The notes under the pieces: model-generated | Seen by the model: the letters and a program-made list of their open reading frames with translations, nothing else | The model's database searches: none | What the model was told of the DNA's origin: nothing | Part shown: positions 1 to 39,436 of the stretch, piece after piece | Numbering within the stretch: position 1 is the stretch's first letter | Layout: each line of letters opens with the position of its first letter | Made by a program: the position numbers and the translations under genes | Sequence record: MT813197 | Source of the DNA: Escherichia phage vB_EcoP_Kapi1 | Direction: 5' to 3' (one strand) | DNA: 39,436 nucleotides

Positions 1-1
1 A

Positions 2-17
2 ATGGTGTCCCCTGCAG
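2..17 (-). other. att core (attL/attR copy): minus strand reads CTGCAGGGGACACCAT, which I recall as the 3' end (incl. CCA) of tRNA-Arg argW; tRNA body not present
   Basis: 16-nt string seen at window edge; upstream tRNA T-arm not present so this is a partial copy as expected for a prophage junction; tRNA identity from memory. Confidence 0.5.
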
Positions 18-74
18 ACATCTACTTGAAGCAGCAGGGGATTGATTGGAATGGTGTTTTTTAGATGTGAGAAA

Positions 75-96
75 TATTTTACCCGCTATTTTACCC
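75..96. repeat. Tandem direct repeat TATTTTACCC x2 (75-84, 87-96), candidate Int arm-type / RDF binding sites
   Basis: Exact 10-mer repeated with 12-bp period next to att core; same TTTTACCC motif recurs in both orientations at 39278-39322 upstream of int. Confidence 0.45.
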
Positions 97-291
97 ATTG
101 GCGCGGCTTAAGAGCTTATTTTTGAATTCACAATGGTCACGATATAACCATCTTGCTCGACCGTGGATAACTTTGGCTTTTGGCAGGTCGCCGGACTTAA
201 TCCGGTCATAGATGAAGGTTTTACCAAAGCCAGTATCAGCCATGATGAATTTCAAATCAACCAGTGAATCAGGCTGTAGTTCGTGTTGCAT
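91..291 (-). CDS. xis: Excisionase / recombination directionality factor, AlpA family (TorI-like)
   Basis: 66 aa, MQHELQPDSLVDLKFIMADTGFGKTFIYDRIKSGDLPKAKVIHGRARW; matches my recollection of KplE1 TorI; GGAG RBS 8 nt upstream of ATG; adjacent to att core. Confidence 0.8.
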   Translation of the reverse strand: MQHELQPDSLVDLKFIMADTGFGKTFIYDRIKSGDLPKAKVIHGRARWLYRDHCEFKNKLLSRANG

Positions 292-332
292 GAGTGCTAT
301 CTCCGAATAGGGAATCGAACCTGCAAATCAGG

Positions 333-357
333 CAATAAAAAACCGCCATCAGGCGGC
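333..357 (-). terminator. Rho-independent terminator (minus strand) between early-left ORFs and xis
   Basis: Hairpin CCGCC-ATCA-GGCGG followed on minus strand by TTTTTTATT. Confidence 0.55.
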
Positions 358-531
358 TTGGTGTTCTTTCAGTTCTTCAATTCGAATATTGGTTACGTCT
401 GCATGTGCTATCTGCGCCCACAGCATCCAGTGGTCATAGCAGTCGTTGATGTTCTCTGCTTCGATAACTCTGTTGAATGGTTCTCCATTCCATTCACCTG
501 TGACTCGGAAGTGCATCTGTGATTTCTCCAA
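349..531 (-). CDS. Hypothetical protein (60 aa)
   Basis: ORF in early-left operon orientation; no recognisable family. Confidence 0.4.
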   Translation of the reverse strand: MEKSQMHFRVTGEWNGEPFNRVIEAENINDCYDHWMLWAQIAHADVTNIRIEELKEHQAA

Positions 532-551
532 AAGATGCTTGAGTGCGCTTC

Positions 552-851
552 TTATTCGATTCGCACACCTGGTATTTCGCCTTTTGAAATGGCGAAGTCA
601 TAAATTTGCGCAGCACTATACCCATCTCGCATCCATGAATCTAAGGCGCGAATAGCCTCGCTACGCTTTTTATCTTCTCTTTCATTTTTGATATCAACGA
701 GGACATCAACGCAATTAAGGCATATGTGGATTTTGTCCTTACATTCGATCATGGCGGCTTTACCATGATTTCCGCCACACAGTGAGCATAAATCTTCAGG
801 GTCTGGCTGGTATTTCTGTAACGTTAAAGGGTTGAATGTTGAACAGGCCAT
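552..851 (-). CDS. Hypothetical zinc-ribbon protein (CxxC...CxxC)
   Basis: ORF 552..863; start moved to third in-frame ATG (849-851) which has a GGAG RBS; motif CSLCGG...CLNC. Confidence 0.5.
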   Translation of the reverse strand: MACSTFNPLTLQKYQPDPEDLCSLCGGNHGKAAMIECKDKIHICLNCVDVLVDIKNEREDKKRSEAIRALDSWMRDGYSAAQIYDFAISKGEIPGVRIE

Positions 852-861
852 AATCATCTCC

Positions 862-888
862 ATAAAACAAAACTCGCCGTAGCGAGTT
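862..888 (-). terminator. Rho-independent terminator (minus strand)
   Basis: Hairpin AACTCGC-CGTA-GCGAGTT followed on minus strand by TTGTTTTAT. Confidence 0.5.
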
Positions 889-1008
889 CAGATAAAAGAA
901 ATCCCCGCGAGTGCGAGGATTGTTATTGTCTTTGCTTCGTGCATTTGTCGCACTTTCGGCACCATCCAGATAGGCACATCCGTCCGCAATTAACACATAT
1001 AGGCCACA

Positions 1009-1290
1009 TCATTTTTCCTCTTTTGGTTTATGAATCTGAATGGTCATGCCGCTTTGAGTGGTGACTACAATGACAGAACCAGGCTGAAGGCTGTTAAGAT
1101 TGAATGCTTCGTAAAACGAATCCAATGCCAGTGCTTTTTTATTCTTTCGGTTCCACCAACGCCATCCCCTGCTACAGGCCATGTTGACAATCCACTGCCC
1201 ACTCCTGTAAGCCATATAAAACCAGATGAGCAAAACCTGAAGGAAGGCTATCCAGTCAATAATCGTATATTTCGCGAAGGAGTCCATCAC
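1009..1290 (-). CDS. Hypothetical membrane protein (N-terminal TM helix)
   Basis: 93 aa; hydrophobic segment YTIIDWIAFLQVLLIWFYMAY; stop overlaps start of upstream gene. Confidence 0.5.
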   Translation of the reverse strand: MMDSFAKYTIIDWIAFLQVLLIWFYMAYRSGQWIVNMACSRGWRWWNRKNKKALALDSFYEAFNLNSLQPGSVIVVTTQSGMTIQIHKPKEEK

Positions 1291-1934
1291 TTCACCTCCT
1301 GCGGCGGTTCCGGTAGCGGCATCCAGTGAGTTACACCGCCAATTGGCTCATCGTCGTCGTACTCCAATGCGGTTATATAGAACCCGTCACGACGAGAATA
1401 AGAAATCCCTGACATTACAATGCCATCAGAAACAACAATAATGTCACCCGTTTCTTCCGGCATTCGCTCACTACAGCTTATCCAACCATCCGGAATTACC
1501 GGAGAGTTGCCGGGTTCTTTAATGTGCAAGCGAGGCTCACCATCTTTTGGTTCAGGCCACTGGCGCTCCATGTTGATCTTCAATTTATTTTCCATAGCAG
1601 CGGTAATTTCAGCATCACTGATACCAGCACGGCGCTGTGCATCCCACAACAGGAACTGCATATCAGCCCACTCGCTGAGATCGTCAGGTTCGGCTGCGGC
1701 TTCCAGAGCCTCTTTTGAGAGGTGTTTCAGTGGACCAATGGGGCCAACGCAGCCAAATGTGGAGTCAGACCATTTGGCATGCTCGTGGCGAATCTGTTCG
1801 CGTTCCAGTGATGCCAGTGCAATTCGTGCCAGTTCTTCCGCTTCTTCTGCTGGCAGTACAACGTTGCTACCAGGTCCGTATGTTTCGCGCCACTGCTTGA
1901 TTGTCAGCAGTCGCTCTTTGGTAATAGTGGTCAT
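1287..1934 (-). CDS. DUF550/DUF551-type phage protein (putative dATP/dGTP pyrophosphohydrolase-like N-domain plus DUF551 C-domain)
   Basis: 215 aa; C-terminus VTHWMPLPEPP is the DUF551 signature as I recall it; common in lambdoid early-left regions. Confidence 0.6.
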   Translation of the reverse strand: MTTITKERLLTIKQWRETYGPGSNVVLPAEEAEELARIALASLEREQIRHEHAKWSDSTFGCVGPIGPLKHLSKEALEAAAEPDDLSEWADMQFLLWDAQRRAGISDAEITAAMENKLKINMERQWPEPKDGEPRLHIKEPGNSPVIPDGWISCSERMPEETGDIIVVSDGIVMSGISYSRRDGFYITALEYDDDEPIGGVTHWMPLPEPPQEVK

Positions 1935-1936
1935 AG

Positions 1937-2128
1937 CTATTTCACCTTAATTTCAACATTTCGCAGCTTTAGCTCCACTGGCAGTTCTGACTTTCCGGTT
2001 AAAGCTAATGCGAGATTTTCTGGAGTAATGAGAGCTGTTATTGTTTTCCCCGTCGCCAGACGAATAATCATTCGTATCTCGCGATCGTCACATGCTCCCG
2101 GCCGAACAATTGAGATTTGTCCGTTCAT
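1937..2128 (-). CDS. Hypothetical protein (63 aa)
   Basis: Tightly packed in operon (3-nt gap to the gene at 1287..1934). Confidence 0.45.
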   Translation of the reverse strand: MNGQISIVRPGACDDREIRMIIRLATGKTITALITPENLALALTGKSELPVELKLRNVEIKVK

Positions 2129-2129
2129 C

Positions 2130-2624
2130 TCACTCTCCTTTGATGCGAATGCCAGTGGTACTCATTCTCCTGATTTCCCAGAGCACACGAGGAATACCAC
2201 CGTTTCCGACCGGATCGCGTTTACTCCGCAGGGCGACGCTTGATTCCGCCCAGCTTTTTCTTGGAGGAAGCTCTTTCACACGAACAAAACCAGCTGCGCG
2301 AAGAGATGCTCCTGATTCATCTGCCTGGGTGTACGTAATACAACGTTGATAACCCATAGCTTTTGCTGCCCGCCAGATAGCACCATAAAGCGCGCTGTTA
2401 GCGTTGCGTTCTCCTGTGGTACATGTGCGATTTACTTCAAGCGTTAATCCATCGTCGAAATGTCGTGCAACAGGTCGACCAGCTGTCGCCACACCTATCA
2501 ATTCTCCGGCATTATTTCTCAGACCAATGCTGAATTTATGCCCCACTGGTGGTTTATTGTGTCGGTGGTGCTGTGCGATAAATTCCTGCGCCGCTTTCAG
2601 CGTTATAGGTGAAATGACCATCAC
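2130..2624 (-). CDS. Hypothetical protein (164 aa), weak GNAT-like C-terminal motif
   Basis: ORF packed 2 nt from downstream gene; motif YTQADESGASLRAAGF; family not recognised with confidence. Confidence 0.5.
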   Translation of the reverse strand: MMVISPITLKAAQEFIAQHHRHNKPPVGHKFSIGLRNNAGELIGVATAGRPVARHFDDGLTLEVNRTCTTGERNANSALYGAIWRAAKAMGYQRCITYTQADESGASLRAAGFVRVKELPPRKSWAESSVALRSKRDPVGNGGIPRVLWEIRRMSTTGIRIKGE

Positions 2625-2629
2625 TCAGA

Positions 2630-3013
2630 CTACTCCTTGATGCCAGCGGCGCGGGAATCATTCCATCGCTTTACTTCTTCACGAATTACGTCAATGCATT
2701 CTTTCGAATCCATTAGGTAATCTTCATCAAAAAGACGTTCCTGTTCGTTTTCTATCGCAACAATGATTGCTTCAACTAATTTTTGTGCCTGAGAATCACT
2801 TTCTAACTCTGCAATGCGCTTACTCCCATCCGAGATAACACCTTCGTAATACTCACGCTGCTCGTTGAGTTTTGATTCAAGTTCACCGAACTTACGGACA
2901 AGATATTCAGCGTTTGTTTCGTTAACCTTTAAATCTCGTGGGATGCATTTACCTTTCAGAAAACCATTCATCTCAATTAGTGTCATTTGTTTCATTTCTT
3001 CCCACCCCGCCAC
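2630..3013 (-). CDS. Hypothetical acidic protein (127 aa)
   Basis: ORF in operon orientation. Confidence 0.5.
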
Positions 3014-3172
3014 ATCGCATTCAGATATTTGTTTTGATTCACTGAAGGAAAAGAATTTCTCTTAAGCAATTCCTCTCTCGATGGCATTGGCTTTACGCGT
3101 TGGCGAATAATCATTTCTGCCGGAAGAATGCCGGGATTGTATGCAAGTCCTCTCATGGTAAATTCCTCTTTG

Positions 3173-3487
3173 TTAATTTATTCGTATGCCTGCTCTTTCT
3201 TCATCGAGTTTTTTTAGCTTGTATCGCATAGCTCTTACTGAATAAATTGAGCGGCAGGTTGCAATTGCTATTTCTTCTGCGGAGAACTTACCGAAAAGTG
3301 ATACTTCGGCTCTTGTCCAGCGTCTTCCACGAAGTCGGCTAACAATGTCAGCGCCAATCCTTGTTGCTTTCGCCATAACTGCTTTTTCAGTCCTTTCCAG
3401 TTTTTCAGCAATAACTTCAACTGGCATTGTCGCCGATACTTCGCGCAAGAAATCGACTTCCCATTTCTCCCATGGAGTCTTTTTCAT
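3173..3487 (-). CDS. Hypothetical protein (104 aa), internally duplicated W..E..L...EEIA motif, possible DNA-binding
   Basis: Two similar halves: [22 protein letters not shown] / [23 protein letters not shown]. Confidence 0.5.
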
Positions 3488-3498
3488 AGGCGATACCG

Positions 3499-3987
3499 TT
3501 ATTTGATAAGAAGTGAAGGTTTCCCAACCTTGAGTTGAGCACCGGGAATATTTATTCCTGCTTTTAGTTGGTGCTTGATTGCCAGTTTGTCGGCTTTAAT
3601 TGTCGTTTCAAACTCAACGTATTCAGGAGGAAGGGCGCTTGAGTCGATTATTTCTACAATTTCTGACGGTTTGCGGATTGTTACCTGGTGAATACCTGCT
3701 CGAATATTTTTCTTGCCAACCATTTCAAGAGATGACGCTATATATGATTTGATGCTGTCAATCTTATTTTGAATTACTGCGGCTCGCTCATTCAGTGACT
3801 TTGCCTCTTCCTTGAGGCGTTCGGCATAACCAGATTCATTTTTAATGACGGAAAGAAGTTGTTCTATTTTATCGGTAAATTCTCCTTCCATGCCTTCTAT
3901 TGTGTCAGCAATCATCTCTGGTTCTAAATCTGAATCCATCAATTTTGCGTATTCATTGGCAATTTCATATAGTTTGCTCACTGGCAA
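3499..3987 (-). CDS. Gp157-family protein (recombination-associated)
   Basis: 162 aa, coiled-coil rich, immediately downstream of recT as typical for Gp157-like genes. Confidence 0.5.
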   Translation of the reverse strand: MPVSKLYEIANEYAKLMDSDLEPEMIADTIEGMEGEFTDKIEQLLSVIKNESGYAERLKEEAKSLNERAAVIQNKIDSIKSYIASSLEMVGKKNIRAGIHQVTIRKPSEIVEIIDSSALPPEYVEFETTIKADKLAIKHQLKAGINIPGAQLKVGKPSLLIK

Positions 3988-4876
3988 CCTCCAGTTTCGC
4001 TTTGCATTCTATGTAAATGGCTTGTACGTTCTGCTGCAATTTCATTCCAGATGTCAGGCGATATGCTTCTGCAAAATATCTCTTCAAATCATCCATGTTT
4101 TCAGCCTGAGCCATTTCATCACAAAGAAGTTGTGCTTTATCCGTTATTTCCTGCTGGCGTTTCCGTTCATCTTCGCGGATATCTTCCTCTGATTTGTGCG
4201 GCATAACTGGTTCAGTCCATACACCTTCTTCTTCGTTTAGTACGTGAATAGCACTATCAAGACGTGATGCCTTAGGCCAATACTTGCTTGCACGCTTTAC
4301 GACCGTCTTTCGCGCCATCTCATTCCAGTGATTTACCCATGGTCCTTTATCGCTGAATGCCGCCTTGCTTGTTTTCCTTACAGCCTCAATTTCAGCCAGA
4401 CTCATCTCTTCCGTTAGATAATCACCTGCTGGCGTCTTAACTGTGCAGTAAACACCAACGATATCGCCACGATCACCGAAGGCGTTGTATTTATGGGTTG
4501 GTGCTTTATCAAGTCCGTTTGACTCATAAGTATCGTTAGCATGAACAAGCTTTGCCTGACCCCATGAGATAACACCAGACTCCATTGCAATATGTAGCAA
4601 TCCCATATAGCTGATATCAAGGCAAACCATGCCGTCGCGCGGAACCAGATAAGCCAGTTTGCTAGCCGGGTTTAAGGTGATACCGATCGCCGCAACATTG
4701 ATGATGGCGTTCTGTGCGCTGGTTGGATTTGCCAGTGCTGTTTTAGCCAGGTAATCATTTTTCTGGAAATACTGAATTGCAAACTGGCTTTCCTTAGCCC
4801 ATGTCACCGTCTGTTCAGTCAATGCTCCGCAGAATAACTGCTCCTGCTGTTTAACGAATTCAACGATATTGCTCAT
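3965..4876 (-). CDS. recT: RecT-family single-strand annealing recombinase
   Basis: 303 aa; motif GPWVNHWNEMARKTVVKRASKYWP parallels RecT GPWVTHWEEMAKKTAIRRLFKYLP. Confidence 0.85.
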   Translation of the reverse strand: MSNIVEFVKQQEQLFCGALTEQTVTWAKESQFAIQYFQKNDYLAKTALANPTSAQNAIINVAAIGITLNPASKLAYLVPRDGMVCLDISYMGLLHIAMESGVISWGQAKLVHANDTYESNGLDKAPTHKYNAFGDRGDIVGVYCTVKTPAGDYLTEEMSLAEIEAVRKTSKAAFSDKGPWVNHWNEMARKTVVKRASKYWPKASRLDSAIHVLNEEEGVWTEPVMPHKSEEDIREDERKRQQEITDKAQLLCDEMAQAENMDDLKRYFAEAYRLTSGMKLQQNVQAIYIECKAKLEVASEQTI

Positions 4877-5184
4877 GCAGCTTCTCCATAAATATGTCTG
4901 CGTTTGAATATTGCGAAGGCATATTCAGCCTTAACTCTTTCGGTTATTGCATCCCAGAACCATTCAGCGGCTTTTTCCTGATAGTTACAGTCATCATCTT
5001 CCAGCCAGTCGATAGCGTCCTTAGTGTGTTCATCTGGTTTATATGAGCGAAGCATTTCGCTTATTGGGTCGCAACGTTTGCAGAGGCGATCAACTTCACT
5101 GTTGATTCGTTCGTAATCTTCATCAGTAAAACTTGCGATTATTTGCGATATTTCACGCTTATCATTCAGAGTCAGAATCATCAT
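4873..5184 (-). CDS. Hypothetical protein (103 aa) upstream of recT
   Basis: Overlaps recT start by 4 nt (translational coupling). Confidence 0.5.
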   Translation of the reverse strand: MMILTLNDKREISQIIASFTDEDYERINSEVDRLCKRCDPISEMLRSYKPDEHTKDAIDWLEDDDCNYQEKAAEWFWDAITERVKAEYAFAIFKRRHIYGEAA

Positions 5185-5620
5185 CTTTCTCCTGTTCTTT
5201 GTGCTGATTGAGCATTTTGTTCATCTGACGAATGAATTCTTCGTCTGACCAGTTATCTGTAAAACTCATTTCCTGCGATACCATGGAAGGTTGATAGCTG
5301 ATTTCATCGCTTTATTTGCTTCAAGCCACATTTTTGAATCACCAATAAATCGGGCTATTACTGCTTTGTTTTGTGCAGCACGAAGCATCTGGTGATTAAT
5401 GGCTATTTCATTGCGCATAACGCCTCCAGTTGTTTCTTTGCTGCTCTGATTAATTGTTTAACTCGGCGTGATAATTCAGATTCGTGCGGGTAGAAAGCGG
5501 ACATGACGCCGCTACCCGCGAGCTGAAAGTGCATCATGGGTAACTCCTTATATTTGATTGCATAACGAAAATGCCTCTCGTGAAGCATTATTGGTATGCG
5601 GTAAAGCCGCGCTCAGGCGG

Positions 5621-5869
5621 CTACTCTATTTCTTCTTCGAATGATTTTATTAGTCGGTCAATAACATCATCCGTTTCAATATCATTTCCGTCTGATTGCT
5701 TTAATACATCTATTGATTCTGCAGCGGTAAATTCCATCGCTGTGAGAAACTCGACAATTGCACACTCAACGACATATCGTTCTTCATCTGTACGACATGA
5801 GATAAAAGAGCATTTAATTGCTGTTATTACTTTTTGTTTAAGCTCTGCAGGGTAATCAGTTTTTATCAT
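5621..5869 (-). CDS. Hypothetical small acidic protein (82 aa, about 20 D/E)
   Basis: Strongly acidic composition, C-terminus SFEEEIE. Confidence 0.5.
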   Translation of the reverse strand: MIKTDYPAELKQKVITAIKCSFISCRTDEERYVVECAIVEFLTAMEFTAAESIDVLKQSDGNDIETDDVIDRLIKSFEEEIE

Positions 5870-6043
5870 CGTTCACTCCGTCAAAAAAATTTCCCTCACA
5901 TTGGAGGGCAAAGAAGATTTCCAATAATCAGAACAAGTCGGCTCCTGTTTAGTTACGAGCGACATTGCTCCGTGTATTCACTCGTTGGAATGAATACACA
6001 GTGCAGTGTTTATTCTGTTGTTTATGCCAAAAATAAAGGACGA

Positions 6044-6667
6044 TTATGCGACCTCGGAAGGAAGTCCAATCATCTTATTCAAATCTTCTACCCGTAAAGC
6101 AGGAAGTGCTGTACTTGCTTTATCTGCTTCTTTTGGTAGCAACTCTTTGCTTTCAGGCCAAACTTCAATAAGTCGCTTAACTGTTGTGACTGAGTTCAAA
6201 GCAGCCCATACATTTGATTCGATATCCTTTTTCTTGGCTTCAAGTTTTTGTTGCAATGCGCAGATTTCATCAAACCTTTTTGTTATTTCGTGTTCTGCGC
6301 TAAACATGCATTTATCTTTGGTCGGAGTAGGGAGCAATATATCTTCGCCGTTGCCGTCTTTCCCATATGAATACCAGCCAACCCTTCTGCCAGATACAGT
6401 CAGATAAATTGAAGTTGAACGGGCATCGCATGAGTAAAATGAACATCCCAGCTTTTCAAGTTCTTCGCTTATAGCCATTAACTTGGATGATAACTGATCC
6501 ACTTCCTCAGTTTTCTTTTTACCGCCAAACACAACAACTCTGGCGTCAAGTGCAAGCTGGTTCTTTAACTTTGTTACTTCTTCAAGCTCAGTGAAAACCC
6601 CAGATTTAATTAAAGCGTTACGAGCGATTTTCTCTTTCATACTCGTTGTTAAGCGGATTGATGACAT
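6044..6667 (-). CDS. Hypothetical protein (207 aa)
   Basis: ORF 6044..6727; start moved to in-frame ATG at 6665-6667, which has a GAGAGG RBS. Confidence 0.5.
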   Translation of the reverse strand: MSSIRLTTSMKEKIARNALIKSGVFTELEEVTKLKNQLALDARVVVFGGKKKTEEVDQLSSKLMAISEELEKLGCSFYSCDARSTSIYLTVSGRRVGWYSYGKDGNGEDILLPTPTKDKCMFSAEHEITKRFDEICALQQKLEAKKKDIESNVWAALNSVTTVKRLIEVWPESKELLPKEADKASTALPALRVEDLNKMIGLPSEVA

Positions 6668-6780
6668 ATTAATTCCTCTCAAATAAGTGGTTTGCTGCCT
6701 AATTTCATTTTCTGGCGACCAACACAAGTCACGCCCATTTCACTGCGTGGTTTGCTGTAGTAAATTCGGTTAGTTCAGAC

Positions 6781-6804
6781 AATAAAAAACCCACCGAAGT
6801 GGGC
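6781..6804 (-). terminator. Rho-independent terminator (minus strand), tL-like
   Basis: Hairpin CCCAC-CGAA-GTGGG followed on minus strand by TTTTTTATT, directly after stop of the ORF at 6804..7148. Confidence 0.55.
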
Positions 6805-7148
6805 TATGACCATTTTTTATTTGGATTTCGTTGGTGAGCGTGGTTAACAACCCTGTGCATTACATCCTCATATTTTTCATCTTCAATTTTTTCAACATCG
6901 CGAGGAAATGGTGTTGCTAATGCTTTGTCAACTTTGTCCATTGGGTCTTCATTAATCTTATATTCAGGACCGTCATCTATAGCATTAAAGCCAGGTGTTA
7001 CACCGTTTTTTAATGCATATGCTATCCTCTTTTCCCATCTCGCTATTCTCCTCCTGTCTCGAGATGTAAGACCTCTATCAGATACTTTTCTATTTTGTCC
7101 GTGGTCGGGATTAACATAAATAGTCTTTTTCACCATAAGCATACTCAA
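6804..7148 (-). CDS. Hypothetical protein (114 aa) immediately downstream of N
   Basis: ORF overlaps N stop by 4 nt. Confidence 0.5.
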   Translation of the reverse strand: MSMLMVKKTIYVNPDHGQNRKVSDRGLTSRDRRRIARWEKRIAYALKNGVTPGFNAIDDGPEYKINEDPMDKVDKALATPFPRDVEKIEDEKYEDVMHRVVNHAHQRNPNKKWS

Positions 7149-7450
7149 TAAGCACCGTACGGTGGTTTACTGTACAATTTTATTTTTTGGACTGCATGTA
7201 TTTTGTTTCCTAATGGGTTTGAATCCTTGTAATAAATACTTCTATTTTTTCGAACGACTTCTTCTTTCTTCTTGCAGCAAAGGCTTCCTAGTGATGCTGC
7301 TTTGTCTGCTCTGACGCAACCAGAGAGCTTTAGCGCAATTTTTCGCGCCAGTGCTTCATTACTGCGTCGCTCGGCAATAAGTTCTGCTCTGCGAGCTTTG
7401 TAGCGGCTTTTTGCCGTACCTTTGGATTCTTTCCAGACAATGGTTACCAT
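7145..7450 (-). CDS. N: Antitermination protein N (phage 21-type arginine-rich motif)
   Basis: GTAKSRYKARRAELIAERR matches the phi21 N ARM peptide as I recall it; first gene after pL; start placed at MVTIVWK. Confidence 0.8.
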   Translation of the reverse strand: MVTIVWKESKGTAKSRYKARRAELIAERRSNEALARKIALKLSGCVRADKAASLGSLCCKKKEEVVRKNRSIYYKDSNPLGNKIHAVQKIKLYSKPPYGAY

Positions 7451-7560
7451 GATGGTCTCCTTTAAGTGGCTTTGGCGCATGACGCGTCGAGGTGCTTATC
7501 TTCTCGATCGCTGTCTTGCAGCTGCAATTCGCGCCATCCCCAAAACCACTCAAGTTCTGG

Positions 7561-7600
7561 TCTCAACGGTTAGGTTGAGAGTCCGTCGATGTTAAAGAGC
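7561..7600 (-). promoter_or_regulatory. nutL (boxA GCTCTTTAA at 7592-7600; boxB hairpin UCUCAACCUAACCGUUGAGA at 7561-7580)
   Basis: boxA-like and palindromic boxB between pL and N on the minus strand. Confidence 0.6.
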
Positions 7601-7647
7601 CTGCCAATCTGTTCCGTTTGGCTTCCAGCGTCCTGCTGATGGCTTAA

Positions 7648-7701
7648 ATTTAAGACTTCTTAATTTATTGGTCAAGTGCATTTTTGAAGAAAACTTAATT
7701 T
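7648..7701 (-). promoter_or_regulatory. OL/pL region with P22-type operator sites (AnTnAAGnnnnCTTnAnT)
   Basis: Two 18-bp sites matching the operator pattern, at 7648-7665 and 7684-7701. Confidence 0.5.
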
Positions 7702-7740
7702 TATGGGCGTGAATTTAGTTTGTCTTTGATTTTTAACGGG

Positions 7741-7764
7741 AAATAAAAAAGGGGCGAAAGCCCC
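7741..7764 (-). terminator. Rho-independent terminator after repressor gene
   Basis: Hairpin GGGGC-GAAA-GCCCC abutting c2 stop, followed on minus strand by TTTTTTATTT. Confidence 0.6.
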
Positions 7765-8415
7765 TTAAGGAAGGTTTGCTAGCTTGGCATCAACGACAAC
7801 GCCAATGATTTTACAGTTCCCATTGATTTCAATCATTGGGTATTGTGGATTGAGTGGTTTCAGGAATTTTCTACCGGCATCAATAACTAACTTTTTGAAT
7901 GTCGCCTCGTTTTCTCCTTCAAGTTTGGCGACTACCAGCTTTCCATTACGTGGTTCGACTTCTGGGTCGACGAGAATAATCATCCCCTCAGGAATACTCA
8001 GTCCTGCCGGGGCAGTCATTGAGTCGCCTTTAACATCGAGCCAAAAAGAGTCTTCAGAACAATCTACCGTTGTGTCGTACCAGTTATCTATTGCACGCCT
8101 ATGATATGGCTCTACAGCTTCCATCCAACATCCTGCGCTTACCCAACTAATTAGAGGATACGAACCTCTTGGATCATGCCTGCTGTGATAGGCAATGTTT
8201 GAAAGACTATCCTCTCCTTTCAACAGGTAATCAGGGGAGCACTGCAAAGCCTTGGCTAAGGCCAATAGGTTTTCGCCATTGGGCTCAGTTTCAGATCGCT
8301 CCCATTGGGAAATAGCAACATTAGACACGCCAACCATCTTGCCAAGGGCAGCCTGCCTAATCTTGAGTTCTTTTCTGCGAGCGCGAATACGCTCACCCAT
8401 CAGTTGTGTATTCAT
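7765..8415 (-). CDS. c2: CI-type repressor (P22 c2-like), HTH plus LexA-type autopeptidase domain
   Basis: 216 aa, MNTQLMGERIRARRKELKIRQAALGKMVGVSNVAISQWE...; near-identical to my recollection of P22 C2. Confidence 0.9.
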   Translation of the reverse strand: MNTQLMGERIRARRKELKIRQAALGKMVGVSNVAISQWERSETEPNGENLLALAKALQCSPDYLLKGEDSLSNIAYHSRHDPRGSYPLISWVSAGCWMEAVEPYHRRAIDNWYDTTVDCSEDSFWLDVKGDSMTAPAGLSIPEGMIILVDPEVEPRNGKLVVAKLEGENEATFKKLVIDAGRKFLKPLNPQYPMIEINGNCKIIGVVVDAKLANLP

Positions 8416-8495
8416 AGTTAAGACATCTTAAATAAACTTGACTTAAGATTCCTTTGGTGGATAATTTAAGTGTTCTTTAATTTCGGAGCGAGTCT
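8416..8495. promoter_or_regulatory. OR operator region with divergent PRM/PR promoters (three P22-type operator sites)
   Basis: Sites AGTTAAGACATCTTAAAT, ACTTAAGATTCCTTTGGT, ATTTAAGTGTTCTTTAAT; TTGACT -35 and GATAAT -10 for PR. Confidence 0.65.
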
Positions 8496-8681
8496 ATGTA
8501 CAAAAAAGATGTTATTGACCACTTCGGAACCCAGCGTGCTGTTGCTAAAGCACTAGGCATTAGCGATGCAGCAGTCTCTCAGTGGAAAGAAGTTATCCCA
8601 GAGAAAGACGCCTATCGATTGGAAATCGTTACAGCTGGCGCCCTGAAGTATCAAGAAAGTGCTTACCGCCAAGCGGCATAA
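8496..8681 (+). CDS. cro: Cro repressor (P22-type)
   Basis: 61 aa, MYKKDVIDHFGTQRAVAKALGISDAAVSQWKE. Confidence 0.9.
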   Translation: MYKKDVIDHFGTQRAVAKALGISDAAVSQWKEVIPEKDAYRLEIVTAGALKYQESAYRQAA

Positions 8682-8687
8682 GCAAAT

Positions 8688-8729
8688 TGCTCTTTAACAG
8701 TTCTGGCCTTTCACCTCTAACCGGGTGAG
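8688..8729 (+). promoter_or_regulatory. nutR (boxA TGCTCTTTAA at 8688-8697; boxB UUCACCUCUAACCGGGUGAG at 8710-8729)
   Basis: boxA/boxB just downstream of cro; boxB matches the phi21-type sequence as recalled. Confidence 0.6.
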
Positions 8730-8796
8730 CAAACATCAGCGGCAAATCCATTGGGTGTGCCGCTATAACTCAATATCAATATAGGAAAATTAACAA

Positions 8797-9093
8797 ATGG
8801 CACAAGCAAGCTACAGCAAGCCAACACAGCGAGAAATTGATCGCGCTGAAACTGATTTACTCATCAACCTGTCAACGCTTACCCAGCGCGGTCTGGCAAA
8901 GATGATTGGCTGTCATGAATCGAAGATAAGCAGAACGGACTGGAGATTTATTGCTTCGGTCTTGTGTGCTTTCGGAATGGCATCAGACATCAGTCCGATT
9001 AGCAGGGCTTTTAAGTATGCGCTTGATGGACTCACCAATAAAAAACGCCCGGCGGCAACCGAGCGTTCTGAACAAATCCAGATGGAATTTTAA
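8797..9093 (+). CDS. cII: CII-like transcriptional activator
   Basis: C-terminus TNKKRPAATERSEQIQMEF matches lambda CII tail as recalled. Confidence 0.75.
   Translation: MAQASYSKPTQREIDRAETDLLINLSTLTQRGLAKMIGCHESKISRTDWRFIASVLCAFGMASDISPISRAFKYALDGLTNKKRPAATERSEQIQMEF
8807..8820 (-). promoter_or_regulatory. Candidate pRE -35 with CII-binding TTGC-N6-TTGC repeat
   Basis: Minus strand reads TTGCTGTAGCTTGC inside the 5' end of the cII-like gene, oriented toward cro/c2. Confidence 0.45.
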
Positions 9094-9115
9094 CAACATC
9101 CAACGAGGTAATTAT

Positions 9116-9388
9116 ATGCGAAACAAAGGCTTTAATCCACCTGATACACACAAAGAAGCTAAGCGTTTGCGCTTCCTTCGTTCCATTGATGAAAGAACTC
9201 AAATCTCTTTTGTGAAAGTTGCCAGAACTGAGCTTCTGAAGGCTGAGGCGAGGGCGTTGCTCCCGTCTCTACCAAAAGAGGATGGATATACGTTCATTCC
9301 AAACGCATTTCTGGAAAAGCTGCTCAAAGAAGACATATCCGTAAGTCAGTTTAACGATGTTCTTAAGGTCTTTCGTCAAGGCAGGTAG
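9116..9388 (+). CDS. Hypothetical protein (90 aa) between cII and replication gene
   Basis: ATG at 9116 with GAGG RBS; the reported ORF 8951..9388 starts inside cII in another frame. Confidence 0.5.
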   Translation: MRNKGFNPPDTHKEAKRLRFLRSIDERTQISFVKVARTELLKAEARALLPSLPKEDGYTFIPNAFLEKLLKEDISVSQFNDVLKVFRQGR

Positions 9389-9390
9389 TT

Positions 9391-10338
9391 ATGAGCAACA
9401 CAGCAAAAATCTACGATTTCAGCGCCGCACACGAGCGCAGGAGCAACAGGATGGAGAACCAGAAAACTGGTTACATTCCGTTGTACCGGAGCATTCTGAA
9501 ACAGTCATGGGCGAAAGATGTTTATCTTCGCACCCTGTGGGAAAACCTTCTCCTGAATGCCGCCAGAAAGCCATACAAAGCGAATTTCAAAGGTCATGAA
9601 TGGCATCTGCAACCCGGTCAACTGGTTGTGACAGCAGCTGATTTAGGTCTTCAGTTATGCGACAGGCATGGCAAGCCAGCAAGCCGCGATCAGGTTGAGC
9701 GGATGCTTCAGGTTTTTGTGAAAGAGGGGATGATCACCATTGATGGAGAGAAGCAAAAAGGTCGTGTGATTACCATCACAAATTACCATGAATATGCTCA
9801 AAAAATGGACGATTCACCCGCACATGAAGCCGCACAAACAACCGCACATGATGCCGCACATGACGAAGCCAGTAATGGCGCGGCTTTCAGAGTACATGCC
9901 GCACAAACAACCGCACATGATGTCGCACAAACAACCGCACATCATGAACAAGAAGGTATTAACAAGAATATAAATAATACCCCCCTACCCCCCAATGGGG
10001 GCGGCGATGGGCAGGTTAAGCCTGAACGTCGCAAGGCAGAACGCATCGACTACGAATCCTTCCTGAACGCCTACAACACCGAAGTCGGTGACAGACTGCC
10101 ACACGCTGTTGCGGTCAACGAGAAACGCAAACGCCGCCTGAAGAAAATCATCCCGCAACTGAAAACGCCAAACGTGGACGGTTTCAGAGCGTATGTCAGG
10201 GCGTTTGTACATCAGGCCAAGCCGTTTTACTTCGGAGACAACGACACTGGCTGGACGGCAGATTTTGATTACCTGCTGAGGGAAGATTCGTTAACGGGAG
10301 TACGGGAAGGGAAGTTTGCAGACAGGGGGATTGCATGA
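9391..10338 (+). CDS. Replication initiation protein (O-like) with internal origin
   Basis: 315 aa; central repetitive linker AAQTTAHD encoded by iterons; conserved phage replication C-terminal region. Confidence 0.7.
9816..9985 (+). repeat. Origin of replication: direct iterons (CCGCACAAACAACCGCACATGATG x3 plus partial copies) followed by AT-rich stretch
   Basis: Three near-identical 24-bp repeats at 9830, 9899, 9923, then AACAAGAATATAAATAATAC. Confidence 0.6.
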
Positions 10339-11711
10339 GACAGGATATCGAAGCGAGTGTTATCGGTGGCCTGCTGATTGGTGGATTAACACCAACTGCC
10401 AGTGACGTTCTGGCAACGCTTGAGCCGGAAGCGTTTTCAATTCCGCTCTACCGGAAAGCCTTCGAGGTTATCCGCAAACAGGCGCGAAACAGAAACCTAA
10501 TCGACGCGCTGATGGTTGCCGAGGCGTGCGGAGAGGAGCATTTCACGTCAATCCTGATGACCAGCAAAAACTGCCCGAGTGCCGCAAACCTGAAGGGATA
10601 TGCCGGAATGGTCGCGGATAACTATCACCGCCGTCTGGTGCTGGAAATCATGGATGAAATGCGTGAACCAATTCAGAGCGGAACCATCGACGCATCAAGT
10701 CAGGCGATGGATGAACTTGTAAAGCGTCTTTCAGCCATCAGAAAGCCCCGTGACGAGGTTAAACCTGTACGGTTAGGGGAAATCATCACCGACTACACTG
10801 ACACGCTTGACAGGCGTCTGAGGAACGGAAAAGAGTCAGATACCCTGAAGACCGGAATCGAAGAACTTGATGCCATCACCGGAGGGATGAACGCGGAAGA
10901 CCTGGTGATAATCGCTGCTCGTCCTGGTATGGGGAAAACCGAACTGGCGCTGAAGATTGCCGAAGGCGTTGCAAGCCGCGTTATTCCTGGTTCTGACGTC
11001 CGGCGCGGGGTATTGATTTTCTCAATGGAAATGAGCGCATTGCAGATTGCAGAGCGAAGTATTGCCAACGCCGGGAGGATGTCGGTTAGCGTGCTGCGAA
11101 ATCCTGCATCGATGGATGACGAAGGCTGGGCGCGCGTTGCTAACGGCATGAGTCAGCTTGCAGATTTGGATGTATGGGTAGTCGATGCCTCGCGGTTATC
11201 GGTCGAAGAAATACGCTCAATCGCAGAACGGCACAAACAGGAAAATCCAAACCTGTCACTCATCATGGCGGATTATCTTGGCCTGATTGAGAAGCCGAAA
11301 GCAGATCGCAACGACCTCGCAATTGCTCACATCTCCGGAAGCCTTAAGGCGATGGCGAAAGACCTGAAAACGCCTGTGATCTCCCTAAGTCAGCTTTCGC
11401 GCGATGTTGAGAAGCGACCAAACAAACGCCCGACAAACGCAGATTTGCGTGATTCAGGAAGCATTGAGCAGGACGCAGACTCAATCATCATGCTCTATCG
11501 GGAAGCGGTATATGACGAGAACAGTAGCGCCGCGCCATTTGCTGAAATCATCGTGACGAAAAACCGTTTTGGCTCACTTGGTACGGTTTACCAGCGGTTC
11601 TGCAACGGACACTTTGTTGCATGTGATCAGGATGAAGCCAGACAGATTTGCACAGCATCAAATGCACCTGCTGCGCGTGGCAGACGATATGCACAAGGGG
11701 CTGACGTATGA
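10335..11711 (+). CDS. Replicative DNA helicase (DnaB-like, P22 gp12-type)
   Basis: 458 aa; Walker A GMGKT, DnaB C-terminal motifs; overlaps O-like stop. Confidence 0.85.
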
Positions 11712-11736
11712 CCATCTACATTACTGAGCTAATAAC

Positions 11737-11768
11737 AGGCCTGCTGGTAATCGCAGGCCTTTTTATTT
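11737..11768 (+). terminator. Rho-independent terminator after helicase gene
   Basis: Hairpin AGGCCTGC-loop-GCAGGCCT followed by TTTTATTT. Confidence 0.55.
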
Positions 11769-11783
11769 GGGGGAGGGTAAATC

Positions 11784-11990
11784 GTGGTTGAGTTGATTTT
11801 CTCTGCATTGAGGCTTCTCGGTGCTCTGTGGATGGTGGCGACGTTCATTGTGGTTGCTGGCTGTTTTGTCCGGTTGGTAGGCGAAGGTAAAGACCTGGTG
11901 CGTGTGCTTTTCGGTAGCATTCTCCTGTGGGTGATTATCGGTGTTGCGCCTGTTGCTGTAGCAAAAATGGCGTGGCGTTTTGTTAGTTGA
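11784..11990 (+). CDS. Small hydrophobic membrane protein (68 aa)
   Basis: GTG start with GGGAGGG RBS; two predicted TM segments. Confidence 0.5.
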   Translation: MVELIFSALRLLGALWMVATFIVVAGCFVRLVGEGKDLVRVLFGSILLWVIIGVAPVAVAKMAWRFVS

Positions 11991-11997
11991 GGTGACA

Positions 11998-12408
11998 ATG
12001 AAGCAAACAATCTTCCTCCGAACTAAGCAACAACAGCAAGCTGCAATAAATGCCATCCTCGCAACACCACTCGATAAAGACAAGCCAGTCACCATCCGCA
12101 TTACTGACTACAAGCGCAACCTTGACCAGAACGCAAAATTTCACGCGATGGTCGCAGATATCGCTAGGCAAGTTCAGTGGCGCGATAAATGGTTAAAACC
12201 AGAACAATGGAAGGTTTTGTTGATCAGCGGTCATGCAGTGGCAACAAAGCAGGAAGCTGATGTTTTGCCCGGCCTTGAAGGCGAATACGTCAACATTCGC
12301 GAAAGCAGCGCGCAGATGAGCGTGAAGCGTATGGCAAGTCTGATCGAGTACACAACAGCCTGGGCTATTGGTCAGGGTGTCAGATTTACCGACAGGAGGT
12401 ACGAATGA
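11998..12408 (+). CDS. ninB: NinB-like recombination protein
   Basis: Start at MKQTIF with GAGGTGA RBS; NinB-like size and position ahead of ninE. Confidence 0.6.
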
Positions 12409-12581
12409 GACGACAGCGACGAAGTATCACCGACATCATCTGTGAAAACTGCAAATACCTTCCAACGAAACACTCCAGAAATAAACGCAAGCCAATCCCA
12501 AAAGAATCTGACGTAAAAACCTTCAACTACACGGCTCACCTGTGGGATATCCGGTGGCTAAGACATCGTGCGAGGAAATGA
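12405..12581 (+). CDS. ninE: NinE
   Basis: 58 aa, [22 protein letters not shown]...[15 protein letters not shown]; below the ORF-track size cut-off, found by hand; matches lambda NinE as recalled. Confidence 0.8.
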
Positions 12582-12958
12582 CAATGGATTATTCACAGTT
12601 AAGTGATTTTGAAATTAACTTAAAAGTCGCGCATATCGTGCTAGGAAAAAACAATTACGACTGGGATCCAGAAAAGAAAGAAGTTTACTTGGCTGGAATT
12701 GATGGTGGTGAGTTTTTGCCTTGCGGATATTTCGACCCATGTAATATGGCCGCTGACGCATATCCGATCATCACTGAAAACAAAATTAGCACCATGTGGA
12801 TGACAGCGGAAAAAGAATGGTGCGCATGGTCAGGAGGTGATTTAGAGGAAGGTTGTTGGGAATGGGAAAATATTCCTGACTACTGCTTCTGCGGTGAATC
12901 GCCTCTCCGCGCCGCCATGATTGTATTTCTCATGATGCAGGTCGCCAATAATGCTTAG
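12578..12958 (+). CDS. Hypothetical nin-region protein (126 aa), Cys/Trp-rich C-terminus
   Basis: ATG overlapping ninE stop; motif [17 protein letters not shown]. Confidence 0.5.
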
Positions 12959-13127
12959 CCCATCCCAAACCCTTCAATACCAGAAAGAAAGCGTCGAGCG
13001 AGCTTTAACGTGCGCTAACTGCGGTCAGAAGCTGCATGTGCTGGAAGTTCACGTGTGCTCAGATTGCTGCGCAGAACTGATGAGCGATCCGAATAGCTCA
13101 ATGTACGAGGAAGAAGACGATGAATGA
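12951..13127 (+). CDS. ninF: NinF
   Basis: 58 aa, [36 protein letters not shown]; found by hand; matches lambda NinF as recalled. Confidence 0.8.
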   Translation: MLSPSQTLQYQKESVERALTCANCGQKLHVLEVHVCSDCCAELMSDPNSSMYEEEDDE

Positions 13128-13842
13128 GTTAATAAATGGCAATGCCATCAAAATGACAAGCATTGAAATCGCTGAGTTGGTGGGTAAGCGTCATGACAAT
13201 GTGAAACGTACCATCGAAACGCTGGCTAAAAATGGTGTTATCCGGCTTCCTCAAATTGAGGTTTCCGAAAGAATCAATAACTTAGGGTTCAATGTTCAGT
13301 ACGAGCATTACGTCTTCGAGGGCGAACAAGGTAAGCGAGACAGTATTGTCGTTGTTGCCCAGTTGTCGCCAGAATTCACGGCTCGCCTTGTTGACCGTTG
13401 GCGAGAGCTTGAAGAAGCTGCGGTTAATATCCCAAAAACGCTACCAGAAGCGTTGCGCCTTGCTGCTGACCTTGCTGAGCAGAAAATGCAACTGGAAAAC
13501 CAGCTCGCAATTGCCGCACCTAAAGTTGAGTTTGCCGATCGCGTTGGCGAGGCCAGCGGAATTTTGATTGGAAACTTTGCAAAGGTTGTTGGAATTGGTC
13601 CAAACAAACTGTTTGCGTGGATGCGAGATCACAAAATCCTTATTGCTTCAGGTTCCCGGCGAAATGTGCCAATGCAGGAATATATGGAGCGCGGCTATTT
13701 CACAGTGAAAGAAACAGCGGTCAACACAAATCACGGAATACAGATATCGTTCACCACAAAAATCACCGGGCGTGGTCAACAGTGGCTGACCAGAAAGCTG
13801 CTCGATAACGGAATGCTGAAAGTAACAGGGGAGGCTGCTTAA
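13120..13842 (+). CDS. Rha-family regulator / antirepressor with KilA-C (ANT) domain
   Basis: 240 aa; N-terminal Rha-like HTH region and C-terminal KilAC-like region. Confidence 0.7.
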   Translation: MNELINGNAIKMTSIEIAELVGKRHDNVKRTIETLAKNGVIRLPQIEVSERINNLGFNVQYEHYVFEGEQGKRDSIVVVAQLSPEFTARLVDRWRELEEAAVNIPKTLPEALRLAADLAEQKMQLENQLAIAAPKVEFADRVGEASGILIGNFAKVVGIGPNKLFAWMRDHKILIASGSRRNVPMQEYMERGYFTVKETAVNTNHGIQISFTTKITGRGQQWLTRKLLDNGMLKVTGEAA

Positions 13843-14132
13843 TGGCTAATCTACGCAAAGAAGCACGCGGCAGAGAATGCCAGGTACGTATTTACGGCGT
13901 ATGCAATGGCAACCCTGAAACTACAGTTCTGGCACATTACCGGATGGCTGGAATTTGCGGAACGGGAATGAAACCTGACGACCTGATCGGAGCATGGGCT
14001 TGTAGCGCGTGTCACGATGAAATCGACCGACGCACCCATAACCTCGACAACAAAGACGCCAGACTTTACCACCTCGAAGGCGTGATCAGGACGCAGGCGA
14101 TACTGCTGAAGGAGGGAAAGATTAAGCCATGA
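13842..14132 (+). CDS. DUF1364 protein (YbcO-like putative nuclease)
   Basis: 96 aa, MANLRKEARGRECQVRIYGVCNGNPETTVLAHYR...CSACHDEIDRRTH. Confidence 0.65.
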   Translation: MANLRKEARGRECQVRIYGVCNGNPETTVLAHYRMAGICGTGMKPDDLIGAWACSACHDEIDRRTHNLDNKDARLYHLEGVIRTQAILLKEGKIKP

Positions 14133-14491
14133 ACGAATATCAGTTTGTGCTTCCATACCCGCCGTCGGTGAATACCTACTGGCGAAGACGGGGAAGCCAA
14201 TACTACATCAGCGATAAAGGCCAGAAATACCGAAAAGACGTTCAGCAAATCATCCACCAACTCAAGTTAGATATTTTCACCAAATCACGACTCCGCATCA
14301 AAGTCATCGCAGACGTTCCAGACTCCCGCCGCCGCGACCTCGACAACATCCTGAAAGGTTTACTCGACTCCCTTATCCACGCCGGATTTGCGGAAGACGA
14401 CGAGCAATTCGATGACATTCGCGTAATTCGTGGTGTGAAAGTACCAGGCGGACGGCTTGGAATAAAAATCACCGAACTGGAGAACGTATGA
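14129..14491 (+). CDS. rusA: Holliday junction resolvase RusA
   Basis: 120 aa; motifs PPSVNTYW, DSRRRDLDN, GGRL typical of RusA. Confidence 0.85.
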   Translation: MNEYQFVLPYPPSVNTYWRRRGSQYYISDKGQKYRKDVQQIIHQLKLDIFTKSRLRIKVIADVPDSRRRDLDNILKGLLDSLIHAGFAEDDEQFDDIRVIRGVKVPGGRLGIKITELENV

Positions 14492-14676
14492 ACGCCACAA
14501 TTCAAACGATACCAGAGCTTCTTATCCAGACACGAGGCAATCAGACCGAAGTGGCGAGGATGCTTTCCTGCGCAAGAGGAACAGTGCTCAAGTACAACCG
14601 AGACAGCAAAGGCGAGCGTCACGTAATAGTTAACGGCGTCCTGATGGTCAAACAGGGCAAAAGGGGAAGGCCATGA
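14488..14676 (+). CDS. ninH: NinH
   Basis: 62 aa; GNQTEVARMLSCARGTVLKY matches lambda NinH core as recalled. Confidence 0.75.
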   Translation: MNATIQTIPELLIQTRGNQTEVARMLSCARGTVLKYNRDSKGERHVIVNGVLMVKQGKRGRP

Positions 14677-15296
14677 GACTCGAAAGCGTAGCTAAATTTC
14701 ATTCGCCAAAAAGCCCGATGATGAGTGACTCACCACGGGCCACGGCTTCTGACTCTCTTTCCGGTACTGATGTGATGGCTGCTATGGGGATGGCGCAATC
14801 ACAAGCCGGATTCGGAATGGCTGCATTCTGCGGTAAGCATGAACTCAGCCAGAACGACAAACAAAAGGCTATCAACTATCTGATGCAATTTGCACACAAG
14901 GTATCGGGGAAATACCGTGGTGTGGCAAAGCTTGAAGGAAATACTAAGGCAAAGGTACTGCAAGTGCTCGCAACATTCGCTTATGCGGATTATTGCCGTA
15001 GTGCCGCGACGCCGGGCGCAAGATGCAGAGATTGCCACGGTACAGGCCGTGCGGTTGATATAGCCAAAACAGAGCAGTGGGGGAGAGTTGTTGAGAAAGA
15101 GTGCGGAAGATGCAAAGGTGTCGGCTATTCAAGAATGCCAGCAAGCGCCGCATATCGCGCTGTAACGATGCTAATCCCAAACCTTACTCAACCCACCTGG
15201 TCACGCACTGTTAAGCCGCTGTATGACGCTCTGGTGGTGCAATGCCACAAAGAAGAGTCAATCGCAGACAACATTTTGAACGCGGTCACACGTTAG
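14673..15296 (+). CDS. Q: Late gene antiterminator Q (lambda-type)
   Basis: 207 aa, MRLESVAKFHSPKSPMMSDSPRATASDSLSG...; essentially lambda Q as recalled. Confidence 0.9.
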   Translation: MRLESVAKFHSPKSPMMSDSPRATASDSLSGTDVMAAMGMAQSQAGFGMAAFCGKHELSQNDKQKAINYLMQFAHKVSGKYRGVAKLEGNTKAKVLQVLATFAYADYCRSAATPGARCRDCHGTGRAVDIAKTEQWGRVVEKECGRCKGVGYSRMPASAAYRAVTMLIPNLTQPTWSRTVKPLYDALVVQCHKEESIADNILNAVTR

Positions 15297-15338
15297 CAGC
15301 ATGATTGCCACGGATGGCAACATATTAACGGCATGATA

Positions 15339-15568
15339 TTGACTTTTTGAATAAAGTTGGGTAAATTTGACCCAACGATGGGTTAATTCGCTCGTTGTGG
15401 TAGTGAGATAAAAAGAGGCGGCGCTTACTACCGATTCCGCCTAGTTGGTCACTTCGACGTATCGTCTGGAACTCCAACCATCGCAGGCTGAGAGGTCTGC
15501 AAAATGCAATCCCGAAACAGTTCGCAGGTAATAGTTAGAGCCTGCACAACGGTTTAGGGATTTTTTAT
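15339..15568 (+). promoter_or_regulatory. Late promoter pR' (TTGACT -35 at 15339-15344, TAAATT -10 at 15362-15367), qut, 6S leader and tR' terminator
   Basis: Near-identical to the lambda pR'-tR' segment as recalled; ends in GGGATTTTTTATTT. Confidence 0.65.
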
Positions 15569-15570
15569 TT

Positions 15571-15645
15571 GGGTCAGTCGTATAAAGGTCATTACGGAAG
15601 GCTGTTAACCTTCTTATCGTGGTTCGAGTCCACGCTGTCCCGCCA
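15571..15645 (+). tRNA. tRNA-Asn (anticodon GTT), one U-U mismatch in acceptor stem
   Basis: Hand fold: acceptor 6/7 bp, anticodon stem GAAGG/CCTTC with loop CTGTTAA, T-arm CGTGG-TTCGAGT-CCACG, 3' CCA encoded. Confidence 0.6.
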
Positions 15646-15650
15646 AATAT

Positions 15651-15726
15651 GCTGGTTTAGCTCCAATGGTAGAGCAGTCGCCTTGTAAGCGAATGGGTAG
15701 CGGTTCAAGTCCGTTAACCAGCACCA
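15651..15726 (+). tRNA. tRNA-Thr (anticodon TGT)
   Basis: Hand fold: perfect 7-bp acceptor GCTGGTT/AACCAGC, D-arm GCTC/GAGC, anticodon loop CTTGTAA, T-loop TTCAAGT, 3' CCA encoded. Confidence 0.7.
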
Positions 15727-15968
15727 TAACTGAGCCGTAGCCACTGGCTATCCTGAATTCATCAGTGATGGTTACGCTGCGGCATTCTACGCATGACCTT
15801 CGTGAAAGCGGGTGGCAAGAGGCTGCGCTAACAACCTCCTGCCGTTTTGCCCGTGCATATCGGTCACGAACAAATCTGATTACTAAACACAGTAGCCTGG
15901 ATTTGTTCTATCAGTAATCGACCTTATTCCTAATTAAATAGAGCAAATCCCCTTATTGGGGGTAAGAC

Positions 15969-16292
15969 ATGAAGATGCCAGAAAAACATGACCTGTTAGC
16001 CGCCATTCTCGCGGCAAAGGAACAAGGCATCGGGGCAATCCTTGCGTTTGCAATGGCGTACCTTCGCGGCAGATATAATGGCGGTGCGTTTACAAAAACA
16101 GTAATCGACGCAACGATGTGCGCCATTATCGCCTGGTTCATTCGTGACCTTCTCGACTTCGCCGGACTAAGTAGCAATCTCGCTTATATAACGAGCGTGT
16201 TCATCGGCTACATCGGTACTGACTCGATTGGTTCGCTTATCAAACGCTTCGCTGCTAAAAAAGCCGGAGTAGAAGATGGTGGAAATCAATAA
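15969..16292 (+). CDS. S: Holin S (lambda class I holin, dual-start MKM motif)
   Basis: 107 aa, [39 protein letters not shown]; essentially lambda S. Confidence 0.95.
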
Positions 16293-16752
16293 TCAACGTA
16301 AGGCGTTCCTCGATATGCTGGCGTGGTCAGAGGGAACTGATAACGGACGGCAGAAAACCAGAAATCATGGTTATGACGTCATTGTTGGCGGAGAGCTATT
16401 CACTGATTACTCCGATCACCCTCGCAAACTTGTCACGCTAAACCCCAAACTCAAATCAACAGCCGCCGGACGTTACCAGCTTCTTTCACGTTGGTGGGAT
16501 GCATACCGTAAGCAGCTTGGCCTGAAAGACTTCTCTCCGAAAAGCCAGGACGCTGTGGCATTGCAACAGATTAAAGAGCGTGGCGCTTTGCCGATGATTG
16601 ATCGCGGTGATATCCGTCAGGCAATCGACCGTTGCAGCAATATCTGGGCTTCGTTGCCCGGGGCTGGTTATGGCCAGTTCGAGCATAAGGCTGACAGCCT
16701 GATTGCAAAATTCAAAGAAGCAGGCGGAACGGTCAGAGAGATTGAGGTATGA
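16276..16752 (+). CDS. R: Endolysin R (lytic transglycosylase)
   Basis: 158 aa, [35 protein letters not shown]; lambda R-like. Confidence 0.95.
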
Positions 16753-17216
16753 GCAGAGTCACCGCGATTATCTCCGCTCTGGTTATCTGCATCATCGTCG
16801 GCCTGTCATGGGCTGTTAATCATTACCGTGATAACGCCATCGCCTACAAAGAACAGCGTGATAAAAAAGTCAGTGAGCTGAAGCAGGCGACCGCCACCAT
16901 TACTGACATGCAGCAACGCCAGCGTGCTGCTGATGCACTCGATGCTAAATACACGAAGGAGTTAGCTGATGCGAAAGCTGAAAATGATGCTCTTCGGCGC
17001 AAGCTTGATAATGGTGGCAGGGTGCTCGTCAAAGGAAAATGCCCTGTGCCATCCTCAGCCGAAACCTCCAGCGCCTCCGGCATGGGCAATGATGCCACCG
17101 TCGAACTCTCTCCAGTTGCTGGACGAAACGTTCTCGGTGTCCGGGACGGAATTATCCGCGACCAAACAGCACTGAGAACGCTTCAGGAATACATCAGGAC
17201 GCAATGCCTTCGATGA
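16749..17216 (+). CDS. Rz: i-spanin Rz
   Basis: 155 aa, N-terminal TM segment then coiled coil; lambda Rz-like N-terminal half. Confidence 0.85.
16969..17175 (+). CDS. Rz1: o-spanin Rz1 (lipoprotein) embedded in +1 frame of Rz
   Basis: Lipobox MVAGC followed by proline-rich [11 protein letters not shown]. Confidence 0.75.
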
Positions 17217-17390
17217 TAGCGATAATTTTACTCATCATCCTTCACATCTGGCCCTGTAGACAGGGTGGTGATCACTTCTGGAGTGAATCCAGATTAAACA
17301 TCTCATTGCTGATGCTTGAAGTTGAGCATATGGCACGCGGTAAGGGGCTGCGTTGAGATAAGAGCCAGTCATCACAAACACCAGGATTTA

Positions 17391-17416
17391 GCCTCGCATT
17401 CGCGGGGTTTTTTATT
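17391..17416 (+). terminator. Putative terminator downstream of lysis cassette
   Basis: Weak hairpin CTCGC-ATTC-GCGGG followed by GTTTTTTATT. Confidence 0.4.
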
Positions 17417-17437
17417 CCCAACTCCATAGGTAATTTT

Positions 17438-17959
17438 ATGACCCAGCATATTGGCGTAAAACTGATTAACGCCTTTCCGATGACGAGACAGGCATATAAC
17501 GATTTTCGTGGCTGGCAGCTTCCTGCCGGAGAAAACGGCGAGGACGAAGGCTATCTTGTTGAATATCTGGATGGCGGAAAACCTAACACCGATCGCTTTG
17601 ATGGCTACGTTAGCTGGAGTCCAAAAGAAGTATTCGAAAAGGCTTATCGTCCGGTATCAGGGCTAAGTTTCGGCCTTGCCATTGAAGCGCTCAAGCAGGG
17701 TAAGAAAGTTGCCCGCGTTGGCTGGAATGGTAAGGGTATGTGGCTGGCATACGTTAAACCGTACACTGAGGCTGTTCATACTGGCAGTACGCCTTGCTTT
17801 TGCAGTCGCGTCTTTGAGTTGCCTGAAGGTACGCATGGGGAATCGAAACGAGCTCCGAAACAACTTCCGTATATCGCCATGAAAACAGCGGACGATAAAT
17901 TAGTGCCGTGGCTGGCTAGTCAGACTGATGTTCTAGCAGAAGACTGGCAAATCATTTAA
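17438..17959 (+). CDS. DUF2829-like protein (candidate Tad2-like signalling-nucleotide sponge), 173 aa
   Basis: C-terminal half ALKQGKKVARVGWNGKGMWLAY ... VPWLASQTDVLAEDWQII resembles the DUF2829 pattern as I recall it; not verified. Confidence 0.45.
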   Translation: MTQHIGVKLINAFPMTRQAYNDFRGWQLPAGENGEDEGYLVEYLDGGKPNTDRFDGYVSWSPKEVFEKAYRPVSGLSFGLAIEALKQGKKVARVGWNGKGMWLAYVKPYTEAVHTGSTPCFCSRVFELPEGTHGESKRAPKQLPYIAMKTADDKLVPWLASQTDVLAEDWQII

Positions 17960-18262
17960 CCATGTAGGCATTACAAAGCCCATCTACGGGTGGGCTTGAT
18001 AATGAAACCGGAATTTATTCTGGGCAACCAATTAACGGCAGTACCACGAAGCAACCCAAGCCAGTAAGTGGGGAAATAACACTGGCAGCCACTGAAAGAT
18101 GAACCTCCTGCCTTATGGCAAAAAAGATTCTTTGTGGTGGCGGACTGATGGAAAGACATCGGTTATTGCAGAGGTCATTCAATGAGTGGTCTCGACAATG
18201 GCTTATACCCTACACGGGATAACTTAATTGATATCCCTTTTAACGGATAAACGGAGCCAACA

Positions 18263-18505
18263 ATGGCAGAGATTATTCCCATGACTGAAGAACAGAAATT
18301 CCAGTTAGAGATTTACAAACTGGTCATGAACCAGAACGCAGCCGCAGAGGAAGCATTTCAGTTCATTGGCACTGACGAACTGAAGCTTGAGCTATTCAAA
18401 ATTCACTTTCAGTCAGGCGGCGCTAATTCAGATATCACGACCCGAACTATCGAAGCGGTGCGTAAATCGAAGGAAGCGTTAGACCTGTTCACCACCGGAG
18501 CATGA
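18263..18505 (+). CDS. Hypothetical protein (80 aa)
   Basis: ORF with GGAG RBS, between lysis and terminase genes. Confidence 0.5.
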   Translation: MAEIIPMTEEQKFQLEIYKLVMNQNAAAEEAFQFIGTDELKLELFKIHFQSGGANSDITTRTIEAVRKSKEALDLFTTGA

Positions 18506-18506
18506 T

Positions 18507-18683
18507 GTGAGCCGCGTAATCAATTTGGGTAAGGAGAAGAAATTCCCAATTACTCAAGAGCTATACGAGCGGCTGGAAAGCGTCATCCATGATTACGATG
18601 GTGAAATCAGTTTATGCGAGGCGATTGGTACACTCGAATTGCTGAAGCAGTCACTGATTGAAGGCGCGAAAGAGTCCTCAGCC
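18507..18683 (+). CDS. Possible small ORF (58 aa, GTG start)
   Basis: GTG overlapping preceding stop, AAGGAGAAG motif nearby; below ORF-track cut-off. Confidence 0.3.
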
Positions 18684-18703
18684 TGAAATGACAATTAAGT
18701 GAG

Positions 18704-19132
18704 ATGAATATGGCGACTGAACCAAAAGCTGGTCGCCCCTCTGATTATATGCCGGAGGTGGCTGACGATATCTGCTCGTTGCTTTCTTCTGGCGAAAGTT
18801 TGCTGAAAGTATGTAAGCGTCCTGGTATGCCGGATAAGTCCACTGTTTTCCGCTGGTTGGCAAAGCATGAGGATTTTCGCGACAAGTACGCGAAGGCAAC
18901 TGAGGCACGAGCTGATTCTATTTTCGAAGAGATATTCGAAATTGCTGACAATGCGATTCCAGATGCTGCTGAGGTGGCAAAGGCAAGACTTCGCGTTGAT
19001 ACCCGCAAATGGGCGCTGGCCCGAATGAATCCCCGTAAGTATGGCGACAAGGTAACAAACGAGCTTGTCGGCAAAGACGGCGGCGCAATCCAGATTGAAA
19101 CATCACCGATGAGTACTCTATTCGGAAAATGA
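18704..19132 (+). CDS. Terminase small subunit (Sf6 gp1-like)
   Basis: (M)ATEPKAGRPSDYMPEVADDICSLLSSGESLLKVCKRPGMPDKSTVFRWL; matches Sf6 small terminase as recalled. Confidence 0.85.
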   Translation: MNMATEPKAGRPSDYMPEVADDICSLLSSGESLLKVCKRPGMPDKSTVFRWLAKHEDFRDKYAKATEARADSIFEEIFEIADNAIPDAAEVAKARLRVDTRKWALARMNPRKYGDKVTNELVGKDGGAIQIETSPMSTLFGK

Positions 19133-20544
19133 CCTCGATTAATCCTATCTTTGAACCGTTCATTGAGGCGCATCGCTACAAAGTCGCCAAAGGCGGTCGA
19201 GGTAGCGGTAAGTCATGGGCAATTGCGAGGCTGCTTGTTGAAGCGGCGCGTCGGCAGCCTGTGCGTATTCTCTGCGCTCGTGAACTGCAAAACAGTATCA
19301 GCGATTCGGTAATCCGGTTGCTTGAAGACACCATCGAGCGGGAAGGGTATTCGGCTGAGTTTGAAATTCAGCGTTCAATGATTCGTCATCTCGGAACGAA
19401 CGCTGAATTCATGTTCTACGGCATCAAAAACAACCCGACGAAGATTAAATCGCTCGAAGGCATTGATATCTGCTGGGTGGAAGAAGCGGAAGCGGTAACA
19501 AAGGAATCGTGGGATATCCTGATCCCAACCATCCGTAAGCCGTTCTCTGAAATATGGGTGAGCTTTAACCCGAAGAACATCCTCGACGATACCTATCAGC
19601 GATTCGTAGTAAATCCTCCCGATGATATTTGCCTGCTGACGGTGAACTACACCGACAACCCGCACTTTCCTGAAGTTCTCCGTCTGGAGATGGAAGAGTG
19701 CAAACGCAGAAATCCGACACTGTATCGTCACATCTGGCTTGGTGAGCCAGTAAGCGCAAGTGATATGGCAATCATCAAACGTGAATGGCTTGAAGCCGCA
19801 ACCGATGCGCACAAGAAACTCGGATGGAAGGCGAAAGGCGCTGTTGTCTCTGCGCATGACCCGTCAGATACAGGACCGGATGCTAAAGGTTATGCATCGC
19901 GTCACGGTTCGGTGGTTAAGCGCATTGCCGAAGGTCTGCTGATGGACATCAACGAGGGTGCTGACTGGGCTACTTCGCTGGCGATTGAAGACGGCGCTGA
20001 TCATTACCTGTGGGATGGCGATGGTGTCGGTGCAGGGCTACGCAGACAGACAACGGAAGCGTTCTCCGGCAAGAAAATCACCGCCACGATGTTCAAGGGC
20101 AGCGAATCGCCATTCGATGAAGACGCGCCGTATCAGGCCGGAGCATGGGCTGATGAAGTCGTACAGGGTGACAACGTTCGCACTATTGGCGATGTTTTCC
20201 GCAATAAGCGAGCGCAATTCTATTACGCACTGGCTGATAGGCTGTATCTGACATATCGGGCGGTTGTTCACGGTGAGTATGCAGACCCCGACGACATGCT
20301 GAGTTTCGACAAAGAAGCGATAGGCGAGAAGATGCTGGAGAAGCTGTTTGCAGAACTGACGCAGATTCAGCGCAAATTCAATAACAACGGGAAGCTTGAG
20401 CTAATGACTAAGGTCGAAATGAAGCAGAAGCTCGGTATTCCATCTCCTAACCTGGCTGATGCGCTGATGATGTGTATGCATTGCCCGGAGTCGGCTGCGC
20501 AACCCGACTATTCCAGTTACTCAATTCCTTGTGGTGTAGGTTGA
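19129..20544 (+). CDS. Terminase large subunit
   Basis: 471 aa; Walker A GGRGSGKS; nuclease domain in C-terminal half. Confidence 0.9.
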   Translation: MTSINPIFEPFIEAHRYKVAKGGRGSGKSWAIARLLVEAARRQPVRILCARELQNSISDSVIRLLEDTIEREGYSAEFEIQRSMIRHLGTNAEFMFYGIKNNPTKIKSLEGIDICWVEEAEAVTKESWDILIPTIRKPFSEIWVSFNPKNILDDTYQRFVVNPPDDICLLTVNYTDNPHFPEVLRLEMEECKRRNPTLYRHIWLGEPVSASDMAIIKREWLEAATDAHKKLGWKAKGAVVSAHDPSDTGPDAKGYASRHGSVVKRIAEGLLMDINEGADWATSLAIEDGADHYLWDGDGVGAGLRRQTTEAFSGKKITATMFKGSESPFDEDAPYQAGAWADEVVQGDNVRTIGDVFRNKRAQFYYALADRLYLTYRAVVHGEYADPDDMLSFDKEAIGEKMLEKLFAELTQIQRKFNNNGKLELMTKVEMKQKLGIPSPNLADALMMCMHCPESAAQPDYSSYSIPCGVG

Positions 20545-20545
20545 T

Positions 20546-22744
20546 ATGGCAGAAAAAAAGATGACTGACTGGCATCGCAAGGTGCTGTGCAACTTTGATA
20601 ATGCCTGGTCAGCAACGCAGGATATGCGTGAGCAGATTATTGAGGCTCAACGTTTCGTCCGGGTATCCGGCGCACAGTGGGAAGGCAGCACAAACGCTGG
20701 TTACTCATTTGATGAAGGCAGGTTTGAGCATTATCCGCGCTTTGAACTAAATAAGATTGCCCGTGAATGTGATCGCATCATTGGCGAGTATCGACAGAAT
20801 CGCATCAGCGTTAAATTCAGGCCGAAGGACGATAAGGCATCGGAAGCGTTAGCCGAAAAGATGAACGGCAAATTCCGCGCTGACTATCAGGAAACATCCG
20901 GTGGCGAAGCGTGTGATAACGCATTTGATGATGCTGTAACGGGCGGATTCGGTTGTTTCCGCATGTGTGCCGATTACGAGGATGAAATGGATCCGAGTAA
21001 CGAGCAACGCCGTATAAGCCTTCTTCCTGTTTACGACCCAGCGACATGCGTCTTCTTCGATCAGGACAGCAAGCAATATGACCGCTCTGATGCTATGTGG
21101 GCTATGGAAATGTTCTCCATGACACCTAAAGCGTTCGAAGCTGAATACCCTGACTCCATCGCGGCAAGCCTTTCTCGTGATGACACTGGTACTCAGTATG
21201 ACTGGTCAACGCCCGATGCCATCTATGTTGGACGCTACTACGAAGTTCGCATAGAGAAGGTGAAGCTCACGGCGTGGCGCAACCCTGTTAGCGGAGAAAC
21301 GGCAATCTATGATGAAGAGCAAATCAAAGATATTGTCGACGAGCTGACCGATGGTGCATTCGAACTGATTGGCGAGCGAACGGTGAAGAAGCGCCGCGTT
21401 TATTGCGGTCTTCTGTCTGGCGCTGAATGGCTGGAAGAACCGAAGCGTATTCCGGGCGAACATATTCCTCTCATCCCGGTATATGGGCGTCGCTCATTTG
21501 TTGATAATCAGGAGCGAATCGAAGGTCACGCAGCAAAAGCGATGGATGCACAGCGTCTTGAGAACCTGATGGTTTCCATGATTGCAGATAACGCTACTCA
21601 GGCTGGCGGTGATGGCATTCCTGTAGTTGATGTTGACATGATTCCTGGTCCTCTCGCCACTCATTGGGCGGAGCGCAACAAAAAGCGCCCGGCGTTCCTG
21701 CCGATGGTCAGTCTGAAAAACAAAAACGGAGATATTACTGCGCAGGCTCAGGTCAGCAGTTATACACCTCCGACACAAATGCCTCCTGCTCTTGCCGGGT
21801 TATTGCAGTACACCGGAACGGCTATTCAGCAAATTACCGGTGCTTCGCAGCTTGAGAACATGCCGAGCAACGTCGCTACCGATACCGTTGATAGTATCTT
21901 TAACCGGATGGATACGCAGTCCTATATCTACATGGACAACATGGCTAAATCCATGCGCCGCGCTGGCGTTGTGTGGCTTTCTATGGCACGTGAGGTCTAT
22001 GGCAGTGATACGCCGATGCGCATCGTTAATGAGGACGGCAGCGATGACGTGGCGCTGATGACTGGTGAAGTGGTTGACCGTCAGACAGGGCAGGTTATCG
22101 CGCTTAACGACCTTTCGCAGGGTAACTATGAAGTGACTGTCGATGTTGGTCAGTCGTTCGCTACTCGCCGTGATGCAACGGTTAAGTCGTTACTTTCCAT
22201 GCTGGCACTTATCCCACCAGGAACGCCGAAGCACGACCTTGTATCGTCGATGATTCTCGACAATATGGACGGCGAAGGGATGGACGACCTTAAAGAATAC
22301 AACCGCAATCAGTTGCTTCTGTCTGGAGTTATCAAGCCGAGAACACCAGAAGAACAGCAGATGGTTGAGCAGGCGAAACAACAACAGGCCAGTCAGCCAG
22401 ATCCGGCTATGGTTGCTGCGCAAGGTCAGCTTCTTGCTGGTCAGGCTGAATTGCAGAAAGCGCAGAACGAACAGGCAGCCATTCAGGTTAAAGCATTCCA
22501 GGCACAGACTGATGCTCAGGTTGCAGCGGCAAATGTTGTGAAAATCCTCGCATCTGCCGATAGCCAGCAGAAATCTGATATCCGCGAGGCTCTGAAACTG
22601 CTCGGACAGTTCCAGCAACAGCAAGGAGACAATGCCCGTGCTGATGCAGAGCTTGTCCTGAAAAGTCAGGCACAGGGCCATGCGCAGCGCATGGACATCA
22701 GCAGCATCCTGAAAAAATCAACTCAGCAACAACCACAGCAGTAA
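20546..22744 (+). CDS. Portal protein (P22 gp1-like)
   Basis: 732 aa; GEHIPLIPVYG, DPAMVAAQGQLLAGQAELQKAQNEQ, RADAELVLKSQAQGHAQRMDI parallel P22 portal. Confidence 0.9.
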   Translation: MAEKKMTDWHRKVLCNFDNAWSATQDMREQIIEAQRFVRVSGAQWEGSTNAGYSFDEGRFEHYPRFELNKIARECDRIIGEYRQNRISVKFRPKDDKASEALAEKMNGKFRADYQETSGGEACDNAFDDAVTGGFGCFRMCADYEDEMDPSNEQRRISLLPVYDPATCVFFDQDSKQYDRSDAMWAMEMFSMTPKAFEAEYPDSIAASLSRDDTGTQYDWSTPDAIYVGRYYEVRIEKVKLTAWRNPVSGETAIYDEEQIKDIVDELTDGAFELIGERTVKKRRVYCGLLSGAEWLEEPKRIPGEHIPLIPVYGRRSFVDNQERIEGHAAKAMDAQRLENLMVSMIADNATQAGGDGIPVVDVDMIPGPLATHWAERNKKRPAFLPMVSLKNKNGDITAQAQVSSYTPPTQMPPALAGLLQYTGTAIQQITGASQLENMPSNVATDTVDSIFNRMDTQSYIYMDNMAKSMRRAGVVWLSMAREVYGSDTPMRIVNEDGSDDVALMTGEVVDRQTGQVIALNDLSQGNYEVTVDVGQSFATRRDATVKSLLSMLALIPPGTPKHDLVSSMILDNMDGEGMDDLKEYNRNQLLLSGVIKPRTPEEQQMVEQAKQQQASQPDPAMVAAQGQLLAGQAELQKAQNEQAAIQVKAFQAQTDAQVAAANVVKILASADSQQKSDIREALKLLGQFQQQQGDNARADAELVLKSQAQGHAQRMDISSILKKSTQQQPQQ

Positions 22745-22834
22745 TTAACCCATAACGTGCAATGGCTGTCTTTATGAGGCCTGGCACCCTATTGCCTTCC
22801 GATGGGCTGAACATCGAGTAAACAGGGGTAACAA

Positions 22835-23728
22835 ATGGACCAGATGGCAGAAAACACACCAGAAGTTGAAATCGAAACCGACGCGTCAGAGCAGATTCCT
22901 GATGATGTCGAACTGGCTGAAGAAGTCGAAACAGAAGATGGCAGTGAGTCCTCCGGCAATGATGCAGAGGAAGCTACTGAAACTGATGACGACGAATCAG
23001 AACAGGAATTCTACTTTGGTGACGAAAAGCTGGATTCGCCAACCAGCGAAGATGGCGCAGAGCATGGACTGGTAAAACACCTGCGCAAGACGATTAAAGA
23101 GAAAGACCGTGAGCTGAAAGAGCTGATGCGTCAGTCTCAGAAACCCGTCGAGCATCAGCCGGTAATCACTCAACCACCGCGAATGCCAAAACTGGATGAT
23201 GAGGACATCGGTTTCGATGAAGAAATCTACCAGCAACGCATGGCTAAGTGGGCAGAGGATAACGGCAAGTACCAGCAACAGGAGATGGCTCGCAAGCAGA
23301 AGGAGCAGGAGCTTCAGGCTGCCTATCAAGAGCGATTATCCAAATATCAGCAACGTGTTAAGGCTCTCAAAGTTCCTGGCTATCAGGAAGCTGAGCAGGC
23401 CGTACTCGAGGAAATTCCCATCGAGACACAAAACGCGATCCTGTTTGAGTCAGAGAAGCCGGAAATCGTTGTTCTGGCACTCGGTCGCAACGCTGAACTG
23501 CGCAAGCAACTGGCAGAAGCTACCAACCCCGTAGCAATTGGTCGTCTGCTAGAACGTATCGAATCTAAGGCCAGAATCATGCCAAAAGCAAAAACCACGG
23601 CAGCCACAACCCCGACAGTTAAGGGGAGCAACGGCGCAGTAATCAACAACCTCGACAAACTGAAAGCCAGGGCGCTGGAAACTGGTGACTGGACGCCGTA
23701 TTTCGCCGCTAAAAAGGCAAAAAAATAA
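22835..23728 (+). CDS. Scaffolding protein (P22 gp8-like)
   Basis: 297 aa, acidic N-terminus, coiled-coil rich, between portal and coat. Confidence 0.8.
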   Translation: MDQMAENTPEVEIETDASEQIPDDVELAEEVETEDGSESSGNDAEEATETDDDESEQEFYFGDEKLDSPTSEDGAEHGLVKHLRKTIKEKDRELKELMRQSQKPVEHQPVITQPPRMPKLDDEDIGFDEEIYQQRMAKWAEDNGKYQQQEMARKQKEQELQAAYQERLSKYQQRVKALKVPGYQEAEQAVLEEIPIETQNAILFESEKPEIVVLALGRNAELRKQLAEATNPVAIGRLLERIESKARIMPKAKTTAATTPTVKGSNGAVINNLDKLKARALETGDWTPYFAAKKAKK

Positions 23729-23746
23729 CCTATCGGAGCATTAAGC

Positions 23747-25000
23747 ATGTCTAACCAATTAGCAAAAGACCTTGAAATCATGTTCGAAAACTACGTTGAA
23801 GGCTTTGAGGCCGCCTGCGTAGTTTCCCGTAACGCTAAAAAATTCCGTCCCGGTGATACAGCAATGCAGCGAGCAGGTGATGTTCTGTATCGTCCGCAGC
23901 ATTACCACATGAACATTGAGGAAGGCCTTGATCTCAGCAGCAAAACACCAACAGCACTGGTTCAGCGCCTTGTTCCTTCAGTGTTCAAGGAGCCGAAAAA
24001 CATTCTGTACACTCTGGATGCGCGTGAAATGCGTGACCCGGAACATAAAACTGAAGCTGGTCGCGCCGCAGGTATGCGCCTTGCTGCACAGATTGACTCT
24101 GACCTGATTTCCATGGTCACGCAGCGTGCTACTAACGTGATCACAATGGCTGACTCAACCACTGGTTCACAGGGCCGCGATTTGTGGAACTGTGCGGCAG
24201 GTATTGATGCCACCATGACGGCGATTGGCGTACCTCAGGGTATCAACCGCCGCTCTTTCTGGAACCCCTTCAACTATAAAGACCTTGCTGGCGAGCTTGG
24301 TCACCGTGCCTATGCTCAGGGCGCAACCCTGACAGCATACGAAAAAGCGCAGATCCCTCCGGTTGCGTCCTTCGATAGCTACAAGACCGATATTTCTGGT
24401 CGTGTTCCGAAGGGTACAGCAACTTCCATTACGCTGGCAGCAGCACCTGCGCACAAGGTTGAAGCGAAAGATGCTAACGATATGCCAGTGGATAACCGAC
24501 AGGGGACCATTACGGTATCTGCTGAAGGTTTGCAGGTTGGCGATGCGTTCACCATTGCAGGCGTGAATTCTGTACACCAGATCACCAAAGATACCACCGG
24601 GCAGCCGCAGGTATTCCGCGTTCTGGCAGTTAGCGGAACGACAGTAACTATCTCCCCGAAAATTCTGCCGCCTGACAACGCGGATGTCGCCAGCCGTCCA
24701 TATGCAAACGTTGATGCTAATGCGGCAAGTAGCGCAGCAATCACCATTCTCAACAAAAATGCCGCACCGGCTAACCTGTTCTGGGCTGATGGTTCTGTTG
24801 AACTGATGTACGGCAAACTGGCGTTCCCAACTGGTCAGGGTCCACAGGTAATGACGGCAACCACCGAGCAGGGCGCTACGCTGATCATGTCTTACGCCTT
24901 CGACCACATCAAAGGCGTAACCACTGCGCGTTTCACCACTCTGTACGGTTGCTCTGTACTGGTTCCTGAATATACGGGCATCGTTATTGCCGGGCAGTAA
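23747..25000 (+). CDS. Major capsid (coat) protein, P22-like
   Basis: 417 aa, position after scaffold; weak motif similarity (YANV, FWAD) to P22 coat. Confidence 0.85.
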   Translation: MSNQLAKDLEIMFENYVEGFEAACVVSRNAKKFRPGDTAMQRAGDVLYRPQHYHMNIEEGLDLSSKTPTALVQRLVPSVFKEPKNILYTLDAREMRDPEHKTEAGRAAGMRLAAQIDSDLISMVTQRATNVITMADSTTGSQGRDLWNCAAGIDATMTAIGVPQGINRRSFWNPFNYKDLAGELGHRAYAQGATLTAYEKAQIPPVASFDSYKTDISGRVPKGTATSITLAAAPAHKVEAKDANDMPVDNRQGTITVSAEGLQVGDAFTIAGVNSVHQITKDTTGQPQVFRVLAVSGTTVTISPKILPPDNADVASRPYANVDANAASSAAITILNKNAAPANLFWADGSVELMYGKLAFPTGQGPQVMTATTEQGATLIMSYAFDHIKGVTTARFTTLYGCSVLVPEYTGIVIAGQ

Positions 25001-25007
25001 TTTTGGT

Positions 25008-25030
25008 GGGGCTTCGGCCCCATTTTTATT
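25008..25030 (+). terminator. Hairpin terminator/attenuator after coat gene
   Basis: GGGGC-TTCG-GCCCC followed by ATTTTTATT. Confidence 0.5.
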
Positions 25031-25041
25031 GGGAGAAGACA

Positions 25042-25230
25042 ATGGCACGAACAATGCTCTATAAGCCTGGCAACATGATCACCTGTGGTCAGTTTGCTGT
25101 CGATTACATCATTGTTGATGACGAAGAAGTTAAATCTCACCTGAAAAAAGGTTGGGTAAAAACTCCTGAAGAAACCGCAACGAAGCAAAAAGTGGCTAAG
25201 GCGGAAGAAGATGGCGAAAACGAAGGGTGA
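25042..25230 (+). CDS. Hypothetical small protein (62 aa)
   Basis: ATG at 25042 with GGGAGAAG RBS downstream of hairpin; ORF-track start 25003 lies inside the hairpin. Confidence 0.5.
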   Translation: MARTMLYKPGNMITCGQFAVDYIIVDDEEVKSHLKKGWVKTPEETATKQKVAKAEEDGENEG

Positions 25231-25672
25231 TCTCGTTCTAAAGGCTTTACGAAAAGCCGGGCTGTATTCCAATGCCACGTTGACAGATGCTGACCCTCAG
25301 GCAATTGAAGATGCCATTAATGACCTCGAAGACATGATGGCAGCATGGCAGGCGAAAGGTATCGAGCTTGGGTATCAGTTTGCTGATACAGAACACGGCA
25401 TCATGCCGTTACCTGACGATGATTCAGGTATCCCTGCATGGGCAAATGATGGCGTCGCTTTGAAACTCGCTGTGCAAGTGTGCATGGATAACGTCATTCA
25501 GCCGTCAGACGCTCTCCTTACCGCTGCTGACAGTGCATACCAGACAATTTGCATCGCTTTAACCAAAATACCACCACTTGAGCGGCGAAATGACATGCCT
25601 CGCGGTAGTGGCAACAAAAGCGCGTTTACGTGGAATCGGTTTTACATCGAGAAAGATGATCCGAGTACGTGA
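25211..25672 (+). CDS. Tail accessory factor (P22 gp4-like)
   Basis: 153 aa; KTKGDLVLKALRKAGL...ATLTDADPQAIEDAINDLEDMMAAW parallels P22 gp4. Confidence 0.8.
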   Translation: MAKTKGDLVLKALRKAGLYSNATLTDADPQAIEDAINDLEDMMAAWQAKGIELGYQFADTEHGIMPLPDDDSGIPAWANDGVALKLAVQVCMDNVIQPSDALLTAADSAYQTICIALTKIPPLERRNDMPRGSGNKSAFTWNRFYIEKDDPST

Positions 25673-25681
25673 GGTGAATAA

Positions 25682-27100
25682 ATGCCGATTCAGCAACTTC
25701 CGCTTATGAAAGGTGTCGGCAAAGACTTCCGAAACGCCGACTATATCGACTATCTGCCAGTGAATATGTTGGCCACACCCAAAGAAATCCTGAACAGCAG
25801 CGGATATCTTCGCTCATTCCCGGGCATTGCCAAACGCTCTGATGTGAACGGTGTATCGCGCGGCGTCGAGTACAACATGGCGCAGAGTGCTGTTTATCGT
25901 GTGTGTGGTGGCAAGCTGTATAAGGGCGAAAGTGAAGTCGGCGATGTTGCCGGAAGTGGTCGCGTATCAATGGCACATGGTCGGACATCACAGGCGGTAG
26001 GCGTTAATGGTCAACTGGTCGAGTATCGCTATGATGGCACGGTTAAAACCGTCTCAAACTGGCCTACAGACAGCGGATTCACACAGTACGAGTTAGGTTC
26101 AGTCCGTGACATTACGCGCTTACGTGGGCGTTATGCGTGGTCAAAAGACGGCACTGATTCATGGTTTATCACTGACCTTGAAGATGAATCGCACCCTGAC
26201 CGATACAGCGCACAATATCGCGCAGAGTCGCAGCCTGACGGCATCATCGGCATAGGTACATGGCGAGACTTCATAGTCTGCTTTGGTTCGTCGACGATTG
26301 AATATTTCTCCCTGACAGGTGCAACCACCGTTGGTGCTGCTTTGTATGTCGCCCAGCCATCGCTGATGGTGCAGAAAGGCATTGCCGGGACTTACTGCAA
26401 AACGCCGTTTGCTGATTCGTATGCGTTCATCAGTAATCCGGCAACGGGTGCGCCGTCTGTATACATCATTGGCTCCGGGCAGGTGTCACCAATCGCCAGC
26501 GCGAGCATTGAGAAAATCCTCCGCTCCTACACTGCTGATGAACTGGCTGATGGCGTGATGGAGTCTCTGCGATTTGATGCGCATGAACTGCTGATTATCC
26601 ATCTTCCGCGCCATGTCCTCGTATACGACGCATCTTCAAGCGCTAATGGTCCGCAATGGTGTGTGCTGAAAACAGGCCTGTATGACGATGTGTACCGCGC
26701 TATCGACTTCATTTACGAAGGCAATCAGATAACGTGCGGCGATAAGCTGGAATCTGTTACCGGGAAACTGCAGTTCGATATCAGCAGCCAGTACGACAAG
26801 CAACAGGAACACCTGCTGTTTACTCCGTTGTTCAAAGCGGATAACGCCAGAGTGTTCGACCTTGAGGTTGAATCTTCAACTGGCGTTGCTCAGTATGCTG
26901 ACCGCCTGTTCCTCTCGGCAACCACTGATGGCATCAATTACGGCCGTGAGCAGATGATTGAGCAGAATGAACCGTTCGTTTACGACAAGCGCGTTTTGTG
27001 GAAACGAGTAGGGCGCATCAGGAAAAATGTCGGCTTCAAATTGCGCGTTATCACTAAGTCACCTGTCACTCTGTCAGGCTGCCAGATAAGGATCGAGTAA
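25682..27100 (+). CDS. Tail accessory factor (P22 gp10-like)
   Basis: 472 aa, same length and position as P22 gp10. Confidence 0.8.
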
Positions 27101-27948
27101 TGGCTGATTCGAATCTCAATGAGCCGGTAATCATTCAGGCTACACGACTCGACACATCAGTCCTTCCACGCAATATCTTCTCGCAGTCATATCTGCTGTA
27201 CGTTATCGCACAGGGTGCTGATGTTGGTAACGTGGCTAACAAGGCCAACGAGGCCGGACAGGGCGCTTATGATGCACAGGTCAGGAACGATGAGCAGGAT
27301 GTGATTCTCGCTGACCATGAGCAGCGAATTTCTGCTGCGGAAGCAACGCTTGTTAATCATGAGGAGCGAATCAGCCAGGCAGAATCAACTCTTCAGGAAC
27401 ATGAAACGCGAATCGCTCAGAATGAAAGCGATATTGCGTCGCTTGATACCAGAGTTCAGTCGCTGGAATCGCAGGTTTCAGACCATGAAACGCGCATCGA
27501 TGCTCTGGAGTATGCCACTACTCGCAAGAAGTCAGAGGTTGTTTACTCTGGCGTATCTGTAACCATCCCGACAGCGCCGACCAACCTTGTTAGCCTGCTG
27601 AAAACGCTCACGCCGTCATCCGGGACGTTGGCACTATTCTTTGACACTGTTAACAACAAGATGGTTGTGTTCAACGAGAACAAAACCTTGTTCTTCAAGC
27701 TGTCGATCGTCGGGACGTGGCCCAGCGGAACCGCCAACAGGTCAATGCAGCTAACCTTTTCCGGCTCTGTTCCTGACACGTTGGTCAGCAGTCGTAATGC
27801 GGCGACAACAACCGATAACATCTTGTTAGCTACGTTCTTCAGCGTGGATAAAGACGGCTTTCTTGCCACAAATGGCAGCACGTTAACCATTCAGTCAAAT
27901 GGTGCGGCGTTTACTGCCACAACCATCAAAATCATTGCGGAGCAGTGA
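27100..27948 (+). CDS. Tail needle (P22 gp26-like, Sf6-type with C-terminal knob)
   Basis: 282 aa; heptad coiled coil with repeated HE.RI motifs, then beta-rich C-terminal domain. Confidence 0.8.
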
Positions 27949-28427
27949 TGGAAATAAAGCTCATCGATAATCCGGTGAAGCTTGCAGAATTCCTCAACAA
28001 CCCGGCAAACACGGGAAATATCGTAGACAGTGGAGATAAATACTACATCAAGCCTGATGCGGTATATCTCGGCATCTACGAAGGATTAGTGCTGGCTGGC
28101 GTTCATGAAGTGCGTAACTTCTGGCATAGCGTTGTTGAATGCCATGCGGTGTATGACCCCGGATTCCGTGGCGAATATGCACTGCAAGGGCATCGATTAT
28201 TCTGTAAATGGCTTCTCGAAAACTCACCATTCCTTAACAGCATTACCATGGTTCCTGACACCACGAAATACGGACGGTCAATTATCCGTTTGCTTGGCGC
28301 TACCCGTGTTGGTCACCTTGATGATGCTTATACCAGCAATGGAAAGCCTGTAGGCATCACGATTTATCAGTTACCGCGCTCAAAATATGAGGAGCTAAAG
28401 AATGTTAATTTTCCAGATTGCCAATAA
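27945..28427 (+). CDS. P22 gp14-like protein
   Basis: 160 aa, position between needle and ejection protein genes. Confidence 0.55.
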
Positions 28428-29076
28428 GCACCTCAGCAAAGCTGTTTACTGCAAAGGTGGCAGTGATGGCGGTTCAAAAGCCCAGGCACGCGCAACTGAA
28501 AAGGGTATCGAATTGCAGCGTGAAATGTGGCAGACGAACATGCAAAACCTTGCACCGTTCACTCCACTCGCTCAGCAGTATGTATCAGAGTTGCAGAATC
28601 TTTCCTCTCTTCAGGGGCAAGGTCAGGCGCTTAACCAGTATTACAACTCCCAGCAGTATAAAGACCTTGCAGGGCAGGCGCGTTACCAGAGTCTGGCAGC
28701 AGCAGAGGCAACGGGTGGATTAGGGGCTACAGCAACAGGAAACCAGTTAGCAGCAATCGCACCTACACTCGGTCAAAACTGGCTGTCAGGTCAGATGAAC
28801 AACTACAACAATCTGGCAAATATCGGCCTTGGTGCTCTTACAGGTCAGGCAAATGCCGGACAGAACTACGCTAACAACGTCAGCCAATTGTATCAACAGC
28901 AGGCGGCAGCATCTGCGGCTAATGCTAACCGACCATCAGGACTGCAATCAGCCTTGGGTGGTGCCATGAGCGGTGCTGCATCAGGGGCGATGATTGGCTC
29001 TGTGGTGCCAGGAATAGGTACGGCTGTTGGCGCTATTGGTGGCGGCATTATCGGTGGTCTTGGATCATTGTTTTAA
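28402..29076 (+). CDS. Ejection protein (P22 gp7-like)
   Basis: 224 aa, Q/N/A/G-rich, Gly-rich C-terminus; position. Confidence 0.7.
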   Translation: MLIFQIANKHLSKAVYCKGGSDGGSKAQARATEKGIELQREMWQTNMQNLAPFTPLAQQYVSELQNLSSLQGQGQALNQYYNSQQYKDLAGQARYQSLAAAEATGGLGATATGNQLAAIAPTLGQNWLSGQMNNYNNLANIGLGALTGQANAGQNYANNVSQLYQQQAAASAANANRPSGLQSALGGAMSGAASGAMIGSVVPGIGTAVGAIGGGIIGGLGSLF

Positions 29077-29085
29077 GGTGGGAAT

Positions 29086-30429
29086 ATGGCTACTTGGCAA
29101 CAAGGAATCAACTCAGGCGGTTTTCTTGCTGGCATTGGTGCGCAAAACGAGAATGCGCCAAAGGCAAGCGACGTTAACGCAACGCTTGGTCTGATCCGCG
29201 AAAACAATGAACTGGCTCGCTCAGGTGCAAATAACGTTGGTCTGACCGCGTTACGTGGTCTGGCTGGAGTTGCTGATATTTATAAGCAGGAACAGCAACA
29301 GAAAGCGATTAATGCGTTCAATAAGGTTCATGCTGATGCATGGGCTTCTGGTGATCCATCGGGACTATTTAAGTTTGCCCAGGAAAATCCAGCGTTTGTT
29401 GCACAGGCACAACAGGCATTTTCCGGTCTTAATGAGCAGCAACGCAACGATATGGGCGATTTAGCCATGAGGGCTAACGTCGCTCTTTCTCAGGGACCGG
29501 AAGCCTACAGTAAATTCATTACTGACAACAAGGACAGGTTAAATCGCGTGGGAGCGAATGCTGACTGGATGATTCAGACAGGTATTCAGAATCCAGAGCA
29601 GCTATCACACATGCTGACCACTATGACGCTAGGGGCTGTTGGCCCGGATAAAATGCTGGATTATCAGGATAAGATGGTTGGTCGCCAACTTGAGAAAGGG
29701 CGATTGGATGAAAGCATCCGTCAGGCTGACATGGAGAACGCGAGAGGATGGGCAAATATCCAAAACGCTCAACTAGACAGGGCTCAGCGGGCACAAATGC
29801 ACTCAGATGAGATGGGATTGAAGCTAATGGAGCTGGGGCAAAAAGGTAAGCCGTCAGCAGACTTAATTAAGGGATTAAATTCTGATATTACCAATTTTGG
29901 CAAAAATTATAACTCTGTCAGAGCGGCGGCAAACTCTCTGCAAGCCCTTAGCAAGGTAAATACTGGCGCTGCCCAACTTGGGATTATCTTTAATTACATG
30001 AAGTCTCTCGACCCTCAGTCAGTTGTTCGCGAAGGTGAACAGGTTCAGGTCATGCGCTCTGATGGCATATGGGGGCAGATAAAAGGATATGTAGACCAGC
30101 TTAATGCAGGGAATGGCTTGTCACAGGAAGCGAGGGATAACATTGTTAACGCAGCCAAAATTAACGCCAACGCTATGGGGCAGCAGTTTAACCAGCAGGT
30201 AGACGAATATCTGGATACGTATGGAGATACTATTCCTCAAGGGCTGAAAAAAAGCTTAGGGAGAAGGAAGGCCAAGCTATTTGACGATGTCCCAGCGCAG
30301 CCTACACCACAAGGTGGTAATGGGCAGACAAAAGCTGCGCCAAGTGGGATATCAGAAGGCGCGACGGCAACGAACCCTAAAACTGGTCAGAAACTCATTT
30401 ATAGGAACGGACAATGGCAACCGATGTAG
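29086..30429 (+). CDS. Ejection protein (P22 gp20-like)
   Basis: 447 aa; position and composition. Confidence 0.7.
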
Positions 30430-32582
30430 GTTTACCCGAAGGATTTGTTCTCGATAATCAGCCTGATAACTCACAGCTTCCTGATGGTTTTGTGCTTGAT
30501 TCCCAACCAGAACAGCAGCAATCTCCTTTGGTTTCACCAGAGGAAAATTCCCGACAGGAAAATGTTGTTAATAATGCTAACGGTTTCGACCGTTTTATGT
30601 ATGGCGTTCTCAGTGGATTGATGGATGTTGGTAAAGGTGTTGGCCTGTTTCAGGATATGACACCAGAAGAGCAAGCCGCAATTCAGTCTCTACAGCAGAA
30701 GTTAGCGGCAAAACCATCAACCGCACAAGATGTTGGTGAGTTCGTTGGACAAGCAGCGCCATTTGTTAGTGGCGGTGGGATTATTTCTCAGGTTCCCAAA
30801 GGGGCGGCAAGGCTGGCTGCCGCCGCAGGGCTTGGTGCGGTTGAAGGTGGTGTTGTTGCTAACGGAACCGGTGGCAATGTAACTACAGGGGCGACTATAG
30901 GTGCTGCCGCTGGTCCAATTGCTGAATTGGCATCTCCAGTGATTAGTAAAGCAGTCAGTGCGGTTACGAAGAGGTTTAGGCCTCCATCGGCAGAAATGTC
31001 TCAGGCATCTGAACTTAGTGGAATGGCGAAGGTTGCAACGAAAGCTACAGATGTGAATCCAATAACAGGAAACAGATCTGGTTTGAATGCTCTCGCGGAA
31101 GCTGTTTCACCAGATGATTCTGTGCTACAGGCCGCCCGCAATCTTGGGATGGAGGATGCCTTAACTCCCGGCATGTACTCCAGCAACCCTTCTTACCGCG
31201 CGTTTGAAAATGCTTTAGCTGCAACCCCAGGTAATAAACTGTTCCACGCACAGAGAGAGGCCATTAGTAGGCTTGGAGAGCAGGCAGATAAATTTATTAA
31301 TGATTTTGGTGGGAGCGTTGATAAGGACTTTATCAATCAAAAGGTAAAAAGCTCTTATGAGGAGTTAAGATCAAAACTGAAGCGCCAAGAAGACACTCTA
31401 TACAATCAAATTAGAGCAAAAATTCCAACCAGAGCTACCGTAGATACCTCCCATACCACTAACGCCATTGAGGATATTGCAGATGATGTCGGTGGGCTAG
31501 AAAAACTAAAATCTCTATATCCTCAACTGTCAAAGACCTTGGAACAAATAGACCCAAACACCGCCCCGACTTATGGTCTTCTTGATGCAGTTCGACGGCA
31601 GGTTGGAAGGGCTCTTGGCAAAGAGATGGATAAAGGGCCATATAGCGGCATCGACGCTCGGCACCTTGGAATTCTTGAAAGCGCACTGATACAAGATCAA
31701 GGAGCCGCTGCTGCCAAATATGGTGCAGAGGATACATGGAATTTAGCTAGAGAGATCGGGAGAAAGAGATTCGCAGTACAGGCAGCCGCCATTCAAAATC
31801 TTGGCAGAGACCTGGATAAAGGAATAGTGCCGCAATTGCAGCAAGCTATCGTCGACATGTCTCAAGGAAAGGGCGGTGACTTCCGTCGCCTAGTTTCAAA
31901 TCTTCCTGATGACATGGTGCAACCAGCTGTTGCCACCGCAATGAATAGGGCTTTCACTACGTTCGCTAAATCTCCCGGGCAGTCACTCGGTGTTCCTGGA
32001 TTTGTTAAGTGGTATGGAGGTCTATCAAGAAACAAATCAAATATGCAGGCATTGAGCCGGGCAATTGGCTATCCGGCTACGCGTAGGTTGAGAAACATCT
32101 ATGAGGTGGCTTCTGGCATGCAAAGGGTGGGCAGCGAGAAGGTGTATTCCTCCTCTCAAATTGACCGGATGATGAATCAGTTCGCAGGAGAGAAGGGAAT
32201 GCTTGGGCGTATATATGGAATAGGAAAAGACGTGGCTAAAGCAGAGGGGCTAACCACTGCCATCGGAGCGCCGGGAGCCGGTACGGCAGGAGTACTCTTT
32301 AGCCTACTCCGTTCTGGTAAAAACTCAAGAATGGCTGCCGCTGATGAATTAATAGCATCTCCGGCTTTTAAAAATCTCTCAAAAAGGATTGCCGCAGGTC
32401 ACGCCAGCACTCCAGCCTCTAGGAAATCGGTGGATGCTTCAATGAAGAAAGTGAAACCATATAGGGATTGGGTAAATACGCTATCAGCGGACGAGAAGAA
32501 AAATCTAGCCCGCGTTGGTATTGTCGCTTTTCTCAGTAGTAACGATTCTTTGCCCACAGAGCAACAAGCAGGGCAACAATAA
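30414..32582 (+). CDS. Ejection protein (P22 gp16-like)
   Basis: 722 aa; last gene of ejection-protein triad. Confidence 0.7.
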
Positions 32583-32627
32583 TCGAACCGACTGTTACCA
32601 TATTAACCTCCCGATAGCCATGGATGG

Positions 32628-32939
32628 CTATTCTGACATCCTTTTTAATTTATTGTATGACTCTATAGAATCTGTGCACAACTTCATGAACTCTTGAAGT
32701 GACATTCCTAGGCGAGAAATTTCCGTATTCAAAAAACGTTCAATAAATTCATCTCCGCCTGGCATCTGGGTTGCTTCTTGAAAAGCAAACATTTGTTTAA
32801 ATGTTCCACACATACCAGCAACTTTAGCTGTAACTAACATGTCGTTAGCAAATTTCAGATCCTTATCTTGCGATTGTGCAAGACCACTAATTAGAAAACA
32901 GAATGCACCTATAACCCATCGCTTCACACCAACCACCAA
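32628..32939 (-). CDS. Small secreted (signal-peptide) protein of unknown function
   Basis: 103 aa; N-terminus MVVGVKRWVIGAFCFLISGLAQSQ looks like a Sec signal peptide; opposite strand to late operon at the P22 sieA position. Confidence 0.55.
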   Translation of the reverse strand: MVVGVKRWVIGAFCFLISGLAQSQDKDLKFANDMLVTAKVAGMCGTFKQMFAFQEATQMPGGDEFIERFLNTEISRLGMSLQEFMKLCTDSIESYNKLKRMSE

Positions 32940-32987
32940 CCTCCTTAGTTTTGTGCATGACGAAATTAACCAGCCATCAGGATGGTA

Positions 32988-33170
32988 TTAGTCACATTCT
33001 ATTTCTTTTGTCGACGTCCATACATAAGGGTCTGAGCAAACAACCTCTCCATTTATCATGACGTCATAGCCCATTAGATATGAGTTACCACCAACAATCT
33101 GAGCGGCGATGACGCTAATGCTGGCGGCGCAGGTTGCACCAAAAACGAAACCAATTAATATATTTTTCAT
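32988..33170 (-). CDS. Small membrane-anchored protein of unknown function
   Basis: 60 aa; N-terminal 25-residue hydrophobic segment, two Cys in the C-terminal tail. Confidence 0.5.
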
Positions 33171-33201
33171 TTTGATTCCAAATAGTTACAGGATGAAAGT
33201 T

Positions 33202-33387
33202 ATGACCATAGAAGAACGCCTGAACAACATTGAGTTGAACCAAACCTTGCTTGACCAGCGACTTTCAGATCTTGAGCTTAAAGATCTTGATGCGCAAATA
33301 TCAGAAGCAGAAGCCAAGCTCTCCAGCTTAAACCACCGCAAGAAGCAAATCCGCAACAGAATTACTCAGGGACGCGGAAGCTGTTGA
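33202..33387 (+). CDS. Hypothetical coiled-coil protein (61 aa)
   Basis: ATG at 33202 with AGGA RBS; ORF-track start 33109 overlaps the minus-strand gene. Confidence 0.45.
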   Translation: MTIEERLNNIELNQTLLDQRLSDLELKDLDAQISEAEAKLSSLNHRKKQIRNRITQGRGSC

Positions 33388-33571
33388 GGTGGGATGCAAG
33401 GTCTCTATCGTTAAAATCAAGGCTGCTAATCATTTCATTGTAAATAGCGTTTTTATCTTCCATTGGCAGTCTTGAGTAAACCAGACACAGAGCATATTTC
33501 AGGGAGTTTAGCTCTTTCTCTAGCTCTTCCTTGCTTGACGTTTTTGACTTAATAAACTGTTTTTTATTCAT
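33362..33571 (-). CDS. Hypothetical protein (69 aa) downstream of mnt-like gene
   Basis: Start overlaps mnt stop by 4 nt. Confidence 0.5.
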   Translation of the reverse strand: MNKKQFIKSKTSSKEELEKELNSLKYALCLVYSRLPMEDKNAIYNEMISSLDFNDRDLASHLNSFRVPE

Positions 33572-33804
33572 TTTGCATCCTTACCATACATGGTTTTCAG
33601 TGTTTCAAGCAGCGCATCCCTGAATTTGTCAGCCTCTTTCTGAGCAAATTCATTGCTATTAAGCGATCTACCACAAACAGCATCTTCGATAATCTGTATT
33701 ATTTCAGCATTCATGGAACGCTTGTTATGTTGCGCCCTGGCTTTAACCTTTTCCTTTAACTCTTTGGAAATCCTGATATTTATTTGCGGCTCTTCGCGTG
33801 ACAT
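33568..33804 (-). CDS. mnt: Mnt-like repressor (ribbon-helix-helix)
   Basis: [42 protein letters not shown] parallels P22 Mnt; GGAGG RBS before ATG at 33804. Confidence 0.8.
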   Translation of the reverse strand: MSREEPQINIRISKELKEKVKARAQHNKRSMNAEIIQIIEDAVCGRSLNSNEFAQKEADKFRDALLETLKTMYGKDAK

Positions 33805-34001
33805 ACCACCTCCATAGCATTTTGGTGATATTACTATTGTCAGATGCACCAAAGTACCCTTTGCGCATCCCATTAGAGGTTAAGTTAGCAATCGAGAAGT
33901 CAGCGAAAGAAAATGGTCGCTCAATAAATACCGAGATGGTAATGCGATTGGTGGATAGTTTAAGGCGGGATAGTTCTAAAGGTAATCTAGCAAAAAGTTG
34001 A
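33798..34001 (+). CDS. arc: Arc-like repressor (ribbon-helix-helix); start uncertain
   Basis: [38 protein letters not shown] parallels P22 Arc; candidate starts GTG 33798, GTG 33825, TTG 33837. Confidence 0.65.
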
Positions 34002-34063
34002 AGCCCCAACTGCGGGAACAGTCAGGGCTTCGGTATCAACAAATCGGCTTAGGAAATATTGAC

Positions 34064-34942
34064 ATGAAAAGTATAGCAAAGGCACAAAACGATTTCACCA
34101 TCTTCAAATTTGGCGACAGTGAAATTCGCGTCATTAACAAGTGCGGCGAGCCGTGGTTTGTAGCTAAAGATGTTTGTGATGCTTTAGCTTTGACTAACTC
34201 ACGCAAGGCACTTACTGCACTTGATGACGATGAAAAGGGAGTAACTTTAAGTTACACCCTTGGTGGTGAGCAGAATCTAAGCATTGTAAGCGAATCAGGT
34301 ATGTATACATTGGTTCTGCGCTGCCGCGATGCAGTCAATAAAGGTTCAGTCCCGCACAAATTCCGCAAGTGGGTAACAGCAGAAGTTCTGCCTTCAATTC
34401 GCAAACATGGCGAGTATGTGAAAGGCAAGAAAACCACTGTTGAGGAAAGAACACCGCTACGCGATGCAGTAAACATGCTGGTAGGAAAGAAAGGACTTCG
34501 CTATGACGATGCATACAATATGGTTCATCAGCGTTTTGGTATTGACAGCATTGATGAACTTTCAATTGAACAAATCCCGCTGGCCGTAGAGTACATCCAC
34601 AGGGTAGTGCTTGAAGGTGAGTTCATTGGCAAACAAGAGAAGAAAACCAACGAGCTTTCTGCAAAAGAAGCAAACAGCCTTGTATGGTTATGGGATTATG
34701 CCAACCGCTCACAGGCATTATTCCGCGAACTGTATCCGGCATTAAAACAAATTCAATCGAACTATTCCGGCAGATGCTACGACTACGGTCATGAGTTCTC
34801 GTATGTTATCGGAATGGCGAGAGACGTTTTAATCAATCACACACGAGATGTTGATATCAATGAGCCAGACGGACCAACGAATCTTTCCGCATGGATGAGA
34901 CTTAAGAATAAAGAATTACCTCCTTCAGTACATAACTACTGA
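34064..34942 (+). CDS. ant: Antirepressor Ant (BRO-N / KilA-N type)
   Basis: Start at MKSIAKAQ; motifs [32 protein letters not shown] parallel P22 Ant. Confidence 0.85.
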
Positions 34943-34960
34943 CAGATAACCAACGCAACG

Positions 34961-34985
34961 ACCCAGCTTCGGCTGGGTTTTTTTA
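34961..34985 (+). terminator. Rho-independent terminator after ant
   Basis: ACCCAGC-TTCG-GCTGGGT followed by TTTTTTTAT. Confidence 0.7.
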
Positions 34986-35042
34986 TGCCCAAAATTCACC
35001 GTAGCCATGCTGCGGCGATTCCTTGTATCTGGAGCAAATTAA

Positions 35043-35105
35043 ATGACAGACATTACCTACTCAACAGATGGTCAGCAACCATGTTTGCTGCCTTATAAGC
35101 TATAG
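35043..35105 (+). pseudogene. Displaced ancestral 5' end of tailspike gene (MTDIT...), truncated after 20 codons
   Basis: ATGACAGACATTACC encodes MTDIT, which I recall as the canonical P22-family tailspike start; frame runs into the endonuclease gene and stops. Confidence 0.5.
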
Positions 35106-35553
35106 CCGCTTCATCAATGGTGTTGAATCTCCCAAGGGTTATGTTTTTACCTGAGACATTTATCTGAGCTTGCCATTGATTTCTGGCTTGACAGAAAGTT
35201 ACCCCCTTGATTCCAGCATTGCTATTTCGAGGTCCGACATTTAATGCATTTACGACTCTGCTGACATCCCTAAGGTTTGAGATTGCGTTATTTCTTCTGT
35301 TTCTATCAATGTGGTCAATCTCTTGTTTGGGCCATTCGCCATATACATACAGCCAGGCAAGTCTATGTGCAAAATATCTTACGCCATCAATATTAATTGC
35401 GTTATATCCATAAGAAATTGTGCCAGCAACTTTCCCAACAGCACCTCTGGCGCTTAATTTCTTTTTCCAAGTGAAAATTCCTGTTTCTTTATTGTAATCG
35501 AGAACCTCCATAAGGCGCTCCCGAGTTACTACCTCGTGACGTCTCTTACTCAT
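35053..35553 (-). CDS. HNH homing endonuclease with AP2 DNA-binding domain
   Basis: 166 aa from MSKRRHEV (GGAG RBS); HNH_3-like core [30 protein letters not shown]2-like C-terminus [15 protein letters not shown]. Confidence 0.8.
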
Positions 35554-35566
35554 TATTTTCTCCGGA

Positions 35567-37951
35567 ATGTTTATTATGCCAGAACAATTATACAACGTAG
35601 TTGTTTCACAACCAAGTCAGTTATTTACTTTAGCTCGCTCGTTTAAAGCAAATGCCAATGGCAAAATTTATATCGGTAAAATTGACACTGACCCGGTAAA
35701 TCCAGAAAACCAGATTCAGGTTTATGTAGAGAACGAAGACGGCTCTCACGTTCCTGTTTCGCAACCAATCATCATTAACGCTGCCGGATATCCGGTATAT
35801 AACGGACAGATTGCCAAATTCGTTACCGTGCAAGGCCATTCTATGGCTGTTTATGATGCGTATGGTGCGCAGCAGTTTTATTTTCCCAATGTGCTAAAAT
35901 ATGATCCAGATCAGCTGGACGTAAGACTTTCATCTCCATATGGAACATCGTATATTCATCATAATGGTGAGAACGCTGTAGATGTTCCACTTAATAAGTA
36001 TCTGGCATGGCGTAATGGAGATATCTCCGCCTTCGGAGGTAAATATAACGACTCAGCTTCTGGAGATCTGAATAAATCTGCATTTGCAGAAATGGAATCA
36101 ACCTTCGGAGGAGTGCGCTTGAACCTGATGGGTAAGTCTGTTTATATTCCAGATGAAATGAATCTACAGGTATCAAATATAGAAATATGGGGTGGTGGGA
36201 ATATTATGGCAGGCGCAGGCTACGCCTTCTTCCTAAAAGAAGGTGGAAGTGTAACTGCAAAGAACTTCCATATTGAAGGAGTGTCTTCAGATTATCCTAG
36301 GCTAGTTGGAAGTATTCAAGGTGTTGCTTACAAAATCAAAGATATCTCTTACAGTCACTTCACTACCAAAGGACGCGTTATTCTTTTTGCTGGGCTTGGT
36401 AACACTATCTATCCAGCGGTTAATCCAGAAGTTACAGGATATGGATGTAATTCTGTAAAGATTTCACACTTTCACTCTGAGTCACCTGTAGATTATATTG
36501 TTTCTTTACAGGATTTCCCGTTCAGTACGCTTGAGGTAGCAAACTTCACTGTACACAACATGGCGGGGACATTCATAAATGCAGGGATAACCAACGAGAA
36601 CCCTTACGAACGCCAATTGCAAAGAGCGATGGAGTTGGTATCAATCCACGACTACACCGTTGAAAATGAAGACAGTTTTTGGGCTGATGGTAACTACGCT
36701 TACACCACAATAGGTGTTTGCGAGTGCTGGAATCTCAATCACTATAACGGAACTCAAAGAGGGGTAAAGGTCAGGAACTCAGGAAATTCCTATTACGATC
36801 TGTACAATGGCTCTCATCTTGTCGCTGAGCGAGATATAACAGTAGTAGACGGTTATGTGTGGAATGATTGGCATCTGTCCCCTCATAAGATAAAAAACGC
36901 TTATCAGTACACTAGCCAAAATAAGCGCTGGTACTATACTCGAGACTATATAGCCAGAATTAAGGCTCTGTTTCCTGGTGTCGATGAAACAAAATCAACT
37001 GGTTCATTCTTCTATCCAGAAACTCAGGACTGGCACAACGAAACTACCGGGCCTTTGGAATATGGCAACCGTTTCATTCACATCGACAATTGCGACATTG
37101 AACTTATCAGACTTGGTTTGGTGCATGGTAATGCCGTTAATACAAATATAAGGATAACTAACAATCACTTTAGTTCACTATCTACACTGCGTACAAACTT
37201 CATGCAGGTAGCCAATTACCCATACAACATATATCAGCAGATCACATTCAAAGACAATAGACTTGATTTGCCAAAAGCTACCGTAAGCGGAATACTTAAA
37301 ATGCTTAACGGTGGTGAAGCAGGAGGAGGAGGATTTACTGGTGTCGTGGATATTTCTGGCAATGTTGGTAGATTTGATAATCTTATCGTATTTGACGATT
37401 TCACCACCGTGTCAAGTCTGTATGCAAACATGATGCTCTCACTGAGAAACAATGATTTTGTCTCTACGACCAACTGCTATCTGACAGGTGATGGCGTGCA
37501 AACAAGTCAGTTCGACGCCTCTGTATGCGACAAAAATTTCCTCAGTGGGGCGTCAGTCAAGATCGGTGCTCTGTGGAATACCCAGGGAAGAATCGAAGTA
37601 GGTGCGGTTATTAACTCATTTTCACCAGTGATATTGTTTGATGTTGGCATCCCGACAACAATGAATGTTGCTACAGGTGATAGGTATATTAACATTGATA
37701 ATGGGTCATCCGGGGTGCGAGTTATCAAGTTCACCATTTCGAAGGATGCTAATTCTACAAGCATTACCTTTACAGATGGAGCAGGAACGCAAGTAACTAA
37801 AAAAACAGGCACAGATAATGGAACCTTTTCAGTTAATGTAGGGGCATCAGCTGGATTTGCTGTAAATTGCATTGTTTCCTCCACAGGAGTTTCAATACAG
37901 ACAGCTTCTTCACTTAGACAGCGCTTTATCATCTCTGGATATACTGTATGA
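35567..37951 (+). CDS. Tailspike protein (P22-like N-terminal head-binding domain, distinct receptor-binding domain)
   Basis: 794 aa; residues 9-110 ([40 protein letters not shown]...) parallel P22 gp9 N-domain; first 8 residues replaced by insertion-derived sequence. Confidence 0.85.
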
Positions 37952-37956
37952 GAATC

Positions 37957-37993
37957 TCCCGCCATATTGGGCGGGGATTAATTAATTTTTTTT
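37957..37993 (+). terminator. Rho-independent terminator after tailspike
   Basis: CCCGCC-ATATTG-GGCGGG followed by T-run ATTTTTTTTT. Confidence 0.6.
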
Positions 37994-38122
37994 GAAAGCA
38001 TATTCTACAACTACTTTTGATGAAGCTTTTGTAAGATGCTTATTATCTGTATATGCTGGTATTCCATCCCTGATAATATCGCACATCACATCATATCATT
38101 ATGGGGTCTTCTGCATTTATCA

Positions 38123-39277
38123 TTACTCTTTCCCATCAAGCCAGTCCGCCCACCATTGCATCATTTCTCTGCGTTTGTCGAGATACTGAGCATGGTTGTA
38201 AATTCCACGCACGGATCCGCCGTTGGCATGTGCCAGTTGCACTTCAATAGCATCAGCGGGCCATTCGTGCTCGTTCATAATCGTGCTGAATTCATGCCTG
38301 AATCCGTGACCGCTTTCCAGACCCTCATAGCCGATTTGTTTGATCACAAGCAATACCGCGTTCTCGCAGATTGGCTTCTTCTTATCGTTGCGCCCGGCAA
38401 AAACAAACTCTGATACTGGTTTGGTGATTGAGCTTAGCGTAGTGAGAAGTTCAACCACCTGGTCCGACATCGGGACCACATGAGTTTTGCGGCCCTTCAT
38501 CACACTGGCGTCGATGGTGATAATCCTGTTTTCAAAATCGACGTTCTTCCATAGCATGGAACGAAGCTCTTTCGTTCTTAGGGCAGTGTAGCGTAAAACT
38601 TTGGTCGCAATGAGCGATACGATACTTCCTGAAAATGTTGCCAGTGCTTTGTTGAATGCAGGGATCTGGTCTGCAGGAAGAAACGGGAAGTTCTTCTTGC
38701 GGTATCCCTTCATGGCGTCTGCAAGGTCAGGTGCCGGGTTATATTTAGCCCTTCCGGTGACAATAGCGTAACGAAAAACCTCGCCGCATCTTCTGCGGGC
38801 TTTGTTGGCTCGCTCCATTGCACCGCGATCTTCAAATCTGCGGATTACTTCCAGCAGTTGCATCGGCTCAATATCCTGAATCTCAAGGCCGCCGATGATG
38901 GGTAAAATGTCGTCATCAAACATTTTGGCAAGTTCAGTTGCATAGCCTACTGACCAGACTTGCTTCTTGTGCTCGTACCATTCCTTGTAAATCGCACTAA
39001 AGGAATTGTTGTTAGACGAAGCCTTTTTCGCCTTTACCGGATCGATGCCAACCGAGATGTCTTTCCTCGCAGTCCATGCTTTATCCCTTGCCTCTTGCAA
39101 AGTCATAAGCGGATATTTTCCGACAGTCAGGATTTTCTCCTTACCGTCAATCTTGTAGCGAAGCTGCCATACCTTTTTCCCTGATACAGGGACATAAAGG
39201 TACAGGCCATTACCATCGAGTAGGCGGTATGGTTTTTCTTTCGGCTTTGCTGCTTCAATCTGCTTAACGGTGAGCAT
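38123..39277 (-). CDS. int: Tyrosine integrase, P4-type (KplE1 IntS-like)
   Basis: Start placed at MLTVKQIEAAKPKEKPYRLLDGNGLYLYV; C-terminal catalytic region HGFRHEF...RGIYNHAQY; the ORF-track start at 39313 is a GTG. Confidence 0.85.
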   Translation of the reverse strand: MLTVKQIEAAKPKEKPYRLLDGNGLYLYVPVSGKKVWQLRYKIDGKEKILTVGKYPLMTLQEARDKAWTARKDISVGIDPVKAKKASSNNNSFSAIYKEWYEHKKQVWSVGYATELAKMFDDDILPIIGGLEIQDIEPMQLLEVIRRFEDRGAMERANKARRRCGEVFRYAIVTGRAKYNPAPDLADAMKGYRKKNFPFLPADQIPAFNKALATFSGSIVSLIATKVLRYTALRTKELRSMLWKNVDFENRIITIDASVMKGRKTHVVPMSDQVVELLTTLSSITKPVSEFVFAGRNDKKKPICENAVLLVIKQIGYEGLESGHGFRHEFSTIMNEHEWPADAIEVQLAHANGGSVRGIYNHAQYLDKRREMMQWWADWLDGKE

Positions 39278-39322
39278 GGGTAAAAATCCGGTGGGTAAAA
39301 TTATTTTATCCACTTTTTACCC
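39278..39322. repeat. TTTTACCC-type motifs (GGGTAAAAA, GGGTAAAA, TTTTTACCC) immediately upstream of int start; candidate Int/RDF binding sites
   Basis: Same octamer as the tandem repeat at 75-96, here in both orientations. Confidence 0.45.
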
Positions 39323-39436
39323 GTCATGGAGTGCGGCTGTCAACGATCTGACGCGAACCATGACGAACCGTGAATATACGGAAGGCTTGATATTCAGGGG
39401 ATTTTGCGGACTTGTACGGATGGGAGCGAACTGATA

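Follow-up and report, generated by a model that had tools for sequence, protein, structure and literature searches.

An ant-moron variant in Escherichia phage vB_EcoP_Kapi1 with two candidate exported cargo genes in the sieA slot

The window analysed here, the whole 39,436-nucleotide sequence of Escherichia phage vB_EcoP_Kapi1 (MT813197), contains a further mosaic form of the "ant moron", a block already known to vary among P22-like phages. We propose, at a confidence that approaches but does not reach even, that the leftward arm of this variant carries two independent, probably prophage-expressed, genes for exported cargo proteins. These two genes, termed w103 and w60, lie in or next to the slot that holds sieA in P22 and are good candidates for a novel type of factor that would protect the cell at the level of its envelope.

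The ant moron has been described as a variable block that extends from gene 16 to the tailspike gene and includes the immI region (mnt, arc, sar and ant), sieA and small genes, of which hkcC and orf59a have unknown functions (PMC2629481). In the window, gp20-like and gp16-like ejection genes lie upstream of the cluster. Downstream are an mnt-like ribbon-helix-helix repressor gene with an Arc fold (33568–33804, minus strand), which is the first gene of the leftward operon, a divergent arc-like repressor gene (33825–34001, plus strand; its true start may be TTG 33837), an ant gene encoding Bro-N and P22_AR_C domains, and the tailspike gene. This order bears out the placement of the cluster between the last ejection gene and immI in the first-pass annotation. 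A sar-like antisense terminator hairpin (34000–34031, minus strand) separates arc from ant, and positions 33994–34079 are 84% identical to the P22 sar region. The four ORFs that had been reported between 32628 and 33571, here w103, w60, w61 and w69 after their lengths in residues, were all recovered at those coordinates, each with conserved homologues. This stretch is 100% identical to a prophage of E. coli MP1, in which PGAP calls all four ORFs hypothetical proteins. Each ORF matches a PHROG family (E-values from 3e-27 to 5e-51), and the three whose homologues were searched keep their lengths at lower identity, indicating that the ORFs are more than chance.

w103 occupies the position of SieA, between genes 16 and 9, and is read leftward from behind a sieA leader. 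The ORF-finding program extended it to TTG 32939 (32628–32939, 103 residues); the two cysteines attributed to this ORF in the first-pass annotation stand, as does its likely signal peptide, but the most likely start is GTG 32927, yielding a 99-residue precursor that begins MKRWVIG (32628–32927, minus strand). Salmonella homologues use this start, and in sibling contigs the GTG falls exactly at the position of the sieA GTG, 5 nt past a common AAGGAGG Shine-Dalgarno sequence (32940–32946 in the window, within the minus-strand w103 leader at 32928–32960). The proposed sieA position is supported by two IMG/VR contigs, L021 and L023, which start w103 at the sieA start codon and in which a near-identical copy of the P22 sieA upstream region, including the stretch annotated as PsieA, precedes the gene. 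Over 27 nt, window positions 32934–32960 match the leader that immediately precedes P22 sieA at 96% identity; compared with P22 and L021, the w103 leader in the window contains a 7-nt duplication (TTGGTGG).

The window lacks 642 bp that are present in the sibling prophage L023 and span orf59a, hkcC and PsieA, with the deletion junction at 32957–32960. Just after the w60 stop codon lies a degenerate terminator-like hairpin with an interrupted T-run (32960–32986, minus strand); in L023 the hairpin has an intact 7-bp stem followed by a T-run, whereas in the window it is decayed and weaker (−8.5 versus −12.9 kcal/mol). Mosaic breakpoints occur at 32934, 32960 and 33201, with several arrangements among L021–L029, and 33201/33202 recurs as a breakpoint among E. 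coli prophages. As in other morons, related phages either have or lack individual genes, the mosaic junctions are sharp, and w103 and w60 come and go among otherwise near-identical prophages.

The w103 product has a predicted Sec-type signal peptide of approximately 17 residues, cut between SGLA and QSQ, and a mature part of approximately 82 residues that is modeled as three helices and contains the invariant cysteines C44 and C88 (numbering of the 103-residue ORF). The AlphaFold2 model (pLDDT 84) kept the signal peptide within a long first helix, which may blur fold matches. Homologues of the 103-residue ORF keep their length down to 43% identity and retain both cysteines. Across 62 family sequences, which are 28–48% identical to the window protein, 12 positions are nearly invariant; the invariant residues, G61, G62, E73 and R76 among them, would cluster in helix 1 (AK..G.CG), in the turn between helices 1 and 2 (FQ..TKMPGGDEF) and in helix 2 (RF...E..R.G). 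A strong hydrophobic N-terminal segment is found in 145 of the 151 family members having an N-terminal region. This supports the suggested targeting to the envelope, and the invariant or conserved cysteine pairs of w103 and w60 count in favor of export as well. Cleavage was assessed solely from hydropathy and by visual inspection; in both proteins the hydropathy and alignment pattern is compatible with a signal peptide of tripartite layout that has small residues at positions −3 and −1. w103 contains no lipobox ([LVI][ASTVI][GAS]C), as its signal peptide ends in LISGLA followed by Q, with no cysteine at +1. We note that a few distant family members, for example P0132, do have a lipobox.

w60 (32988–33170, minus strand, preceded by a 31-nt leader at 33171–33201) encodes a 60-residue precursor. 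The hydrophobic N-terminus described in the first-pass annotation is present, but its assignment as an anchor gives way to a cleavable signal peptide as the likelier reading: the n/h/c layout of a Sec signal peptide and a conserved [V/A]-x-A site followed by alanine favor cleavage, predicted after residue 22 (VIA before A). Since G7 and G11 are also conserved, some room is left for a signal anchor. The C-terminal domain is acidic, comprises approximately 38 residues with four short predicted strands, and includes the conserved C45 and C59 as well as a conserved 16-residue C-terminus; the model of this small protein is of low confidence (pLDDT 70). No lipobox was found in w60, where C14 is not conserved and is preceded by G-A-T. 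Homologues keep 60–61 residues down to 46% identity with two conserved cysteines and an invariant CSDPY motif, a pattern that marks w60 as a genuine gene, and a tblastn search of 50,697 phage genomes returned no match to it.

Expression of these genes in the lysogen, which had been suggested from their location, appears likely from their arrangement in relatives. Homologues of w103 in Citrobacter and E. coli O104:H4 prophages overlap the mnt stop codon by 4 nt, as does a w60 homologue in Citrobacter sp. C411, and on one contig a w103-family member directly follows a cI-like S24 repressor gene. In the window, both genes run opposite to the surrounding late operon. We found no sigma-70-like promoter for w60 or w103 in the window and no minus-strand terminator-like site between mnt and the end of w103; a single weak plus-strand terminator-like site lies inside w103. 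Because the 642 bp including PsieA are absent, w60 and w103 are probably read from the mnt operon in the window, and this read-through would cross 190 nt antisense to w61. Mnt maintains lysogeny in P22. PMC2629481 lists the mnt homologue of phage epsilon34 with the genes expected to be prophage-expressed, and P22 sieA is expressed from the prophage (PMC10883804).

w103 belongs to an unnamed family of approximately 100-residue proteins that share a signal peptide, three helices and two invariant cysteines, and that form 282 clusters at 50% identity. In several phage types (P22-like, Pseudomonas lambdoid, Mu/P2-like and others) family genes are inserted on the opposite strand. They also occur in a P4-like island, as a Methylophaga integron cassette, in chromosomal islets of Yersinia and Nitrosomonas and in Pseudomonas prophages, and the outbreak strain E. 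coli O104:H4 has one in its P22-like prophage; a tblastn search of 72,556 plasmids detected no relatives. Within the phage collection searched, cargo of the w103, w60, w61 or w69 type was limited to Emek (w61 and w69) and S.Kent 1-2-1 (w61 and a distant w103 homologue). In Citrobacter, a w103-family gene lies immediately upstream of a gene for a 204-residue SieA-like protein that matches PHROG 7745, as does P22 SieA. The first-pass view of w103 and w60 as a pair did not hold, as each occurs without the other: contigs L028 and L029 have w103 without w60, and w60 is present in 36 E. coli genomes versus 7 with a close copy of w103. This independent distribution rules out an obligate two-gene system.

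The impression that none of these proteins resembles SieA or another named family was confirmed, as Pfam, NCBIfam, PADLOC and PHROGs returned nothing with known function for w103, w60, w61 or w69, PDB searches likewise gave no known function, and for w103 structure prediction combined with remote-homology searches yielded no clear match to any known family. No Pfam family was matched at E≤0.01 by 62 diverse w103-family members, and none of these matched the Ivy, MliC/PliC, LprI/DUF1311, Tai4 or HdeA profiles. Sequence-profile searches of the PDB with two alignments (A3, of the w103 family, and A2) produced chance-level matches only, and the best Foldseek E-values of the w103 model were 1.4 against the PDB and 0.74 against BFVD. 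The PADLOC matches of w103 (E=0.0044 over 26 residues) and w61 (PbeC, E=0.00072; JetC, E=0.0075) are short, chance-level stretches of 12.1–16.2 bits, and w60 and w69 had no matches in PADLOC.

We rejected the assignment of w103 or w60 as SieA, as they match PHROGs 19844 and 37095 rather than 7745 and have no BLAST match to P22 SieA. SieA spans the inner membrane several times and has a cytoplasmic FxRYPxEAxxFNK motif (PMC10883804), whereas w103 and w60 each have a single N-terminal hydrophobic segment and lack this motif. w103 nevertheless shares with P22 sieA its slot, strand, leader and Shine-Dalgarno sequence, as well as the upstream region in siblings L021 and L023, and is likewise prophage cargo of the ant moron with a product directed to the envelope. 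The differences are that SieA is polytopic and has at least 164 residues, whereas the models suggest a soluble three-helix w103 of approximately 82 residues and a w60 domain of approximately 38; that sequence similarity is absent; that w103 can adjoin a SieA-like gene; and that its family extends far beyond P22-like phages.

The mature Spackle protein of phage T4 is small, helical, disulfide-containing and periplasmic, and prevents superinfection through inhibition of gp5, the tail lysozyme of the incoming phage. Its precursor (Sp, gp61.3), like that of w103, has approximately 100 residues and a Sec signal peptide, and Spackle might be the closest analogue for a possible mode of action of w103. 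Spackle differs in being expressed early by a lytic phage, whereas w103 is prophage cargo. Homology was tried and rejected, since hhalign aligned the w103 family with gp61.3 at a probability of 3% over 8 columns, all within the signal peptide, and solved Spackle structures are absent among the fold matches listed for w103. The lipoproteins Cor, T5 Llp and TP-J34 Ltp are likewise small phage or prophage envelope proteins, and they block entry from outside the cytoplasm; w103 and w60 differ in lacking a lipobox, and no sequence relation was detected. The w103, w60, w61 and w69 cargo is not described in PMC2629481 or in the available part of PMC10883804, which cover the ant moron and sieA.

In the proposed explanation, mnt, w69, w60 and w103 would form one leftward transcript made from Pmnt in the lysogen. 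The w103 and w60 products would be exported by Sec to the periplasm and oxidised by DsbA, where both are probably disulfide-bonded. w103 would be a soluble three-helix protein whose conserved surface would bind a target conserved across Proteobacteria, acting like Spackle or SieA while unrelated to either, as a soluble periplasmic binder; w60 would act independently as another factor of broadly this kind. The protection could consist of superinfection exclusion or of neutralising an incoming activity that degrades the wall or crosses the membrane. The most likely role, held with somewhat less than even confidence, is that of protecting the lysogen at its envelope, with exclusion as the best guess. 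The sieA slot is a known home of exclusion genes (PMC10883804). The breadth of the w103 family speaks against a simple SieA substitute, as does the SieA-like gene that accompanies it in Citrobacter, and the presence of the family in an integron and in non-P22 phages devoid of P22-type ejection proteins makes a P22-specific injection block unlikely. We regard as doubtful, though worth stating, the broader proposal that the family represents a class of soluble proteins, new and widespread, that counter phages or other invasion in the periplasm, with w60 as a second, minimal factor of approximately 38 residues; such a class would bind a Proteobacteria-wide conserved target at the envelope-crossing step.

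Some of the same observations can be read as signs of lysogenic conversion or host-fitness cargo unrelated to exclusion, with w103 either as an orphan immunity or inhibitor protein of the periplasm, aimed at a conserved antibacterial enzyme (a T6SS amidase or muramidase, a bacteriocin or host lysozyme), or as a periplasmic stress factor, and with w60 as another fitness peptide. The spread of the w103 family into an integron, a P4-like island, Yersinia and Nitrosomonas islets and Pseudomonas prophages fits this account, as does its coexistence with a SieA-like gene in Citrobacter, where it is not redundant with SieA. That the loop is strongly conserved over distant taxa points to a conserved enzyme or a host component as the target, and less to phage proteins, which evolve fast. 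A confirmed LRAT (NlpC/P60-type) gene lies approximately 400 nt from the family gene at Pseudomonas locus L020, a 181-residue ORF approximately 1.7 kb away at L050 appears LRAT-like by eye, and E. coli MP1 is a mouse gut commensal, which we counted in the same direction. Against these points, w103 shows no likeness to Ivy, MliC/PliC, LprI, Tai or Tsi proteins (Pfam was empty and the best PDB Foldseek hit is the one given above), nearly all family loci lack an adjacent toxin gene, and no copy was found among the 72,556 plasmids. We consider host-fitness cargo unlikely, though a serious contender.

A role in the lytic cycle, through periplasmic control of an endolysin, spanin, virion wall hydrolase or conduit assembly, is improbable. 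w103 and w60 do abut ejection-protein genes here, family members adjoin an endolysin-type hydrolase in Pseudomonas prophages and sit within tail or internal-protein clusters (L047 and L048), and P22 sieA is itself upregulated on induction (PMC10883804). However, the genes are in every case read against the late genes that flank them, homologues are found overlapping the mnt stop codon or behind a cI-like repressor gene, one member is an integron cassette outside any phage context, and presence varies among near-identical prophages. It is far less probable still that w60 is not a gene and that the real gene is the plus-strand 92-residue ORF at 33109–33387, which PGAP names "hemolysin XhlA family protein" in other strains. 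An 89- to 92-residue plus-strand form is annotated by PGAP in many E. coli genomes, and there is a weak Pfam match to XhlA (PF10779; E=0.056), but its 14.1 bits are far under the 34.7-bit cut-off, NCBIfam gives no XhlA match for the 92-residue form, and w61 lacks a hydrophobic C-terminal segment; we rejected XhlA for both w61 and the longer form. The constant length and invariant CSDPY motif of w60 homologues also speak against this account, as do the Citrobacter sp. C411 homologue, which stands alone at the mnt stop with no w61 called, and the w61 homologues of L028 and L029, which have exactly 61 residues where the upstream sequence differs.

A sieA gene is present in only about a third of the P22-like phages sequenced (PMC10883804), and the content of the slot in the remainder is largely unstudied. 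One filler, w103, has been swapped in exactly at the sieA start codon and represents a sizeable family of probably exported proteins, as yet unnamed, that travels among mobile elements of very different types. Exclusion or neutralisation of wall attack by w103 would, if true, constitute a new soluble mechanism acting in the periplasm of Enterobacteriaceae, Pseudomonas and other Proteobacteria (Methylophaga and Nitrosomonas); if the family has no such role, the locus would be an ordinary set of prophage ORFans. The idea is easy to test, as a single gene of approximately 300 bp should suffice. A possible effector–immunity partnership between w103 and nearby LRAT-type genes would have as its basis one confirmed Pseudomonas locus and one look-alike.

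The remaining two ORFs, w61 (33202–33387, plus strand) and w69 (33362–33571, minus strand), overlap by 26 nt at their 3′ ends and form a conserved backbone unit. w61 lies on the late-operon strand, antisense to the leftward transcript; its homologues still have 61 residues down to about 72% identity, and it gave weak, sub-threshold matches to coiled-coil-type families. The w69 product has no hydrophobic segment and is probably cytoplasmic. PGAP recurrently miscalls an "XhlA family protein" antisense to w60. The start codon of w69 and the mnt stop codon share 4 nt (ATGA), an arrangement that supports the proposed co-transcription of w69 with mnt.

The gp20-like (29086-30429, +) and gp16-like (30414-32582, +) genes are followed in the window by w103 (32628-32939, -), w60 (32988-33170, -), w61 (33202-33387, +), w69 (33362-33571, -), an mnt-like gene with an Arc fold (33568-33804, -), an arc-like gene to its right (+) and ant, which encodes Bro-N and P22_AR_C domains. 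An HNH_3 and AP2 endonuclease gene (35053-35595, -), a domain pairing typical of homing endonucleases, separates ant from the tailspike gene and is encoded on the opposite strand. From w103 to w69, the window is 100% identical to a P22-like prophage carried by E. coli MP1. The first-pass annotation had thus described the anatomy of the locus correctly, as the gene order matches that of the P22-like ant moron, the highly variable block extending from gene 16 to gene 9 defined by Villafane, Casjens and colleagues (PMC2629481), which comprises immI, sieA, hkcC and orf59a in P22 (PMC2629481; also the P22 annotation). The locus is ant-moron cargo at the sieA slot, a known kind of element, and its proteins belong to unnamed families. 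Salmonella phage Emek (NC_018275.1; L057:2587-3460, +) harbors a different cargo between gene 16 and orf61, namely an Sf6 gene 38 homologue (-) followed by a DUF4065 gene and orf161 (+) and lastly an annotated terminator, and we therefore consider window 33201/33202 to be a general cargo junction.

Sequence conservation indicates that w103, w60, w61 and w69 are real genes. Each matches a separate PHROG family of unknown function (E 3e-27 to 5e-51). In a large protein database, clustering at 90% identity places w103 and its homologues in 14 clusters spanning E. coli, Salmonella, Citrobacter and Morganella, and length and pattern are unchanged down to 43% identity. The w60 homologues also form 14 clusters (identity down to 46%), nearly all 60-61 aa long, in which the CSDPY motif is invariant and a 16-residue C-terminus is conserved; w61 homologues keep their 61 aa down to ~72% identity. 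In many E. coli genomes, PGAP calls a "hemolysin XhlA family protein" of 89-92 aa on the plus strand (window 33109-33387), antisense to w60. We rejected this call since it scores 14 bits against an XhlA cut-off of 34.7, w61 keeps its length of 61 aa even when the DNA 5' of it is different, and a w60 homologue stands alone, overlapping the mnt stop codon, with no w61 gene called, in Citrobacter sp. C411; it looks like a recurrent mis-annotation, and we favor w60 and the 61-aa form. A 49-aa protein from a JGI metagenome contig of 1362 nt (P0028) joins a window-type Arc N-terminus to the w60 C-terminus, the product of either a genuine rearrangement or a chimeric assembly.

The proposal that these genes lie at the sieA position proved accurate to the base for w103, as both leader and start codon coincide. 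The 27 nt at 32934-32960 are 96% identical to the leader directly 5' of P22 sieA. In two sibling P22-like IMG/VR contigs, L021 and L023, the ~130 nt 5' of w103 are near-identical to the P22 sieA upstream region, spanning the annotated PsieA stretch, the opposite-strand hkcC start and the AAGGAGGTTGGT leader, and the switch from sieA (GTG TCT GAT...) to w103 (GTG AAG CGA TGG...) falls exactly at the start codon. For this reason, we assign the w103 start to GTG 32927, with a predicted product of 99 aa (MKRW...), and Salmonella annotations place the start at the same codon. The existence of the gene is upheld by homologues and PHROG assignment, but its length of 103 aa is not. The window leader contains a 7-nt duplication, TTGGTGG. 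P22 (NC_002371) has an ORF of 121 aa with a HECAH (HExxH) motif between sieA and orf59a (L009:4862-5227, +), unannotated in the record and presumably hkcC; it matches PHROG 1365, is conserved in Morganella, L021 and L023, and its start overlaps the annotated PsieA of the other strand.

The window minus strand aligns with L023 at ~97% identity in two segments (33608->32957 with L023:3970-4621 and 32960->32500 with L023:5264-5717) and therefore misses L023:4622-5263, a 642-bp stretch comprising orf59a, the plus-strand hkcC ORF with its HExxH motif and PsieA. The deletion junction (window 32957-32960) has a 4-nt microhomology, and the deletion joined w103 to the mnt-side genes. Downstream of w60, the hairpin of L023 has an intact 7-bp stem and a T-run (-12.9 kcal/mol, z = -4.9), and that of the window has a mismatched stem with an interrupted T-run (-8.5 kcal/mol, z = -1.45). 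We found neither a minus-strand terminator-like site nor a sigma-70-like promoter from mnt to the w103 end in the window, and the w69 start shares 4 nt (ATGA) with the mnt stop codon. The mnt, w69, w60 and w103 genes would now constitute one leftward operon, with Pmnt as its probable promoter in the lysogen.

Mnt maintains lysogeny in P22. A 4-nt overlap with the mnt stop codon is seen for the w103 homologues of Citrobacter freundii, of the IMG/VR L031 group and of E. coli O104:H4 2011C-3493, there in a P22-like prophage, and for the w60 homologue of Citrobacter sp. C411. A distant w103-family member lies directly 3' of a cI-like S24 repressor gene, and in Pseudomonas-type lambdoid phages further members are found inside the immunity region. 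Lysogen expression, previously argued from position, is thus likely on comparative grounds. P22 sieA is described as prophage-expressed (PMC10883804), and the phage epsilon34 mnt homologue is on a list of genes expected to be prophage-expressed (PMC2629481).

A profile search of 1.84 billion representative proteins retrieved 282 w103-family proteins at E<=1e-3 (207 at E<=1e-10), mostly of 95-125 aa among the matches listed. In 62 diverse members, G42, C44, E73 and C88 (103-aa ORF numbering) are invariant and K39, G45, F53, Q54, T57, G61, G62, F65, R68, F69, R76 and Y95 near-invariant, with the consensus AK..G.CG...Q...FQ..TKMPGGDEF..RF..TEAARLG...C...Y. The AlphaFold2 model of w103 folds confidently as three helices (pLDDT averaging 84 overall and >90 in the mature domain). 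Pfam matches none of the 62 members, w103 has no match in NCBIfam or PADLOC, a PDB sequence search with the family returned no match and a w103 fold search no significant one; this sizeable family thus has no named relative in these collections, in agreement with the initial impression that w103 resembles no recognized family. T4 Spackle, a periplasmic anti-superinfection protein and the obvious functional analogue, was rejected as a relative.

Both w103 and w60 are predicted to carry export signals, as the envelope targeting put forward earlier requires: a strongly hydrophobic segment precedes the domain in 145 of the 151 w103-family members having an N-terminal region, a few members have lipobox-like ends, and the w60 N-terminus (MKN, 13 further residues, then SISVIA/A) has an n/h/c signal-peptide layout. 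Since w60 homologues retain V or A at -3, a bulky residue at -2 and A at -1, we slightly favor cleavage of this signal over the membrane anchor initially assigned, which G7 and G11, also conserved and unusual for a signal peptide, keep alive as the somewhat less probable reading. Cleaved or anchored, the w60 C-terminal domain (~38 aa, acidic, with two Cys and four short predicted strands, pLDDT ~80) is predicted to face the periplasm.

In 20 P22-like viral contigs, the w103-family gene always points leftward, facing or near gene 16, and the genes separating it from mnt vary. The envelope proteins encoded alongside it differ between hosts: E. coli O104:H4 and the L031 group have a lipoprotein of 161 aa, Morganella has a lipoprotein of 154 aa together with a secreted protein of 104 aa, and Citrobacter has a protein of 204 aa that is SieA-like (PHROG 7745, E=2e-6). 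In the O104:H4 2011C-3493 outbreak strain (NC_018658.1; L058:3883-4956), mnt, a 104-aa w103 homologue and the lipoprotein gene (PHROG 6067, function unknown) face gene 16. Elsewhere, the family gene is inserted on the opposite strand within a Mu/P2-like baseplate cluster, between large internal-protein genes or, at a Pseudomonas prophage end, beside endolysin-type hydrolase and tailspike-like genes; it also occurs in a P4-like island of Limnobaculum that has a primase and a Bro-N gene, and in Methylophaga sp. 41_12_T18 (L017:4007-7200) it occupies the second cassette position behind an IntI-type integrase, flanked by attC-like sites (RYYYAAC...GTTRRRY) at ~5893-5967 and ~6296-6400. Among isolates the family is rare, being detected in 1 of 50,697 phage genomes and none of 72,556 plasmids, and 5,426 complete E. 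coli genomes contain 7 close and 18 distant w103 copies. The w60 gene is present in 36 E. coli genomes and absent from all sequenced phages. Each gene also occurs without the other, w103 without w60 in L028 and L029 and w60 without w103 in many E. coli prophage remnants, so their designation as a pair is unsupported. A confirmed LRAT (NlpC/P60-type) gene (L020:6699-7280, +) lies ~400 nt from one family gene, and a 181-aa ORF with a HIGIY motif, LRAT-like by eye (L050:2413-2958, -), ~1.7 kb from another; these neighbors could reflect a tie to wall-active enzymes or coincidence.

Of the first-pass interpretation, position, export and likely prophage expression are supported, and the pair and the anchor are not. 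Slot identity with sieA, cargo mobility and conserved Cys pairs are observed directly. As the reading we prefer, we tentatively suggest that w103 and w60 protect the lysogen at the envelope, as superinfection exclusion in the broad sense, because the slot is a known site of exclusion genes, neighboring cargo consistently encodes envelope proteins, family members occupy prophage-expressed positions, and prophages, satellites and integrons typically carry defence genes. A role in the lytic cycle is improbable and would fit poorly with the gene orientation and with the integron cassette.

The w103 protein would be periplasmic, with a disulfide bond, and could bind a conserved target via its invariant helix 1, turn, helix 2 surface. 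The conservation of the family across distant hosts and phage types, set against the extreme diversity of gp16 and gp20 (22-26% identity; PMC10883804), and its co-occurrence with a SieA-like gene argue against a SieA-like P22-specific block. The family is better explained by a conserved target, either a host component or an enzyme such as an entry-associated wall hydrolase, in which case the mechanism would be Spackle-like although the sequences are unrelated. The same argument serves an orphan immunity protein or inhibitor directed against non-phage attack, which we consider somewhat less likely than envelope-level protection. The w103 family is broad enough to merit a direct test.

To the right of these genes, window 33994-34079 shares 84% identity with the sar antisense-RNA region of P22 and includes a 14-bp terminator-like hairpin (34000-34031, -), so that sar control of ant seems retained. 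The mnt-like and arc-like starts (window 33804-33837) are only ~20-32 nt apart, compared with ~90 nt in P22, and hence either the starts are mis-set or the divergent Pmnt/Pant promoters and operators extend into coding sequence.

What the first reader, a model, noticed from the sequence alone, without database searches (positions are those of the whole stretch)
39278..39322. TTTTACCC octamer repeats flank both prophage ends and abut the int start codon
TATTTTACCC occurs as a tandem direct repeat at 75-96, overlapping the xis 3' end. The same octamer appears three times in mixed orientation at 39278-39322, directly upstream of the int ATG. The arrangement suggests arm-type Int or RDF binding sites that also autoregulate int transcription, as reported for KplE1 intS.
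Basis: partly seen in the sequence, partly recalled or inferred. Interest (0 to 1): 0.4.

Follow-up and report, generated by a model that had tools for sequence, protein, structure and literature searches.

The report
Known integrase arm sites of attP
The repeated TTTTACCC words at the two ends of this phage genome are the already characterised docking sites for the phage integrase's N-terminal domain in the KplE1/HK620/Sf6 attachment site, and one of them sits on the integrase gene's own promoter, so the finding is real but ordinary.

Summary
TTTTACCC occurs 7 times against 0.85 expected, and 5 copies lie in a 255-bp span once the window ends are joined. That junction is a seamless HK620-type attP around the argW core, CTGCAGGGGACACCAT, at window 2-17.

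The xis side (1-125) is 100% identical to the E. coli K-12 KplE1 attR. The int side, from the -35 box to the ATG, is 100% identical to KplE1 attL. Int matches IntS at 381 of 383 residues and Xis matches TorI at 66 of 66.

Panis et al. 2010 showed on that same sequence that the IntS arm-type (P') sites share TAAA. They also showed that P'1 overlaps the -10 box of PintS, that IntS represses intS about 5-fold, and that TorI binds a different word (GTTCG, GATCG, GTCCG). So the octamer is an Int site, not an RDF site.

New comparative support:
- The sites are conserved islands in 19 argW-linked loci.
- A degenerate fourth int-side site, TTTTATCC at 39304-39311, is a perfect copy in many relatives.
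- A sister lineage (g341c, phiEt88) changes the word to GGGCATA on both arms in concert.

Verdict: already known, low interest.

The parts
2..17 (-). attP common core, the reverse complement of CTGCAGGGGACACCAT (3' end of tRNA-Arg(CCU) argW). This is where strand exchange takes place.
   Evidence: core found on the minus strand at 2-17. The core sequence is quoted in PMC2951348. Identical to K-12 attR and HK620 attP.
75..96 (+). P-arm (xis side): two direct Int arm-type sites, TATTTTACCC x2 with a 12-nt period. The octamers are at 77-84 and 89-96. The second overlaps the xis stop codon.
   Evidence: 100% identical to KplE1 attR and HK620 attP. Annotated as an attP repeat_region in HK620 AF335538. 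Lies at the edge of the 135-bp attR substrate that suffices for in vitro excision; the attR-IHF2 primer matches window 95-114. Conserved in Chronis and Midgardsormr38, and switched to GGGCATA in g341c and phiEt88.
91..291 (-). xis gene, the recombination directionality factor. 66 aa, identical to TorI/HkaC.
   Evidence: ORF; 66/66 identity to K-12 TorI.
39278..39285 (-). Int arm-type site abutting the int ATG. It is the outermost P' site, in inverted orientation relative to the -10-overlapping site, and lies in the 5' UTR.
   Evidence: Mean column identity 0.87 across 19 loci.
39293..39300 (-). Int arm-type site in the 5' UTR. It forms a direct pair (15-nt spacing) with the ATG-abutting site.
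   Evidence: Mean column identity 0.95.
39304..39311 (+). Degenerate fourth int-side site, TTTTATCC (one mismatch). It spans the inferred transcription start.
   Evidence: The homologous position is a perfect GGGTAAA in Pantoea, Edwardsiella, Rouxiella, Mixta, Xenorhabdus, Erwinia and Serratia loci. Included in the HK620 attP repeat annotation 1232-1253.
39315..39322 (+). Int arm-type site P'1, overlapping the -10 box of the int promoter. This is the copy implicated in autorepression.
   Evidence: PMC2951348 states that P'1 overlaps the -10 box. Sequence identical to K-12. Invariant GGGTAAA in all 19 loci, with mean column identity 0.97.
39314..39343 (-). PintS promoter: -35 TTGACA (39343-39338), an 18-nt spacer, and -10 TAAAAA (39319-39314). 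The transcription start is inferred at 39307/39308.
   Evidence: positions. One search gives the published -35 and -10 boxes and the primer-extension start at a T and an A. Mapping the start onto the window is my inference from those residues and the spacing to -10.
39344..39368 (-). TorI (RDF) site block I3-I5: GATCG 39344-48 (I5), GTTCG 39354-58 (I4), GTTCG 39364-68 (I3). I4 and I5 mediate TorI repression of int.
   Evidence: positions; published motifs and mutagenesis; conservation.
39407..39431 (-). TorI site block I1-I2: GTCCG 39407-11 (I2) and GTTCG 39427-31 (I1).
38123..39277 (-). int gene, an IntS-type tyrosine integrase with an N-terminal arm-DNA-binding domain (aa 2-86).
   Evidence: ORF; the annotated ATG is at 39277. 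(381/383 identical to K-12 IntS). (Arm-DNA-bind_3, Phage_int_M and Phage_integrase domains).

Best explanation
The octamers are the arm-type binding sites of the phage attachment site attP, which becomes attL and attR after integration at argW. They belong to the KplE1/HK620/Sf6 recombination module. The N-terminal arm-binding domain of the IntS-type integrase binds the word YGGGTAAAA. There are two direct copies on the xis-side P arm. On the int-side P' arm there are four copies, two in one orientation followed by two inverted. The C-terminal domain binds the core at 2-17. These bridges, together with TorI bound to the GTTCG-type sites and IHF, build the intasome that carries out integration and excision. 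The int gene points away from the core, so its own sigma-70 promoter lies inside the P' arm. One site covers the -10 box, one spans the start site, and two lie in the roughly 30-nt leader up to the ATG. Int bound there keeps RNA polymerase off, giving about 5-fold negative autoregulation. TorI bound next to the -35 box adds a second repression. What is shown here: the sequence identity, the enrichment, the conservation and the co-variation. What is shown in the literature for identical DNA and near-identical proteins: site identity, the transcription start site and the repression. What is inferred: that the results transfer to this phage, that the fourth degenerate site is used, and that occlusion is the mechanism.
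For: - Enrichment: 7 exact copies against 0.85 expected, with 5 in 255 bp, P about 4e-14.
- Identity to the characterised system: the xis side (1-125) is 100% identical to K-12 KplE1 attR and HK620 attP. The int side is identical to K-12 attL from TTGACA to the ATG. Int is 381/383 identical to IntS, and both substitutions lie outside the arm domain. Xis is 66/66 identical to TorI. Pfam Arm-DNA-bind_3 covers aa 2-86.
- Literature (PMC2951348): the P' arm-type sites share TAAA, P'1 overlaps the -10 box, the transcription start was mapped, IntS represses about 5-fold, and TorI acts through I4 and I5 with motifs GTTCG/GATCG/GTCCG.
- HK620 GenBank annotates the same repeats as attP repeat regions and the same promoter.
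- Published attL and attR PCR primers match window 39255-39278 and 95-114, so both clusters lie inside the minimal in vitro substrates.
- Footprint across 19 argW-linked loci with 66-99% Int identity: arm-site columns are 91% identical against 64% elsewhere, and 30 of 10,000 random blocks reach that value.
- Concerted switch: g341c and phiEt88 (Int about 61-63% identical) keep the core and the layout but carry GGGCATA at all six positions on both arms. The RDF-type word varies independently of this.
Against: - No binding or expression experiment was done on this phage.
- The primary footprinting papers (J Biol Chem 2007; Virology 2010) are not in the held library. The xis-side pair and the number of P' sites therefore rest on the HK620 annotation, the primer positions and comparative data, not on text I could read.
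- In KplE1, single mutations of the P' sites other than P'1 did not relieve repression. P'1 could not be separated from the -10 box, so the operator role of each individual octamer is not resolved.
- The promoter scan did not report TTGACA-18-TAAAAA, because it requires a T at the last -10 position. It reported a weaker alternative instead.
Confidence: 0.93

Rival explanations
1. The octamers are binding sites for the excisionase/RDF (Xis, here TorI) rather than for Int.
For: The xis-side pair sits at the 3' end of xis, and RDF sites are usually short direct repeats.
Against: - In KplE1 the five TorI sites are GTTCG/GATCG/GTCCG words, all on the int side between the core and the -35 box. Mutating them abolishes the TorI effect.
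- These words are present and conserved in the window at 39344-39431.
- In phiEt88 the Int-type word and the RDF-type word change independently of each other.
Confidence: 0.03
2. The repeats are by-products of promoter and leader composition or of coding constraints, with no dedicated protein-binding role. Candidate sources are A/T-rich -10-like words, the xis C-terminus, and the small attP-spanning ORF that reads GKIAGKI through the tandem pair.
For: - One copy is part of the -10 box.
- The xis-side pair lies inside two overlapping reading frames.
- The copy inside int is explained by the codons for DILP.
Against: - The same word recurs on two arms about 200 bp apart, in both orientations, and is invariant across genera while the surrounding spacers diverge.
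- All copies switch together to GGGCATA in g341c and phiEt88.
- The attP-spanning ORF is broken in phiEt88, yet the repeats persist there.
Confidence: 0.03
3. The octamers do bind Int, but int expression in this intact phage is controlled mainly by read-through from upstream promoters across attP. On this view the autoregulatory role is marginal here.
For: HK620 annotation places a cII-activated 'phage integration' promoter just upstream of xis, at the position equivalent to window 298-336. In the circular form, xis, attP and int are co-linear on one strand.
Against: In the prophage state int is separated from that promoter by the whole prophage. PintS with an identical sequence is active and autorepressed in K-12. 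The two modes are not mutually exclusive.
Confidence: 0.15

Closest known systems
KplE1 (CPS-53) prophage recombination module of E. coli K-12: IntS, TorI, attL and attR at argW (Panis et al., J Biol Chem 2007; Virology 2010; PLoS Genet 2010)
   Same: The core, the xis-side arm (100% identical), the int-side arm from -35 to the ATG (100% identical), the five TorI words, Int (381/383) and TorI (66/66). The layout is also the same: the int promoter lies inside the P' arm, with an arm-type site on the -10 box.
   Different: KplE1 is a 10-kb defective remnant. The window is a complete 39.4-kb P22-like genome whose ends join as attP. There are a few substitutions in the spacers between TorI sites.
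Phage HK620 attP (GenBank AF335538), and the Sf6 and CUS-3 attP
   Same: HK620 annotates repeat regions at 1207-1232, 1232-1253 and 1441-1463 and a core at 1368-1383. These correspond one-to-one to the window's octamer clusters and core. The int-region DNA is 95.7-97.2% identical in these three phages (HK620 95.7%, Sf6 96.5%, CUS-3 97.2%).
   Different: HK620 also labels the copy inside int (829-839, equivalent to window 38900) as an attP repeat, and comparative data here do not support that. The 1991 Sf6 record predicts a different -10 box, which conflicts with the mapped start site.
Lambda attP arm-type sites (P1, P2, P'1-P'3) and P4 int autoregulation
   Same: A heterobivalent tyrosine integrase bridges arm-type and core-type sites, and RDF and IHF sites shape the intasome. 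In P4, Int also represses its own promoter by binding near the start site (established knowledge of lambda).
   Different: The number, spacing and orientation of the sites differ (2 + 4 here). [quoted passage not shown] All RDF sites here are on the int-side arm.
Salmonella phage g341c / Erwinia phage phiEt88 attP (sister lineage at the same argW core)
   Same: The same core and the same six-site layout. This includes the tandem pair after the xis stop, a pair at -10 and +1, and a copy abutting the ATG.
   Different: The arm word is GGGCATA instead of GGGTAAA. Int is only about 61-63% identical. The RDF word also differs in phiEt88.

Membership tests
KplE1/HK620/Sf6 argW recombination module | 16-nt common core CTGCAGGGGACACCAT, derived from the 3' end of tRNA-Arg(CCU) | tested here: met
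   The core is at window 2-17 on the minus strand. Related loci all sit next to tRNA-Arg(CCU).
KplE1/HK620/Sf6 argW recombination module | IntS-type tyrosine integrase with an N-terminal arm-DNA-binding domain | tested here: met
   381/383 identical to K-12 IntS. Arm-DNA-bind_3, Phage_int_M and Phage_integrase domains are present.
KplE1/HK620/Sf6 argW recombination module | TorI/HkaC-type RDF at the opposite side of the att core from int | tested here: met
   66/66 identical to TorI. The gene is at 91-291 (-), across the core from int.
KplE1/HK620/Sf6 argW recombination module | int promoter (-35 TTGACA, -10 TAAAAA) lies inside the P' arm, with arm-type site P'1 on the -10 box and further TAAA-containing P' sites | tested here: met
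   The sequence is identical to K-12 attL from -35 to the ATG. Positions are and the published description.
KplE1/HK620/Sf6 argW recombination module | Five TorI sites (GTTCG/GATCG/GTCCG) in two blocks between the core and the -35 box | tested here: met
   Sites at 39427-31, 39407-11, 39364-68, 39354-58 and 39344-48, matching the description.
KplE1/HK620/Sf6 argW recombination module | Physical binding of Int to the octamers and negative autoregulation of int | not testable with these tools
   Published for identical DNA in KplE1. The primary footprinting papers are not held. Comparative support comes from conservation and the concerted word switch.
Lambda-type heterobivalent integrase attP (general kind) | Repeated arm-type words on both arms flanking a core, distinct from the core sequence and from the RDF words | tested here: met
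   Two copies on the P arm and four on the P' arm. The word is unrelated to the core and to GTTCG.

The most novel reading that the evidence does not exclude
The octamer may be one allele of an exchangeable arm-recognition code. Integrase lineages that share the argW core and the entire six-site attP layout have replaced the arm word on both arms in concert, GGGTAAAA in the window/HK620 type and GGGCATAA in the g341c/phiEt88 type. This would make phages that compete for the same attB mutually orthogonal in intasome assembly and in int autorepression. The relationship is the converse of lambda and HK022, which (from my own knowledge, not checked here) share arm specificity and differ at the core. 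A smaller open point is whether the degenerate fourth site on the transcription start and the two leader sites act as a cooperative operator.
Probability: 0.4. Interest if true: 0.3.

Novelty: already known. Interest (0 to 1): 0.1.

Why it matters
It matters little as a discovery. The sites, their reader protein and the autoregulatory circuit were described for identical DNA between 2001 and 2010, and the module is extremely common: 444 IMG/VR stretches encode a TorI relative, and all 80 that were fetched encode an identical TorI.

It is useful for annotation in three ways:
- It fixes the true att boundaries of this phage.
- It shows that the int start is the ATG at 39277, not the upstream GTG.
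- It flags that prophage callers which stop at the xis stop codon cut through the P-arm sites.

The concerted word switch in the sister lineage is a tidy natural experiment on arm-site specificity and could be tested.

Tried and rejected
- **RDF-site reading:** rejected, because TorI reads GTTCG-type words.
- **Copy inside int (38900-38907) as a distal arm site**, as HK620's record labels it: rejected. It encodes the conserved DILP, but its synonymous positions are free in 25 homologues, and the two other E. coli loci (L004, L005; L004's upstream region matches the K-12 sequence) read TTTTACCT.
- **Copy at 25154:** isolated, consistent with background (2 observed outside att against 0.84 expected). 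Not pursued beyond its context.
- **Alternative promoter ATGACG-16-AATAAT**, found by the scan and in the 1991 Sf6 record: rejected, because the mapped KplE1 start (a T and an A, 7 nt after TAAAAA) would fall just upstream of, and adjacent to, that -10 box (39300-39305).
- **GTG at 39313 as the int start**: rejected, because it lies upstream of the transcription start.
- **IHF consensus WATCAANNNNTTR:** no exact match in the att region.
- **TorI-based search of viral contigs:** returned only 100%-identical copies, so it gave no divergence information for the xis-side arm. Phage genomes found with a diverged Int were used instead.
- **Literature access:** J Biol Chem 2007 and Virology 2010 are not held, and searching the PLoS Genetics text for P' site numbers failed.

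Full report
**1. Observation**

- TTTTACCC occurs exactly at 77-84 (+), 89-96 (+), 39278-39285 (-), 39293-39300 (-) and 39315-39322 (+), and also at 38900-38907 (-) and 25154-25161 (-).
- That is seven matches against 0.85 expected from dinucleotide-preserving shuffles. None of 100 shuffles reached seven.
- The 10-mer TATTTTACCC is a direct repeat at 75-84 and 87-96 with a 12-nt period.
- Its second copy covers the last codon and the TAA stop of a 66-aa ORF at 91-291 (-).
- The copy at 39278-39285 touches the ATG (39277-39275, minus strand) of a 384-aa integrase gene.
- Five exact copies in a 255-bp span have a Poisson probability of about 4e-14. The two copies elsewhere agree with background.
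- A further copy with one mismatch, TTTTATCC, lies at 39304-39311 (+).

**2. What the region is**

The window's last bases (...GAGCGAACTGATA) and its first bases (AATGGTGTCCCCTGCAG...) join into exactly the sequence found at the attP of phage HK620. The 16-nt core published for KplE1, CTGCAGGGGACACCAT, is at window 2-17 on the minus strand. The window is therefore a complete P22-like temperate phage genome opened one base before its att core. It is a mosaic closest to CUS-3, phiv205-1, HK620 and Sf6. The 'two prophage ends' are the two arms of one attachment site.

Identity to the characterised module is very high:

| Element | Comparison | Result |
|---|---|---|
| xis side, 1-125 | K-12 KplE1 attR and HK620 attP | 100% identical |
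| int side, -35 hexamer to ATG | K-12 KplE1 attL | identical; few substitutions further out |
| Integrase | K-12 IntS | 381/383; both differences outside the arm-binding domain (aa 2-86) |
| Small ORF (xis) | TorI RDF | 66/66 |

**3. What is known for this sequence**

Panis et al. 2010 (PMC2951348) describe the following for the K-12 attL.

- The promoter has TTGACA and TAaAAa boxes, and the start site was mapped by primer extension.
- IntS arm-type sites (P') all contain TAAA. P'1 overlaps the -10 box.
- There are five TorI sites with the words GTTCG, GATCG and GTCCG, in two blocks.
- IntS represses intS about 5-fold, and TorI represses it through I4 and I5, next to the -35 box.

Mapped onto the window:

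| Feature | Window coordinates |
|---|---|
| -35 box | 39343-39338 |
| -10 box (inside GGGTAAAAA, the octamer at 39315-39322) | 39319-39314 |
| TorI I5 | 39344-48 |
| TorI I4 | 39354-58 |
| TorI I3 | 39364-68 |
| TorI I2 | 39407-11 |
| TorI I1 | 39427-31 |

The reported start residues are a T and an A, with the A 'perfectly positioned' after the -10 box. They correspond to K-12 locus positions 515 and 516, which is window 39308 and 39307. This mapping is my inference, because the paper uses older chromosome coordinates. The start then falls inside the degenerate site. The two inverted octamers lie in the roughly 30-nt leader, and the last one ends at the ATG.

The HK620 GenBank record already annotates these repeats as attP repeat regions and the same stretch as the promoter. 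The published PCR primers for the minimal attL and attR substrates match window 39255-39278 and 95-114. Both clusters therefore lie inside the DNA that suffices for in vitro excision, and the xis-side pair sits at its very edge.

**4. Independent comparative tests run here**

*(a) Phylogenetic footprint.* I compared 19 int-upstream regions from Escherichia, Citrobacter, Dryocola, Pantoea, Edwardsiella, Rouxiella, Mixta, Xenorhabdus, Tatumella, Erwinia, Serratia and Rosenbergiella, plus a Klebsiella phage. Int identity across the set is 66-99%. Of the 16 checked for tRNAs, 15 lie next to tRNA-Arg(CCU); none was found upstream in the Mixta locus L016.

- The invariant islands are TTGACA, GGGTAAA on the -10 box, the second GGGTAAA-type site, two TTTACCC copies, the ATG and the GTTCG words.
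- The -35 to -10 spacer and other spacers diverge freely.
- Arm-site columns average 91% identity against 64% for unassigned columns. Only 30 of 10,000 random sets of four 8-column blocks reach that value.
- The site that is degenerate in E. coli (GGATAAAA) is a perfect GGGTAAA in many genera. The P' arm therefore has four sites, two in one orientation followed by two inverted.

*(b) Concerted word switch.* A sister clade keeps the layout but carries GGGCATA/TATGCCC instead. It comprises Tatumella punctata, Kluyvera, Pantoea alvi and piersonii, Izhakiella and X. budapestensis.

- In the complete attPs of Salmonella phage g341c and Erwinia phage phiEt88, the switch affects all six positions on both arms. 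This includes the tandem pair right after the xis stop and the copy abutting the int ATG. The argW core is retained.
- g341c Int is 61% identical to the window's Int.
- The RDF-type word stays GTTCG-like in g341c but becomes GTWACC in phiEt88. The two word families therefore assort independently, as expected if two different proteins read them.
- Erwinia phage Midgardsormr38 and Klebsiella phage Chronis keep the GGGTAAA word on both arms.

**5. Mechanism**

The best-supported account is that of a lambda-type heterobivalent integrase. The N-terminal domain docks on the six YGGGTAAAA sites and the C-terminal domain on the core. TorI on its five sites, together with IHF, bends the P' arm for excision.

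Because int is transcribed away from the core, its promoter is embedded in the P' arm. Int occupancy of the -10, +1 and leader sites excludes RNA polymerase.

- Identity of sites and proteins is shown here.
- Binding, the start site and repression are shown in the literature for identical DNA.
- Occlusion, cooperativity among the four P' sites and use of the degenerate site are inferred.
- In KplE1, single mutations of the non-(-10) sites did not relieve repression, and P'1 could not be separated from the -10 box. The contribution of each octamer is therefore unresolved.

**6. Rivals**

- *RDF sites.* Rejected because the published TorI words differ and because the two word families switch independently.
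- *Composition or coding by-product.* Rejected by the two-arm distribution in both orientations, by conservation against diverging spacers, and by the concerted switch. Also, the attP-spanning ORF that would read through the tandem pair is interrupted in phiEt88 while the repeats persist.
- *Read-through from a cII-type promoter upstream of xis* (HK620 annotation). This may well supply Int during infection, and it complements rather than replaces the arm-site and operator role.

**7. Things that led nowhere**

- The copy inside int encodes the conserved DILP, but its synonymous positions vary freely, and other E. coli copies of the gene read TTTTACCT.
- The scan-predicted promoter, which is also the 1991 Sf6 annotation, conflicts with the mapped start.
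- There is no exact IHF consensus in the att region.
- The TorI search in viral contigs found 444 stretches encoding a relative, but all 80 fetched copies were identical, so it gave no divergence information.
- The two primary footprinting papers are not held.

**8. Verdict**

The feature is already known, being the IntS arm-type sites and PintS operator of the KplE1/HK620/Sf6 module. Interest is low. The only mildly new element is the comparative picture: four P' sites, and a sister lineage with a concerted arm-word switch at the same attB.

Noticed in passing
L164 600-915 (Salmonella phage g341c) and L165 600-915 (Erwinia phage phiEt88); also L015, L023-L026 and L030 upstream of int: A sister integrase lineage uses the same argW core and the same six-site attP layout, but the arm word is GGGCATA instead of GGGTAAA on both arms. 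The RDF-type word changes independently: it is GTTCG-like in g341c and GTWACC in phiEt88.
   Followed up: partly
window 98 to 1, continuing 39436 to about 39394, minus strand (across the circular junction): A 46-codon ORF spans the attP core (HK620 hkaB, Sf6 gene 17, g341c gene 18, Midgardsormr38 ORF36). Its ATG overlaps the xis stop (AATGGGTAA). It exists only in the excised, circular form. It is open in 5 of the 6 diverged attPs but has stops in phiEt88, so coding status is doubtful.
   Followed up: partly
window 38900-38907 (-), inside int: A sixth exact octamer, labelled an attP repeat in the HK620 record. It encodes I-L-P of the conserved DILP motif, and its synonymous positions are not conserved in homologues. 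Other E. coli copies of the gene (L004, L005) read TTTTACCT. It is probably a chance match.
   Followed up: yes
window 8-15 and 34-41: Inverted repeat TCCCCTGC / GCAGGGGA. One arm lies inside the core and the other 18 nt away on the xis side. By eye it is present in all six diverged attPs compared. It may be a core-type Int site pair or a mimic of the tRNA T-stem.
   Followed up: no
window 298-362: The stretch upstream of xis is identical to the HK620 region annotated as a cII-activated 'phage integration' promoter. It is followed at about 336-362 by a GC hairpin plus T-run on the minus strand (AAGCCGCCTGATGGCGGTTTTTT). This suggests int can be expressed by read-through across attP in the circular phage.
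   Followed up: no
window 39300-39327 (-): The consensus scan and the 1991 Sf6 GenBank record place an int promoter here (ATGACG-16-AATAAT). This conflicts with the primer-extension start mapped in KplE1, so the old annotation is probably wrong.
   Followed up: partly
L084-L163 (IMG/VR contigs): 29 of the 80 fetched viral contigs end 3 nt after the xis stop codon, in the middle of the first arm-type site. Prophage boundary calls there truncate the P arm and the core.
   Followed up: partly
window 15571-15726 (+): The phage genome carries adjacent tRNA-Asn(GTT) and tRNA-Thr(TGT) genes.
   Followed up: no
window 25154-25161 (-): A seventh, isolated exact octamer far from att (context GGTTGGGTAAAAACTCC). 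It is consistent with the background expectation.
   Followed up: partly
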